In this document: one piece after another, positions 1-49,216 of the stretch | How the letters are laid out: every line of letters begins with the position of its first letter | Numbering within the stretch: the stretch's first letter is position 1 | Assembly: GCA_027028625.1 (NCBI GenBank) | Contig: JALVIH010000052.1 | Coordinates: forward strand, 1-49,216 | Source: a bacterium | GTDB lineage: Bacteria > Patescibacteriota > Microgenomatia > JAADGY01 | Direction: 5' to 3' | Length of the DNA stretch: 49,216 bases | The notes under the pieces: generated by a model | Told to the model about the DNA's origin: nothing | The model's input: only the letters and a program-made list of their open reading frames with translations | The model's database searches: none | Made by a program: the position numbers and the translations under genes

Positions 1-1
1 G

Positions 2-1357
2 ATGTATAAAGGAAAAAAGGTACTGGTAGTTGGCTTAGGCCGCTTTGGCGGTGGGGTAGGGGTAATTAAATACCTAGCAGCTAAAGGAGCTAAGCTCCGG
101 ATAACTGACCTTAAGGATGAAAAAGAGCTCTCATCCAGCCTGGAAAAAATAAAGAATATTCCGGCTGAGTATGTTCTTGGCCGCCACCGTCTGCAAGACA
201 TTGAATGGGCTGAGGTTATTGTCTTCAACCCTGCCGTCCCTCCCCATTCCTCTTTTTTTCAAGCCGCCCTTAGATCAGGAAAAAAACTAGAAACTGAAAT
301 CAACCTACTTTTTCAAGTTACACCGGCTAAGATTATCGGAGTTAGCGGAACAAATGGTAAAGCTACTGTTAGCGGTTTGATCACAGAGATGCTCCGCCAA
401 AAGTACGGCCGAGAAAAAGTGCTCCTAGGTGGAAATATGGGCATCTCCCTTCTTGATAAAGGAGAAAAGTTGACTACCAATCATATTATCGTTTTAGAGC
501 TCTCCAGCTTTCAGCTTAATCGCCTAGCTTGGACTAAAAAATCACCCTCCGTAAGCATTCTTACCAACATCACCCCTGACCATTTGGAGTGGCATCTGTC
601 TTTTGAAAAATACCAACAAGATAAACTCAACCTCTTCCGCTATCAAACTAAAGATGATTTAGCTATAGTTAACCTTTACGACCCAGTTAGTTCGAAATTG
701 CTCACTAACTGGCCTTTTTCTTCTCGAGCTGTCTACTTAGGCAGCCAAGAAACCAAAATTCTTAACCCAACCACTTTTCTTATCCAAGGGGAAAAATTCT
801 CCCTTCCTGAACACCGACTTATCGGCCAGCACAACTTAATTAATCTCCTCCAAGCCAGCTTAACAGCAAGGCTCTTAGGAGTTAGTTTTTCTCAAATCGC
901 AGCTGGAATTCAGCAGTTCCGACCTCCGGAACACGCCCTAGAATATGTGGCCAAAATTAAAGGAGTAACCTTCATTAATGATTCCGAAGCTAGTAACCAA
1001 GACGCAGCTATTAAAGGATTGCTCTCATTTCCCAAGAAGAAGATAATTCTAATTGCCGGCGGTTATGATAAAGGTGTTGATCTTTCTGAGTTCGCTAAGT
1101 TAATCAATCAACGAGTTAAGTTCACCTTCCTCATCGGCCAAACAGCAGACAAGCTCAGTTCTCTTCTTGAGAGGGAGGATTATCACTACCACAGAAAGAT
1201 TAAAACTCTCGAGGAAGCTGTTAAATTAGCTGCGGAAAAAGCCCAAGAGGGAGATTACGTTCTTCTTTCCCCAGCGGCTTCAAGTTATGATATGTTTAAG
1301 AATTTAGAGGAACGAGGAAGTTTATTCAAAAGATATGTCCATCAACTGGCGAGGTAG
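2..1357 (+). CDS. murD: UDP-N-acetylmuramoylalanine--D-glutamate ligase (MurD)
   Basis: 451-aa ORF with N-terminal Rossmann-like KVLVVGLGRFGG and Mur-ligase P-loop GVSGTNGKAT. Lies directly upstream of ftsW, as in dcw clusters. The ATG is at the window edge. Confidence 0.85.
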   Translation: MYKGKKVLVVGLGRFGGGVGVIKYLAAKGAKLRITDLKDEKELSSSLEKIKNIPAEYVLGRHRLQDIEWAEVIVFNPAVPPHSSFFQAALRSGKKLETEINLLFQVTPAKIIGVSGTNGKATVSGLITEMLRQKYGREKVLLGGNMGISLLDKGEKLTTNHIIVLELSSFQLNRLAWTKKSPSVSILTNITPDHLEWHLSFEKYQQDKLNLFRYQTKDDLAIVNLYDPVSSKLLTNWPFSSRAVYLGSQETKILNPTTFLIQGEKFSLPEHRLIGQHNLINLLQASLTARLLGVSFSQIAAGIQQFRPPEHALEYVAKIKGVTFINDSEASNQDAAIKGLLSFPKKKIILIAGGYDKGVDLSEFAKLINQRVKFTFLIGQTADKLSSLLEREDYHYHRKIKTLEEAVKLAAEKAQEGDYVLLSPAASSYDMFKNLEERGSLFKRYVHQLAR

Positions 1358-2405
1358 ATTAAATCCAACGGCTAACCTCTGGTTCTGGCCTTTAATCTGG
1401 TCAGTCAGTGGCCTTTTTTTTATCTTTGAGTCTTCTGTCATTACTGCTAGCCGCCGTTTTGCTAACCCTTATTTTTACCTCCGCCAACAGCTCATCTGGT
1501 TTATTATCTCCTTAATTACTTATTTAATAGTCAAAAAAATAAACTGGGCTTTCTGGGAAAAAGTAGCCTTCCCTTTATTTTTCTTTAATCTTTTTCTCTT
1601 GGTTCTGGTTTTTATCCCCCCATTTGGCGTTAAGATCGGTGGAGCCCACCGTTGGCTTAATCTAGGAATAACCACTTTCCAGCCTTCAGAACTCCTTAAG
1701 TTAAGTTCTCTTCTTTATTTAAGTACTTGGCTATCCCTCAAACCACGGTCTTTTAGCCAGTTTTTCTTCTTTATCTCCATCATTTCCGGCCTTTTAATTC
1801 TTGAACCTGATATGGGGACCCTAATCCTCATCGTAACCACTCTTTCTCTAGTTTTCTTTATTTACAAACCAGAACTAAAACCTTTCCTTAAATTTTCTCT
1901 CTTTCTCACTCTTATTAGTCTTCTCCTTATTATTACCAGTCCTTATCGCCGCCAAAGGCTAATGACTCTCCTAAAACCCTATCAGGACAAGTTAGGTAGC
2001 TCTTACCAACTTAACCAAATAATCATCGCCTTAGGGAGAGGGGGTCTTTGGGGACAAGGTCTGGGAGGCTCGAAACAACGTTACTTTTTTCTTCCCGCTT
2101 CCCATACCGACGCCATCTTTGCCGTCATCGGTGAAGAAACAGGTTTCCTCGGCAGCAGTCTTCTTCTTTTCAGCTACCTTCTCTTTCTTGGCCAGCTTTT
2201 AAGGGCAGCAACTGCCAAGCCGCTAGGGAGTAAAAGGCTATTTCTAATCGGCGTTGGAATCCTTATTGCTCTTCAAGCCATCATTAATATAGGGGGAATG
2301 ATAGCCCTTTTACCCTTAACCGGGATTACTCTCCCTTTTATTTCCTACGGTGGATCTTCTCTTTTTACCCTTTGGCTCCTAATAGCTCTGGCCAGCAGCC
2401 CTTAA
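1335..2405 (+). CDS. ftsW: SEDS-family cell-division protein FtsW (peptidoglycan glycosyltransferase type)
   Basis: 356-aa polytopic membrane ORF with SEDS motifs GAHRWLNLG..FQPSE, EPDMGT, SHTDAIFAVIGEE and LPFISYGGSS. Overlaps the murD 3' end by 23 nt. Confidence 0.85.
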   Translation: MSINWRGRLNPTANLWFWPLIWSVSGLFFIFESSVITASRRFANPYFYLRQQLIWFIISLITYLIVKKINWAFWEKVAFPLFFFNLFLLVLVFIPPFGVKIGGAHRWLNLGITTFQPSELLKLSSLLYLSTWLSLKPRSFSQFFFFISIISGLLILEPDMGTLILIVTTLSLVFFIYKPELKPFLKFSLFLTLISLLLIITSPYRRQRLMTLLKPYQDKLGSSYQLNQIIIALGRGGLWGQGLGGSKQRYFFLPASHTDAIFAVIGEETGFLGSSLLLFSYLLFLGQLLRAATAKPLGSKRLFLIGVGILIALQAIINIGGMIALLPLTGITLPFISYGGSSLFTLWLLIALASSP

Positions 2406-2409
2406 AAAA

Positions 2410-3225
2410 TCAACGCCAACTAACAAGCTTTTCTCCCCGCCAGTCCAACAAGAGAGGGTAGGGTTGAGATAAGGAATCTAAAAATTGGCGAAAAGAAGAA
2501 GGCTGGGGAAAGCTATTTTTGGCTAGAAGATAAACAATCTTTCTTTGTCCGTCATTTACTAAGACATTATTTCCTAAAATGAAGACTTTATAGGTTGAGC
2601 TAAAATTAGGATCAAACTCCTTCAACCAATTAAACACTTCCCAAGCTAGTTGGTACTCATTCTCTCCCAAGCTGTAAGAACTAAAAACAACAGTTGACTG
2701 ACCAACCCTTAATACTCGAGGAATACTCACTAACTTATTTTGAGAAAGATCAAAGATCAAAAGATAGGGCCGTTTTAGTTTTAGGTGTTGCCAAGCTTGA
2801 CGGTTAAGTTGATACCAGTCAGCCAGAACTCGGGGCTGGCGATATTTTAGATCAACCAGATAAAAATAGGCCTTGTTATTCAAGAAACGGCAGCTCACTT
2901 CTAAAGTAGAAGGAAATTGCTTTTTTATTGAGACCACTTGCCACAGATAAAGAGGTTTAACTATCTTTTCCACCTCTGGGCGGCTGACAAAAAGGAGAGG
3001 AGAATCCTTTAAACTAGACTCAATCAACTCAGCCATAAATTTAGTTTTATCTTCACTTATTCCTTGGCACTCCACCTTCTTTACTTTCCAGCTATTCAGA
3101 ACCAAACCAAGAGCTGCAAAAAGAAGAAAAAAGAGAAAAAGAATCTTTAAATTAACTAACCAGCTCAGCAACCGCCGCCGGCTTTTGGAAACCCCAGTCG
3201 AAAAAGATTTAAAAAAAATCTTCAT
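2410..3225 (-). CDS. ftsQ: FtsQ/DivIB-like cell-division protein (N-terminal TM plus POTRA-like region)
   Basis: 271 aa with a basic N-terminus and one TM helix (ILFLFFLLFAALGLVL). This is followed by a POTRA-like stretch, VKKVECQGISEDKTKFMAELIE...QFPSTLEVSCRF. 4-nt overlap with murG upstream. Assigned by architecture and context only. Confidence 0.55.
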   Translation of the reverse strand: MKIFFKSFSTGVSKSRRRLLSWLVNLKILFLFFLLFAALGLVLNSWKVKKVECQGISEDKTKFMAELIESSLKDSPLLFVSRPEVEKIVKPLYLWQVVSIKKQFPSTLEVSCRFLNNKAYFYLVDLKYRQPRVLADWYQLNRQAWQHLKLKRPYLLIFDLSQNKLVSIPRVLRVGQSTVVFSSYSLGENEYQLAWEVFNWLKEFDPNFSSTYKVFILGNNVLVNDGQRKIVYLLAKNSFPQPSSFRQFLDSLSQPYPLLLDWRGEKLVSWR

Positions 3226-4331
3226 TTTTTAAGATAGGGCTTTAATTGTTCTATTATCCTCTTTTGAGCATCTAAAATGAGGGGGTATCTTTTAAGATCT
3301 CTCTTTTCCCCTTGATGCAAGAAGGTTTCTAACTCTTTTTTAAATTTCCCTCCGTCTATCTCATCTTCATCTAAAAGACGGGCGACACCTATCTCAACCA
3401 AGAAGCGAGCATTCTCTACCTGCTCATTTCGAGGGACAAACTTGGCCGGAATAACTAAGGCCGGCTTAGCCAACAAGGCTAACTCATAGCTGGTGTGAGC
3501 TCCACTGCGGCTAACAATAAGATCAGCTTGTGCATAAGCCGAAGCCATTACCTCGTCATCAAGATAAGGGTAAACTAAGTATTCAGTGGGGTACTTCTTA
3601 TTTTTAATCAGCCGCTCCCTTAGTTGAGAAAAAAAACGGTAATCGCCGGTCTTTTCAGTTCTACCAGTTTGGTGAACAAGGTTGAAGTGAGAAAGAATAA
3701 AATCTAAATTATCTCTAATGAGGAGATTAATAAAGTGAGAACCTTGCTTACCAGCAGTAACTAAAAGGGTAGGGTAAGTGGTCTTCTTGATAAGAGGAGG
3801 AAATTTTCTTTTTTCCTGAATAAGATCTAAAAAAGCCGGCCGCAGGGGTAGGCCGGTATAAACTGTTTTTTTAGGATTGTAAGGATAATTAGTCGGCCAG
3901 CTGACAAAAATTTTCTTAGCTAAAAACGACAGCCAATAATTTGCCCGACCAGCAATTCGAGTTTGCTCATGAATAAAGAAAGGTACTCTATCAAAAAAAG
4001 AAGCTAGGGCGGGCAAAACCATTAAATAACCTCCAAAACCCAAAAGAAGGTCTATTTTTTCCTTTCGCCACTGATGATAAAATGGCAACCAGGCTTTAAT
4101 GAGGCGGGCCCCATAAACAAAAGGACTCAGATGAAAAAAACGAGGAACCTGAAGGGGGATAAACTTTATACCAGCAGCAGTAACTTGGCGATACTCCTCA
4201 GAATCTGTTTTGTCCCCAGTCATCGAGTGGCGATGGCCGAACCAGACTATGGTATGCCCTTGGCGTTGAAGTTCTTTAGCCACCACCAATGCTCCAGTGT
4301 GATGTCCGCCGGTAAAACCAATCCGTGCCAT
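3222..4331 (-). CDS. murG: Undecaprenyl-PP-MurNAc-pentapeptide GlcNAc transferase (MurG)
   Basis: 369 aa with GT28-like layout: N-terminal glycine loop FTGGHHTGAL and C-terminal SRSGAHTSYELALLAKPALVIP. Lies within the dcw neighbourhood. Confidence 0.85.
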   Translation of the reverse strand: MARIGFTGGHHTGALVVAKELQRQGHTIVWFGHRHSMTGDKTDSEEYRQVTAAGIKFIPLQVPRFFHLSPFVYGARLIKAWLPFYHQWRKEKIDLLLGFGGYLMVLPALASFFDRVPFFIHEQTRIAGRANYWLSFLAKKIFVSWPTNYPYNPKKTVYTGLPLRPAFLDLIQEKRKFPPLIKKTTYPTLLVTAGKQGSHFINLLIRDNLDFILSHFNLVHQTGRTEKTGDYRFFSQLRERLIKNKKYPTEYLVYPYLDDEVMASAYAQADLIVSRSGAHTSYELALLAKPALVIPAKFVPRNEQVENARFLVEIGVARLLDEDEIDGGKFKKELETFLHQGEKRDLKRYPLILDAQKRIIEQLKPYLKK

Positions 4332-4534
4332 AACTCATTATAAAGGAATTGGAACTTAGAGCTTGGAACTCGGATCTCAGTTTGTTAATGAGTCATTCTG
4401 AGTGTTAACGAAAAAACTAGTGCAACGTTCTTATCTGAGATTTGGTCATTGGAAATTTTTTGTACCTTGGAATTTGATAATTGTAATTTTCTAACCTAGT
4501 TCCTAGTTCCAATTCCCTAGTTCCATCATCCTCT

Positions 4535-4562
4535 TTGACAATTCCACGCCTAACTTTATAAT
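4535..4562 (+). promoter_or_regulatory. Sigma70-type promoter of ftsA (TTGACA-16-TATAAT) ending 6 nt before the ATG
   Basis: TTGACA at 4535-4540, 16-nt spacer, TATAAT at 4557-4562, then AAAAAT and ATG at 4569. There is no room for a Shine-Dalgarno site. Confidence 0.6.
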
Positions 4563-4568
4563 AAAAAT

Positions 4569-5870
4569 ATGGCTTACCAACACTACCTGGGAGCAATTGA
4601 TATCGGCTCCTCAAAAATAGCGGTTCTTATCGGCCAAACTAACGAAAGTTTTCCTGATCCTGAAGAGCCAATCCGCATTGTAGGAGCTGCTAAAGTAGCT
4701 AGTCAAGGAATCAAAAAGGGGCAGATAATCAACATTGAGGCTGCGGTCAACTCTATTATCCAAGCCTGGGAAGCAGCCGAAAGGATGGCTGGTTCAACCC
4801 TTAATTCAGTAACCGTAAACATCAACGGAACTCATATTGGTTCGCTTAACTCAAAAGGGGTGGTCGCTGTCTATCAACCTGAAGTAGAGATAACCAATCA
4901 GGATGTTGATCGGGTAATCGAAGCTGCTCGAGCTGTTTCTCTTCCCTCTTCTCAACAAATCATCCATGTTTGGCCAAGATTTTATACCATCGACAACCAA
5001 GAAGGAATTAAAGACCCCATTGGAATGAGCGGAGTTAGGTTAGAGGTAGATACTCATATTATCACCGCTTCTTCTACCGCCATCCGCAATCTAAGCAAAA
5101 GCATCCAAGATGCTGGTCTGGACGTCGATCAGATAGTCTTTTCCGGTTTAGCTTCTTCCTTAGCTGTTCTTAGCCCAACCGAAAAGGAGCTGGGAGTTGT
5201 TTTAGCTGACATTGGCGCTGACACTACCAACATCTGTATCTATGTGGAAGGGGCTATCTCCTACTCAGCGGTTATCCCTGTTGGCAGCCGACATATAACT
5301 AAAGACCTGGCTGCTGGTCTGAGGATAAGCTTAGAAGATGCCGAAAAACTTAAAATCTTCCTCAGTCAACTTTATATGAAACATCCCCAAAAAGAGAAGA
5401 GGGTAAAACTAGACCAAGAAATCGATGTCAGTAAACTTCACATCGAAGGTTTGAACCACCTTTCTTATAAGGGGGTAGTAAACGGGATTATTCAACCTCG
5501 TTTGGAGGAGATCTTCGAACTCATTCTCAGTAAAACTAAAGAAAGTGGTTTCATTGAAGACATCTCTGGTGGCTTAGTCATTACCGGCGGCGGGAGCCAA
5601 ACCATAGAGGTAGACAGAGTAGGAAAAAGAGTAACTGGCTGGAGTATAAAGAGAGCTAAACCTATCGGCATCAGTGGCCTTATTGACGATGTCCAGGAAC
5701 CAGAGTTTGCTACTGCAGTCGGGCTGCTCCGCTTTGCCCTTAACTCCAATCAGGAAAAAGGTGGCGAGTTGGGCTTAGACCTTAACTTCAACCGTTTCAT
5801 ACCTAATAAACTTAATCTTGGTCAAGCATCTCATAAACTTATTGAGTTGTTAAAAGGACTTTTACCATAG
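4569..5870 (+). CDS. ftsA: Cell-division protein FtsA (actin-like ATPase)
   Basis: 433 aa with N-terminal phosphate-1 motif GAIDIGSSKIAV and later DIGADTTN and ITGGGSQ motifs. Immediately upstream of ftsZ. Confidence 0.9.
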   Translation: MAYQHYLGAIDIGSSKIAVLIGQTNESFPDPEEPIRIVGAAKVASQGIKKGQIINIEAAVNSIIQAWEAAERMAGSTLNSVTVNINGTHIGSLNSKGVVAVYQPEVEITNQDVDRVIEAARAVSLPSSQQIIHVWPRFYTIDNQEGIKDPIGMSGVRLEVDTHIITASSTAIRNLSKSIQDAGLDVDQIVFSGLASSLAVLSPTEKELGVVLADIGADTTNICIYVEGAISYSAVIPVGSRHITKDLAAGLRISLEDAEKLKIFLSQLYMKHPQKEKRVKLDQEIDVSKLHIEGLNHLSYKGVVNGIIQPRLEEIFELILSKTKESGFIEDISGGLVITGGGSQTIEVDRVGKRVTGWSIKRAKPIGISGLIDDVQEPEFATAVGLLRFALNSNQEKGGELGLDLNFNRFIPNKLNLGQASHKLIELLKGLLP

Positions 5871-5926
5871 TACAATATAAAATAACTTTCTATGAATTTT
5901 ATAAACTTTTTAACCTTTAATTAACT

Positions 5927-6997
5927 ATGGCTCTAGTTAAACCAGCAGCAACCAGATTAGCCAAGATAAAAGTCATCGGAGTAGGCGGAGGTGGTGGGAA
6001 CGCTGTCAACAACATGGTTAAAGAAGAAAATATTGAGAGTGTTGATTTTGTGGCCGTCAATACAGATGCTCAAGCTCTACTTAACTCTCAAGCTCCGATT
6101 AAGGTTCAAATAGGTGAAGAACTAACTCGTGGCCTAGGCTCGGGAGCTAATCCCGAGATTGGAGCTAAAGCAGCTGAAGAGTCAAGAGATAAGATTCAGG
6201 ACATCGTTAGCAATACTGATATGGTTTTTATCACCGCTGGATTAGGAGGAGGAACCGGAACGGGAGCAGCCCCTATTATTGCTGAGGAAGCCAAAAAGGC
6301 AGGAGCTTTAACGGTGGCTATCGTTACTAAACCTTTTCTTTTTGAGGGCAGCCAACGAATGAGTGTCGCTCAAGAAGGAGCTGAATTACTAGCCGAAAAA
6401 GTAGATACTTTAATTACCATCCCTAATCAAAGGCTTCTGGAAACCGCTTCCAAAAACCTTACTTTTTTAGAGGCCTTCCGCTTGGCTGACTCGGTTCTCA
6501 CTCAAGGAGTTAAAGCTATCTCTGACCTCATAACCACACCAGGTTTGATTAATGTTGACTTCGCTGATGTCAAGACAATAATGACCAATGCTGGTTCGGC
6601 TCTGATGGGAGTAGGAACTGCTTCCGGGGAAGAACGTGCCATAAAAGCAGCCAAGATGGCTATCTCTTCACCGCTGCTAGAAGTATCCATCCAAGGAGCT
6701 AAGGGCATACTTTTCAATATCATCGGCCCAGAGGACTTAACGATGGAAGAGGTTTCTCAAGCTGCCCAGCTTATCTCTGAAACAGCAACGAAGGATGCCA
6801 ACATTATCTTCGGCGCCCGCATCGATCCTAACTTAATGGATAAAATTCAGATCAGCGTTATCGCCACTGGTTTTAACAATAGGCTTAACCGCCACAAAAC
6901 AGTCCAAAAAACACCTTCTCTTCCAGCAACTGGTTCTCCTGAGGAAGAACTGGAGGACGAGTTCGACATCCCTGCTTTTATGAGAAAAATCAAGTAA
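5927..6997 (+). CDS. ftsZ: Cell-division GTPase FtsZ
   Basis: 356 aa with tubulin signature [10 protein letters not shown] plus [11 protein letters not shown] and NTDAQAL. Acidic C-terminal peptide DIPAFMRK. Confidence 0.97.
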
Positions 6998-7042
6998 TAC
7001 TCTTCAAAATATACCTTTTGGTTCGAGGTCGAAGACAAAATT

Positions 7043-7071
7043 TTGACTTTAACAGCTCTTCTCCTTATAAT
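7043..7071 (+). promoter_or_regulatory. Sigma70-type promoter of ileS (TTGACT-17-TATAAT) ending 6 nt before the ATG
   Basis: TTGACT at 7043-7048, 17-nt spacer, TATAAT at 7066-7071, TTTCAT, then ATG at 7078. It lies inside the longer tracked ORF (7018), which argues for the 7078 start. Confidence 0.6.
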
Positions 7072-7077
7072 TTTCAT

Positions 7078-9894
7078 ATGACAAAAAAGAGTAATAATTT
7101 ACCAGCCAGGCCGAACTTAAACGAGCTAGAAGAGGAAGTTCTTCATTTTTGGCAAAAAGATAATACTTTTCAAAAAAGTATTAACCAACGGCCAGCCAGT
7201 AAAGAGTACGTCTTTTACGATGGTCCTCCTTTCGCCACTGGCTTGCCCCATTATGGCCACCTAGTTCAGAGCACTATAAAGGATATTGTCCCTCGTTATT
7301 GGACGATGCGAGGCTATCGGGTGGAACGCCGTTTTGGTTGGGACTGCCACGGGTTGCCAGTAGAGTACGAGCTGGAAAAAGAAAAAGGAATCAAAAACCG
7401 TCAAGATATCCTAAAATGGGGTATCGACAATTTTAATGAGGCCTGCCGCTCCATCGTTACCCGCTACGTTAATGAATGGCAAAAAATTATTCCTCGCCTT
7501 GGCCGCTGGGTCGACTTTAAAAATGACTACCGGACTATGGACCCCGACTATATGGAGTCAATCTGGTGGGTTTTCAAACAACTTTACCAGAAAGGGTTAA
7601 TCTATGAGGGCCACCGCCCAGCCCATATCTGTCCTCGCTGTGCTACTCCCTTGTCCAACTTTGAGGTCTCTCTGGGGTACGAAGACAAAACCGATATCTC
7701 AGTTTTCGTTAAATTTCCCCTTAGAGAAGGGAAAAACACCTACTTCATCGCCTGGACCACTACTCCTTGGACACTGCCAGCCAATATGCTCCTGGCCATA
7801 GACGAAAAAAACACTTACGTTAAGGTAAAAGTCGGAGATGAATTTTACATCTTAGCCAAAGAAAGGGTTGAGAAAGTTCTTAAAGATAAAAAGTATCAGC
7901 TTGTTGAAACCTACAAAGGGAAAGAATTAATTAACCAGCCTTATCAACCTCTCTATCAACCTAAAAACTTCCAACCAACTAACAAGGCCTACCGGGTGGT
8001 AGGGGCTGAGTTCGTTGATTTGGAAGAGGGGAGTGGAATTGTCCATGTTGCCCCTGCTTTTGGTGAGGATGATTTTTACCTTGGCCAGTCTCTGGGTTTG
8101 CCTCTTCTCCAACACATAACTATTACTGGAGAAGTCAAAGATCAACTCTTTCCTCAATGGAAAGGGTTAGATGTCTTTACTCTCAACCAAAAAGTAGTTG
8201 ATGACCTTGAAAAGCGTCAGCTACTTTTAGAAAAGGAAGAAATAACTCACTCTTATCCTCATTGTTGGCGGTGTGATACTCCTCTTCTTAACTACGCTAC
8301 TAAATCTTGGTTTGTTAAGGTGACAGCTATTAAAGATCTCTTAATCAAGAATAATCAGAAAATCCACTGGGTGCCCGGCCATATTAAGAATGGACGATTC
8401 GGCAAGTGGTTGGAAAATGTCCGCGACTGGGCCATTTCTCGCAATCGTTTCTGGGGAACTCCTTTACCAGTTTGGCGGGGAGAGAAAACCGGCAAAGTAG
8501 TGGTTATCGGCTCTCGCCAAGAACTAGAAGAACTTTCCGGACAAAAGGTAACCGACCTTCATCTGCATAAAATAAAAGATATCAGTTGGAAAGATAAGGA
8601 AACTGGAGAAAAAATGCACTTAATCGGTGATGTTCTCGATTGCTGGTTTGAGTCCGGCTCAATGCCTTACGCTTCTTTCCATTACCCCTTCGAGAATAAA
8701 AAGCGCTTCGAGAACCACTTTCCCGCCGATTTTATTGGTGAGGCCATTGACCAAACCCGAGGTTGGTTCTATACCCTTCATGTCCTAGCCAACGCTCTCT
8801 TCAAACGGCCAGCTTTTAAAAACTGTGTCACTACCGGGGTAGTCCTGGCCGCCGACGGCCAAAAAATGAGCAAATCAAAGAAAAATTACCCTGATCCAAT
8901 GAAAACCGTTCGCCACTATGGAGCTGATGCTCTCCGCTTTTACCTAGTAAATTCTCCTGTTGTCCGAGGCAAAGATCTCCGCTTTAATGAGAAAGATCTA
9001 ACCGAAATAAAAGAACGCCTCATCATTACCTACTGGAACAGCTTCAAGTACTATGTTACTTATGCTCATCTTCACCACTTTACTCCTTCAGCTAAACCTC
9101 CAGAATATAGCCAACTCTCCCTAATGAATCGCTGGATACTCAGCCGCTTGTATCAGTTCCAAAAGGAAGTTGACCAAGCAATGGAGGAGTACAAGCTTTA
9201 CCGAGCTACTCGGGCTATCCTTGAGTTCACTACCGACCTTTCCCAATGGTACATCCGTCGTATCCGAGACAATGTAGCTATCTGGCAAAAAGACAAAGAA
9301 CTGGTCCAACAAACTCTAGACACTCTTTACTGGACTTTGGTCCTTTACAGCCAGATAGTTGCTCCTTTTATTCCTTTCACCAGTGAGTTTGTTTACCAAT
9401 ATCTAACTAAAGAGGAATCAGTTCATTTAACTGACTGGCCAAAGCTTGATCCCCATTGGTCCCATCCTACTCTCCTCAAAGAAATGCAAACTATACGTCA
9501 GGTGGTTTCCCTCGGCCACAGCCAACGAAAGGAGAAGGGTATAAAAGTAAGACAACCTCTAGCCAAAGTCGAGGTAACCCTTCCTTTTAAGTTAAACGAG
9601 GAAAGCAAAAAGGTAATAGCCGCTGAGCTAAATGTTCTGGAAGTGATAAGTAAACAGGGGAAAAAGATTGAGGCAAAGTTAGACACCAAAATTACTCCTC
9701 AACTGGCCAAGGCTGGCCAAGCCAGAGACCTTATTCGTCAGATACAAAACCAACGGCGAAAACTCCATCTTCAGCCAACTGACAGAATAAAAGTATTCCT
9801 ACCAGAATGGCCAGCCGAGTATGAAGAGGAAATAAAGGAAAAAACTCTCGCCGACTCTCTTTCACAGGGAGAGTTTAAGGTAGAATTAAGCTAG
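7078..9894 (+). CDS. ileS: Isoleucyl-tRNA synthetase (type 2 / eukaryote-like N-terminus)
   Basis: Class I motifs PPFATGLPHYGHL (HIGH type) and KMSKSKKN (KMSKS), with WDCHGLP and a CP1 editing insert. Start placed at ATG 7078 (MTKKSNNLPARPN...). Confidence 0.93.
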   Translation: MTKKSNNLPARPNLNELEEEVLHFWQKDNTFQKSINQRPASKEYVFYDGPPFATGLPHYGHLVQSTIKDIVPRYWTMRGYRVERRFGWDCHGLPVEYELEKEKGIKNRQDILKWGIDNFNEACRSIVTRYVNEWQKIIPRLGRWVDFKNDYRTMDPDYMESIWWVFKQLYQKGLIYEGHRPAHICPRCATPLSNFEVSLGYEDKTDISVFVKFPLREGKNTYFIAWTTTPWTLPANMLLAIDEKNTYVKVKVGDEFYILAKERVEKVLKDKKYQLVETYKGKELINQPYQPLYQPKNFQPTNKAYRVVGAEFVDLEEGSGIVHVAPAFGEDDFYLGQSLGLPLLQHITITGEVKDQLFPQWKGLDVFTLNQKVVDDLEKRQLLLEKEEITHSYPHCWRCDTPLLNYATKSWFVKVTAIKDLLIKNNQKIHWVPGHIKNGRFGKWLENVRDWAISRNRFWGTPLPVWRGEKTGKVVVIGSRQELEELSGQKVTDLHLHKIKDISWKDKETGEKMHLIGDVLDCWFESGSMPYASFHYPFENKKRFENHFPADFIGEAIDQTRGWFYTLHVLANALFKRPAFKNCVTTGVVLAADGQKMSKSKKNYPDPMKTVRHYGADALRFYLVNSPVVRGKDLRFNEKDLTEIKERLIITYWNSFKYYVTYAHLHHFTPSAKPPEYSQLSLMNRWILSRLYQFQKEVDQAMEEYKLYRATRAILEFTTDLSQWYIRRIRDNVAIWQKDKELVQQTLDTLYWTLVLYSQIVAPFIPFTSEFVYQYLTKEESVHLTDWPKLDPHWSHPTLLKEMQTIRQVVSLGHSQRKEKGIKVRQPLAKVEVTLPFKLNEESKKVIAAELNVLEVISKQGKKIEAKLDTKITPQLAKAGQARDLIRQIQNQRRKLHLQPTDRIKVFLPEWPAEYEEEIKEKTLADSLSQGEFKVELS

Positions 9895-9895
9895 G

Positions 9896-11050
9896 ATGGC
9901 TAAGGCTTTACATTGGGAGGTTGATTGGGTTCTTCTTAGTTGTTTTGCCCTTTTAAGTTTTATTGGTTTAGTTCTCATTTATACTCTTGATATTCATCTT
10001 TTCTACCTTCAACTAAGTGGTCTGGCTATCGGAGTAGCTTTAATGGTTATCTTAAGCCTTCTTCCTTTTTTAAAACTAATTCAATGGGCACCGTTGGTTT
10101 ACTTTTTAAACATCTTTCTTTTGGGACTGGTTCTTTTAACCTCTCCAATTAAAGGCGCCCATCGATGGCTGAGTGGTTTTCTTTTTAACTTCCAACCTTC
10201 AGAAATGTACAAATTTAGTCTTCTTCTTATCTCTTGGTGGTTTATCTACCATCTTCCCCAACTAAAAGAAAAGAAAGTGCCTCTTAAACTTAGCCTTTTT
10301 CTTAGCTTAACCTTTCCCTTATTCCTTATCCTCATCGAGCCTGATTTAGGAACAACCCTCTTCCTCGGTTTGGCCTTCCTTGTAGCTTGGCTGCCTTTCT
10401 TGTTCTCTCCCAAATCCTTCCTCCTTTCCCTTTTTTTCCTAGCCATCTTCACTCCTTTTATGTGGTATCAACTCAAACCATACCAACAACAACGACTAAC
10501 TTCTTTTCTCAACCCTCTAGCCGATCCCTATAAAAGTGGTTATAACATCATCCAGGCTCAGTTGACTATCCATAATGGAGGTATCTGGGGGAAGCTAAAC
10601 TCTACCCATCATTATCAAGATATCTTACCCGAGGTGAAAACAGACTTTATTTTTTCCGCTTGGGTAGAGGATACCGGTTTTATGGGGGGCATCTTCCTTA
10701 TCTTTCTTTACAGCTTAATTCTCCTCCGCCTAGCCAAGATAGCCGCTCCTTTACCCCCCTTGGAAAAGATACCTCTTATCCTCATTATCTTCTTTATCCC
10801 CCTTCAAGCCCTTATTCATATGGCTATCAACCTCCAACTTCTCCCAGTTACCGGTTTGCCTTTACCTTTTATCTCTTACGGCCGATCGTCCCTAATAACT
10901 AACTTTGCCCTTTTAGGATTACTTAATTCCCGCCTTCGCTACCAGGGGAAAACACCAACTCCGCCTCCAACTCGACCACCTTCTCCCCCAGCGGAACGAC
11001 CTTCATTAGTGAGGAATCTAGAACTTAGTAAAATGACCAATGTTCAATGA
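9896..11050 (+). CDS. rodA: SEDS-family protein (RodA/FtsW paralogue) with a Pro-rich C-terminal tail
   Basis: 384-aa polytopic ORF with GAHRWL..FQPSE, EPDLGT, TDFIFSAWVEDTGF and LPFISYGRSS. The last ~37 aa are PTPPPTRPPSPP... followed by repeat-derived sequence. Confidence 0.8.
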   Translation: MAKALHWEVDWVLLSCFALLSFIGLVLIYTLDIHLFYLQLSGLAIGVALMVILSLLPFLKLIQWAPLVYFLNIFLLGLVLLTSPIKGAHRWLSGFLFNFQPSEMYKFSLLLISWWFIYHLPQLKEKKVPLKLSLFLSLTFPLFLILIEPDLGTTLFLGLAFLVAWLPFLFSPKSFLLSLFFLAIFTPFMWYQLKPYQQQRLTSFLNPLADPYKSGYNIIQAQLTIHNGGIWGKLNSTHHYQDILPEVKTDFIFSAWVEDTGFMGGIFLIFLYSLILLRLAKIAAPLPPLEKIPLILIIFFIPLQALIHMAINLQLLPVTGLPLPFISYGRSSLITNFALLGLLNSRLRYQGKTPTPPPTRPPSPPAERPSLVRNLELSKMTNVQ

Positions 11051-11137
11051 TCAATTTTCAAACAATATGGAACTAGGAACTAGGGGATTAATTTTAAAAT
11101 CTTAATTTTAATTATAGGAAAGTAGCTACTTGACCGC

Positions 11138-11342
11138 GTCATCCTGAACGAGCCAAGAGGCGAAGTGAAGGATCTAGCCGAAGGCGCACGAGAGCGCTCC
11201 CAAGTATTGGTGCTAATTCTTTGCGCTACGCTAGATTCTTCACATTCGTTCAGAATGACTCCTCGAGGGGGTTATACTCTATGACTTTATGAACTTTCTA
11301 ACTTTATAAACTAAGATCTGAGTTCCGAGCTCCAACTTCTGA
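11138..11342 (+). repeat. Mosaic palindromic intergenic repeat, copy A
   Basis: Imperfect hairpin arms GTCATCCTGAACG (11138-11150) and CGTTCAGAATGAC (11247-11259). The 3' 110 nt (11231-11340) match copy B (12685-12794) with 2 mismatches. Confidence 0.85.
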
Positions 11343-11451
11343 TTACCTAATTCCAAACAAACTGAACTTCAAACTCAACACCTGACTTATTGCTTAAAGT
11401 GATATACTAATAGTAAAGACTATCATATATTATTAACTTTAAGGAGGAAGG

Positions 11452-12384
11452 ATGACTAAAAGAGGTCCGGAGAGTGAGCAAACTTATAAGTCTCCTCGAC
11501 CAGTTGATCAACTAAACCCAAAGGTGGAAAGTACAATACGATTCCTGGATAAAACTCTTTTAGGTAGCGAAGGTTTTTCAATAGAAGAAAAAACTGAGGA
11601 GGATTATGTTCTAGCAATAGAAAAGACCGGTTTAGAAGTAAAAGTAGTGTTTTATGGACAAACTGCCTATCCAAAAAGAGTGGAATTACATAAAAATGGA
11701 GTAGGGGTAACAATAGGATATGATGAAAAATTAAGAACAACAGATGCTATAGTAAGGATTCAGGGCAGGACACCAGGCCTTTTTCATGGACCAACAAACT
11801 GGTTTAACCTAAAAGAGGAGAATATCCACGATATTGCCTGTCAACTTAACTTCCCAGAAAATATTGTGAGGTCACTTATTCAGGAAGGTATATTCTCTAC
11901 TTCAAGAATGGCTAGGGAAATGGCAATTATTACTTCCAAAGCTGGGGACGCATTAATAGAAACAGGATTTTGGTGGCCAAATTTTTACGATAACTTACTA
12001 CCTTTAATTCCATCAAGTATTGGTAACAAAATTCCTACCATAGTATTACCATTGAAGGGAGCAGGACATTTGTTGATGGTTCAACACCTTCAATCACCTG
12101 ACTCCAAATCACCAAAAGGAAGAGTCTCAATTATATATCCATCCGAATCAGGACATGTTCCTACCGACCCCTTTGAAAAGTTAGAAATTAACCCTAATCC
12201 TGAAAAAATGAAAGGAGTAGATGCTATGCTTAGAGTTACAGCAGACAAGTGGCATACTAGGATTGATACCGTCTACCGTAATAATAATGGGGACTTTACA
12301 CCAGAATGGTTACGTTATCCTGATCTAGATAAAGCGTTAACTTTTATCTTAACGAGGGCAGCTGAAGAATTAACTCATGTTTAA
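11452..12384 (+). CDS. Hypothetical protein (ORFan, no recognisable motif)
   Basis: 310-aa ORF preceded by a strong AAGGAGG site, with a TGnTATACT -10 about 50 nt upstream. Flanked by direct repeat copies A and B. Confidence 0.65.
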   Translation: MTKRGPESEQTYKSPRPVDQLNPKVESTIRFLDKTLLGSEGFSIEEKTEEDYVLAIEKTGLEVKVVFYGQTAYPKRVELHKNGVGVTIGYDEKLRTTDAIVRIQGRTPGLFHGPTNWFNLKEENIHDIACQLNFPENIVRSLIQEGIFSTSRMAREMAIITSKAGDALIETGFWWPNFYDNLLPLIPSSIGNKIPTIVLPLKGAGHLLMVQHLQSPDSKSPKGRVSIIYPSESGHVPTDPFEKLEINPNPEKMKGVDAMLRVTADKWHTRIDTVYRNNNGDFTPEWLRYPDLDKALTFILTRAAEELTHV

Positions 12385-12475
12385 TCTTGTAAACCCGCAA
12401 GTAGGTATCTAATTCCACATCTGGATTACTGCGTGCTAAACCCTGACAAGTCGGGGTGACCCGAGGGACAAGGTT

Positions 12476-12550
12476 GTGAATTTTGGTCATTGGGATTTGT
12501 TTAGGATTTTCCTGCCCCTACCGAAGGGGGGTTGGATGTTTGGAATTTGG
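12476..12550 (+). repeat. Intergenic repeat module d (TTGGTCATTGG...CCTGCCCCTACCGAAGGGGGG...TTGGAATTTG), copy 1
   Basis: Aligns by eye with 22668-22740. CCCCTACCGAAGGGGGG is also the reverse complement of 12596-12614 inside copy B. Confidence 0.75.
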
Positions 12551-12569
12551 TACTTGGAGTTTATATTGT

Positions 12570-12803
12570 GTCATCCTGAGGAGCTGGGGCGACGAAGCCC
12601 CCCTTCGGTAGGGGTAAAATCTAGCCGGAGGCGCATGAGGGTGAACCCAAGCTTGGGTGCTAATCCTTGCGCTCGCTCCGCTCGCTAGATTCTTCACATT
12701 CGTTCAGAATGACTCCTCGAGGGGGTTATACTCTATGACTTTACGAACTTTCTAACTTTATAAACTAAGATCTGAGTTCCGAGCTCCAAGTTCTAAGTTC
12801 TAA
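12570..12803 (+). repeat. Mosaic palindromic intergenic repeat, copy B
   Basis: Arms GTCATCCTGAGG (12570-12581) and CGTTCAGAATGAC (12701-12713). The 3' part is nearly identical to copy A. Ends in GTTCCGAGCTCCAAGTTCTAAGTTCTAA periodic words. Confidence 0.85.
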
Positions 12804-12808
12804 TAAAT

Positions 12809-13243
12809 CTACAGATCCAACCTATAGAGATTAGTCTGGCGGAGATGGAAACCGAGGCGGAGGTAAAGGCGATTGGCAGCTACTCGAGCCGGGTGGGAGG
12901 TCAGGTCCAAATGTTTTACTCCAATCTGGCGAGTTTTCTCAATCAACAACTCCATCATCTTAGTGCCGATACCTTGGCGGCGATACTTTTTATCTACTAC
13001 TACTCCTTCAACAAGTCCTGCTTTCACCTCAATTTTCCTAACCACAAAGAGGCTAGCCAAACCAACTAAATGCTGATCAGCAAAAGCAGCCAGCTGAAAA
13101 AGGCTGGGTTGGTCGAGAAAACGGCGAAAGCTAGTCAAATTATGTTTAATTGGAGAAGTGGTCAACTGAGCAATTAAGGAATTAAGATCATCCAGATTAA
13201 TCGTTCCAACATCTGCCGGAGTAAGAAATGCATATTTAATCAT
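12809..13243 (-). CDS. GNAT-family N-acetyltransferase
   Basis: 144 aa with acetyl-CoA binding motif VVVDKKYRRQGIGTKMMELL and C-terminal NRLYLRLGF. Lies 12 nt downstream of the ATP-grasp gene on the same strand. Confidence 0.8.
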   Translation of the reverse strand: MIKYAFLTPADVGTINLDDLNSLIAQLTTSPIKHNLTSFRRFLDQPSLFQLAAFADQHLVGLASLFVVRKIEVKAGLVEGVVVDKKYRRQGIGTKMMELLIEKTRQIGVKHLDLTSHPARVAANRLYLRLGFHLRQTNLYRLDL

Positions 13244-13255
13244 TACTTACTTTAA

Positions 13256-15067
13256 TTATAAGCCAAAGCTGGGCTTAGTTAGAGCCATTAGATAAAGAAT
13301 GTTCCGATGTTCCGAACCATCCAGATCGGTCAGCTGCTGCCTACCAGCCCAAGAATTATATTTATCAACCAAATAACAACCAAAAGGAGAGATAGAGTCC
13401 TGAGCCTGGTTGAGAATAATCTTTTCTAAATGGCTAGAGTAGTTTAATAAACGGCAAGCTACTAAAAATTCTAGCTTTTGATCCAGCGACATCTGACTAA
13501 AATTGTTGGAAATCAGCTCTTCTAATCGACGAATAATTTTGAGATAAAGTTGAGCTTCTGTTTTAATTGGCTGGGCATAAAATAAGGAGGCATTAATGAT
13601 AGCATGAGCCAGGAGATAAAATTCAGAGACTAAATGTTCTTGAAGAGTGAGATTACTTAGTTTTACCTTTCTTAATTGAAGTAAACTTTCGCTATCAAAC
13701 TTAACTATTCTGGGGAAAAAGAGACGGTTCAGAAATATAAAGTCTACCCCCCGACTAGAGAGGACAAATAACTCTTCCGGATGAGCCACCAATCTATCAA
13801 GATAACGGCGAATGAGTTTTTCATCCAATAAATTCAAAACCTCTTCACTTTTTAAACCATAAAGATGGCGGCTAAAAAGGAGAGTAAAGAAAATTTTGTT
13901 GTAAGCTCCTAACCAGGGATATTTCTTAACCACCGGCCAGCGAAAGGGGTGGATACCAACTATTTCTTTCCAGAATAACCCCGCTTGAGCCAGATATCCT
14001 TTAACCAATCTCTTCATCTCTTCTAAATTATCCGGATATAACCGGCGAAGGGTAGGGTGGTTTTTGATGTCTTTATTTCCAAACCACAAATACTGGCGGA
14101 CTAAAAAATGAGCTCGTTTCTTGGGGGAGAGAAATTCCAAGTTAGACCAATAATAATTCTCAACTTTCCGATACAGAGAGGAATTACTATCTCGACACTT
14201 ACTAATCTGCTTGGTTACCAAAACTATTTTTTCAGCAATATTAAAAGGAGTCAAAGCCTGAAGATGCTGCCATTGATTAACTGTATTTACTTCCAAAAAA
14301 TACCACTTCTTTTCTTCTTGATGGTAAATTAAATCTATTCCTGCAATCATCAAATCTAAGTTTGTCGCCAAACGGCTAGCCAGACGGCTTAAGAATGGCT
14401 TCAAGGAACTCTCAACCGGATAAACTTTTCCACCTTGGGAAGCATTGTTTAAAAAGGGATGCTTAGTTCTCACCCGTTTCATCATAGCTACTGCCACTCC
14501 TCCAACAACCATTACTCGGTAATCTCCGTCATTAGGGATAAAATTTTGAAAAACATAAGCTTTCAAATCAGAAAGCTGTTTTATTTCATCCTGCCGAGTA
14601 ATTAAATAACTTCCTTTACCCTCGGCTCCTTTATTAGGCTTGGCAATAAAAGGGTAGTTTAACCAACCTTTTTTTATTAAGAGGTAAAGTTCTTTCTCAC
14701 CAGCAACAATATAAGTAGGAATAAAGTTGATCAGGTGGCTGAAATAATTTTTGATATAAGCCTGCTGAACAGATTTAAAAGTTAGGTAAGGACGGTTGAT
14801 TAGGGAGGGATTAATTATATAGGCCCCTTGACGTTTGGCCTCTAGAAGAAAAACAGTTCGCTGGTCAGCAGAAGAATAATTTTCCTCTAGCTTAGCACTC
14901 CGCCAATAAATAACATCTCCAGGATTGATTAAACCAACCGCTACTCGAGCTGTTGAGGGATTAATAACTCTAAACTCCACCTGCAACTTCTGTGCAGCTT
15001 CTTTTAACTGATGAATATGCCATTTTTGAGATGGAGTATCTTGGCGACTGACTAGAATGAATTTCAT
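13256..15067 (-). CDS. RimK-like ATP-grasp ligase fused to a ~300-aa helical C-terminal domain of unknown function
   Basis: 603 aa. Residues ~120-290 carry ATP-grasp motifs (FIAKPNKGAEGKGSYLI, DYRVMVVGG, NASQGGKVYP, IAGIDLIY...YFLEVN). I do not recognise the C-terminal half. Confidence 0.7.
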   Translation of the reverse strand: MKFILVSRQDTPSQKWHIHQLKEAAQKLQVEFRVINPSTARVAVGLINPGDVIYWRSAKLEENYSSADQRTVFLLEAKRQGAYIINPSLINRPYLTFKSVQQAYIKNYFSHLINFIPTYIVAGEKELYLLIKKGWLNYPFIAKPNKGAEGKGSYLITRQDEIKQLSDLKAYVFQNFIPNDGDYRVMVVGGVAVAMMKRVRTKHPFLNNASQGGKVYPVESSLKPFLSRLASRLATNLDLMIAGIDLIYHQEEKKWYFLEVNTVNQWQHLQALTPFNIAEKIVLVTKQISKCRDSNSSLYRKVENYYWSNLEFLSPKKRAHFLVRQYLWFGNKDIKNHPTLRRLYPDNLEEMKRLVKGYLAQAGLFWKEIVGIHPFRWPVVKKYPWLGAYNKIFFTLLFSRHLYGLKSEEVLNLLDEKLIRRYLDRLVAHPEELFVLSSRGVDFIFLNRLFFPRIVKFDSESLLQLRKVKLSNLTLQEHLVSEFYLLAHAIINASLFYAQPIKTEAQLYLKIIRRLEELISNNFSQMSLDQKLEFLVACRLLNYSSHLEKIILNQAQDSISPFGCYLVDKYNSWAGRQQLTDLDGSEHRNILYLMALTKPSFGL

Positions 15068-15085
15068 ACCCTAATATACACCAAC

Positions 15086-15116
15086 TCTTAGTTTATAAAG
15101 TTAGAAAGTTCGTAAA
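15086..15116 (-). repeat. 31-nt module, exact inverted copy of 12740-12770
   Basis: TCTTAGTTTATAAAGTTAGAAAGTTCGTAAA is the exact reverse complement of TTTACGAACTTTCTAACTTTATAAACTAAGA. Confidence 0.9.
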
Positions 15117-15218
15117 TCCAAGTTCCAAGTTCATCACACTCCCGAAGAGTGATAAATCACACTTCGGGAGAGTGATTTGTTCCAAGTTCTAAGTTCTAAT
15201 CACCTAGTTCCAACAATC

Positions 15219-15227
15219 TGTTATAAT
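15219..15227 (+). promoter_or_regulatory. Extended -10 promoter element (TGtTATAAT) of rplU, 6 nt before the ATG
   Basis: TG at 15219-15220, TATAAT at 15222-15227, TTCAAT, then ATG at 15234. Confidence 0.5.
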
Positions 15228-15233
15228 TTCAAT

Positions 15234-15611
15234 ATGAATCAGAAAGTAATTGTTGAACTCCAAGGTCATCAATACATTCTTGGCGAAGGCGAAGAGGTCG
15301 ATGTAGATCGCTTGTCAACAGCTGAGGGAAAAACCTTTACCACCTCAAACATTCTAGCTCTAGTTAATGATAAAAAGGTAGAAGTAGGTCAACCGTATCT
15401 AGCTAAAGTTAAGGCTGAACTCAAGGTAATCAAACACTTTCTGGGACCAAAAACATCTGAGTTCCATTACAAAGCTAAGTCTCACTACCGCCGCCATCGG
15501 GGTTTTCGTCGATCCCTCAGCCGAGTAAGGTTGGAAAAAATTATCCTAGAAACTTCAAAGGCTGCCCCTAAAAAGGCTAAATCAACTCAAGTTAAAACCC
15601 TAAAGAAGTGA
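15234..15611 (+). CDS. rplU: 50S ribosomal protein L21
   Basis: MNQKVIVELQGHQYILGEGEEVDVDRL... and KAKSHYRRHRGFR are typical of L21. Start moved to ATG 15234, behind the -10 box. Lys-rich C-terminal extension. Confidence 0.9.
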   Translation: MNQKVIVELQGHQYILGEGEEVDVDRLSTAEGKTFTTSNILALVNDKKVEVGQPYLAKVKAELKVIKHFLGPKTSEFHYKAKSHYRRHRGFRRSLSRVRLEKIILETSKAAPKKAKSTQVKTLKK

Positions 15612-16816
15612 ACCAGGTATTTTGGTTTAATCTCAACTCTACCAGCCAAGAGTTTTCCCAAGTAGAAGTAGAGGAAGTATTTAAACAAGAAGGCTATCAT
15701 TGGTCGAGAAACAAAAAGGGTAGTTTTTACCTTTACCATCTAGACAAATTCCCAACTACTCAGGTCCTAAACCGACTCGGAGGGACTATTTGGGTAGGAA
15801 AAGAGCTAGACAAAGCCTCGAATCTTAAGTCTATTCAGGAGAAAGTGGAAGCAGTAAGCCAAGAAGAACTAAAAAAGCATTCTTTTAAACGGTTTGCTCT
15901 TTGGTTTTATGACAACTCTAAATATGATCCTCAATTGAGTCAATCCCTCAGCCAAGAGCTAAAAGCAAAACTTAAACTTTCTTATCTCAACTTCCGCCAA
16001 CCCCGCTTAAGTCGGAAACAACTTCAATCCAATCTTATTCTTACCATTATTAAGTATAAAAAAACATTTTATCTCCTTCAGCTTATCTGGTACTACCCCT
16101 GGGAAAATTTTATTTGGAAAGATAAAAGTAAGATTTTTGTCCAACCCACGGCTGGCATGCTTCCTCACAAACTCAGTCGGATGATGGTTAACCTTAGCTT
16201 ACCAACCTCGCCAACCAAACTCCCAGATGGTTATTACCTTCTGGACCCCTTTGCTGGCTCGGGGACAATCCTCATCGAAGCTTTAGATCAAGGCATTCCT
16301 GTCGTCGGTATTGAAAAAAATCCAACTGCCTTTGCTGGCTTAAAGGCAAATCTAGATAATTTTCTCAGCAAAATTCGGGCCAAAACTCCATATCAGCTCT
16401 ACCAGGGCAATGTCAGCCGCCTTCACCGAATAGTAAAGGAAAAAATAATCGCTGTGGCCAGCGAACCTTATCTAGGGCCAGCCTTCCGTTGGCGGACTAA
16501 TCGTTATCAAAAAAGGTACTTAACCACTTCCCAACGCCCTGACAAACATATTGACCAAAAACAAATAATGGAGATCATTAACAACTTGGAAAAACTTTAT
16601 TATCTTTGGCTCAAACATCAAGCTTTAATCCTCAAACCAGAAACAAAAGTAGTAGTAATCTTCCCTCTTCTTCATTTTCACGAACGATTTTACAGAATAA
16701 AACTGATTGACAATCACCGTTTGGAAGGGTATACTCTATATCAAGGTCCGTTTGTTATTAAAAGTCAACGCGATCTGGCGGTCCGCCGCCAAATTTTAGT
16801 CTTAAGGAGGAAGTAA
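15608..16816 (+). CDS. Class I SAM-dependent methyltransferase (UPF0020/RlmL-Trm14-like core) with an unassigned N-terminal domain
   Basis: 402 aa with motif [16 protein letters not shown], an acidic-loop-like VVGIEKNP and a degenerate motif [13 protein letters not shown] start overlaps the rplU stop (GTGA); its stop overlaps the rpmA ATG (TAATG). Confidence 0.65.
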
Positions 16817-17070
16817 TGTCAAAATCAAAAGCTACCGGTGGCAAGGCCCGCCAAGGTGTCCGCCGAAAAGGAAAACGATTAGGAGTAAAGCTTTTTGGCG
16901 GCCAAGAGGTTAAGGTAGGCAACATTCTAGTCCGCCAACGAGGCACCAAGTTTCGTCCTGGTAAAAATGTAGGAATGGGGCGTGACTTCACCCTTTTTGC
17001 CTTAAAAGAGGGAATCGTTAAGTTCCGTCAACATTGGGGTAAAAAAATAATTGATATTTTACCAAAATAA
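16816..17070 (+). CDS. rpmA: 50S ribosomal protein L27
   Basis: 84 aa: [49 protein letters not shown] lies 4 nt upstream. Confidence 0.95.
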
Positions 17071-17071
17071 A

Positions 17072-17998
17072 ATGGGGGATAACTTCCAAGCCAGCGATAA
17101 ACAATCCATAGTCCTTCTTAATGTTGATCTCCTCCAACCTAACCCTCTTCAGCCTCGAGGACATTTTGACAATAAACCGCTTAACGACCTAGTCGAATCT
17201 ATTAAAGAACACGGAGTCTTGGAACCATTAGTAGTCGCCCATACTCCTGCCGGTTACCAAATAATCGCTGGCGAAAGGCGGTGGCGGGCAGCCAAATTAG
17301 CTGGTCTCCATCAAGTACCGGCAATCATAAAAGAAACAACTCCTCAAAAGATGTTAGAGATGGCTATCGTCGAGAACGTCCAACGGGAAGATCTTAACCC
17401 CATTGAACGGGCCATTGCTTTCAAAAGGTTAATCGATGATTTCGGCCTAACTAAAGAACAAATAGCTAAACAGGTTAGCAAAAGCGTTCCTTATGTCATC
17501 AACACCCTCCGTCTCCTCGATCTCCCTGACGCCCTTAAAGACGGCTTAATTGCTGGCCTTATAACTGAGGGCCATGCTCGAGCTTTAGTAAGCATTCCGG
17601 ACAACCAAGCAATGATCCAAGCCTATAAGCAGGTTCTTAAGGAATCGGCCTCGGTTCGCCGAGCCGAAGCCATCGCTAGGTTATACAAAGAGAAGTTAAT
17701 GGGTTTAGGGGTACCCCGTTACGATTCTACCCATCCTCGTTTGGTAGATAAAAAACTCTTCATCTCCCAAAAGAAACTACCCCTCATTGCCGACAAATTA
17801 GCTACCCACCTAAAAAAGAAATTAGGTAAGAGAACAAAACTAGACATTAAACTTAGAAGAACAATCACCCGCACTCAGATCTTAATAAATATCAATGGCA
17901 ATCCTCTAGAAACCAATAATCCGGTGAGAAAACTTTTAGACCATCTCTTCGGCTCACCGAAGTGGTTAGATGACAAAGAGTTACGTGCCTCAGAATGA
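17072..17998 (+). CDS. parB: ParB/Spo0J-family partition or nucleoid-binding protein
   Basis: ParB box GVLEPLVV...YQIIAGERRWRAAKLAG and an HTH region LTKEQIAKQVSKSVPYVINTLRLL. ATG 17072 is preferred over the TTG at 17051. No parA is present in the window. Confidence 0.85.
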   Translation: MGDNFQASDKQSIVLLNVDLLQPNPLQPRGHFDNKPLNDLVESIKEHGVLEPLVVAHTPAGYQIIAGERRWRAAKLAGLHQVPAIIKETTPQKMLEMAIVENVQREDLNPIERAIAFKRLIDDFGLTKEQIAKQVSKSVPYVINTLRLLDLPDALKDGLIAGLITEGHARALVSIPDNQAMIQAYKQVLKESASVRRAEAIARLYKEKLMGLGVPRYDSTHPRLVDKKLFISQKKLPLIADKLATHLKKKLGKRTKLDIKLRRTITRTQILININGNPLETNNPVRKLLDHLFGSPKWLDDKELRASE

Positions 17999-19260
17999 AA
18001 GAGATTGAAGAGGTCTTTCAAGTTAGTGAGTTCAACGAGTTCGTCAACCAACTTCTTTCCTTTCGGGAGTATGTAGTAGAAGGTGAGATTAGCGAGTTCA
18101 ACATCAGCCGAAACAAGTGGGTTTTTATTACTCTAAAAGATCCCCAAACTGAAGAGATTCTTAATGTCTTCGCAGTCGCTTATCAAGTCCAAAGTTACCT
18201 TCCTCTTCTTCAAGTAGGAACCTTAGTTAGAGTCCAAGGGTATCCCAAGCTCCGAGGCAAAAGTGGCCGTTTCAGCCTTAACGCTTACCGAATAATTCCT
18301 GTGGGTAACGGCAGCCTCCAACAAGCCTTTCTTCAGCTAAAAGCTAAGCTGGAAGCTGAGGGTTTATTTGATCCCTCTCGAAAAAGACCTTTACCTTCTT
18401 TCCCTCAAGCCGTCTTCCTTCTCACCGCTCCAGGATCGCGGGCATACTCTGATTTTATCAAGATTACTAAGGAGCGAGGATTCGGTCAGGTTAAAATTTA
18501 TCATATTCCCATCAGCGTTCAAGGGGAACAAGCTGTTCCTTCCATTCTCAAAGCCTTTGATTTAGTCAGAAAGTATCATCATCTAGCTGATTTAGCTGTC
18601 ATCACTCGCGGGGGTGGTAGCCTGGAAGACCTTCAGGCCTTCAACCAAGAAGAGGTGGTTCGAGCTGCTTACGGACTGCCTATCCCTTTAGTCTCAGCCA
18701 TCGGCCATGAGGCTGATATCTCTCTCATTGACTACATCGCGGACAAGCGGGCTTCTACTCCCACTAACGCCGCCGAGATAGTTTTTCCAACTCTTAATGA
18801 AACTCAACAACAACTAGAACTCCTAACCAACTCTCTTAAGTACCAAATGCAAAACAAGTTCAAAAATTACTGGCACCACCTTCATCTTCTTCAAACCTCT
18901 TTAATCAATTCTTTTTCTCAACCCATTGACCGCTTAAGGAACCGTCAAGAAAAATTAGTCTCCCTTCTCAGCCTTTACAACCAGAAACTTAATTTCCGCT
19001 TTCAGCAACTAAACACCCTTTCTAGTAACTTATCTACTAAATCAAGGGATAAATACCATCAGTCATCTCTTCGCTATACTCAGTTAGTAAAACTTCTAGA
19101 ATCAGTTAGTCCAAAAACTATTCTCTCTCGAGGTTACTCAATAAGTCTTACTACTGACGGCAGAATACTCAAAAACAGTCAACAATTAAGAGTAAACCAG
19201 CCAGTCAAAACCTATCTTAAAAAGGGATCCTTCTTTTCCCAAGTCACAAAAGTAGAATAA
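17995..19260 (+). CDS. xseA: Exodeoxyribonuclease VII large subunit
   Basis: 421 aa with an N-terminal OB fold (VVEGEISEFNISRNKWVFITLKD) and a catalytic region ITRGGGSLEDLQAFN and AIGHEADISLIDYIADKRASTPTNAAE. 4-nt overlap with parB. Confidence 0.85.
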   Translation: MKEIEEVFQVSEFNEFVNQLLSFREYVVEGEISEFNISRNKWVFITLKDPQTEEILNVFAVAYQVQSYLPLLQVGTLVRVQGYPKLRGKSGRFSLNAYRIIPVGNGSLQQAFLQLKAKLEAEGLFDPSRKRPLPSFPQAVFLLTAPGSRAYSDFIKITKERGFGQVKIYHIPISVQGEQAVPSILKAFDLVRKYHHLADLAVITRGGGSLEDLQAFNQEEVVRAAYGLPIPLVSAIGHEADISLIDYIADKRASTPTNAAEIVFPTLNETQQQLELLTNSLKYQMQNKFKNYWHHLHLLQTSLINSFSQPIDRLRNRQEKLVSLLSLYNQKLNFRFQQLNTLSSNLSTKSRDKYHQSSLRYTQLVKLLESVSPKTILSRGYSISLTTDGRILKNSQQLRVNQPVKTYLKKGSFFSQVTKVE

Positions 19261-19264
19261 CTTT

Positions 19265-19293
19265 TTGACAAAACAAAAGGTTAACAGTAAAAT
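19265..19293 (+). promoter_or_regulatory. Sigma70-type promoter of the thrS leader (TTGACA-17-TAAAAT)
   Basis: TTGACA at 19265-19270, 17-nt spacer, TAAAAT at 19288-19293. Confidence 0.6.
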
Positions 19294-19301
19294 AAAAACC
19301 A

Positions 19302-19349
19302 ATGATAGAGTTAATTAACGCCACTACCCAATTAATAACTACTCCTTAA
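19302..19349 (+). CDS. Putative leaderless Thr-rich leader peptide MIELINATTQLITTP (thrS attenuator)
   Basis: ATG lies 8 nt after the -10 box. 15 codons including 4 Thr (ACT ACC; ACT ACT) and 3 Ile. Embedded in alternative helices upstream of thrS. Too short to appear in the ORF track. Confidence 0.55.
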   Translation: MIELINATTQLITTP

Positions 19350-19375
19350 AAGGGGGTAGGGTAGTGGTTAGATAC

Positions 19376-19399
19376 CCTCCCTCTTGGGGAGGTTTTTTT
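19376..19399 (+). terminator. Intrinsic terminator of the thrS leader
   Basis: CCTCCC (19376-19381) pairs with GGGAGG (19387-19392) across a 5-nt loop, followed by T7 (19393-19399). Ends 10 nt before the thrS ATG. Confidence 0.6.
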
Positions 19400-19409
19400 A
19401 TGCTTAAAA

Positions 19410-21158
19410 ATGACTGAATTGGAAAAACTTCGCCATTCTTGCGCTCACTTACTGGCCGCAGCAGTAGTTTCCCTCTGGCCAGAGGCCAAACCAACTATCG
19501 GCCCACCTATCGAGAATGGTTTCTATTATGATTTTGACCTTCCCAAACCCATCTCCCAAGACGACCTCAAAAAAATTGAGAAAAAGATGAGGGAGATTGT
19601 TAAAGATTGGAAAGAGTTTAAACGGGAAGAACTTAGTTACTCACAAGCCAAAGAACTCTTTAAAAATAATCCCTATAAATTAGAGCTAATCGAGGAACTT
19701 AAGGCCGAAAAAGCCCCCATAACTATCTACCGTTCAGGCGATTTCGTTGATCTTTGCCGCGGACCTCATATTGATGAACCTAATAAAAAATTAAGGCATT
19801 TTAAGCTTCTCTCGATTGCTGGAGCTTACTGGCGAGGAGATGAGAAAAAGAAAATGCTCACCCGAATTTATGGAACCTGTTTTCCAACAGAGGAAGAATT
19901 AAACAACTACCTTAACCAATTAGAAGAGGCAAAAAAACGAGATCATAAAAAACTCGGACCTCAATTAGACCTCTTCTTCTTCTCCCCCCTTGTTGGGCCT
20001 GGTTTGCCTCTTTGGACACCCAAGGGAACAATTTTAAGAAACCTCCTGGATGATTATGTTTGGCAACTTCGTAAAGAAAGAGGTTACACAAAAGTAACTA
20101 TCCCTTACCTAACTAAGAAGGAGCTCTACGAAACTAGCGGCCATTGGCAGAAATTCGCCGATGAGCTTTTTAAAATCAAAAGCCGTGAAGGGCATCTCTT
20201 CGCCTTAAAACCAATGAACTGCCCCCATCACACTCAGATCTATGCCCATAAGCAGCGAAGCTATCGAGAACTACCTCAACGCTATGCCGAAACTACTCAG
20301 GTTTATCGGGATGAACAAAGTGGAGAATTAGGTGGTTTAACCCGTGTCCGTTCTATAACCCAAGATGATTCCCATGTTTTTTGCCGTTATAACCAAGTTA
20401 AAGAAGAATTCCTCAGCATCTGGCAGATAATTAATATCTTCTACAAAACCTTTGGTTTTGACCTAAAACTCCGCCTTTCTTTCCATGATCCAGACCATTT
20501 TGAAAATTACCTAGGTACCCCTGAAGTTTGGAAAAAGGCGGAAAAGGATATTCAAGAAATAGCCCAAAACCAGAAAAACAGCTTTACCATTGCCAAAGGT
20601 GAAGCCGCCTTCTATGGTCCAAAGGTTGACTTTATTGTCACCGATTCCCTTGGTCGTCAGTGGCAGGTAGCCACTATTCAACTAGACATTAATATGCCGG
20701 AGCGTTTTGACCTTTTCTGTATCAATGAAAAAGGTGAGAAAGAACGAATCGTTATGATTCATGCGGCCATTATGGGTTCAATAGAGCGTTTTATTGGGAT
20801 TTTAATTGAACATTTTGCCGGTGCTTTTCCCACCTGGTTGGCACCAGAACAAGTCTGGGTTTTACCTATCAGTGAGAAACAAAACGAATACGCCCAAAAA
20901 GTTTATCTTAAGTTAAAAGAAAGCGGTTTTCGGACTAGCCTTATCTCTGAAGGTTCCCTTAGCCGCCGCTTACATTCTTTTCAAAAAATGAAGGTTCCTT
21001 ATGCTATAATACTAGGAGAAAAAGAAATGACTAATAACACAATCAGTTTACGAGACCACCAGGGAAAACAACTCCATCAGGTAAAAGTTGATCACTTACT
21101 TAAAAGGCTGAGAGATGAGGTTCAGTCCAAATCACTTAAACTTGAGCTAACTGAATGA
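19410..21158 (+). CDS. thrS: Threonyl-tRNA synthetase (no TGS domain)
   Basis: 582 aa. Starts at the editing-domain HxxxH motif (RHSCAHLL) and has a class II core (YRDEQSGELGGLTRVRSITQDDSHVF, FYGPKVDF) and a C-terminal anticodon-binding domain. Confidence 0.95.
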   Translation: MTELEKLRHSCAHLLAAAVVSLWPEAKPTIGPPIENGFYYDFDLPKPISQDDLKKIEKKMREIVKDWKEFKREELSYSQAKELFKNNPYKLELIEELKAEKAPITIYRSGDFVDLCRGPHIDEPNKKLRHFKLLSIAGAYWRGDEKKKMLTRIYGTCFPTEEELNNYLNQLEEAKKRDHKKLGPQLDLFFFSPLVGPGLPLWTPKGTILRNLLDDYVWQLRKERGYTKVTIPYLTKKELYETSGHWQKFADELFKIKSREGHLFALKPMNCPHHTQIYAHKQRSYRELPQRYAETTQVYRDEQSGELGGLTRVRSITQDDSHVFCRYNQVKEEFLSIWQIINIFYKTFGFDLKLRLSFHDPDHFENYLGTPEVWKKAEKDIQEIAQNQKNSFTIAKGEAAFYGPKVDFIVTDSLGRQWQVATIQLDINMPERFDLFCINEKGEKERIVMIHAAIMGSIERFIGILIEHFAGAFPTWLAPEQVWVLPISEKQNEYAQKVYLKLKESGFRTSLISEGSLSRRLHSFQKMKVPYAIILGEKEMTNNTISLRDHQGKQLHQVKVDHLLKRLRDEVQSKSLKLELTE

Positions 21159-21664
21159 AGAAACTGAGTTACCGCATTAATCATCAAATCCGAGCTTCCC
21201 AAGTCAGACTAATTGATGCTAGTGGAAAGCAGATAGGAGTTTTCCCTCTTAATGAAGCTCTTAAAAAGGCCCATGAATCTGACTTGGATTTAGTCGAAAT
21301 AGCTCCTAAAGCCAATCCCCCTGTAGTCAAATTAATCGACTATGCTAAGTTTAAATACCTAGAAGAAAAGAAACGGAAGAAGGAAAAACAAAAAACTAAA
21401 GCTTTAAAAGAGCTTCGCTTGACTCCCTTTATCGGAGAAAACGATCTTAACCGCCTTATCCAAAAGGCCTCTGATTTTCTCAAACAAGGACATAAAGTTA
21501 AAGTTGTGGTAAAATTTACAGGTCGGACCTTAAACTATCAAGATTTTGGCCGACAAGCGTTAGACAAAGTTATCAATCAATTAGGGGAAGTTGCCTTTGT
21601 TGAGCAACCTCCTAAAATGATTGGTAGACGGTTAATAGTTACTTTAGGAGTTAAGAAAAAATGA
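21155..21664 (+). CDS. infC: Translation initiation factor IF-3
   Basis: 169 aa: INHQIRASQVRLIDASGKQIGV...DLDLVEIAPKANPPVVKLIDYAKFKY. ATGA overlap with thrS. Confidence 0.92.
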   Translation: MKKLSYRINHQIRASQVRLIDASGKQIGVFPLNEALKKAHESDLDLVEIAPKANPPVVKLIDYAKFKYLEEKKRKKEKQKTKALKELRLTPFIGENDLNRLIQKASDFLKQGHKVKVVVKFTGRTLNYQDFGRQALDKVINQLGEVAFVEQPPKMIGRRLIVTLGVKKK

Positions 21665-21870
21665 GAAAACCAGCGAAAACAAAATTAAAAAGGCGAAAAT
21701 CTTTTTTGAAGCGCTTTAAAATAAGCGTTAATAAAAAGGTTCTTCACCGAGTTGCTTTCGGTAATCATCTTCGGCGAAAAAAAAGCAAAAGTCAACGGAG
21801 AAATTATCGGCGATTAGTTGCCCTCAAGGGTGAATGGGCTAAAAAAGTACTTAAGTTTATGGGGGTTTAA
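21661..21870 (+). CDS. rpmI: 50S ribosomal protein L35
   Basis: 69-aa, very basic ORF (KTKLKRRKSFLKRFKIS...HLRRKKSKSQRR) sitting between infC and rplT. Confidence 0.9.
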   Translation: MRKPAKTKLKRRKSFLKRFKISVNKKVLHRVAFGNHLRRKKSKSQRRNYRRLVALKGEWAKKVLKFMGV

Positions 21871-22227
21871 ATGACACGCGTAAAAACAGGAACCACCCGT
21901 CGAGCAAGACATAAGAAGATTCTCAAGATGGCTAAAGGGTACCAAATGTCCCGCCGACGGCGGTACCGAGTAGCTCATGAGACAGTTCTCCACTCTGGTC
22001 AATATGCTTTTATGGGGAGGAAACTTCGCAAACGTGACTTTCGCCGCTTATGGATTACACGATTGAATATTGCCCTCCGTCAGTTGGGAAGCAAATATTC
22101 CCAGTTTATCCATCAGTTAAAAGAAAAGAAGATAAACCTTAATCGGAAAACTCTTTCTGAGATGGCCATCAACCAACCTGAACAATTTAAAACCCTGGTT
22201 AAGTCTGTTATTGGAACTAGGAACTAG
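21871..22227 (+). CDS. rplT: 50S ribosomal protein L20
   Basis: MTRVKTGTTRRARHKKILKMAKGY...RKRDFRRLWITRLN is a canonical L20 N-terminus. Confidence 0.95.
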   Translation: MTRVKTGTTRRARHKKILKMAKGYQMSRRRRYRVAHETVLHSGQYAFMGRKLRKRDFRRLWITRLNIALRQLGSKYSQFIHQLKEKKINLNRKTLSEMAINQPEQFKTLVKSVIGTRN

Positions 22228-22291
22228 GAGCTAGGAACTAGGTAATCAGAACTCAGAACTTAGAACTTAGAATTCGGTAAGAAAACACCAA

Positions 22292-22313
22292 ACCTGCCTG
22301 CCGGCAGGCAGGT
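22292..22313. repeat. Perfect 22-nt GC-rich palindrome ACCTGCCTGCCGGCAGGCAGGT
   Basis: Self-complementary by direct reading. Lies 65 nt after the rplT stop, with no following T tract. Confidence 0.9.
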
Positions 22314-22354
22314 CCTAAATTCAAATGATCCAAATTCTAAACCCTGTCTATCGA

Positions 22355-22661
22355 GTCATTCTGAGGAGCTGAGGCAACGAAGAATCTAGCCGATAGGCGC
22401 ACGAGAGTGCTCCCAAGCTTAAGTGCTAGTAACCTTGCGCTCGCTTCCGCTCGCTAGATTCTTCGCGGGGCTCAGAATGACGCAGGAGTGGAAGGTTATA
22501 CTTTTCTCCAAGTTATCTTGAACGAGCCGCCAGGCGAAGTGAAGCCCCCCCTTCGTCGCCCCAGCTCCTCGGGATGACTCCTCAAGGGGTTCATACTTTA
22601 AAACTTTATGAACTTTTTAACTTTATAAACTAAGTTCCGAGTTCTAAGCTCCAAGTTCTGA
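22355..22661 (+). repeat. Mosaic palindromic intergenic repeat, copy C (composite)
   Basis: Perfect arms GTCATTCTGAG/CTCAGAATGAC and CGAAGAATCTAGC/GCTAGATTCTTCG enclose 22355-22481. A second half follows, built from arms seen in copies A and B, plus the TTTATGAACTTT.TAACTTTATAAACTAAG module. Confidence 0.85.
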
Positions 22662-22667
22662 TTTCCA

Positions 22668-22740
22668 TTGAAAATTGATCATTAGGATTTTGATTGTTGC
22701 CTGCCCCTACCGAAGGGGGGTTTGGATTATTTGGAATTTG
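22668..22740 (+). repeat. Intergenic repeat module d, copy 2
   Basis: TTGAAAATTGATCATTAGGATTT...CCTGCCCCTACCGAAGGGGGG...TTGGAATTTG aligns with 12476-12550. Its first 17 nt occur inverted at 11045-11062. Confidence 0.75.
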
Positions 22741-22802
22741 TGATTTGCCATTTTCTAATCTAATTTGTATATGGAGACAAAAATATGATCTAACAGAGCA
22801 CT

Positions 22803-25136
22803 ATGAAGTCAGATATGTTATTATTTAGTCATATGGATTCATCTCCTGAACTTAACAAACCGGGGGGTTTAGGTCCTGAGTCAGCTAATAGTGGAAAATG
22901 GTCCAATATACGAAGGGTGGAACAAACCTTGAAAAAGACCAAAAGTGGTAGTAAACCTAGTCATAGATTAGCAAAAGAACTTCAGGAACTCGGTATTGGC
23001 GTTCTTTTTCCACCTCAAGAACCTAAAGGAAAAGAAGTAAAAGAGGGACAATCTCAGCGGGTTTTGGTAGCAAAAGGTAAATTTCCTCCTAAGAAGGATA
23101 ACCAATCAACCTCAAGAGAGGAACATCAATTAGACCTAATGATGGTAGCCAGACCTTGGCTTTTTTTAGAAAGGATAGCCCAGAAAATACAACAAGAAGA
23201 AGTAGATTTAAGCAAGGTTTTACGACTTTTGGATTCAGACGAGAGACGTGTTCGGGCCGCTCGATTGTTATTAGCTGATGATGAAGGGAGGATAAAAAGT
23301 GGCTTAGAGTTACTACAAACCCTAGATGAGAAAGATCGCCTAAATCTACTAATGTTAATTTCACAATCGGAAGACGGACGAGTAAGAGCAATAGTCAAAA
23401 AATTCTTGGAGGAAAACCAAATCGCTTTACCAAAGGCCGGCAATCAAAGAGTTGATGCGTCTATATTACTACAACCTTTGTCTGAATATGATATCGCCGC
23501 TGCTTCCTCATTGACCCAAGAGGAAGTACATAAATTACTCTCTCGACCCAAAAAAGAAAAAGATCTCGGTAAGATGGGAAAATTAAAAATATCCTCTCCT
23601 TCATTATTCGAAGAGTTTATTAAACAAGTAACTAAAAGAATAGAAAAAGACCCATCCAATTTAGAAGTTTGGATTAGGCGACTTACTAGATTGGTAGATG
23701 TACTACGTTATAAAGGCCAATTATTCAAAATAAACAATCCAGGCGTAGTTGAAACAGTTATCACCTTAGTGGAACAAATATCACCCAAAGGGGGATCTTT
23801 AAAATCAGTTTGGGACTTTTTGGTTAGATTTGAACTTAACTCTTCTGAACTATCGGCATCAATACTAAAATTGATGGAAGCTCATCAAGATCTTGGTCAT
23901 CCATTAGCGCCAGCATTACTATCCCAACTTGATGAAGAACACCCTTTTTATAAGGAACAAGTAAGGAGAATAGCAGAACTTAAAAGGCTAGTTGAGGGGT
24001 CTGTCGAGAAAGTATTTCCTCGGTTTGGGGAAGCAGAAGATTTAGCAAAAAAGATTGTTACCATCTTCCCTAAAGGAAAACCAAGCGAACGCTTCGGCTT
24101 TGATGCTGAAATGTGGCCGAGTATCCTTGGTGTCTCTCTCCCTAAAGGGGTTAATATCGGCGTGGATGGAAGTGGGGAAATTCCGGAGCTGAGACTTGAG
24201 CCAACACCGGGAGTTCTCGCCTACGACCCTCAGTGGCGGCAAAGGTTAGCTGACATGTACTTATGGGGAGAGACAAGCAAGGTAGCCCCCGCCTCAATTC
24301 ATTTACATGTTGACCGGAGTAAAAAAAATCTACCCGAGCAGAGGGTCTTAATGCGAATGCTTTTTGGGGAAAGTATAAATGATCTCAACGAACAAGATAG
24401 TCCTCCAACCTTCGAGGTAAGAATCGCTCTCCAAGATTATCCTATACCTTCTTCGTCTAAGGCAGTTCCTTTCAAAGATGGGTGGAATTTTATTGCTCTT
24501 GCTGATTTTATGGTCGCTATTAAGAGTAGTCAATGTTATCCGGATTTCAGATGGGAGCCACCTCAACCACTAAATCCCATAGCGAAACGCTGGCTGACAG
24601 TGCTTAGGTTAACTAACAATCCAGAAGCAAGAGCAGCAGCAATAATCGCTCTCCACCGAAATATGGGGCTAAGGATTGTGGGCAGGGATTTTGCCTCTCT
24701 TGAGGGGCCAAACCTTCAAGCACTGGAATTATTAGCAGCAAAGTGGCAACCCACAAAGGAGAGGGAAATAGATTTTATGGAGAGGATAGTGGAAGAATCA
24801 GGTGGCGATGAGATGGTAATTGGGCTGGCGATTCATCAGCTACCCCATCTCGACTTGTCCCCAGAGGAGAAAATGGCCTTTGTAAAAAGAGTGACAAGGA
24901 AAGCAGTAAGCCCTAGTGGGGTCGAGGCAGTAGTTCGTCAGCTTCCCTATTTAGACATTCCCCCAAAGGAAAGAAAAGCTTTTGTGAAAGAAATGATCAA
25001 GAAATCCGAAAACGATGTAGATGTGGCTGAGCTAATGATTAGGCAGCTCCATCATCTTAGCCTGCCTAAGAAAGAAAGAATAGCCTTTTTAATGAAGTTA
25101 ATCGAAAGTGGAAAAATTATGAAGACATTGTTCTGA
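22803..25136 (+). CDS. Large hypothetical helical-repeat protein (HEAT-like N-terminal repeats; C-terminal ~37-aa QLPxLxL...ExxxF repeats), interrupted by a frameshift
   Basis: 777-aa ORF with no TM or signal peptide. The repeat array at the C-terminus continues in the -1 frame beyond the stop codon. Confidence 0.7.
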   Translation: MKSDMLLFSHMDSSPELNKPGGLGPESANSGKWSNIRRVEQTLKKTKSGSKPSHRLAKELQELGIGVLFPPQEPKGKEVKEGQSQRVLVAKGKFPPKKDNQSTSREEHQLDLMMVARPWLFLERIAQKIQQEEVDLSKVLRLLDSDERRVRAARLLLADDEGRIKSGLELLQTLDEKDRLNLLMLISQSEDGRVRAIVKKFLEENQIALPKAGNQRVDASILLQPLSEYDIAAASSLTQEEVHKLLSRPKKEKDLGKMGKLKISSPSLFEEFIKQVTKRIEKDPSNLEVWIRRLTRLVDVLRYKGQLFKINNPGVVETVITLVEQISPKGGSLKSVWDFLVRFELNSSELSASILKLMEAHQDLGHPLAPALLSQLDEEHPFYKEQVRRIAELKRLVEGSVEKVFPRFGEAEDLAKKIVTIFPKGKPSERFGFDAEMWPSILGVSLPKGVNIGVDGSGEIPELRLEPTPGVLAYDPQWRQRLADMYLWGETSKVAPASIHLHVDRSKKNLPEQRVLMRMLFGESINDLNEQDSPPTFEVRIALQDYPIPSSSKAVPFKDGWNFIALADFMVAIKSSQCYPDFRWEPPQPLNPIAKRWLTVLRLTNNPEARAAAIIALHRNMGLRIVGRDFASLEGPNLQALELLAAKWQPTKEREIDFMERIVEESGGDEMVIGLAIHQLPHLDLSPEEKMAFVKRVTRKAVSPSGVEAVVRQLPYLDIPPKERKAFVKEMIKKSENDVDVAELMIRQLHHLSLPKKERIAFLMKLIESGKIMKTLF

Positions 25137-25213
25137 CGGCAGTTAAGCAGCTACCTTATCTTGATCTATCCCCTGAGGAAGAGAGGGTTCTTATATGGGA
25201 AATAACGGATAAG

Positions 25214-25534
25214 TTGGAATTTGATTGGGCCCGATCTGCTATCATTGCTGAAGTAGCTAAGCAACTTCTTACCCACCACAGTTGGTCATCAAAGGAAAAA
25301 TTAGACTTTCTAATGGAGGCGATAAAAATGTTAAGAAATTACATGAGAGATTATATGGGTGGTATATATACCCTTAACATGCTCTCACAACTCTCCTTTC
25401 TTGGTTTACCCTCAGAAAAACTCAATACTTTATCTTTGGACTCTTTATTAATGAGTAACCCGCAATTTTACCTGGTATCTAAGGTAATCTTTTCGTATTA
25501 TAAGAAGAAACCTAAATGGTCAAAATTGTTTTAA
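25214..25534 (+). CDS. C-terminal continuation of 22803-25136 in the -1 frame (frame open from 25070)
   Basis: Upstream of the tracked TTG start, the same frame reads ...NYEDIVLTAVKQLPYLDLSPEEERVLIWEITDK. This extends the repeat array with unchanged periodicity. Confidence 0.55.
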   Translation: MEFDWARSAIIAEVAKQLLTHHSWSSKEKLDFLMEAIKMLRNYMRDYMGGIYTLNMLSQLSFLGLPSEKLNTLSLDSLLMSNPQFYLVSKVIFSYYKKKPKWSKLF

Positions 25535-25611
25535 AGAAATCGAAGCCAAGAACTATATGATCTAACGCGGCGATAAGGTTACCAGTGAAAATTATGTTAT
25601 AATATTAGCAA

Positions 25612-26022
25612 ATGCCTAGTGAAACACTACAAGAAAAGACACCTTCACAAGAAAAACTCTCACAAACAGATGTCCTATCTCCAAAAGCAGCAGCATTTTT
25701 AAGAGTATTAGCAGGTAGGTTTAAAGATTCTCCTCGAAATGTAGTTAACACCACTGGACTAACAGATATGGGGGTTGAGCGTTACACCATGTTATTCCAA
25801 AACAAATTAGGACCTATCTTAGAAAGAGTTAGTCAAAATCCTACTTTCGAACAAAAACTCCAAGAATGGTGGCATACTCTTCCTCCAGGGGATACCGAAG
25901 GAACCACTTTTATCACAATTGACGAAAAGGGAGTAGAGGAACTACTAGCATTCTTCAATGCAAATGGGGCTGAGCTAGTGAGAGGAGAGCTTCAGTTTTT
26001 AATAAATCGAGTCTTTGTTTAA
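25612..26022 (+). CDS. Hypothetical protein (136 aa, ORFan)
   Basis: ORF preceded by TGtTATAAT (25595-25603), 8 nt before the ATG. No recognisable motifs. Confidence 0.55.
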   Translation: MPSETLQEKTPSQEKLSQTDVLSPKAAAFLRVLAGRFKDSPRNVVNTTGLTDMGVERYTMLFQNKLGPILERVSQNPTFEQKLQEWWHTLPPGDTEGTTFITIDEKGVEELLAFFNANGAELVRGELQFLINRVFV

Positions 26023-26038
26023 TAAAGTTGCTACTTTA

Positions 26039-26067
26039 TTGACAAGAAATATTTCTGGGGATAATAT
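26039..26067 (+). promoter_or_regulatory. Sigma70-type promoter of the tyrS-operon leader (TTGACA-17-TAATAT)
   Basis: TTGACA at 26039-26044, 17-nt spacer, TAATAT at 26062-26067, then 6 nt to ATG 26074. Confidence 0.6.
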
Positions 26068-26073
26068 AACACT

Positions 26074-26145
26074 ATGTTATTAAGTCTATCTCACACTAAC
26101 ACTTATTATTACGTTAACCTTCGGGGAGGTGGGGTAGGCAAGTAG
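26074..26145 (+). CDS. Putative leaderless Tyr-Tyr-Tyr leader peptide MLLSLSHTNTYYYVNLRGGGVGK (tyrS-operon attenuator)
   Basis: 23 codons with TAT TAT TAC at 26104-26112. Codons 19-21 encode the antiterminator strand GGTGGGG. Too short to appear in the ORF track. Confidence 0.55.
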   Translation: MLLSLSHTNTYYYVNLRGGGVGK

Positions 26146-26178
26146 TATATTTACTCCCAAAAATTTAAAAAATCAGAC

Positions 26179-26201
26179 CCCACCTTTTCGGTGGGTTTTT
26201 T
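26179..26201 (+). terminator. Intrinsic terminator of the tyrS-operon leader
   Basis: CCCACC (26179-26184) pairs with GGTGGG (26190-26195) across a 5-nt loop, then T6 (26196-26201). Ends 15 nt before the SD-led ATG at 26217. Confidence 0.6.
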
Positions 26202-26216
26202 ATTAGGGAGCTGTTT

Positions 26217-26747
26217 ATGAAAAAAATACAAATAGGTGTCATGGGCTCTATGGCGGACATAAAACTAAGACAAACCTCAGTTGCCTTAGCTAGAGAGTTA
26301 GGGAGAGAAATAGGAAAAAGAGGAGCATTGTTAGTATTTGGTTACGAAGGGGATTTTGATTCCCTACCTGAAATAGCTGCCCGAGCAGCTGAAAAAGAGG
26401 GTGGACAAACTCTAGCCTTTCTTTGGGGAGATAACAAAAGGACAGCTAAAGATTTGTCCTCCATCAGAATAAGAACTGGGCAGATTCAAGGCGGGGGGAG
26501 AGAATTCCCCTTAGTTTTAAGCTGTGATGTTTTAATCTGCATCGGCGGCGGATCAGGAACATTAACCGAAATAGCCATAGCCTACCAAGCAAACATTCCT
26601 ATTGTGGTCTTAGCAAATTCAGGCGGTTGGAGTCAAAAACTAGCTGGTAAGTTCTTAGATGCCCGAAAAAGAGTAAAAATCACAGCAGCTAGAGATGCAG
26701 AAGAAGCTGTTAATATGGCTATCAAATTAGCAAGTTCTGTTCTATAA
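26217..26747 (+). CDS. TIGR00725/LOG-superfamily (SLOG) Rossmann protein
   Basis: 176 aa with IGVMGS at the N-terminus and ICIGGGSGTLTEIAIAY...IPIVVL (GGxGTxxE-type motif). GGGAG lies 7 nt upstream. 6 nt separate it from tyrS. Confidence 0.6.
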   Translation: MKKIQIGVMGSMADIKLRQTSVALARELGREIGKRGALLVFGYEGDFDSLPEIAARAAEKEGGQTLAFLWGDNKRTAKDLSSIRIRTGQIQGGGREFPLVLSCDVLICIGGGSGTLTEIAIAYQANIPIVVLANSGGWSQKLAGKFLDARKRVKITAARDAEEAVNMAIKLASSVL

Positions 26748-26753
26748 TAACTT

Positions 26754-27968
26754 ATGACTGTTATAACTGATGAAAAGTTAGTTGACCAGGTTCTAGATCG
26801 AGGGGTAGTAGAGATCCTGCCTTCTAAAAAGGAGTTTAAAGAACTTCTCCTCTCGGGGAAAAAAATTAGGCTTTACCTCGGTGTTGACCCGACTGGCTTT
26901 GAACTTCATCTAGGCCACTCATTAGCCTTGCGCAAACTTCAACAGTTTGCCGACCTTGGCCATGAAGTCATCCTTCTTTTGGGCACTTTTACTGGAATGA
27001 TCGGTGATCCCACCGGCAAGGACCAAACACGGACACCATTGACTTTTGAACAGATTCAAAAAAATATGGCTGATTACCAACGCCAGGCAGCCAAGATTCT
27101 TGACTTTTCCCGAGTCAAAATTAAGTACAACCACACTTGGCTGGCTAAACTTACCTTCGAAGAGATTATTAAATTAGCCGGTAACTTTACCGTTCAACAG
27201 ATGATTGAGCGGGATATGTTCCAGCGGCGATTAAAAGAAAATAAGCCTATCCACCTTCATGAGTTCTTTTACCCCTTAATGCAAGGCTACGACTCGGTCG
27301 CTATGGACGTTGATCTGGAAATTGGCGGCACTGATCAAACCTTTAATATGTTGGCCGGGCGGACCTTGATGAAAAAAATAAGGAATAAAGATAAGTTTGT
27401 TTTAACAATTCCTCTTTTGTTAGGCTTAGACGGCCGCAAAATGAGTAAAACTTACAACAACTACATCTCATTAACAGACAGTCCTCAGGATGTTTATGGC
27501 AAGACTATGCGCCTTCAAGACGAGCTGATTATTGATTGGTTTAAACTTCTTACTGACTTGCCGACAGAGGAAATAGAAGAGATGAAGCAAAAGATGAAAA
27601 AAGGCCAACTCAATCCAATGGAAGCAAAAAAACGTTTAGCTTTCATTCTGACTAGCTGGCTGCACAATGAAAAAGAGGCTCGAAAAGCCCAGCTTTACTT
27701 CGAGGATGTTTACCAAAAAAGACAACTCCCCCAAACTATTGAGGAAGTAAATCTAAAAGCAGACAAATATTCTCTTTTAACTCTCTTAAAGCAGCTGCCA
27801 ACCTCCCTTTCCAGCCGAAAGTTAAAACAATTAATCCTTCAAGGGGGGATAAGGCTCAACCAAAAAGTTGTTAATAACCCCACCAAAATAATAGAACTAA
27901 AAGAAGGAGAAAAAATCACTTTAAAAATAGGCAAACATTTATTTTTAAACTTAAAGGGGACCAAATGA
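26754..27968 (+). CDS. tyrS: Tyrosyl-tRNA synthetase
   Basis: 404 aa with the HIGH motif as ELHLGHS, KMSKS as KMSKT, and a C-terminal S4-like domain (SSRKLKQLILQGGIRLNQKVV). Confidence 0.95.
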   Translation: MTVITDEKLVDQVLDRGVVEILPSKKEFKELLLSGKKIRLYLGVDPTGFELHLGHSLALRKLQQFADLGHEVILLLGTFTGMIGDPTGKDQTRTPLTFEQIQKNMADYQRQAAKILDFSRVKIKYNHTWLAKLTFEEIIKLAGNFTVQQMIERDMFQRRLKENKPIHLHEFFYPLMQGYDSVAMDVDLEIGGTDQTFNMLAGRTLMKKIRNKDKFVLTIPLLLGLDGRKMSKTYNNYISLTDSPQDVYGKTMRLQDELIIDWFKLLTDLPTEEIEEMKQKMKKGQLNPMEAKKRLAFILTSWLHNEKEARKAQLYFEDVYQKRQLPQTIEEVNLKADKYSLLTLLKQLPTSLSSRKLKQLILQGGIRLNQKVVNNPTKIIELKEGEKITLKIGKHLFLNLKGTK

Positions 27969-28078
27969 AGATTAAACGAAAAAAGGTGGTACGAATTATT
28001 ACTATTGCCATTACCATCTTAATGGCACTCTCTTTAATTATTGGCTCGATTATTCCTTTTCTAAATGCCTTCCACTAA
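27965..28078 (+). CDS. Possible 37-aa single-TM mini-protein (MKIKRKKVVRIITIAITILMALSLIIGSIIPFLNAFH)
   Basis: ATG overlaps the tyrS stop (ATGA) and the 3' end overlaps the recG start by 14 nt. Basic N-terminus plus one hydrophobic helix. Not in the ORF track. Confidence 0.3.
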   Translation: MKIKRKKVVRIITIAITILMALSLIIGSIIPFLNAFH

Positions 28079-30110
28079 GCAGCTATCTTTAAGGTTAGAT
28101 ACAAAATTAGACGAGCTCTATTTAGTTGGTCCGGCTTTGGTTAAAAGGTTCAAAAAGTTAGGTATCTTAACCCTCAAAGATCTTCTTTATCTTCTACCGA
28201 ATCGTTTCGAAGATCGCCGACTCCTACAAACACCTCTTAATCGACTTCCTCTTCCTAGCAAAATTACTCTCACCGGGACAATAAAAAAAAGCCAAAGCCG
28301 CTTCAGTGCCCGTGGTTTACCTATTCAAATTTTTTCTCTCTCTTATCAGCACCAGCCAATTAAGGTTATTTTTTACAATCAACCTTATCTGCTAAAGACC
28401 CTTAAGCCAGGCTTGAAAGCTACTTTCTGGGGTGAACTTCAACTGGATTATCCAGGCTACCGTCTAGAGGCGGCCGGTTATGAAATCATCACTTCCAAAC
28501 CTCCCATCCACAGTTTGGGCATCATCCCCATTTACCCAGAGACAAAAGGCCTGACCAACAAAATGATCCGCCGTATCTTAATCTTTTACCTCCAAAAGGC
28601 CAGTTTTCTCCTTAAAGAATACTTGCCTAACTTCATCCTAACCCAAGAGGGTTATCCTCACTTACCCCAAGCTCTCTTCCAACTCCACCAGCCCAGCTCA
28701 ATTCAAGAAGGGAAAAAAGCCAAAGAACGTTTCCTTTTCGAAGAGGTTCTAGCCTACCAAATCGGCAGCCAACTAAAACGCAAAGAGTGGCAGGAAAAAA
28801 CCAGCTTTTTCCAAAGTTCAATTACACCTCAACAAGTTCTTCCGATTATAGAAAAAGAGAGTAACTTTCAGCTTTCACCTTCCCAAAAGGAGGTCATCTC
28901 TCAAATCCTTCTCGACCTAAAAAAGAAGAGGCCGATGAACCGCCTTCTCTTGGGTGATGTAGGATCCGGTAAAACTTTAGTAGCCGCCGCTGCCGCTTAC
29001 GCCACTTATTTAAGCGGCTGGCGGACGGTTTTGATGACCCCTACTGAAGTTTTAGCTAAACAAACAGCCGAAAAATTCCGTTCCTACTTACCTCCTAACC
29101 TCAAAGTAGGTTTACACACCCAATCCCACAAAGAAAAGAGTACAGATTGGAATATCTTAATCGGCACTCATGCTCTCCTTTGGCAGAAGAATCTTAAAAA
29201 CATTGGCTTAGTAGTAGTCGATGAACAACATCGTTTTGGTGTCCGCCAGCGAAGCAAACTAACCCAAACCAACCCCTCTCCTCATATCTTGACAATGACG
29301 GCAACCCCTATCCCCCGCAGTCTAGCCCTTACCCTTTTTGGCCATCTTGATCTAAGTTACCTCGAACCTCTTCCTAACAAGGGGAAACAAACTAAAACCT
29401 ACCTTTTGAAACCTCACCAAGTTGATCAAGCTTACCATTGGTTAGTAAAGGAACTAACTCAACACCCTGAAAAGAGAGCTTTTATTATCACCCCTCTTAT
29501 CGAAAACTCAGAGAAAGAAACAATGAAAGACATTAAAGCGGTTACCGCCCTCTACCAACAACTTCAAAAAAAGTATCCTAATTTCCCTTATTTTGGCCTT
29601 CTTCACGGCCGCCTCAAAGCTAAGGAGAAAGAAAAGGTCATCAAGGAGTTCCGAGAGGGAAAAATTAAAGCTCTCATCAGCACTTCTGTTGTCGAGGTAG
29701 GTATTGATATTCCTCAAGCTAACATTATCATCATTGAAGGAGCAGAACGTTTTGGTTTAGCTCAACTTCATCAACTCCGAGGAAGGGTAGGGCGATTAGG
29801 CCAACTTTCCTACTGCTTCTTGATACCTACCAAACTAACTACCCAAAGCACCAAACGCCTTCGACTATTAACCAAAATAACCTCCGGCCACCAATTAGCC
29901 GAGTATGATCTCAAGCTTCGCGGACCAGGACAGATCTTTGGTTTAGCCCAACACGGTTTCCCAAGCGAGCTTCTACCTTTCCTTACTAACCCATACCTCC
30001 TCAGTAAAGCCCAAAAGTATAGCCAAGAAATAGCTGCCCATCTTGACCGCTATCCCCGCTTGCAAGAATTCTACCTTCAGGGTAAAATTAAGGACATAAT
30101 ACTAAATTAA
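28065..30110 (+). CDS. recG: ATP-dependent DNA helicase RecG
   Basis: 681 aa with an N-terminal wedge/OB region and helicase motifs GDVGSGKT, DEQHRFG, TATPIPRS and QLRGRVGR. Confidence 0.92.
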   Translation: MPSTKQLSLRLDTKLDELYLVGPALVKRFKKLGILTLKDLLYLLPNRFEDRRLLQTPLNRLPLPSKITLTGTIKKSQSRFSARGLPIQIFSLSYQHQPIKVIFYNQPYLLKTLKPGLKATFWGELQLDYPGYRLEAAGYEIITSKPPIHSLGIIPIYPETKGLTNKMIRRILIFYLQKASFLLKEYLPNFILTQEGYPHLPQALFQLHQPSSIQEGKKAKERFLFEEVLAYQIGSQLKRKEWQEKTSFFQSSITPQQVLPIIEKESNFQLSPSQKEVISQILLDLKKKRPMNRLLLGDVGSGKTLVAAAAAYATYLSGWRTVLMTPTEVLAKQTAEKFRSYLPPNLKVGLHTQSHKEKSTDWNILIGTHALLWQKNLKNIGLVVVDEQHRFGVRQRSKLTQTNPSPHILTMTATPIPRSLALTLFGHLDLSYLEPLPNKGKQTKTYLLKPHQVDQAYHWLVKELTQHPEKRAFIITPLIENSEKETMKDIKAVTALYQQLQKKYPNFPYFGLLHGRLKAKEKEKVIKEFREGKIKALISTSVVEVGIDIPQANIIIIEGAERFGLAQLHQLRGRVGRLGQLSYCFLIPTKLTTQSTKRLRLLTKITSGHQLAEYDLKLRGPGQIFGLAQHGFPSELLPFLTNPYLLSKAQKYSQEIAAHLDRYPRLQEFYLQGKIKDIILN

Positions 30111-30151
30111 CCTACCCTCTACTAGAAGTTAGGTAAATAGACGGAGGAAAA

Positions 30152-30304
30152 ATGCCACCAGTTCCAAAAAGACGACACTCAACCGGTCGCAAGGGAAAAA
30201 GACGAGCGGCTTTAAAGATAAAAACTTTGCCCCAGACCGTCCGTTGCCCTTACTGCGGTGCCTTAAAACCCAGCCATCAAGCTTGCCCTGTTTGTGGTCG
30301 CTAA
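30152..30304 (+). CDS. rpmF: 50S ribosomal protein L32
   Basis: 50-aa ORF not in the track: MPPVPKRRHSTGRKGKRRAALK...CPYCG...CPVCGR (zinc ribbon). GGAGG lies 4 nt upstream. Confidence 0.88.
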   Translation: MPPVPKRRHSTGRKGKRRAALKIKTLPQTVRCPYCGALKPSHQACPVCGR

Positions 30305-30312
30305 ACTAAGAA

Positions 30313-30684
30313 ATGGCTACTCAAATTAACCGCAAACATCTCTGGAGAGTCCGGATGTTTAAAACTCTTTATCAGCTTCTCTTCAAAAACGAAAACGAAG
30401 AGGTTCTGAAAGAAAAAACCAAGGACATCCAGGACCAACTGCCAACTATCGATAAGCTAATTACCAAATATGCTCCTGAATGGCCTCTGGAAAAAATAAA
30501 TAAAGTAGATCTGGCCATTCTCCGCTTAGCCATCTATGAGTTGTTAACTAAAAACGCTCCTTATAAAGTCATTATTAACGAGGCTGTGGAACTAGCTAAA
30601 ACCTATGGCAGCCAAAACTCACCTTCTTTCATAAATGGTGTTTTAGGCAAAATAGTTGAGGAGGAAAAATGGCTCAGCAGCTGA
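30313..30684 (+). CDS. nusB: Transcription antitermination factor NusB
   Basis: 123 aa: [13 protein letters not shown]...[29 protein letters not shown]. Confidence 0.85.
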
Positions 30685-31376
30685 ACAAACCTAATTTAAG
30701 GGAATTAGAAAACATTTTAAACATAAATTTTAAGAATAAAGAACTTCTCTTAACCGCTCTCCGACATCGTTCTTACCTTAATGAGGTAAAAAATAAAAAT
30801 TTAATCTCTAATGAACGACTGGAGTTCTTAGGTGATGCAGTTCTGGAATTAGTAGTTACTGATTTCCTTTACCACCGTTACCAAGATCGACCAGAGGGTG
30901 ATCTCACCCATCTTCGGGCTTCTTTAGTCTGCACTTCCAGTTTAGCCAAACTAAGCCGCCGACTCCATCTAGGAAAATTTCTTCTCTTAAGTAAAGGAGA
31001 AAAACTCCAAGGAGGAAATAACAACGAAAATATTCTGGCTGATCTCTTTGAGGCTATTATTGGCGCCATTTATCTTGATCAAGGATATCAAAAAGCAGCT
31101 GAGTTTATTAAAAAGCATCTCCTTACTAACTTGCCTAATCGGATTAATCTTCAAGAAGTAAAAGATGCCAAATCATACTTCCAAGAAATAGCCCAAAAAA
31201 AGTATAAGGTAACTCCTCGTTACGATGTTCTGGAGGAAAAAGAAAAAGAGGGAGAAGATAAATTTACCGTTGGCCTTTACTTGGACAAAAAATTAATAAC
31301 TACAGCTCAAGGGAAAAATAAAAAGGAAGCTACTGAAAAAGCCGCTCAGAAAGCCTTAGAAAAAATAAAAGCCTGA
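30669..31376 (+). CDS. rnc: Ribonuclease III
   Basis: Signature [15 protein letters not shown], a second acidic site [13 protein letters not shown], and a C-terminal dsRBD. Overlaps nusB by 16 nt. Confidence 0.93.
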
Positions 31377-31399
31377 CCCTATTACCTAGTTCCACTCCC

Positions 31400-34036
31400 T
31401 TAAGGGGTAGGGGTTGGTTGAGGAGTAGGAGTTGGAGTTAAGGTAGGAGTTAAGATAGGGGTAGGAGTTGGAGTAGGCGTAGGCTCGGTCCACGGTTGAT
31501 TAACACTCAAATGAAGATAGTTATGATCCTCCCGTCCACTATCCAGCCACACCTTTACCTCAATTGTGTGCCGTCCATCCTCTAAATGTAGATTGACCGA
31601 ATACTTCGATCGAGGCTCTGACCAACTTTCTTTCTCCTGATCATCCAGATAGAGGGTTACCTTTTTAATTTTCTCAGATGTAATAACTTTAAATCCAAGA
31701 GTTATGTCGTTAACATCTACTTCTTCTTTATCTTTATAATCGTCAAAGTTAATCAGAACCGGCTCTTGGCAGTACTCTGTCGGGACTTTATATCGCGGAT
31801 CGTTCTGTTGGCTTACCCACCAATCTATTCCTTCCTGCCACCTGTTAACCCCATCGGTGCTTAAGGGGTCCTTTTCCTTGAGGATAATTACTTCTTTCTT
31901 TTCATAATTACCCATTTCCACAGCCGCCTTTCCAGCTAGCTTAGTTGGGTCTGATTTACAAACATTGATGTAGGTGTGGATAGGATCTTTTCCTAAAGGC
32001 TGCGAGCCCTGAATAAAATAGTCCTTGTGAGAAGGAAAGTTGTCATGAGCTGGATAACCAGAAATGTTATCAACCTCCTCTTCAACCACATTATCCGGTT
32101 TTTGAAACTCAACTTTGGGTAATTTTTCAAACGTTTTTAAAATAATTTTCCGCCAAATAGGAGCAGCTCCAGTAATACCCGAGGCTAATCGTTTCATTGG
32201 CGAATTGTCATTATTACCCACCCAAACACCCACTAAAATATTTGGCGTCCATCCTATCGTCCAGTTGTCTCTTTTGTCATTGGTAGTCCCAGTTTTAACA
32301 GCTACCTGACGGTCAGGGATATAAATGGAACTATGAGAACCAAAAGTCAATAACCTAGCTTTATTATCTGAGAGAATAGAGTTTATAAGAAAAGCAACGC
32401 CTTTTGGCAAAACACGGCTAGGCTGAGGCGGTTCGAATTTGTCAATAAGTTGATTGTTAACATCAGTTATCTCCAAAACGGCCACCGGTTTTACCTTGTA
32501 CCCTCCATTAGCAAAAGAACTGTAGGCCGCTGATAGATCTAGAAGACGAACCTCTCCACCTCCTAAGGTAACCGCTAAACCAAAACGTTTTAAATTCTGA
32601 GAAGTCGGAGCTAAAGTAGTTAAACCAAGATCATTAGCTGTCGTTAACATATTTTTTATCCCAACCATAGCTAAAACCTTGACCGCTGGAATATTCAAAG
32701 AGTTGCCCAAGGCTGTTCTAAAGGAAACCGGCCCATGAAATTTTCCATCATAATTAACCGGTTTATAATCCTTCCCACCTTGAGAAACAAAAGTAGTCGG
32801 CGCGTCTACCACTATCTTTGAGGGGTACATTCCTTCTTTAAAGGCAGTGGCATAAGTTACCGGTTTGATAGCCGAACCAGGCTGGCGGAGGGCTAAAGTG
32901 ACGTTATACTGACCATCATAGTCTTGACTAAAATAATCATAAGAACCAACCATCACTAGGATCTGACCGTTAGTCGGGTCCATAACAACAACTCCCCCGT
33001 TGGTAATGTTCAACTTTTTCACTTTTTCTATTTCTTCCTTTACTGTATCCTGGGCAAACTTTTGAAGTTGGTAATCCAGAGTAGTTTTTACCTTGAAACC
33101 AGCTGTTAGAACTCTCTCTTCACCGTATTTTTTAGCCAGTAAACTCCGAACATACATAACAAAATGAGGAGCTCGAATAACATTACCTCGCATCTTAAAG
33201 TTTAATGGCTGCTGATAGGCTTTTTCCGCTTGATCTTTAGTTATGTAACCATCCTCCACCATCCGCCGCAAGACGTGTTTTTGCCTAGCCTTGAGAAGTT
33301 TCATATTTTGAGAATAACGAGTCGGCGACTGGGGTAAACCAGCTAAAGCTGCTGCTTCAGCTAGAGTCAAATCCTTAACATCTTTACCAAAATACTGCTG
33401 GGCGGCTGCCTTTATCCCCCAGGCCTGGCCACCATAAGGAGCTTCGTTAAGATACATCTGAAGAATCTCATCTTTGGTATATTTCTTCTCTATTTGGATG
33501 GTTAAAATTAACTCCTTTACCTTGCGGGGTAGGGTTCTTTCCGAAGATAGAAGAACATTCTTAACTAGCTGTTGGGTTAGAGTCGAACCTCCTTGAAGAT
33601 GGCCAAAAAGAACCGTGCTCACAAAAGCTCGAACAATACTCTTAAGGTCGAAACCAGGATGGTGGTAGAAGTTTTTATCCTCAACAGCTATGGTTGCTTG
33701 ACGGAGATAAAGAGGAACTTCTGACAATTTGACTGGCTCTCGATTTTGATTGGCATAAAGGCTATAAAGAAGAACTCCATTCCTATCAAATATCTGAGTA
33801 GAGAAACCACTCCGCCGCCTAACTTTATTTGGATTAGGCAAATCCTTAGCGTAATAAGCAAAAAGGAGAGAAATTCCTAAAAAACCCAGAAGGGTTAAAA
33901 CCAAAAAAAGAGAAAGGAGAATAATTGCCAGCTGAGACCAAAAGGGGGTATTCCTTAATCCCAAACGGCGATGATAATTCCTGACTTTTATTTTTCTGCG
34001 ATGAACTTCCTGATCCCAAAGACGACTAGCCATCAT
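31400..34036 (-). CDS. Class A penicillin-binding protein (GT51 transglycosylase plus transpeptidase) with a ~230-aa C-terminal extension and PT-rich tail
   Basis: 878 aa with an N-terminal TM. GT51 motifs EDKNFYHHPGFD and GGSTLTQQLVKN. Transpeptidase motifs SAIK (SxxK), SLN and KTGTTND. The tail ends TPTPTPTPILTPTLTPTPTPQPTPTP. Confidence 0.9.
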   Translation of the reverse strand: MMASRLWDQEVHRRKIKVRNYHRRLGLRNTPFWSQLAIILLSLFLVLTLLGFLGISLLFAYYAKDLPNPNKVRRRSGFSTQIFDRNGVLLYSLYANQNREPVKLSEVPLYLRQATIAVEDKNFYHHPGFDLKSIVRAFVSTVLFGHLQGGSTLTQQLVKNVLLSSERTLPRKVKELILTIQIEKKYTKDEILQMYLNEAPYGGQAWGIKAAAQQYFGKDVKDLTLAEAAALAGLPQSPTRYSQNMKLLKARQKHVLRRMVEDGYITKDQAEKAYQQPLNFKMRGNVIRAPHFVMYVRSLLAKKYGEERVLTAGFKVKTTLDYQLQKFAQDTVKEEIEKVKKLNITNGGVVVMDPTNGQILVMVGSYDYFSQDYDGQYNVTLALRQPGSAIKPVTYATAFKEGMYPSKIVVDAPTTFVSQGGKDYKPVNYDGKFHGPVSFRTALGNSLNIPAVKVLAMVGIKNMLTTANDLGLTTLAPTSQNLKRFGLAVTLGGGEVRLLDLSAAYSSFANGGYKVKPVAVLEITDVNNQLIDKFEPPQPSRVLPKGVAFLINSILSDNKARLLTFGSHSSIYIPDRQVAVKTGTTNDKRDNWTIGWTPNILVGVWVGNNDNSPMKRLASGITGAAPIWRKIILKTFEKLPKVEFQKPDNVVEEEVDNISGYPAHDNFPSHKDYFIQGSQPLGKDPIHTYINVCKSDPTKLAGKAAVEMGNYEKKEVIILKEKDPLSTDGVNRWQEGIDWWVSQQNDPRYKVPTEYCQEPVLINFDDYKDKEEVDVNDITLGFKVITSEKIKKVTLYLDDQEKESWSEPRSKYSVNLHLEDGRHTIEVKVWLDSGREDHNYLHLSVNQPWTEPTPTPTPTPILTPTLTPTPTPQPTPTP

Positions 34037-34062
34037 ACCTCATTTTACCTTAAGTCAATAGA

Positions 34063-34584
34063 TTAATGGTTGGGAAAATTTATAACCGACTCAAAAGAGT
34101 AAGAGACCGGACTGTGAGAACTCAGGGTATCAGTCAGGGTAAATTTAAGGGTCACCCAACTTCCCCAGGTATAACGACTGAAATGACTGCAGTCAAGCTT
34201 AAAATTACTCACTTTAACTTGAGAATCATTTAGAGGTATCTGTTTAGTAGACGTCTCAATGTTTTCACCAAAATCCGCACTTCGAGAAGCGATATTGGTT
34301 CCATCTATAAGGAAACGAGTTGTTCCCCCATCCGGATTAAGAATGGTGAGATAACTATTATCAAGACAATCTAAGGGACGGCTGCTCTGGGCCATTCTAT
34401 TGATTACTTCAATAATATGATCCCCTTCATTCTTAACCAACTGTTGGCGGCTAGTCTGCTGAGAAATATTAATTAGGTTACTTAAACTGCCAGAAATGAA
34501 GAGGGCTAAGATAGCCATCAACCCCATAACTACCAAAAGCTCTATAAAAGTAAAACCAGTAAGTTGTTTTTCTAATCTTGCCAT
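34063..34584 (-). CDS. Prepilin-type (pseudo)pilin
   Basis: Class III signal MARLEKQLTG/FTFIELLVVMGL (G-1, E+5). ATG 34584 is preferred over the longer tracked ORF. Confidence 0.7.
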   Translation of the reverse strand: MARLEKQLTGFTFIELLVVMGLMAILALFISGSLSNLINISQQTSRQQLVKNEGDHIIEVINRMAQSSRPLDCLDNSYLTILNPDGGTTRFLIDGTNIASRSADFGENIETSTKQIPLNDSQVKVSNFKLDCSHFSRYTWGSWVTLKFTLTDTLSSHSPVSYSFESVINFPNH

Positions 34585-35081
34585 GGCGTTAGTTGGGTAA
34601 CCACCTTTACCTGATGGCAAAAATAATCATTTAAATTTCTACATAAACCATCCCGCCAACCAGTGGCTATTTCTATCTTTAGAAGATCATTTGCTTTATC
34701 AATGGTCAGTTTTAACCTCCGCTTAAAACGAGTATTAGGGATATATGAGCAACTTCCTGACTGATAAGGGGTTGAAAAATTCAACTGATACAAACAATAT
34801 TCCTTTTCTGCCCCATCAGCCAGATCAGCCCATTTGCTACCAAAAGCCGTTTGGATAAACTCATCCCAACTGGCTGACCTATCCCGTTCGGCTCGTAACC
34901 AATTAAGCCCTTCTTGGGTAAAACGATTGGCTTGCATCTTGTTTCGGGCATATCTTGTTTGGACAATGGCTACAATTGAAGCATTTATCATCGCCACCAA
35001 GACAAAAGCAGTTATGGAAACCACCACCAAAACCTCTAGGAAAGTTGATCCTTTAAATCGATTCAACTTCCAGATTGCCAT
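34572..35081 (-). CDS. Prepilin-type minor pilin
   Basis: N-terminus MAIWKLNRFKG/STFLEVLVVVSI, with Glu at +5 and a hydrophobic helix. Confidence 0.65.
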   Translation of the reverse strand: MAIWKLNRFKGSTFLEVLVVVSITAFVLVAMINASIVAIVQTRYARNKMQANRFTQEGLNWLRAERDRSASWDEFIQTAFGSKWADLADGAEKEYCLYQLNFSTPYQSGSCSYIPNTRFKRRLKLTIDKANDLLKIEIATGWRDGLCRNLNDYFCHQVKVVTQLTPWQD

Positions 35082-35556
35082 TTTTATCTACTTTAACTTG
35101 ATAATAACATTTATCTAATGTTTTGAAACAAAAACCAACGTTAACCGCTTGTTTTAAACCGTGGCTAAGAGGAAGTATCTCCAATTTTACTCCGTTTTGA
35201 AAAACAACTTCTTGGCGGCTAACCAAATCATCTAAACGATAGGTTACCACATCAGCATTCTGAGTAGAACACTTTACCTCTAAGGTGTACTCTGGACTGG
35301 CGGCGGTGGTCTGAATCTGGCTGCCTTGAAAGGCTCCTTGACAACCGCTAACTTCTTTCAAAATAGAGGCACTCTCATTCTTTTTAATTAGTAATCTCAC
35401 TTCCTTAGCCCAGTTACTGGCCACCAATTTTACCACCCGGTGTTCATAATAATTCTTGTAAACTATCAAACCAACAGTAGAAAGGAGTAAGCTTAAGGCA
35501 ATAGTAATAAGAGCTTCAATAAGGGTAAAACCCGAGAAGTTGTTCTTTATTCTCAT
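35053..35556 (-). CDS. Prepilin-type minor pilin
   Basis: N-terminus MRIKNNFSG/FTLIEALITIAL. Confidence 0.7.
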   Translation of the reverse strand: MRIKNNFSGFTLIEALITIALSLLLSTVGLIVYKNYYEHRVVKLVASNWAKEVRLLIKKNESASILKEVSGCQGAFQGSQIQTTAASPEYTLEVKCSTQNADVVTYRLDDLVSRQEVVFQNGVKLEILPLSHGLKQAVNVGFCFKTLDKCYYQVKVDKNGNLEVESI

Positions 35557-35559
35557 TTT

Positions 35560-36015
35560 TTAATGACCTTGGAGACAATAGTTACAATCTTTTCCACATT
35601 CCCCCCCAGAAAGGGTAGAAGGGGGGTAATGACTATCGCCGGAACTAGGAATATTCTCCTCTTCTTCCATCGTTGCACATAAGACGTAACTCGTTCCGTT
35701 TGAAGAGTAATAATAGTGTTGAGTAGGATAAGAAGGATCCTGGGGGATTTCTTGAAGATAAGTTCTATCACCACTACCATCAGTCAAACTACCTCCAAAA
35801 TCTAGAGTCGTTGGGTAAGCATCCCAATCCGAGCTATACAAAGTTAAGGCTGATTGAATAGTTCTCATATCTACTAATCTCTTTTTGTCTCGTCCAGAAC
35901 CAGAAGCTTTATTTAAACGGATAACAATGCTCGCTGTAACTAGAGAGATAAGAGTAATAACCACTAACATCTCAACAAAAGTAAAGCCTGGCAGTTTTCC
36001 TTTTTTTTCTTTCAC
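35560..36015 (-). CDS. Type IV pilin / GspG-like pilin
   Basis: N-terminus MKEKKGKLPG/FTFVEMLVVITL, followed by RLVDMRTIQSALTLY, and four Cys in the C-terminal half. Confidence 0.75.
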   Translation of the reverse strand: MKEKKGKLPGFTFVEMLVVITLISLVTASIVIRLNKASGSGRDKKRLVDMRTIQSALTLYSSDWDAYPTTLDFGGSLTDGSGDRTYLQEIPQDPSYPTQHYYYSSNGTSYVLCATMEEEENIPSSGDSHYPPSTLSGGECGKDCNYCLQGH

Positions 36016-36059
36016 AGCTCTTTTTTCGCTTCAAAAATTTTTAATTGATAAAAACTCAC

Positions 36060-36542
36060 TTACTGCAAATTGTAAATACAGTAATATTGGCCGCTAGCGG
36101 CTGGTGTGGGTTGAGTTCCGCCATCGGCTAAATTAGCGTTTCCTTTTGCTTGTTCCAATTTCTCACAACACCAGTAATGGTCGGTAAAAACTCTCCCTGG
36201 ACTCTGATCACCACCAGCTTGATTGACATCACAATAACTCCCTTTCTCCAAAGTTGTCGGTAGCTGGCCATCACTAAAATAGTTTAATAAATCACTATTA
36301 TCCCGAAGTAAACTACCGCTGCTATCTCCAGGATAAGACCCCTTGGCTAAGTAATACTGTTCCAAAGCGTTTTGAAGAGTTTTTAAATCGGCCCGACGAC
36401 GGGCGTCACGTCCCCGACTCAACGAACGGCTATAATTGCTCAAACCTACTGCTGCTAGGATAGCAATAATAGTCATTACCACCAACAACTCCAATAAGGT
36501 GAATCCAGCTAGTCTTTTCTTATCTTTCAGAGTTAAACTCAT
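36060..36542 (-). CDS. Type IV pilin (candidate major pilin)
   Basis: N-terminus KKRLAG/FTLLELLVVMTIIAILAAVGL, followed by RRADLKTLQNALEQYY, and four Cys. It is the first pilin after pilD. Confidence 0.75.
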   Translation of the reverse strand: MSLTLKDKKRLAGFTLLELLVVMTIIAILAAVGLSNYSRSLSRGRDARRRADLKTLQNALEQYYLAKGSYPGDSSGSLLRDNSDLLNYFSDGQLPTTLEKGSYCDVNQAGGDQSPGRVFTDHYWCCEKLEQAKGNANLADGGTQPTPAASGQYYCIYNLQ

Positions 36543-36603
36543 TCTCTCTTCCTTAAACTTTATAACTTTACAAATTTTATAAACTCTCCATTTTTTTAAC
36601 TTC

Positions 36604-37404
36604 CTAACTCCATTGTAACAAGATATGCCACCAATTAAAAGCCCAACTAAGCCAGAAAGAGAAGATAAGAAAAGGTCCTAAAGGGATAAGTGACTTTAGA
36701 CCCACCCCTCGATGGATGATAACTAAAAATAACCCGACAAATGCTCCTAAAACAAAAGCTAACCAAACAGACATCACTCCACCTACTGCCCCCAGAAAAA
36801 AAGGAGGAAAAATAACTAAAAATACATCACCCAACCCCAAACCTTTCTTCTTAGTTATCAAAAAGAGAAAAAGCATCAAAAGAACGTTGATACTTACTCC
36901 TACTAAAGCTAGCAAGCTATGAGATCCAAAAAACAACCAAAACAGGCCGGAACTAATTAACAGTCCCCATAAAGGGTACAAAGGTATAAAAAGATAATAA
37001 AGATCGTAACTGAAGATAAGGAGAGAAAAAAAGAGGGTGGAAAGAAGAAGAAAAATAAAAAGACAACTAGAAAACAAAGAGGGGGCCATTAATATCCCTC
37101 TAGCCGTTATTCCCACTAAGGCTAAAATACCCATCACTCCACCAAGACATTCAGTTAGAGGATAACGCCAAGATAAAGGATAGTGACAACACCGCGTTTT
37201 CCCCCTAAGAATAAAAAATGAAAGACAAGGAATATTTTCCCACCAACTTAGCTGGCGGTGGCAGTAGTCGCAAAACGACCTTCGAGCCCGGAGTAATTTC
37301 TTAGGCATCGTTCCATCAATAGGATGACGGTAAGACCACATATTAGCAAAACTAACTAAAGAAGCTCCTAAGGCAAAACTTAAGAAAATGAGAATAACTG
37401 CCAT
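36604..37404 (-). CDS. pilD: Prepilin peptidase (A24 family, PilD)
   Basis: 266-aa polytopic ORF with an N-terminal Cys cluster CDYC...CCHYP and Asp-containing motifs FSYDLYYLFIP and GLGLGDVFL. Confidence 0.8.
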   Translation of the reverse strand: MAVILIFLSFALGASLVSFANMWSYRHPIDGTMPKKLLRARRSFCDYCHRQLSWWENIPCLSFFILRGKTRCCHYPLSWRYPLTECLGGVMGILALVGITARGILMAPSLFSSCLFIFLLLSTLFFSLLIFSYDLYYLFIPLYPLWGLLISSGLFWLFFGSHSLLALVGVSINVLLMLFLFLITKKKGLGLGDVFLVIFPPFFLGAVGGVMSVWLAFVLGAFVGLFLVIIHRGVGLKSLIPLGPFLIFSFWLSWAFNWWHILLQWS

Positions 37405-37409
37405 TTTAA

Positions 37410-38231
37410 TTAAAAAGCAAAAGGATTATCTCTTCCACTATTTCCTCCAGATGAGGATGATGTAGCTATAGTATAAGAAAAACCTCGATACTCTTGAAGA
37501 AGAGTGTGGAACCGCTCCTCTTCCTTAACCTTCGGAGTAAAGAGGGGATCATCAAGAGAAGGAAGAAATGAAGGGGGATTAACAGCATAGAATGAAAGAG
37601 TAATTACTCCTTCTACAGTAGTCGAGGAGGGGTTAGAAGAAGTAAAGTTGAAGCTCAATTTATCAATAACAACTAACGGTTTTATTTTCTCCAGGGTAGA
37701 AAGAAAGTGAATTACATTTCTCAACTCACCACTCACTCTTACATCCAACTTCAATTCTTTTACCCCTAAACGCTGGGGTAGCTTGGCTACCTTCTTTTTG
37801 TTTACCTTCTTAGCCTGGTGAGGTGCTAAATTCAGGCTATTGCTGGCTATACGGCCAGGAGAAAAATTGAGATCACCTAGCAAAAGATTATTTTCTTTCC
37901 CCAACTCGCTCAGGATACTTATGATAAGAGGGGCAGAGTGATAAAGAGGTAATATATCTATACTTTTATTTACTTTTAGATCTAACTGCTGATCATCTAT
38001 TGTTGAAAGCTGATTGGCTTTCTTTTTATATTTTTTCAGTTCAGATTGGATAATCGATAAACGCTTTCTATCCCGACGATAATTCCTTAGATTAGGAAGG
38101 AAAAGAAGAAATAGCAGAGCAAAACCAATCACACCATAGACCCCCCAAAGCAGAAGGACTTTCTTACTTAAGTTAGAAGGATCAAATAACTGGTTATCTT
38201 TTAAATTGAAGTTCATTTTTCTTTTTTCCAC
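37410..38231 (-). CDS. PilO-like pilus assembly protein (TM plus coiled coil plus C-terminal domain)
   Basis: 273 aa with one TM (LLWGVYGVIGFALLFLLFL) followed by a coiled-coil-like segment. Positioned after the pilM and pilN-like genes. Assigned by architecture only. Confidence 0.4.
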   Translation of the reverse strand: MEKRKMNFNLKDNQLFDPSNLSKKVLLLWGVYGVIGFALLFLLFLPNLRNYRRDRKRLSIIQSELKKYKKKANQLSTIDDQQLDLKVNKSIDILPLYHSAPLIISILSELGKENNLLLGDLNFSPGRIASNSLNLAPHQAKKVNKKKVAKLPQRLGVKELKLDVRVSGELRNVIHFLSTLEKIKPLVVIDKLSFNFTSSNPSSTTVEGVITLSFYAVNPPSFLPSLDDPLFTPKVKEEERFHTLLQEYRGFSYTIATSSSSGGNSGRDNPFAF

Positions 38232-38764
38232 TCTAGATTCAGAACCAAATTATACAAACCATTAGCATCTCGCTTCACACCATTCATACTTCCTTCTTTA
38301 AAACTAGCTAAAGAGGGGGTAGAACGAAGCTCTTTCTCCAGATTTAAAACTTTCACTAGATTAGCCACCCCACAAATCAACCTTTCTTTCTCGTTATTAT
38401 CCAAGCTTAAACTAATAAGTTGGCAATGGCCAGATTGCTGGGTTAGGTTTAAACTCTTATTTACTAAACTCAACCAATTAAACCGCTTATCTAGCAAAGA
38501 AAGGGTAGTCCGAACTGCCAAAGTATAATAAAACTCCTTCTCTTCTACAGCTTCTCTTGCTTTAATGTTCTTTTTGTATTGTTCAATCTGAGCTTGATAA
38601 GTTTTTATCCTTCTTACTAAAGAAAAACGGAGTAAAGTACTTAATCCTCCTAAAACAAAAAGAAAGAGGAGTATTCCCAGCGGATACAAGAGAAGTTGAG
38701 TTTCCCTTTCAATCTTTTTCTTCTTGGTTGACCGAGCTATGGTTGCAAAGTTTATGGTGGTCAT
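38213..38764 (-). CDS. PilN-like pilus assembly protein
   Basis: 183 aa with a short cytoplasmic N-terminus, one TM, then a coiled coil. Lies immediately downstream of pilM. Confidence 0.5.
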   Translation of the reverse strand: MTTINFATIARSTKKKKIERETQLLLYPLGILLFLFVLGGLSTLLRFSLVRRIKTYQAQIEQYKKNIKAREAVEEKEFYYTLAVRTTLSLLDKRFNWLSLVNKSLNLTQQSGHCQLISLSLDNNEKERLICGVANLVKVLNLEKELRSTPSLASFKEGSMNGVKRDANGLYNLVLNLEWKKEK

Positions 38765-38769
38765 AGGAA

Positions 38770-39783
38770 TTAATCATTATTCCTCATAGCCGAACCTACT
38801 GCCTGGGCATAGAAATAAGGATATTTCTTCACTTCTTCAGGCATATTAAGAATAAAATCTTCAAATGTAGGCAAGCTTATTTCTAAGTTAACCTGACTAC
38901 TTAAATAAACACTCATCCCAGGCAAGGCGGCCCCACCTCCAACTACAATTACTTCTTTGACCTTTTCAGCTAATATCTTATCCTCAAAGAAAGCAATTAA
39001 GCGTTTTATCTCTTCTGCTAATTGATCCAGGGCCATTGTTAAAATACCAGCCAACTTGCCCTCAAACTGTTTTTTATCCAAACCATAGGTCATCTTTAAC
39101 TTATTAGCCTGAACCTCATCTATATTAAGAGTCCGAGCCACTAAACGATCCAAGCTTTGGCCAGAAAGGTCTATCTTCCGACTTATATAAAGCCTACCTT
39201 CTTTAGCAATACCCAAGCTAAACTGGCTATGACCTAAATCAATAATTAAGACCGGTTCTTTTTTACCAAAACTAACCGACCGGGCTAAAGCCCCCATTGA
39301 GTTTTCCAATACTTCTATAATTAAGCCATAGTCAACGCTTAAATCTAAAATCTCATCAACTCTCTTCCGGGGAACTGCAGCCACAAAAATAAGCTGGCGG
39401 ACTTTCTTATCCTTCTCCACTTTTCCCAAACGGCTAAAAGAGTAATAAACATCATCCACCTTTAGAGGAAGGTACTGCTCCAACTCGAACTTTAAAGCCT
39501 GGTTAAGCTCATAATCAGAAAGAGACGGCATAACTAAAGTCCGACTGTAAATCTCCCCTTCACTCAGAGCAGTATTAATATTATTTCCACCTAATTTATA
39601 TTTTGACCAGACATTATTCAAAAATTTCTTGGCCTCTTTAATTTCTGCTTGTCGCTTAAGAAACCACTGTAGTTGATGGACTTCCATTCCTCCACTCACC
39701 CATTGATATTTCCCTTCTTTTTCCATCAACTGGAGCTGGGCCGCCTTAAAAACCTGTGATCCAAAATCAATACCTATTGCCAT
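38770..39783 (-). CDS. pilM: Type IV pilus assembly protein PilM (actin-like ATPase fold)
   Basis: 337 aa with IGIDFGS at the N-terminus, IIDLGHSQFSL and VVGGGAALPG motifs. Confidence 0.8.
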   Translation of the reverse strand: MAIGIDFGSQVFKAAQLQLMEKEGKYQWVSGGMEVHQLQWFLKRQAEIKEAKKFLNNVWSKYKLGGNNINTALSEGEIYSRTLVMPSLSDYELNQALKFELEQYLPLKVDDVYYSFSRLGKVEKDKKVRQLIFVAAVPRKRVDEILDLSVDYGLIIEVLENSMGALARSVSFGKKEPVLIIDLGHSQFSLGIAKEGRLYISRKIDLSGQSLDRLVARTLNIDEVQANKLKMTYGLDKKQFEGKLAGILTMALDQLAEEIKRLIAFFEDKILAEKVKEVIVVGGGAALPGMSVYLSSQVNLEISLPTFEDFILNMPEEVKKYPYFYAQAVGSAMRNND

Positions 39784-39803
39784 CCCTCCTCCTTTTTTTA
39801 CTA

Positions 39804-40724
39804 TTAGTCAACTTCCAAACTGGTTCCACTATACAAAGCATAATCAAATATGGCTGGGAGGATAGGGAATGATTTAAAGGCTTCCAATCGCTGCACCGAT
39901 GAATTAGCCGCTTCACCACCGGCCTGAGAAGTAATCTTATACCCCTGAGTTGGGTAGTAATAGTCTCCTGTTTTATCACTTGGAACCGCAAATCCAAGTG
40001 GGTGACGAACCTGACCGTTAAAGAGGAATCTTACTCTTAAAAATAAAGGAGTCTTAACAGACGCAAAACGTGAACCAAAACTTATTGAATTTAAACCAAA
40101 GTTAATTGTTGCTCGATAAGCAAACCTCTTTTTGCCAAATGTCGTTCGATAAGTTGTACTTCCAACACTTTGAACATTAGTAGAGAAGTTACCTCGACCT
40201 TGGGCATCAAAAGCATATCTTTTGGATTTAATTTGATCTCCATCTTTATAATAAAAAGTCACCTCAATACCTGGTTGGTTCTCCGCTGGTGCCCCATTAC
40301 TCTTAACCCGACCCCAGAGAAGGTCAATACTCCCAACATTGTAATACTTACTTTCGTCTAAAGAGTGGTTCGAGTCGTCATATTGAACTAAGAAAAATTG
40401 GCGAACATCATCTTGAGCTAAACCATCAGGAAAAGTAAAAACAATATACTTATTCCATTGAGCCTTTTTGGTAATAACACTAACATTAACATTACCCACA
40501 TTTATCTGTGTTTCTCCTTGGGTTAAAAAGGCCTGAGGATTATTAAGCACTTTCTCCAATCCAGCTTCTGCTGCCGAAAAGGAACGCAGTTCTTTCTGGG
40601 ATTCAGTAGAGATCTTAACATCCTTCAAACTCCGCGAGATTAAAGCCAAGACAATAGTTGAAACTACTACTACAAAAAGGAGCCCAATAATTAAAGCTTG
40701 TCCTTTTAGTCTCTTTATTGTCAT
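39804..40724 (-). CDS. PilX-like pilus-associated protein (non-cleavable pilin-like N-terminal helix)
   Basis: 306 aa with N-terminus KGQALIIGLLFVVVVSTIVLALISRS, resembling PilX-type N-termini. The rest looks beta-rich. It is the first gene of the pilus block. Confidence 0.4.
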   Translation of the reverse strand: MTIKRLKGQALIIGLLFVVVVSTIVLALISRSLKDVKISTESQKELRSFSAAEAGLEKVLNNPQAFLTQGETQINVGNVNVSVITKKAQWNKYIVFTFPDGLAQDDVRQFFLVQYDDSNHSLDESKYYNVGSIDLLWGRVKSNGAPAENQPGIEVTFYYKDGDQIKSKRYAFDAQGRGNFSTNVQSVGSTTYRTTFGKKRFAYRATINFGLNSISFGSRFASVKTPLFLRVRFLFNGQVRHPLGFAVPSDKTGDYYYPTQGYKITSQAGGEAANSSVQRLEAFKSFPILPAIFDYALYSGTSLEVD

Positions 40725-40754
40725 TATTTATAGCATAACGCAGAGCAAGAATAA

Positions 40755-40783
40755 TTGTCAACTTAAACTCCTTATGTTACAAT
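40755..40783 (+). promoter_or_regulatory. rpsP promoter (TTGTCA-17-TACAAT with TG extension), 6 nt before the ATG
   Basis: TTGTCA at 40755-40760, 17-nt spacer ending in TGT, TACAAT at 40778-40783, TCTTTT, then ATG at 40790. Confidence 0.55.
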
Positions 40784-40789
40784 TCTTTT

Positions 40790-41047
40790 ATGTTAACTCT
40801 AAAACTAAGGAGAAGCGGTCGAAAAGGACTGCCTTTTTATCATCTAGTCGTTGCAGAAAAAAGATCTAAAGTCTTGGGTAAATTCCGAGACAAGATAGGT
40901 TACTATAACCCCCTTGATGAGAAGGATGGCTTTAAGCTCGACCAGAAAAAACTCACTTATTGGTTGTCTCAAGGAGTTATACTAAGTGAGGGCATTAGAA
41001 AATTATTTAAACATTTTAAGGTAAAAACAAATGTCGGAACTAACTGA
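40790..41047 (+). CDS. rpsP: 30S ribosomal protein S16
   Basis: MLTLKLRRSGRKGLPFYHLVVAEKRSK...IGYYNP. Confidence 0.95.
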   Translation: MLTLKLRRSGRKGLPFYHLVVAEKRSKVLGKFRDKIGYYNPLDEKDGFKLDQKKLTYWLSQGVILSEGIRKLFKHFKVKTNVGTN

Positions 41048-41390
41048 TTTTCTCAACTTCCTTATCTCTTCTTTTATTGGAAAAGATGAGTATCAACTCA
41101 GCCAAAGCGAAAATAATGGGGTAATTAACTACCAACTCCAGGTAAAGCCAGAAAAGGCTGGTTTAATAATCGGCCGCCAGGGAAGAACTATTAAAGCTAT
41201 TCGTCGCTTATTACAGATTAAGGCCAGTCAAGAAAAGCTCCATGTTTACCTTCAAGTAAACTCGCCTAACGACCAGAATCAACTTAAAAAGGAAGAAGAA
41301 ATTCCTTCAAGAGAAGAGGGCAAAGAGCTAAGTAGGAGTGAAGAAAAAGTTCAAGAGCTAGCCGAATTGGTCAACGACTCAGACAATTAA
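41031..41390 (+). CDS. KH-domain RNA-binding protein (YlqC/UPF0109-like) with a charged C-terminal tail
   Basis: GxxG loop in AGLIIGRQGRTIKAIRRLL. Conserved position downstream of rpsP. Confidence 0.8.
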   Translation: MSELTDFLNFLISSFIGKDEYQLSQSENNGVINYQLQVKPEKAGLIIGRQGRTIKAIRRLLQIKASQEKLHVYLQVNSPNDQNQLKKEEEIPSREEGKELSRSEEKVQELAELVNDSDN

Positions 41391-42685
41391 TAAGCTCCGC
41401 GGCCAGTCAAAACTATCCACGGCGTCCGAAGGAGAATCCAAAGGTCAAATAATAAACTTCGGTTAGCCACATAATAAAGGTCATACTCAATATTTTTCTT
41501 AAGAGGCAGATCTTTCCGCCCCAAAATCTGCCAAAGTCCAGTCAACCCTGGTTTAGCTTGAAGACGGATCTTTTGCCAGCGGCGGTATCTATCCACCTCC
41601 ATCTTCATTTCCGGCCGTGGTCCAACCAAACTCATCTCTCCTTTAAGGATATTTATCAACTGAGGCAACTCATCTAAACTGCTCCGCCGTAGCCAGCGGC
41701 CCCAAAAGTATATCCGCGGGTCTTGAGCAGAATGGGGCGATCGAGCTTCCTTTGGTTTCCCTTTCATTGTCAAGAACTTATACATCTTAAAGAGTTTACC
41801 TTGATAACCAACTCTCCATAAGCCGATAATCGGCCAGCGGCCACTTTGGCTAAAAATAAAGAATCCTACTACTAACCAAAGAGGAAAGGTAAGGACCAAA
41901 AGAAAAGAGGATAAAATAATATCGCCAACTCTTTTCAGCCAGGAGTAGATAGTTGAAGGGGGGGTAAAACTTAAGCGGGGTAGGGAATCATAATAAAGAT
42001 GCAAACTGGGGTCAGTGAAGATACGAGGAAAAAAATTAAGAGTCAAACTAACCTTTTTAATCTCCGACTGATGCTTCTCCAACCAAGAGAAAATTTCCTC
42101 CGGCGAAAGATTAGAATCAGTGATAATTATTTCATCATAACTTTTTTTTAGACTAGAAGGCAGATTAGCTCTAACTTCTATCTTAGGCTGAAAAATAAAG
42201 TCAGCCACTAAACTGCGTCTTAATCGGTCACTGACTTGACTCCGGCCGATTATCAAGAATGAGGGTTGGAAGGCTGAGGCTATTTGCTTGCTGATAAACA
42301 GGTGAAGAAGAGGTAGAAAAACTAAAAGAAACAACCACCAACTTAGGACTACTATTCGGGAAAAGTCGTACTTGACCAGGTAACTTCCACTCATTAGAAG
42401 AATGCCAAAAAGAAAAGCACTCTCCCAAACTCTCCAGAAATACCTCTCCCGTTTTCGCTTAAAGATTAACTGCCAATTGTAGATGCCTTTCAGCCAGCCC
42501 AAGAAAGAAAAAAGAAACAATGAACCAAGGAGGAGATAGCCATACATCTCAGGCGGTTGGATAACATCATACCACCCAGTTAAAACCCGCTGGCGAAGGA
42601 AGTAGGCAAAAGCCAAACCTAGACTAAGTAACAACCAACCAAGAACCAGAAAAATTCCAACTATTCCTTTTTCTCCTATCTTCAT
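41387..42685 (-). CDS. Polyprenyl-phosphate sugar-phosphate transferase (WbaP/EpsL-type bacterial sugar transferase)
   Basis: 432 aa with N-terminal TM helices and a C-terminal catalytic domain: KMYKFLTM, LDELPQLINILKGEMSLVGPRP. Confidence 0.85.
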   Translation of the reverse strand: MKIGEKGIVGIFLVLGWLLLSLGLAFAYFLRQRVLTGWYDVIQPPEMYGYLLLGSLFLFSFLGWLKGIYNWQLIFKRKRERYFWRVWESAFLFGILLMSGSYLVKYDFSRIVVLSWWLFLLVFLPLLHLFISKQIASAFQPSFLIIGRSQVSDRLRRSLVADFIFQPKIEVRANLPSSLKKSYDEIIITDSNLSPEEIFSWLEKHQSEIKKVSLTLNFFPRIFTDPSLHLYYDSLPRLSFTPPSTIYSWLKRVGDIILSSFLLVLTFPLWLVVGFFIFSQSGRWPIIGLWRVGYQGKLFKMYKFLTMKGKPKEARSPHSAQDPRIYFWGRWLRRSSLDELPQLINILKGEMSLVGPRPEMKMEVDRYRRWQKIRLQAKPGLTGLWQILGRKDLPLKKNIEYDLYYVANRSLLFDLWILLRTPWIVLTGRGAY

Positions 42686-42686
42686 T

Positions 42687-43871
42687 CTAAGCCTCCAGAC
42701 TTTTCTCTATTGTCCTCTTTAAACTATCTAGGCTGTAGTTCTTTTTAACCCATTCTAACTCTTTTCGGCGGAACAGTTCTTGCTTTTGAGGACTAGACAA
42801 TAACTCAACTACTTTATCAGCAGCTTTATCTACCCTCTTTACTACCGCTACTGTTCCTCTTCCAATTTCTAAACCTTCCAAAATATCTTTATGGGCAACA
42901 ATAGGCAAACCAGCCGCAGCTGCTTGAAGAATTTTATTCCGACTGCCCGCCGGAGTTGTTCCCCAAGCTAAATAAAGACTGGCCTGGCTCAGAAATTCAC
43001 TCAAGTCTGGTAAATAACCCACAACCCTAACTCCCTTCCAACCAGCCTTCTTCTTCAACTCAACCACTGGATGCGGACCAGCAATAATTAACTCAGCCTG
43101 AGGCAGACGATAATGAACTTGAGGCCAAATCTTTTCGATTACTTCCAGGGCTGGGCGGTAGTTTATCGCCTTATCCATTAAACCGGAAATAACTACTTGC
43201 AACTTTTTCTTTCCCTTTGTTCTTCCCCTCTGTTTTTTTCTTTTCAAGTCAACTACATTCGGCCAAACCCACACTCTTTTTACTCCAACTTTTTCTTGAA
43301 GGTACTGACCGTCCCGCCGGCTGGCGACGATCCAAGTTAAATCGGGATGATTACTCTTGGTCTGCTTTTCCAAACGCTGGTAGGTTAAATACTCATGCCA
43401 ACCAATCAGTTTCTCCTTCCATCCTGCCACTTGCCGATAGTTTTTGTAAAACAAACTCATAGCATCAGTCGTATCCAAGAGGGTAGGGTAGTAGTTAAGA
43501 AGTTGGCCAGCAAAAGCTAGGCTGCGAAGGCGCTTAACGTACAAAAGGTCAGGCTGGACTTTTTGGGCAAATTTTTCCATCTTTTGCTTAACTTCTCTAT
43601 CTTTAAGAAACAAGTACTCCCAAGGGTAAAAGGGCCAAAGGTAAAAGTTTCGCCAAATCCTTTTCATTCCTCGCGAGAAGGAACACTCAAACAAGAAGTA
43701 TCCTTCAACCATTCTCTTTACCGACTCCACAAACTTTTTCTCCTCCGGATGGACTAAAAGGCTAAAAAGGTAAACTTGATGCCCTAATTGATTAAAGGCT
43801 TTAAGTAAATTCAAGCTGCGAATTCGGTGTAACTCCGACGGCCACGACGGCGTAACCATTAATATCTTCAT
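42687..43871 (-). CDS. Glycosyltransferase (GT-B fold, GT4-like)
   Basis: 394 aa with two Rossmann-like halves and a C-terminal sugar-nucleotide region, TTPAGSRNKILQAAAAGLPIVAH. 1 nt from the downstream sugar transferase gene. Confidence 0.75.
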   Translation of the reverse strand: MKILMVTPSWPSELHRIRSLNLLKAFNQLGHQVYLFSLLVHPEEKKFVESVKRMVEGYFLFECSFSRGMKRIWRNFYLWPFYPWEYLFLKDREVKQKMEKFAQKVQPDLLYVKRLRSLAFAGQLLNYYPTLLDTTDAMSLFYKNYRQVAGWKEKLIGWHEYLTYQRLEKQTKSNHPDLTWIVASRRDGQYLQEKVGVKRVWVWPNVVDLKRKKQRGRTKGKKKLQVVISGLMDKAINYRPALEVIEKIWPQVHYRLPQAELIIAGPHPVVELKKKAGWKGVRVVGYLPDLSEFLSQASLYLAWGTTPAGSRNKILQAAAAGLPIVAHKDILEGLEIGRGTVAVVKRVDKAADKVVELLSSPQKQELFRRKELEWVKKNYSLDSLKRTIEKSLEA

Positions 43872-43908
43872 CCTTCCCTATCTTACCACCTCTATCTCAT
43901 CCCTTTGA

Positions 43909-43940
43909 GGTTAACAGAGGTAACCAACCTCGGAGGTTGA
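43909..43940 (+). repeat. 32-nt double-palindrome motif GGTTAACAGAGGTAACCAACCTCGGAGGTTGA, copy 1
   Basis: Matches 46364-46395 at 31 of 32 positions. Contains GGTTA/TAACC and CAACCT/AGGTTG inverted pairs. Lies upstream of the PEBP gene. Confidence 0.85.
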
Positions 43941-43965
43941 TTTTTAAAAGTGATATAAATAAAGT

Positions 43966-44523
43966 ATGAGAGTAAAAGCAGGTTTTTTGGTTTTTACTCT
44001 GTTAGTTTTAATTGGTTATTTAGCCTTAAAAATGTTCGGCAGTCCTTCGAATACAAATACAAATCTCCAACCAAAATTAAGAAGTTCGCTCATTGTCTCT
44101 TCACCAGCCTTTAAGTCGGGGAATTTTATTCCCATCAAATACACCTGCAAGGGGCAGAATATAAATCCACCCTTAGAAATTAAGAATCTACCTCCACAAG
44201 CTAAAAGCTTAGCTTTAATAGTTGAAGATCCAGACGCCCCAATGGGGACCTGGGACCACTGGATAGTCTATAACATCCCTCCAACCACTTCTATTGCTGA
44301 GGACAGCTTACCACCAGGCAGCAAACAAATTACCAACAGCTTTGGCTATCAAAAATACGGCGGACCTTGTCCACCACCTGGTAATCCCCATCGCTATTTT
44401 TTCAAGGTCTATGCTTTAGACGCCATTCTGCCAGCTAACATTTCTACAAAAGCCGAACTTCTAGAGGCTATAGCTCCTCATCTCCTCGCCTCCGGCCAAC
44501 TTATTGGCAAGTTCGGGAGGTAA
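43966..44523 (+). CDS. YbhB/YbcL-family PEBP (Raf-kinase-inhibitor-like) protein with an N-terminal signal/anchor
   Basis: Motifs VEDPDAP, WDHWIVYNIP and GPCPPPGNPHRYFFKVYALD. Hydrophobic N-terminus. Confidence 0.85.
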   Translation: MRVKAGFLVFTLLVLIGYLALKMFGSPSNTNTNLQPKLRSSLIVSSPAFKSGNFIPIKYTCKGQNINPPLEIKNLPPQAKSLALIVEDPDAPMGTWDHWIVYNIPPTTSIAEDSLPPGSKQITNSFGYQKYGGPCPPPGNPHRYFFKVYALDAILPANISTKAELLEAIAPHLLASGQLIGKFGR

Positions 44524-44657
44524 GAAAGGGAATTGCTATGAAACTCAATTCTTTGTACGTGACTGTCCTACAGCTCTTTTAATTCCGTGATAGTGAAGGG
44601 AATGTTTTAGAAATGTATGAGATGGACTAAGATGGACAAAAAGCCAGAAAAGTTCAT

Positions 44658-45143
44658 TTATTCGGCGGTCTCTAAATCCCGTTCCAAAATCAAAGTATAA
44701 TTCTTAAAGCCATTAGCTCTATAGAACTTAATAGCTTTCTTGTTTGACGCAGAAGCCTCTACTTTAACTTTACTAATCTTCTTAGACTCACACCATCTAA
44801 CAAACTCATTCAGCAATTGCTTACCAATTCCTCTAGATCTAAAAGGTTTTAAAATAAACATATTTTCCAGCTCTGCAACGCTAGGTAAATTTCTGTAGGA
44901 TTCTACTTTCTTAATACCTCCACATAGATAACCAACAATCTCATCTTCAACAACTGCAACTAAAACACAACCATCATTCCTTAAGATTCTCTCTCGAAAA
45001 TATTTAGTTCCTTCTTTTCCAAAAGTCCAGTTTAAATTCAAAAGAGGATCGTAATCTCTATATTCCTTTTCAAAAAGTTTCAGGTTGAGTTCCTGGACCT
45101 TTTCTAAATCATCTATAGTTGCAACCCTAATTGTTACCTTCAT
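44658..45143 (-). CDS. GNAT-family N-acetyltransferase
   Basis: Motif A FRSRGIGKQLL and C-terminal KKAIKFYRANGF. ATG 45143 (MKVTIRV...) is preferred over the upstream GTG at 45155. Confidence 0.85.
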   Translation of the reverse strand: MKVTIRVATIDDLEKVQELNLKLFEKEYRDYDPLLNLNWTFGKEGTKYFRERILRNDGCVLVAVVEDEIVGYLCGGIKKVESYRNLPSVAELENMFILKPFRSRGIGKQLLNEFVRWCESKKISKVKVEASASNKKAIKFYRANGFKNYTLILERDLETAE

Positions 45144-45231
45144 ACCTGCCTGCACCTTAGTTAAAGTATAATATCCTCTTCAATGATATGCTCGCCTTAT
45201 TTGTTTCAAAACTTCACTTTAAAAGAACCAC

Positions 45232-46275
45232 TTACCCTAATTGACTCATTAGGTGCTTAACTTGATGACGAGTGGAGGTTACGAGATACTCCGCAACGGG
45301 GTTCTTTTCATCTATATAACAAAAACTGTCCAGAAGCAAGCCAGAGATTGCTCGTTCCAAAAGAGCCGCTAAAATCAACCTCTTTTCTTCTTCACCATCC
45401 GCTAACGAGTAAATCTCCTCTAACCAGAGTTGGCGTTGATTCTCAATTTGCTGAGGGGTAATCTCCTTCACTTCAGCCAAGCTGTACATAAACCAATGAT
45501 AGCCGAAAACAGCGTCATAAAAGGGCCACTTCCATTTCCAAAAAAGATTAGAAAAAAGAACTACTGTCCCATCTCTAGCTTTAATCAAATCTTCCACTGA
45601 AAAATGTCCATGCTGAAAAACTAGTTTCTCCCTCTGCCAAACTTTTTCCAGTAATCTGGCTGCTTCAAGGGCCAATTGATAATCTTCCCGCGGCCGGCGA
45701 TAGGGATTATTGGGTTTGATCTTCTCTGCCGTAGCTACCAACTGATCAACTCCTTGCTTTGGCGGGGGCAACTGCTGAGTCCGAGGCAACCAAGGATGAT
45801 TAAGACAATTCCTTTTGTATGCCCGGTAAAAATTAAAAAACTCCTGAATTTTCTCTCGCGACTGGAGTTGGCCACTAGCCACAACTTTTGGGCCATCTAC
45901 ATACTCAAGGATTAAAACCTCATAGCCCAATTTAGCCTGCCACGGTTGGTGAAAGAATAAATGAGGAGGTCGGATTATTTTTGACCTATTCTGGCGGGAG
46001 AACTTCTCAATCATAACCGCTTCAGAAATTCTTGGTCTAGCTGCCTGAATTTTCAAAACAGCTTTTTTCTTCTTAAATGTACCAAGATAGTGAAAAGCCC
46101 CGACCTTACCACTGCCGAAATAATCTGAACGCCAAAGGAGCTTTATGGGGATAAAGCCTGTTTGTTTAGCTACTGCCAGGAGAATTTCTTTTTCTCTAAC
46201 TCCAACATCAACTCCCTGATGAAAATCAGAAAAAGTATCAACTGCCCTGGTCGCACTTCCTTTTCTTCTCACCAT
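45232..46275 (-). CDS. Kinase-like (APH/choline-kinase-fold?) protein, tentative
   Basis: 347 aa. HGHFSVEDLI sits where APH-type enzymes have HGDxxxxN, and there is a hydrophobic or Trp-rich segment afterwards. Weak assignment. Confidence 0.35.
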   Translation of the reverse strand: MVRRKGSATRAVDTFSDFHQGVDVGVREKEILLAVAKQTGFIPIKLLWRSDYFGSGKVGAFHYLGTFKKKKAVLKIQAARPRISEAVMIEKFSRQNRSKIIRPPHLFFHQPWQAKLGYEVLILEYVDGPKVVASGQLQSREKIQEFFNFYRAYKRNCLNHPWLPRTQQLPPPKQGVDQLVATAEKIKPNNPYRRPREDYQLALEAARLLEKVWQREKLVFQHGHFSVEDLIKARDGTVVLFSNLFWKWKWPFYDAVFGYHWFMYSLAEVKEITPQQIENQRQLWLEEIYSLADGEEEKRLILAALLERAISGLLLDSFCYIDEKNPVAEYLVTSTRHQVKHLMSQLG

Positions 46276-46363
46276 CAGTGACTAAGTATAACAAGTTATA
46301 AACCCCTTTACATTGCTTGCTTTCTATCTCCAAAAACACCAACTAAACTATCAACCTTTCCAA

Positions 46364-46395
46364 GGTTAACAGAGATAACCAACCTCGGAGGTTGA
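46364..46395 (+). repeat. 32-nt double-palindrome motif, copy 2 (GGTTAACAGAGATAACCAACCTCGGAGGTTGA)
   Basis: One mismatch to copy 1. Lies 64 nt upstream of the 252-aa ORF. Confidence 0.85.
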
Positions 46396-46459
46396 ATATT
46401 TTGGGATATAATATACAACACTAGCAAAATGGTATTATAATAAATGTTATAAGAACAAA

Positions 46460-47218
46460 ATGAGTACCGAGGTAAATAGACCACCATTAAGGGTTGCCCA
46501 TCAAGAAAGAGTTTGGAATGTACAGAATAGACTAGAACAGTCATCTCTAGAACCTCAAAAACTAATAATGGGGGAGGGTGTTTGGGAAGACCTCTCTCAA
46601 ATGGCTATTCTTACTGCAGCATATAGCCCAATAGTACAAATAACACTCCCTCTATTAACCCCCTTTGAGATGAAAGAGATGACTGATGGAGAATGGAGGG
46701 CATTCAGACAAACTGCTAAATTGTTTAGACAATCTGTTAGAGCATTAAGCAATCCTAATTTAGCTCCAAAAGCAAGAGAAGAATGGCAAAGAAGACAAGA
46801 TGAAACAATGGAGGCAATTGCAGGTTTCATTCAAATTAAACCAGGCATAGAGATACAAACCTATCCAGACAGAAGGCTTGGTGGAAATGGGAATATACGA
46901 ACAATAGATGCCTCACCACTAGATCTATCTCAAGAATACTCATCTTCTAGTCCTTCTCCCCATTTCGATTCTTTAGGACTAGCAGGAAAGGTAACAAGGC
47001 TCGGCCTCAGTGGATTGGCTGCTGTTAGCCCAACAGTTCCTCCTCATCAACCTGGAACTTACACTGTTCAAGGCCTTCAACATCCTAGAGTTGTTGCAGA
47101 TGAGATTCCATCAACCCATCAACCCACACCGCAAGTACGAGAGGCAATAAAAAACCTAGCACTACAATTACCAGATGAGGCTATTGAGTTTCTAAAAAAG
47201 ATCTACCTGAGGAACTAA
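46460..47218 (+). CDS. Hypothetical protein (252 aa, ORFan)
   Basis: ORF behind TGtTATAAG (46445-46453), 6 nt before the ATG. No recognisable motifs. 20 nt upstream of the LysM gene. Confidence 0.55.
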   Translation: MSTEVNRPPLRVAHQERVWNVQNRLEQSSLEPQKLIMGEGVWEDLSQMAILTAAYSPIVQITLPLLTPFEMKEMTDGEWRAFRQTAKLFRQSVRALSNPNLAPKAREEWQRRQDETMEAIAGFIQIKPGIEIQTYPDRRLGGNGNIRTIDASPLDLSQEYSSSSPSPHFDSLGLAGKVTRLGLSGLAAVSPTVPPHQPGTYTVQGLQHPRVVADEIPSTHQPTPQVREAIKNLALQLPDEAIEFLKKIYLRN

Positions 47219-47238
47219 TCAAGATCATTGACGAAGCA

Positions 47239-48861
47239 ATGCAACAAGTTACTCCGACGGCGGAAGCGGCTGGACCAGATGATGGTGAAATTATTAGGCC
47301 TACAGAACTATCTGCAGCTTACTTGCGCCAAGGAGACCTCCCCATCCAATTAAGGGCTTTTTTGGAACTTTATGGTATCACGCTTGAGTTTCCAGATGAG
47401 ATTCAAAATCCCAAAATACCTCTATCTCACCCTCTCGAACTAGAAAAATTGGTACTGCCAAAAGGAGTAACTTTACGGGCAATAAGAGTACAAGTCCAGC
47501 TAGGGGACACTTGGGAAAGTCTGGCTTTAAGATACGGTTCTCTGGCCTTCTTAATCCAGGCTCTGAATACGTATGGCGGCAATCCCCAACCACCATCCCC
47601 AGGTGATGTTGTAGAAGTGCCACAATTAGTGACTAAAGAAGGAGAAATAATACTACCAAAAGGCATACGTATGCAGGCCCAACGAGGAGATACGTTCGAA
47701 AAAATAGCAAAACAAATGAATGTTTCCGTTGAAGACCTGCGCAAAGCCAATCCATTTTTTGGGCCCTGGCCAAATAAAGCTCCTCTTCCTATCAACAAAA
47801 CTATCAACATTCCTTTTTTAGAAAAAGACGGAAAGATGACCACCATTCTCCCAATGAGTTACACAGTAAAAGGAGATATAACTCCGCAGGAAATAGCAGA
47901 TATCTTTGGAATACCTGTGGGAGTACTTTATTACTACAATAAAATCACAACCAAACCCAATCAACCTCTCCCCACTGGTCTAGCTCTAACTCTGCCCATG
48001 CCAATAGTTTTTAATAAAGAAGACGAAGAAGAAGCGCGTTTTATATTTTCTAATCCAACCAGACTAGACCAATTCTCTCATCCCATCGAAAAGCTTCTAG
48101 AAAAATTAACCACTCCTTCTAACACTCCTCCAGTAATAGGTGGGTTAAGTACGCCCACACCAGAAAATGGGGTCAATGGGCAAATCAGCTTAAAGATTGA
48201 ATTAACAGTAGCCAAACCAGAAACTGTAGCTGAAGTGCTTTATAAACTCGGAGCAACTACCACTATGAGTTTAGGAATCGGCCAGAAGGAAATATTATTG
48301 CCAACTGACCAAACTTTGGAAGCCTTCAAGCGACAAAATCCTGATTTAGTTGAAAAGTACCCTGATTTAAACTGGAATACCATCCTCCCATCAGGAACAA
48401 GAGTGTCATTTAAACCTACTCGCAGCGACTTTAAGGAAATGCCTTTAAAAGATTTAATAGAAAATGGGTGGAGAAAACTTAGCAGGGGAGGGGTGGCAGA
48501 AATAAGTGGTCCCCGTTTGAGATCATTCGATACATCTGATCTTCCTCCAGCCCTACCAGCTCCAATTGTTGTACCTGGTACAGTGATATCTATTATTCCT
48601 AGGGAAACAAAAAAAGGACTTCTGAAAAGACTCGTCTTATCTGGAGCAAAAATATATGCTATTTACGGTGCTGTTGCTGCTACAGGATTCTGTCTCGGCT
48701 ATGGTGCCTATTACCTCGACTCATCGTCTATTCCCAATCCAGAACTAAAACCATCACCACGACAGGCAAAATGGGTAGCTGCTGGATGTCTTACGGCTGG
48801 ACTATTAGAATATCTCTTTTGGAAGGATGGAACAAAAGTTTTAGTTTCTTACCTCGACTAA
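47239..48861 (+). CDS. LysM-repeat protein with two C-terminal TM helices and no N-terminal signal peptide
   Basis: Three clear LysM-like units: VQLGDTWESLALRYG...GDVVEVP; AQRGDTFEKIAKQMNVSVEDLRKAN...INIP; YTVKGDITPQEIADIFGIPVGVLYYYN...LTLP. A possible fourth is degenerate. C-terminal hydrophobic segments IYAIYGAVAATGFCLGYGAYY and WVAAGCLTAGLLEYLFW. Confidence 0.65.
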   Translation: MQQVTPTAEAAGPDDGEIIRPTELSAAYLRQGDLPIQLRAFLELYGITLEFPDEIQNPKIPLSHPLELEKLVLPKGVTLRAIRVQVQLGDTWESLALRYGSLAFLIQALNTYGGNPQPPSPGDVVEVPQLVTKEGEIILPKGIRMQAQRGDTFEKIAKQMNVSVEDLRKANPFFGPWPNKAPLPINKTINIPFLEKDGKMTTILPMSYTVKGDITPQEIADIFGIPVGVLYYYNKITTKPNQPLPTGLALTLPMPIVFNKEDEEEARFIFSNPTRLDQFSHPIEKLLEKLTTPSNTPPVIGGLSTPTPENGVNGQISLKIELTVAKPETVAEVLYKLGATTTMSLGIGQKEILLPTDQTLEAFKRQNPDLVEKYPDLNWNTILPSGTRVSFKPTRSDFKEMPLKDLIENGWRKLSRGGVAEISGPRLRSFDTSDLPPALPAPIVVPGTVISIIPRETKKGLLKRLVLSGAKIYAIYGAVAATGFCLGYGAYYLDSSSIPNPELKPSPRQAKWVAAGCLTAGLLEYLFWKDGTKVLVSYLD

Positions 48862-49216
48862 GGCTCCCAAAACAGTTTCCTCTATTCCATTTACACTTTA
48901 ATTCCCAACCGAAAAGAGAGTAGGGTGGAAAAAACCTAAAAGAAGTCTAAGTAAAAATAGGCTTAATGAAAAAAATTAGTTGGTGATTTCGGGGCATACT
49001 TTGGGTATTAGGAGGTTTTTATGAAACAGAAAAAAGATGTTCTGCTTGTTATAGTAGTCACATTATGTCTAATACTACCAACTCTTTAGACGGTTCCATT
49101 GCTTATTTAAAAACTTTATTACGCATCCATAAAGGTATGAATTTATCCTTACGACATAAAATTACAGATGAGGTTCTGAGAGAATTACCAACTAAAAAAT
49201 TTCATTAAGTCTAAAA

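Follow-up and report, generated by a model that had tools for sequence, protein, structure and literature searches.

The threonine--tRNA ligase gene thrS occupies 19410-21158 of the window, as we call the whole 49,216-nt stretch of DNA that was analysed, which derives from an uncultured, ultra-small, Microgenomates-like bacterium of the CPR (Patescibacteria). The following features were assigned at the locus.

19265-19293, forward strand: sigma-70-type promoter, with TTGACA at 19265-19270, a 17-nt spacer and TAAAAT at 19288-19293.
19302-19349, forward strand: leader ORF of 15 codons (thrL-like), reading MIELINATTQLITTP and ending with TAA at 19347-19349; no Shine-Dalgarno (SD) sequence.
19320-19347, forward strand: segment 1, forming the outer (19320-19329) and inner (19340-19347) 5' arms of the 1:2 hairpin and bearing both Thr codon pairs.
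19351-19368, forward strand: segment 2, the 3' arm of the 1:2 hairpin, of which 19351-19363 doubles as the antiterminator 5' arm.
19373-19384, forward strand: segment 3, the antiterminator 3' arm, pairing with 19351-19363 and overlapping the terminator 5' arm (19376-19382).
19376-19399, forward strand: intrinsic terminator, with a 7-bp stem (19376-19382/19386-19392), loop CTT and T7 at 19393-19399.
19400-19417, forward strand: five-codon mini-ORF, MLKND and stop (ATGCTTAAAAATGACTGA), 7 nt past the GGAGG of the terminator 3' arm and overlapping the thrS ATG; function doubtful.
19410-21158, forward strand: thrS (threonine--tRNA ligase, 582 aa), assigned by Pfam and by NCBIfam TIGR00418 (671.7 bits; cut-off, 383.65).
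21155-22227, forward strand: infC, rpmI and rplT, tight or overlapping behind thrS (4-nt overlaps, 0-nt gaps).

The promoter matched the consensus at 11 of 12 positions and was the top promoter-like site within 18800-19800. The terminator was the sole terminator-like site in the same interval and one of very few intergenic terminators across the entire 49 kb. A preliminary description of this DNA had reported a TTGACA-17-TAAAAT promoter, an ORF opening 8 nt past the -10 box, Thr codon pairs at 19323-19328 and 19338-19343, and a 3:4 terminator; our analysis agreed on all four, with the same coordinates for promoter and codons, the same reading frame, and a terminator stem of CCTCCCT/GGGGAGG (19376-19392) followed by T7. 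Thr accounts for 4 of the 15 leader codons. A start upstream of ATG 19302 was excluded by an in-frame TAA at 19293-19295. Given the promoter geometry, the transcript is predicted to start at 19300-19302, i.e. as a leaderless mRNA. Leaderless starts look common in this genome, since -10 hexamers concentrate 5-9 nt ahead of start codons across the window. The thrS ATG at 19410 has no SD of its own, and neither do the majority of window genes. The thrS ATG follows the T tract after only 10 nt, an interval with no promoter-like site and no space for one; transcription of thrS must therefore cross the terminator. The overlaps and zero-length gaps behind thrS suggest that infC-rpmI-rplT are presumably co-transcribed with it and hence also lie downstream of the attenuator.

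The unconstrained minimum free energy (MFE) fold contained helix 1:2 (-35.8 kcal/mol, z = -2.7, equalled by 3 of 200 shuffles), and segment 1 was supported by this fold, by the subsequence fold and by the RNAalifold consensus of eight relatives. The helix was longer than first described: an outer stem, 19320-19329:19359-19368, was joined by an inner one, 19340-19347:19351-19358. Segment 1, previously said to contain the first Thr pair, does contain it, and also holds the second pair in the inner helix. The stop codon had been placed 5-10 nt before segment 2; it is actually part of the apical loop, a single nucleotide ahead of the 3' arm. Helix 2:3 was recovered but extends to 19351-19363:19373-19384 (12 bp, one bulged U), and segment 2 includes the family-invariant GGGGTAGGGTAGTGGT. 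The loops of the hairpins read AAA and CUU; that of the antiterminator is 9 nt, and its size and sequence are not conserved. Stabilities from subsequence folds decreased from 1:2 (-23.6 kcal/mol) to 2:3 (-17.4) to 3:4 (-10.9), and this predicted order is the one that a classical attenuator needs.

Switching was assessed by folding with a ribosome footprint and calculating the terminator probability, P(terminator), for 12 distinct leaders and a 1-nt variant (L074), with explicit terminator pairs used for the window and L078 leaders. In the window leader, P(terminator) at equilibrium, kinetics being ignored, was 0.92 in the free RNA, 0.01, 0.00, 0.00 and 0.13 when the four Thr codons in turn occupied the A site, and 0.91 with the ribosome at the stop codon. 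The other leaders gave high values when free, low values when a Thr codon occupied the A site, and 0.52 (L078) to 1.00 at the stop. The free/stalled/stop switching of the window leader was matched by none of 100 dinucleotide shuffles; leader by leader, 0-6 of 100 shuffles attained the observed switch score. Constrained folding, which had been proposed as a check, thus gave the antiterminator with the ribosome on the Thr codons and the terminator with the ribosome at the stop. The element combines a mutually exclusive antiterminator, regulatory codons in segment 1 and a stop codon placed to block segment 2.

The 12 distinct leader versions upstream of thrS came from at least five CPR lineages. 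All of them had a sigma-70 promoter, a Thr-rich ORF, a stop codon in or beside the 1:2 loop and an antiterminator overlapping the terminator. The element preceded thrS in each of the seven relatives with 73-92% ThrS identity, despite differences in the surrounding intergenic DNA and even in which gene lies upstream. Leaders of divergent sequence were found in Pacebacteria (L042), Roizmanbacteria (L083, L084), Peribacteria (L018) and a metagenome contig (L094). Leaders were compared per sequence instead of by plain MAFFT alignment, which mis-registers their 5' parts because the promoter-to-ATG spacing is 7 or 8 nt. The ORFs were 13-18 codons long. All 12 leaders retained the same -35/-10 pair, with the -10 box ending 6-8 nt ahead of ATG or GTG, and lacked an SD; such spacing suggests a leaderless transcript. 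Of 173 leader codons, 63 (36%) encode Thr, compared with 5.6% for the proteins of the window, although part of this enrichment could be due to pairing alone, since ACN complements the GU-rich segment 2. AC dinucleotides fell in frames 0, 1 and 2 in the ratio 63/7/3. All four ACN codons were in use, two leaders (L077, L084) had only three Thr codons each, and residues other than Thr were not conserved. The leader ORF is probably translated. Among 121 CPR thrS loci, a run-rich short ORF with a terminator was found 14 times for Thr and at most 5 times for any other amino acid.

Comparison with relatives, another check that had been proposed, revealed the Thr-rich ORF in the same frame and geometry in the 12 distinct leaders. 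The alternative helices were retained across lineages of differing sequence, but classical covariation was thin (RNAalifold: 3 pairs with double changes, covariation term -0.03) because the helices are near-invariant within the close family. A covariance model of that family gave good scores only for thrS-upstream leaders, among them L084 (30.9 bits) and L042 (22.9 bits). Its matches in L062 and L136 were rejected as non-members: these were G/C-rich hairpins upstream of Nomurabacteria thrS, without a Thr ORF. A pattern scan of metagenome DNA for GGGGTAGGGTRGTRGT-N4-20-CCCTCCC returned 0 matches. The protein-based metagenome scan returned relatives all at or below 61% identity, and L094, one of these, carried a new Thr leader. 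The element is patchy, since two relatives at about 65% ThrS identity (L080, L081) lack it. In L081, inspection by eye showed a tRNA immediately upstream of thrS, its anticodon loop carrying GAC (Val).

An amino-acid-agnostic scan was run over about 0.86 Mb on both strands for a promoter, a leaderless short ORF with a run of any residue, and a terminator. It matched the Thr leaders and one other unit only: a leaderless Tyr-Tyr-Tyr leader in the window, before an operon containing tyrS, sampled in one close relative at most. The terminator of this Tyr unit lies at 26179-26195, and a candidate alternative pairing joins 26121-26135 to 26177-26191. Two of the three aminoacyl-tRNA synthetase (aaRS) genes in the window are thus preceded by a leader of cognate codons, thrS (Thr) and tyrS (Tyr). 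The third, ileS, begins 20 nt after the gene before it and lacks a leader.

Short ORFs and complementarities of 6-9 bp are common anywhere, and the single-sequence fold z-score is modest, as would be expected had an AT-rich intergenic region fortuitously brought such an ORF and complementary runs together. The comparative data effectively refute chance, to which we assign a negligible probability: there are 12 distinct conserved leaders with a strong frame bias, shuffles rarely switched as the leaders do, and the agnostic scan gave zero false positives.

These results suggest that the element is very probably a transcription attenuator of the ribosome-mediated (leader-peptide) type, with charged tRNA-Thr as its signal and thrS, probably together with infC-rpmI-rplT, as its target. 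Conservation, the Thr frame bias and constrained folding all favour the attenuation geometry put forward in the preliminary description. Transcription would begin at, or 1-2 nt before, ATG 19302 to give a leaderless mRNA, and a ribosome would translate the 15-codon leader. When Thr-tRNA(Thr) is plentiful, the ribosome would reach the stop codon in the 1:2 hairpin loop, and its footprint would cover the 5' part of segment 2 (19351 onward) and block the antiterminator; the 3:4 hairpin and U7 would then form, and RNA polymerase would terminate 10 nt before thrS. When Thr-tRNA(Thr) is scarce, for example if ThrRS activity is too low, the ribosome would stall on Thr codons 8-9 or 13-14, occluding segment 1 and leaving segment 2 free. 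The 2:3 antiterminator (19351-19363:19373-19384), stronger than the terminator, would sequester the terminator 5' arm and allow read-through into thrS. Untranslated RNA, including read-through from xseA, would fold as 1:2 and 3:4 and terminate. Transcription-translation coupling and termination in vivo are parts of this model that we infer; we know of no demonstration of leaderless initiation or of such coupling in CPR bacteria.

A switch that operates without translation, either through a T-box-like ACC/ACU specifier or through ThrRS binding the leader as it does the E. coli operator, would draw on established modes of thrS control, namely the T-box of Bacillus and the E. coli operator to which ThrRS binds. 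Reduced T-boxes serve thrS in other CPR lineages (L022, L064 and others; about 11 of 121 other CPR thrS loci), and the L022 locus matched RF00230 at 28.9 bits (E = 8.8e-5). The antiterminator loop of the window leader also has UGGU, which could pair with the ACCA 3' end, and GGU, a Thr anticodon. However, within 19150-19500 the T-box family RF00230 gave no match at E <= 10 and the GGTGGNACCGCG motif was absent, as was GGUGGNACCGCG, and close relatives differ in both the size and the sequence of the loop. E. coli-type operator features, that is, stem-loops resembling the tRNA-Thr anticodon arm and overlapping the ribosome-binding site of thrS, were not found: the loops are AAA, CUU and the unconserved antiterminator loop. 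A translation-independent switch would not explain why the start codon always follows the -10 box by 6-8 nt, why AC dinucleotides favour one frame, why the stop codon stays in or beside the hairpin loop, or why a Tyr-codon leader precedes tyrS. We regard it as very unlikely.

Promoter, RNA of about 98 nt and terminator also amount to a complete transcription unit, and the hairpin would end xseA transcripts as well. The region might accordingly be read as a stand-alone small RNA or 15-aa peptide gene beside thrS, or as an xseA terminator with a fortuitous promoter. Against this, in the window, L002 and L078 just 10-11 nt lie between the T tract and the thrS start codon, leaving thrS there without a promoter of its own, and the unit follows thrS where the upstream gene has changed or is inverted (L075, L078, L083). 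The peptide is unconserved save for Thr, whereas the helix that competes with the terminator has been conserved. We consider these readings slightly less probable still than a switch without translation.

A leader-peptide attenuator of this kind was compared with known systems. At the gathering score, no Rfam family was found in the entire window or in 10 related loci, and ARAGORN did not find a tRNA. Thr_leader (RF00506) gave no match at E <= 10. The only leader match at that threshold, Phe_leader, reached 22.5 bits, below its gathering score of 55; it was rejected as a non-member, as were PyrR and other weak generic matches. The E. coli thr attenuator (thrL, RF00506) has the same Thr-rich leader peptide, 1:2, 2:3 and 3:4 hairpins, intrinsic terminator and read-through on stalling. 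It differs in that thrL controls threonine biosynthesis (thrABC) and the CPR element the synthetase, in that the thrL leader has an SD sequence and Ile codons, and in the lack of any sequence or covariance-model similarity between the two. E. coli pheM-pheST is likewise a leader-peptide attenuator of an aaRS acting through cognate codons, and lies in the same conserved neighbourhood, thrS-infC-rpmI-rplT-pheST; pheM, however, senses Phe, is SD-led and is located after rplT, not before thrS. The T-box of Bacillus thrS also senses tRNA-Thr charging with a terminator/antiterminator switch upstream of thrS, but it binds uncharged tRNA directly, without an ORF or ribosome, and its motif and Stem I are missing from the CPR element. 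The E. coli thrS operator shares feedback on thrS via RNA structure in the 5' region. There, ThrRS binds mimics of the tRNA-Thr anticodon arm and blocks ribosome binding, whereas the CPR element has no conserved anticodon-like 7-nt loop and its control point is the terminator.

Leaderless leaders of other phyla offer further parallels. In Streptomyces lividans, leaderless leader peptides have been predicted before thrS (thrL), alaS, trpS and leuS (PMC8079986), and such leaders have likewise been predicted before trpS and leuS in Streptomyces (PMC1262725). For Deinococcus deserti, 14 leaderless leaders have been predicted, e.g. that of cysS (PMC4007540). These have an ORF at the transcript 5' end, as is predicted for the CPR element, and share with it cognate codons and an aaRS gene downstream, and in S. 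lividans the target is thrS itself (PMC8079986); they show no sequence similarity to it. In S. lividans, thrL contains just two Thr codons, and no clear U-rich terminator could be identified by the authors (PMC8079986); the CPR element, with 3-7 Thr codons, has a canonical terminator, and its three-helix scheme can be resolved in full. The earlier statement that no Thr-leader attenuator had been described for thrS was therefore too strong, a leaderless Thr leader having been proposed there in S. lividans (PMC8079986). Since leaderless aaRS leaders are predicted in Streptomyces and Deinococcus, the CPR element is a further case of a known mechanism, and, leader-peptide attenuation being textbook, no new principle is involved. 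A search of the literature on CPR/Patescibacteria for leader peptides, attenuators or T-boxes found nothing relevant. The leader attenuator is new for CPR and its family is absent from Rfam, to which it could be added.

CPR/Patescibacteria are uncultured, have tiny genomes and are mostly unable to make amino acids; to our knowledge, almost nothing is known of their gene regulation. An attenuator on thrS and a second on tyrS would mean that CPR cells tune synthetase levels to tRNA charging, and the element points to leaderless translation, and to coupling of transcription with translation, in the same cells. It would also mean that, for the same gene, a T-box and a leader-peptide sensor have been exchanged within one radiation. 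More tentatively, and with a little less than even confidence, we suggest that leaderless leader peptides with cognate codons may serve as a general sensor governing aaRS expression in Microgenomates and some other CPR. If so, the role would equal that of T-boxes in Firmicutes and would imply that these ultra-small cells initiate efficiently on leaderless mRNAs with 70S ribosomes and couple transcription tightly to translation. The ratio of leader-to-gene read-through in metatranscriptomes would then be a sequence-readable marker of limiting amino acids in situ, and could report environmental threonine or tyrosine limitation of these organisms.

The mini-ORF before thrS had been taken as a hint of coupled translational control. 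The ORF exists, but the coupling is unsupported outside the closest relatives. As an addition compatible with leader-peptide attenuation, the freed GGAGG (19388-19392) could drive translation of the mini-ORF, with termination at 19415-19417, translational coupling and reinitiation at the SD-less thrS ATG. The GGAGG stands 7 nt ahead of ATG 19400, the mini-ORF stop overlaps the start of thrS, and thrS has no SD of its own. Outside the window, the mini-ORF was retained only in L003, L073 and L074 (a 92%-identity clade), whose ThrS are just ~8% diverged. It was absent from L001, L002, L075, L077 and L078, where thrS is still SD-less, and an SD is in any case absent from most window genes. Coupling is thus unlikely, and the GGAGG is accounted for by the terminator's need to pair with CCCUCC.

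The leader upstream of thrS is supported, by comparison of related loci and by thermodynamic calculation, as a leader-peptide attenuator, the interpretation advanced in the preliminary description. The promoter, ATG, ORF and T7-ended terminator listed there were all found in the sequence. Numbered segments are the pairing arms of the leader RNA.

17995-19260, xseA
19262-19420, intergenic and leader region between xseA and thrS
19265-19293, promoter TTGACA-17-TAAAAT (11/12 consensus positions matched)
19302-19349, leader ORF, MIELINATTQLITTP and stop
19320-19329 with 19359-19368, outer helix of the 1:2 hairpin
19340-19347 with 19351-19358, inner helix of the 1:2 hairpin
19351-19363 with 19373-19384, antiterminator (2:3)
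19376-19392, then T7, intrinsic terminator (3:4)
19410-21158, thrS

ATG 19302 lies 8 nt downstream of the -10 box, and a longer ORF is excluded because an in-frame TAA directly precedes it. Overlapping infC, rpmI and rplT genes follow thrS. The T tract is 10 nt from the thrS ATG and no second promoter-like site was found between them; thrS transcription must therefore cross the terminator.

Judged from its ThrS relatives, the host is a Microgenomates-like member of the CPR/Patescibacteria. The comparison of related thrS upstream regions proposed in the preliminary description showed that the threonine-rich ORF and the architecture were kept, directly upstream of thrS, in 7/7 relatives at 73-92% ThrS identity. 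Four further lineages had like architecture with divergent sequence. Leader peptides at related loci (L-numbers), each ending at a stop codon, were as follows.

L003 and L073: MIELITTTTKLVTTP
L075: MLNPKTTTTTTFITL
L077: MLFYSLPATIVNLTPTSH
L001: MQLNYRPTTTLSTATV
L002: MLSTANHTTILFTTA
L078: MLVSNNLTTTTTTTA
L042 (identical to L121), Pacebacteria: MLIRLSLAATTTTR
L083, Roizmanbacteria: MITTTDRITTATDIIR
L084, Roizmanbacteria-like Logan contig, gene order as in L083: MFLTSKIITATICIR
L094, metagenome contig: GTG-IRLSTTTTTTNP
L018, Peribacteria: GTG-QISLTTTTTTTSSSEGC

Within the close family, GGGGTAGGGT[A/G]GT[A/G]GT and CCCTCCC...GGAGG-T6-7 were near-invariant; the surrounding intergenic DNA had fully diverged, and the upstream gene was different or inverted. 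At L074, one C-to-T change in segment 3 retained both alternative pairings as G-U. Reading the leader as a separate small gene, or simply as the terminator of xseA, is at odds with the missing thrS promoter and with a unit that travels with thrS. A covariance model trained on the close family recovered the attenuator leaders in L084 (30.9 bits) and L042 (22.9 bits), matched L083 (18.5 bits, E = 0.15) and L094 (16.9 bits, E = 0.44) weakly, and found nothing comparable elsewhere in ~0.83 Mb.

In L083 (1047-4137) and L084 (1032-4137), the Thr leader is followed by thrS, a 209-aa protein and a threonine synthase gene (Thr_synth_N/PALP); a single Thr attenuator may control both the synthetase and a biosynthetic enzyme there. 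At L081, a relative with 65% ThrS identity, no leader is present; 2 nt upstream of the thrS ATG lies instead a tRNA-like sequence (~1110-1197), read by eye, that has a CCA end and a GAC (Val) anticodon loop.

Over 12 distinct leaders, threonine accounted for 63/173 codons (36%), compared to 5.6% in the window's proteins. AC dinucleotides numbered 63, 7 and 3 in frames 0, 1 and 2; all four ACN codons were used, and no conservation was seen outside the threonine residues. Of 121 CPR thrS loci, 14 had a threonine-rich short ORF followed by a terminator; ORFs of this kind rich in any other single amino acid occurred in at most 5.

Without constraints, the RNA folded at -35.8 kcal/mol (z = -2.7) into the terminator and a long hairpin with interruptions, the leader stop codon lying in the apical loop of the 1:2 hairpin. 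Helix stabilities of -23.6 (1:2), -17.4 (2:3) and -10.9 kcal/mol (3:4) follow the hierarchy required by a classical attenuator. A ribosome was mimicked by masking the 5' part of the leader to 10-14 nt beyond the A-site codon before folding. In these equilibrium calculations, which ignore kinetics, the probability of the terminator hairpin, P(terminator), was 0.92 in free RNA, 0.01, 0.00, 0.00 and 0.13 with the A site on Thr8, Thr9, Thr13 and Thr14, and 0.91 on the stop codon. The remaining leaders, divergent ones included, switched in the same way, and in L018 and L042 the Thr run coincided almost exactly with the low-termination window. Dinucleotide shuffling of the sequence upstream of an unaltered terminator reached the observed switch score in 0-6 of 100 trials per leader.

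The trp, thr, his and phe attenuators work by this mechanism, and E. coli pheST is a synthetase under cognate leader-peptide control. Predictions of such control exist for trpS and leuS of Streptomyces (PMC1262725), and of leaderless leaders for S. lividans alaS, thrS, trpS and leuS (PMC8079986) and at 14 places in Deinococcus deserti (PMC4007540). The S. lividans thrS prediction shows the preliminary statement, that no Thr-leader attenuator was known for thrS, to be too strong. Because S. lividans thrL carries two Thr codons and lacks a clear terminator, the CPR element is much the cleaner example. We found no literature report of such a leader in CPR/Patescibacteria, and no sequence or covariance-model relationship to Rfam leaders.

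A T-box-like or ThrRS-operator-like mechanism was also considered. The thrS leader contained no T-box match or motif, its sole loop with a GGU/UGGU motif was not conserved, and this reading leaves the start, frame and stop geometry unexplained. Reduced T-box-like leaders with GGTGGAACCGCG were present ~90-190 nt upstream of thrS at 11/121 other CPR loci (L009, L013, L022, L026, L049, L055, L060, L064, L087, L093, L118). L022 scored 28.9 bits against RF00230, far under the Rfam gathering score of 93, so standard annotation misses them. On thrS, T-box and leader-peptide sensors thus seem to substitute for one another within the CPR radiation.

In every attenuator leader, 6-8 nt separated the -10 hexamer from the ATG or GTG and no Shine-Dalgarno (SD) sequence preceded the ORF; on this basis the leader mRNA is predicted to be leaderless. 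Upstream of window gene starts (e.g. 4569, 4331(-), 25612, 26754, 15067(-), 34036(-)), -10-like hexamers cluster at 5-9 nt, and about a quarter of window genes have an SD-like motif, a pattern with which leaderless mRNAs seem common in this genome. A short ORF from 40790 to ~41030 (+), MLTLKLRRSGRKGLPFYHLVVAEKRSK..., ribosomal protein S16-like by eye and below the 90-aa listing threshold, has TACAAT 6 nt upstream of its ATG, another apparent leaderless start. A terminator-like hairpin inside it (40815-40832) is probably chance. The suggested translational coupling through a mini-ORF at 19400-19417 could operate in the clade of the window itself, but the ORF is absent from all members outside it, whose thrS genes equally lack an SD.

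We also scanned both strands of the window and of all 160 loci for units in which the -10 box of a sigma-70 promoter is followed after 5-9 nt by a start codon, the ORF spans 8-35 codons and contains a run of any one residue, and a terminator lies <=90 nt away. Besides the Thr leaders before thrS, the scan returned a single unit, at 26039-26201 of the window.

26039-26067, promoter TTGACA-17-TAATAT, then 6 nt
26074-26145, leader ORF, MLLSLSHTNTYYYVNLRGGGVGK and stop, with a Tyr-Tyr-Tyr run
26179-26195, terminator and T6
26217-26747, LOG-like gene (TIGR00725)
26754-27968, tyrS (TIGR00234, 364 bits)

The unit precedes the LOG-like gene and tyrS operon, carries a G-rich stretch complementary to the terminator 5' arm, and is kept in a 92% relative (L158) as MLLSLSHTNTYYYINHWGSGVGK and stop. 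Its predicted logic differs slightly from that of the Thr leader: the antiterminator was kept in free RNA as well as with a ribosome stalled at Tyr codons (P(terminator) <=0.15), and the terminator formed with a ribosome past codon 15 (0.87). By footprint folding, stalling on Tyr codons would give read-through and passage beyond codon 15 termination. Cognate-codon leaders thus precede two aminoacyl-tRNA synthetase genes within one window, which is in our view the strongest argument that ribosomes read these ORFs and that they are not mere pairing partners. No leader was found for ileS, the window's third such gene. These units point to synthetase genes of CPR bacteria being regulated in an amino-acid-responsive, apparently leaderless and translation-coupled way, and a wider set is possible.

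A TATAAT 5 nt upstream of the tyrS ATG might serve tyrS as a separate leaderless promoter. At 22290-22315, 63 nt past rplT, where a 575-nt gap without genes begins, lies a perfect GC-rich palindrome, AAACCTGCCTGCCGGCAGGCAGGTCC, a possible bidirectional terminator of the thrS operon. Three copies of a 112-nt intergenic repeat are present (11229-11340, 12683-12794, 22548-22659), with 98% and 75% identity to the copy taken as reference. Low-complexity aactaggagctagg and gttccgagttctaag sequence flanks the repeat. Further similarity is shared between copies at 11130-11230 and 22350-22450, and the repeat may represent a small element, mobile or structured.

Follow-up and report, generated by a model that had tools for sequence, protein, structure and literature searches.

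The classical model of leader-peptide attenuation is that of E. coli pheM-pheST and the trp, his and pheA leaders, cited in PMC11802643 and PMC1262725. In these leaders several cognate codons stand in a row, a ribosome terminating at the stop codon blocks segment 2, and alternative helices 1:2, 2:3 and 3:4 accompany an intrinsic terminator; pheST is the precedent for an aminoacyl-tRNA synthetase (aaRS) operon under such control. Leaderless versions, in which the leader ORF begins at the 5' end of the transcript, have been described for aaRS genes of Streptomyces lividans (alaL-alaS, thrL-thrS, trpL2-trpS and leuL2-leuS; PMC8079986), and the Streptomyces trpS and leuS attenuators have been predicted (PMC1262725). 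In Corynebacterium glutamicum, a leader peptide with Phe-Tyr-Phe precedes the DAHP synthase operon (aroR-aroF; Neshat et al. 2014, as relayed in PMC11802643). The polycysteine leaderless sORFs of mycobacteria have been termed a ‘Cys ribulon’ (bioRxiv 10.1101/834739).

The locus described here belongs to an uncultured, ultra-small CPR/Microgenomates bacterium. The window, that is, the whole stretch of DNA analysed, comprises 49,216 nt (contig JALVIH010000052.1, assembly GCA_027028625.1). Within it, a short element directly ahead of a SLOG/LOG-like gene and tyrS is best explained, judging from sequence, as a classical ribosome-mediated (leader-peptide) transcription attenuator sensing charged tRNA-Tyr, a reading to which a probability of about 0.77 can be attached. 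The features referred to below are these:

19266-19402, forward strand: putative thrS leader, with TTGACA-17-TAAAAT, a leaderless ORF MIELINATTQLITTP ending in a stop codon, and a terminator CCCTCCC/GGGGAGG followed by T7
26039-26067, forward strand: sigma-70-type promoter, with -35 TTGACA (26039-44), a 17-nt spacer and -10 TAATAT (26062-67)
26074-26145, forward strand: putative leader ORF MLLSLSHTNTYYYVNLRGGGVGK, leaderless, 23 codons plus TAG (26143-45)
26084-26094, forward strand: segment 1, 5' arm of the predicted anti-antiterminator helix 1:2 (RNAfold of 26074-26176)
26104-26112, forward strand: putative regulatory codons TAT TAT TAC (Tyr-Tyr-Tyr), invariant in all four window-clade sequences
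26116-26139, forward strand: segment 2, the G-rich switch strand, of which 26129-39 pairs with segment 1
26128-26135, forward strand: part of segment 2, extendable back to 26116, that pairs with segments 3/4
26177-26184, forward strand: segment 3, ACCCCACC, targeted by the antiterminator and also serving as the terminator's 5' arm
26190-26201, forward strand: segment 4, GGTGGG (26190-95, terminator 3' arm) plus T6 (26196-26201), forming a hairpin with CCCACC (26179-84)
26217-26747, forward strand: SLOG/LOG-like gene (Pfam LDcluster4), with a Shine-Dalgarno sequence (SD), AGGGAG, at 26205-10
26754-27968, forward strand: tyrS, preceded by a -10-like TATAAT of its own (26743-48), 5 nt from the ATG

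In Streptomyces, as here, a short ORF rich in cognate codons stands at the 5' end of the transcript and is followed by one or more hairpins, with or without a U-tract, before an aaRS gene, and a thrS case is present in both. The differences are that Streptomyces belongs to the Actinobacteria and the window to the CPR/Microgenomates; that the Streptomyces examples listed in PMC8079986 and PMC1262725 include no tyrS or Tyr leader; that several of them lack a clear U-tract whereas the terminator in the window is canonical; and that in the window, unlike in Streptomyces, the aaRS gene is separated from the leader by a SLOG gene. The E. coli leaders share the arrangement of helices, codon run, stop and terminator, although their ORFs are SD-led rather than leaderless and there is no sequence similarity. 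The mycobacterial Cys ribulon resembles the present case in its leaderless sensory sORFs with runs of a single codon and in the principle of several loci answering to one amino-acid signal; in the window, by contrast, it is an intrinsic transcription terminator that competes. A tyrS T-box of the Bacillus subtilis type likewise turns uncharged tRNA-Tyr into more TyrRS through a choice between antiterminator and terminator. There the sensor is direct tRNA binding, however, whereas here it is proposed to be a translating ribosome, and T-box features are absent.

The promoter, ATG, Tyr codons, terminator and antiterminator all lie where an earlier, sequence-only reading of this DNA had placed them. 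The promoter scores 10 out of 12, tied for the best in the 12 kb scanned; over the same 12 kb, promoter-like sites are overall no more numerous than in shuffled sequence. The ATG at 26074 lies 6 nt past the -10 box and, on this spacing, should mark where the RNA begins. An ATG placed 5-8 nt past a -10 box is the leaderless pattern, seen at many genes of the window, and since the leader ATG is spaced as in this genome's leaderless genes and in the tyrS genes of relatives, it is a credible translation start. The two arms of the terminator enclose a loop of 5 nt (CCCACC-5-GGTGGG), and the isolated hairpin has a folding energy of -10.9 kcal/mol. Only three strong intrinsic terminators are found in intergenic DNA of the whole 49 kb, two of which belong to the leaders of thrS and SLOG/tyrS, each some 20 nt ahead of a gene start.

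The antiterminator core pairs GGTGGGG (26128-34) with CCCCACC (26178-84). The 7 bp first proposed for this helix were thus recovered, and folding carries it beyond that claim to about 20 bp (26116-26135 with 26177-26197), which is the minimum free energy (MFE) structure of the full leader. The sequence-only reading had seen only a weak 1:2 hairpin of 4 bp and had proposed that occlusion by the ribosome may take its place. This proved to be wrong: when segments 3 and 4 are absent (RNAfold, 26074-26176), 26084-26094 pairs with 26129-26139 in a helix of 11 bp. With helix 1:2 in place, the leader has the full classical 1:2 / 2:3 / 3:4 design, comprising a promoter-proximal ORF, cognate codons, a terminator, mutually exclusive 2:3 and 3:4 helices, and a 1:2 helix and stop codon placed as the model expects.

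Folding was examined stage by stage in six leaders from two clades. The window clade consists of the window sequence and three sister strains, L001, L081 and L085; the second clade is represented by L094 and L097. At each stage only the RNA 3' of the ribosome was folded, with a footprint size taken from E. coli. Equilibrium folding with masked footprints had let pairs span the ribosome, giving an unphysical 1:2 helix, and stage-wise folding was used instead. In this model, a ribosome stalled on the aromatic codons allows 2:3 to form in six of six leaders, and with the ribosome at the stop the terminator alone folds, again in all six; in the window, the footprint at 26143-45 extends over 26128-26155. 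The proposal that a stalled ribosome yields the antiterminator, and a ribosome at the stop the terminator, agrees with these predictions. With no ribosome, 1:2 is the MFE structure in four leaders and 2:3 in the other two, L001 and L081. Under equilibrium folding, L001, L081 and L085 favour the terminator when Tyr codon 12 or 13 is occupied by the ribosome, which means that the switch there must work kinetically. The E. coli trp leader switch works in this way. With codon 11 occupied, L081 and L085 favour the antiterminator in both masking schemes; L001 gives the terminator in the one scheme testing that codon.

Taken together with the anatomy, these structures suggest how the element may operate. 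Transcription would start at or beside the A of ATG 26074, so that the RNA is leaderless and its first 23 codons are read by the ribosome without delay. Given ample Tyr-tRNA, this ribosome would reach the UAG at 26143-45 and cover the 3' part of segment 2, so that the CCCACC/GGUGGG hairpin and its U6 form and transcription ends at about 26201. Were the leader not translated, segment 1 (26084-94) would pair with segment 2 (26129-39), and the terminator would again form. When Tyr-tRNA is scarce, the ribosome would stall on UAU UAU UAC (26104-12), keeping segment 1 off segment 2 and leaving GGUGGGGU (26128-35) free to pair with ACCCCACC (26177-84) as it emerges. Formation of this antiterminator would preclude the terminator, and RNA polymerase would continue into the SLOG gene and then tyrS.

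The two downstream genes differ in how closely they are tied to the leader. Between the T-tract and the ATG of the SLOG gene there are 15 nt, with the SD inside; this leaves no room for a promoter, and the gene can therefore be expressed only by read-through of the terminator. The SLOG gene is thus the certain target of the leader. The description of the locus as a tyrS operon is uncertain, because tyrS has a perfect TATAAT of its own and lacks an SD; its -35 is poor (TATCAA). The SLOG-tyrS gap is 6 nt and contains no terminator, so that tyrS may be co-transcribed with the SLOG gene, and self-promotion is also possible. Homologous promoters, TTGnnT-17-TATAAT-6-ATG, precede tyrS in L002, L093, L094 and L097. 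tyrS is best regarded as a probable second target.

The TATAAT box ahead of tyrS also fits a different account of the locus, in which the terminator is a constitutive leaky terminator or insulator that ends transcripts arriving from the 136-aa gene or from the 26039 promoter, SLOG and tyrS live on unregulated read-through and the tyrS -10, and the mini-ORF is there by chance in AT-rich DNA. It would also accommodate the folding z-score of the whole leader, which is only -1.9, and the pattern of covariation. Relatives were reached by protein searches and exact-protein contig look-ups. In L001, L081 and L085 the promoter is kept with 2-3 substitutions, as are the frame, length and stop of the leader, the three Tyr codons and every helix, with differences at 4-10 of the 23 positions of the peptide. 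Helix 1:2 is 100% paired in the four window-clade sequences, with UA, UG and CG at pair 26087-26136, and helices 2:3 and 3:4 are essentially invariant and hence uninformative on covariation. Covariation within the clade is no better than in shuffles (375 of 500 reach it), the counts from these four close sequences being compatible with the helices and short of significance. Of the covarying helices sought as a check on the attenuator, the evidence is therefore divided: RNAalifold over both clades recovers 1:2 and the terminator with two compensatory pairs, whereas the window-clade statistics do not rise above shuffles.

Several observations nevertheless speak against a leaky terminator and a chance ORF. 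Promoter, frame, stop and Tyr-Tyr-Tyr persist in three strains despite changes in neighbouring codons, and Tyr-Tyr-Tyr is rare, occurring in 3 of the window's 432 mini-ORFs that start with ATG and have 10-40 codons. L085 keeps the leader though the DNA upstream of its promoter is unrelated, the aromatic-codon design recurs in L094 and L097 with no co-directional gene upstream, and a parallel leader with Thr runs precedes thrS. An unregulated leaky terminator is accordingly judged unlikely. The upstream contexts bear on a related point, as the terminator might have belonged to the 136-aa gene upstream of the element. This was rejected, since the unit is kept where the upstream DNA is unrelated (L085) and where the upstream gene is divergent (L094).

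In the second clade, L094 and L097 (TyrRS 71% identical), a leaderless mini-ORF, MNCTPFLTQFYPFYFYPYKKGGEGV (…FYPFYFYPY…), again with a TTGACA, stands ahead of a DAHP synthase gene and tyrS. The switch arms are the same, GGTGGGG and ACCCCACC...GGTGGGG-T6, whereas segment 1 differs and yet complements its own segment 2. The Tyr codons of the window align with the Phe/Tyr run of these leaders; otherwise the L094 peptide is unrelated to that of the window, except for a Gly tail. All six leaders have an unchanged GGTGGGG core and an unchanged segment 3; terminator stems in relatives measure 7-10 bp, and the unit always lies 15-25 nt upstream of an SD-bearing gene. The C. glutamicum aroR-aroF leader, as presented in PMC11802643, is a direct analogue of the L094/L097 leaders. 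It differs from the window leader, which has Tyr codons only and precedes SLOG-tyrS, in serving a DAHP synthase and in reportedly responding to Phe and not to Tyr.

That a leader containing a Tyr codon may answer to Phe (PMC11802643) is one reason to consider that the attenuator might sense something other than tRNA-Tyr, such as general translation or coupling status, where any slowing of the ribosome would count, or a protein or small ligand bound to the G-rich segment. GGUGGGG and its C-rich partner, invariant over two clades, could equally be a binding site, and since SLOG proteins (Pfam LDcluster4) are predicted to bind nucleotides or ligands, autoregulation is conceivable. Set against this is that L094 and L097 share the arms and have no SLOG gene, that no Rfam riboswitch or T-box matches even at E<=10, and that the codon run follows the function encoded downstream: Tyr only before SLOG-tyrS, Phe/Tyr/Trp before DAHP synthase and Thr before thrS. 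Another signal is thus improbable, and anatomy, stage-wise folding and comparative data together support the proposal of a leaderless Tyr leader peptide that drives the antiterminator/terminator choice.

Searches against Rfam bear on two further accounts. At the gathering score there was no match in the whole window, and at E<=10 (25900-26350) there were sub-threshold, terminator-driven matches only, none of them to a T-box. Trp_leader, His_leader and Thr_leader reached 14.4, 14.1 and 13.6 bits, where the thresholds stand at 41, 49 and 55. Membership in these families was rejected, the scores lying far under threshold and coming from the terminator alone; the element works like these proteobacterial leader families but is not a member of them by sequence. 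A tRNA scan found no tRNA. Because some of the sub-threshold matches are to sRNA models as well as leader models, and because the unit is discrete, with its own promoter and terminator, it might be taken for a stand-alone product independent of the downstream genes, either a small regulatory RNA of about 128 nt or a 23-aa micro-protein. This is very improbable given the lack of any Rfam family at threshold, the constant position of the unit before an SD-bearing gene and a peptide that is not conserved even within near-identical strains. A T-box or other tRNA-sensing riboswitch with a UAC specifier codon would suit the position upstream of tyrS and the UGGN-like GGUGGGG stretch in the antiterminator strand, and is hardly credible: only about 105 nt separate the start from the terminator, too few for a Stem I and an antiterminator, no Stem I, K-turn or T-box sequence is present, and translation is indicated by the conserved frame and by an ATG standing where the transcript starts.

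The preferred attenuator has a narrow distribution. A Tyr-codon mini-ORF upstream of tyrS had been suggested as something to look for in relatives, and one is present in L001, L081 and L085, with an aromatic version in L094 and L097. At 74 other CPR tyrS loci there is no Tyr-run mini-ORF with a terminator, and YY mini-ORFs at these loci are no more frequent than other doublets, which rules out a CPR-wide Tyr attenuator. The closest relatives without the SLOG gene (TyrRS 73-81%) have no leader, and their tyrS is directly leaderless. SLOG homologues of <=74% identity (L082-L084) also have no leader, with tyrS not adjacent, so that the leader is not a trait of the SLOG family. The absence of the leader from most relatives is a point that a leaky terminator would explain as well. 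Comparison within the family shows how leaders arise, pass from DAHP synthase to SLOG as their target and disappear, with tyrS retaining a leaderless promoter of its own.

A literature search combining Patescibacteria or CPR with leader peptides or T-boxes found no report within the library used, and a leader-peptide attenuator appears not to have been described so far in CPR/Microgenomates. As the mechanism is a textbook one and leaderless versions before aaRS genes are known in Streptomyces, the advance lies in taxon and context rather than in concept. CPR/Patescibacteria have tiny genomes with few recognizable regulators, and almost none of their gene control is known experimentally. A well-formed leader-peptide attenuator implies that these organisms couple transcription with translation, have functional intrinsic terminators and initiate efficiently on leaderless RNA, and the leader offers a concrete and cheap handle on all three. 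It also flags the SLOG/LOG-like gene as co-regulated with tyrosine decoding; to our knowledge there is no known link between a SLOG/LOG-like enzyme and tyrosine.

One may speculate further, with considerable doubt, that leaderless leader-peptide attenuators form a small ‘ribulon’ which serves this Microgenomates family as its main means of sensing amino acids, replacing T-boxes, and that the genus of the window has re-wired a Tyr sensor onto a SLOG/LOG-like enzyme. The members seen are thrS, the aromatic DAHP synthase-tyrS unit and the Tyr-only version. If this were true, a SLOG/LOG-like nucleotide-processing protein would join the response to undercharged tRNA-Tyr, tying, for example, tRNA or nucleotide salvage to tyrosine decoding, and transcription and translation would be tightly coupled in the ultra-small CPR cell.

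The thrS leader, which the sequence-only reading had drawn in as a parallel, is real. From these comparisons it, and not the Tyr leader, appears to be conserved family-wide; the suggestion of a lineage-wide alternative to T-box control was too broad for tyrS, given the 74 CPR loci without a leader and the directly leaderless tyrS of the nearest relatives that lack the SLOG gene. The leader has a folding z-score of -3.06, and its predicted helix 1:2 is built on the Thr codons themselves. A double TT of the thrS type occurs in 1 of the 432 mini-ORFs. Across the lineages the leader is without exception leaderless and has a terminator behind it, and Thr runs are carried in six lineages, with 2+2, 4+2, 6, 7 and 2+2 codons.

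The leader that precedes the SLOG gene, a LOG-like gene lying next to tyrS, is most readily understood as a tyrosine-sensing leader-peptide attenuator, a reading to which we assign a probability of roughly three in four. The promoter, mini-ORF, Tyr codons, terminator and antiterminator arms proposed in the sequence-only reading were all found in place.

Features of the Tyr leader and the genes behind it (window coordinates; leader features from the sequence)
26039-26044, + strand: -35 box TTGACA
26062-26067, + strand: -10 box TAATAT, 17-nt spacer from the -35 box
26074-26145, + strand: leader mini-ORF MLLSLSHTNTYYYVNLRGGGVGK and stop, ATG 6 nt past the -10 box
26104-26112, + strand: Tyr codons TAT TAT TAC
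26128-26134 with 26178-26184, + strand: complementary antiterminator arms GGTGGGG and CCCCACC
26179-26184, 26190-26195 and 26196-26201, + strand: terminator CCCACC, 5-nt loop, GGTGGG, T6
26084-26094, 26116-26139, 26177-26184 and 26190-26201, + strand: segments 1 to 4 (1:2 anti-antiterminator, 2:3 antiterminator, 3:4 terminator)
26205-26210, + strand: Shine-Dalgarno sequence AGGGAG of the SLOG gene
26217-26747, + strand: SLOG gene, ATG at 26217, Pfam LDcluster4
26754-27968, + strand: tyrS

The relatives of its TyrRS assign the window to CPR/Patescibacteria, 'Candidatus Microgenomates'. The promoter scores 10/12 against the consensus, the joint best in the 12 kb scanned, in which promoter-like sites as a class do not exceed shuffles. 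Many genes in the window are leaderless, starting 5-8 nt past a box that resembles TATAAT and lacking a Shine-Dalgarno sequence; about one-fifth of all genes look leaderless by a -10 box 5-9 nt before the start. Most of the retrieved tyrS genes from CPR share this arrangement. Since these genes start likewise, the ATG of the mini-ORF lies at a genuine translation-start position for the lineage. The 15 nt between the T-tract and the SLOG ATG contain the Shine-Dalgarno sequence, leaving no space for a separate promoter, and transcription of the SLOG gene must therefore pass the terminator. No Rfam family and no tRNA was detected in the window. A T-box was rejected, there being no Rfam match.

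Strong intrinsic terminators are rare in the intergenic DNA, with three in 49 kb (19376-19392, 26179-26195 and 40815-40832). Two of these are leader terminators, placed about 20 nt before the starts of thrS and the SLOG gene, and most genes have none. The window has 432 mini-ORFs that open with ATG and are 10-40 codons long; three of them encode YYY and one has a double Thr-Thr of the thrS type, namely the thrS leader itself. These two leaders are the only units in the window combining promoter, leaderless ORF, terminator and gene, and in each the codon run fits the aminoacyl-tRNA synthetase gene downstream.

The parallel drawn earlier with thrS is real. The thrS leader (19266-19402, + strand; TTGACA-17-TAAAAT-8-ATG) has a leaderless mini-ORF, MIELINATTQLITTP, whose Thr codons (CCACUACCC, ACUACUCC) themselves form a helix with GGGGGUAGGGUAGUGG / GGGGGTAGGGTAGTGG, and a terminator CCCUCCC/GGGGAGG followed by U7; its folding z-score is -3.06. 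The design is kept in the relatives L085-L092, L094 and L100, where the peptides differ and the Thr runs are longer: MIELITTTTKLVTTP (ThrRS 92%), MLNPKTTTTTTFITL (82%), MLVSNNLTTTTTTTA (73%) and MLSTANHTTILFTTA (also 73%), the last from the L002 genome, in which tyrS is leaderless and has no leader unit. This retention makes the predicted attenuation of thrS by a leader peptide a family trait, and the attenuator reading of the Tyr unit becomes much more credible as a result.

Folding of the full leader (RNAfold, 26074-26204) gives as the minimum free energy structure a long antiterminator of about 20 bp, 26116-26135 with 26177-26197, which takes in both terminator arms (whole-leader z = -1.9). 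When segments 3 and 4 are left out, 26084-26094 pairs with 26129-26139 in a helix of 11 bp, where the sequence-only reading had seen only a weak 1:2 hairpin; in the predicted folds this is the classical anti-antiterminator. Three states were modelled, in each of which folding was restricted to the RNA 3' of a ribosome footprint of E. coli size; a fold allowing pairs across the ribosome was discarded as unphysical. When a Tyr codon occupies the A site, GGUGGGGU can pair with ACCCCACC ahead of the emergence of segment 4; when the ribosome is at the stop codon, the terminator is the only possible fold. All six leaders modelled give the antiterminator for a stalled ribosome and the terminator for one at the stop. 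The ribosome-free state favours helix 1:2, the minimum free energy structure in 4/6 leaders, the others (L001 and L081) adopting 2:3. In the stalled state of the window's leader the antiterminator is preferred at equilibrium, at -22 to -28 kcal/mol versus -10.9 for the hairpin alone. The terminator is stronger in the sister strains L001, L081 and L085 and wins at equilibrium when Tyr codon 12 or 13 holds the ribosome. For codon 11, both masking schemes favour the antiterminator in L081 and L085, and the single scheme tried for that codon in L001 favours the terminator. Kinetics must therefore contribute to the outcome in these strains, as in the trp leader of E. coli. As modelled, the Tyr leader has all those structural features of classical attenuators that are open to assessment in silico.

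L001 and L081 share 94% TyrRS and 92% leader nucleotide identity with the window; L085 is identical to L081 in tyrS and 95% identical in the leader. All three retain the promoter, ATG spacing, frame, 23-codon length, stop and TAT TAT TAC, with peptides differing at 4-10 positions (MLLSLSHTNTYYYINH[W/R]GSGVGK in L001/L081, MLSSPSYITTYYYLNHRGSGVGK in L085). Across the four sequences helix 1:2 is 100% paired, one pair varying between U-A, U.G and C-G, and helices 2:3 and 3:4 are nearly invariant. Because the sequences are few and alike, the pair counts for helix 1:2 do no better than shuffles (375/500 reach the same), and formal covariation is compatible with the attenuator model, not significant. 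In L085 the DNA 5' of the promoter shows no relationship (46% identity), and the leader unit is still joined to the SLOG gene. L081 and L085 are 99.1% identical in SLOG DNA and 100% in tyrS, yet eight differences cluster in leader codons 2-9 (L081 1671-1710, L085 14462-14501; window 26074-26113), the mark of a breakpoint of recombination or else of a patch that is hypervariable; pairing with segment 2 survives them.

A more distant clade of two species (L094-L096 and L097/L098; TyrRS 71%) carries two tandem aromatic-codon units (L094 8799-9133; L097 2805-3139) upstream of a DAHP synthase gene that precedes tyrS; their other neighbour is a divergently transcribed gene. Unit 1 has a promoter TTGACA…TAAAAT, a leaderless mini-ORF (MNCTPFLTQFYPFYFYPYKKGGEGV; MSFIPFLTQFYPFYFYPHKKGGEGV in L097), a G-rich segment GGGTGGGGAAGGTGTG, an A-rich spacer and a terminator AACCCCACC-8-GGTGGGGTT with T6. 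It shares the GGTGGGG core and the two terminator arms with the window's leader without any difference, its aromatic codons align with the window's Tyr codons (MAFFT), and its segment 1 is unlike the window's in sequence, yet complementary to its own segment 2. RNAalifold on six sequences of both clades recovers the terminator as well as helix 1:2, and two of the pairs are compensatory. Given these shared features, this predicted aromatic-amino-acid attenuator is closely matched to the window's element and probably homologous to it. In the second clade the leader stands before the gene for the enzyme that opens aromatic biosynthesis and before tyrS; in the window's genus it stands before the SLOG gene, and the aromatic run is reduced to Tyr codons only; we infer that change ran from the DAHP synthase-tyrS leader to the Tyr-only SLOG leader. 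Unit 2 (MLNPICQLTTYFWFFYFPP) has its own terminator, CCCTCC/GGAGGG; in L097/L098 an in-frame TAA at codon 7 precedes aromatic codons that remain in frame, which could be due to read-through, to decay or to the use of an alternative start. In relatives, a gene that fuses prephenate dehydrogenase with prephenate dehydratase (PDH_N + TYRAAT1_C + PDT) lies divergent from tyrS (L094 7155-8519, - strand; L100 17793-19163, - strand); together with DAHP synthase beside tyrS, it indicates that some members of this CPR family retain parts of aromatic biosynthesis there.

The leader had been thought to serve a SLOG/tyrS operon and to be lineage-wide. The first holds for the SLOG gene, the sole certain target. 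Window tyrS lacks a Shine-Dalgarno sequence; 5 nt before its ATG there is a perfect TATAAT (26743-26748) that overlaps the SLOG stop. L002, L093 and L094 have a homologous promoter, TTGnnT-17-TATAAT-6-ATG, of which the window's -35 box has decayed to TATCAA within the SLOG coding sequence. For these reasons tyrS may be weakly transcribed from its own promoter, 26743-26753 perhaps being a residual internal promoter, and may also receive read-through transcripts, the 6-nt SLOG-tyrS gap containing no terminator. The wider claim fails: a Tyr-run mini-ORF with terminator is absent from 74 other CPR tyrS loci, and in the closest relatives that lack the SLOG gene (L093, 81%; L002, 74%; L003, 73%) tyrS starts 6-9 nt past a -10 box. 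SLOG homologues of ≤74% identity have no leader and do not adjoin tyrS.

Comparable systems are known. In Streptomyces lividans, RNA-seq revealed leader peptides that are leaderless and accompanied by hairpins ahead of alaS, thrS, trpS and leuS (PMC8079986), and classical attenuators are predicted before Streptomyces trpS and leuS, with pheST as the case in gamma-proteobacteria (PMC1262725). The DAHP synthase operon of C. glutamicum is attenuated by aroR (Phe-Tyr-Phe; PMC11802643), and leaderless polycysteine sORFs act as translational attenuators in mycobacteria (10.1101/834739). By analogy the Tyr leader would work like these, and by sequence it belongs to none of the Rfam leader families. 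The literature searched yielded no paper that connects leader peptides or T-boxes to Patescibacteria/CPR. Systems of this kind are already known; the novelty lies in the phylum, in the specificity for Tyr/tyrS and in SLOG as a target. The core of the original interpretation stands, adjusted to a full 1:2 helix, to SLOG as the certain target and to a narrower distribution for tyrS.

Upstream of the leader are three consecutive ORFs without a Pfam match, of 777, 106 and 136 aa (22803-25136, 25214-25534 and 25612-26022). L085 has other genes instead and the block is missing from L002, L003 and L094, so that by comparison the stretch from rplT to the tyrS locus is variable. A 12-mer, ATATGATCTAAC, repeated in a longer A-rich context (e.g. 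gagacaaaaatatgatctaac), occurs in two exact copies in the window versus 0.18 expected, at 22783-22794 and 25555-25566, before the ORFs at 22803 and 25612; it is also found twice in L085, at about 14350-14420, just 5' of the leader promoter.
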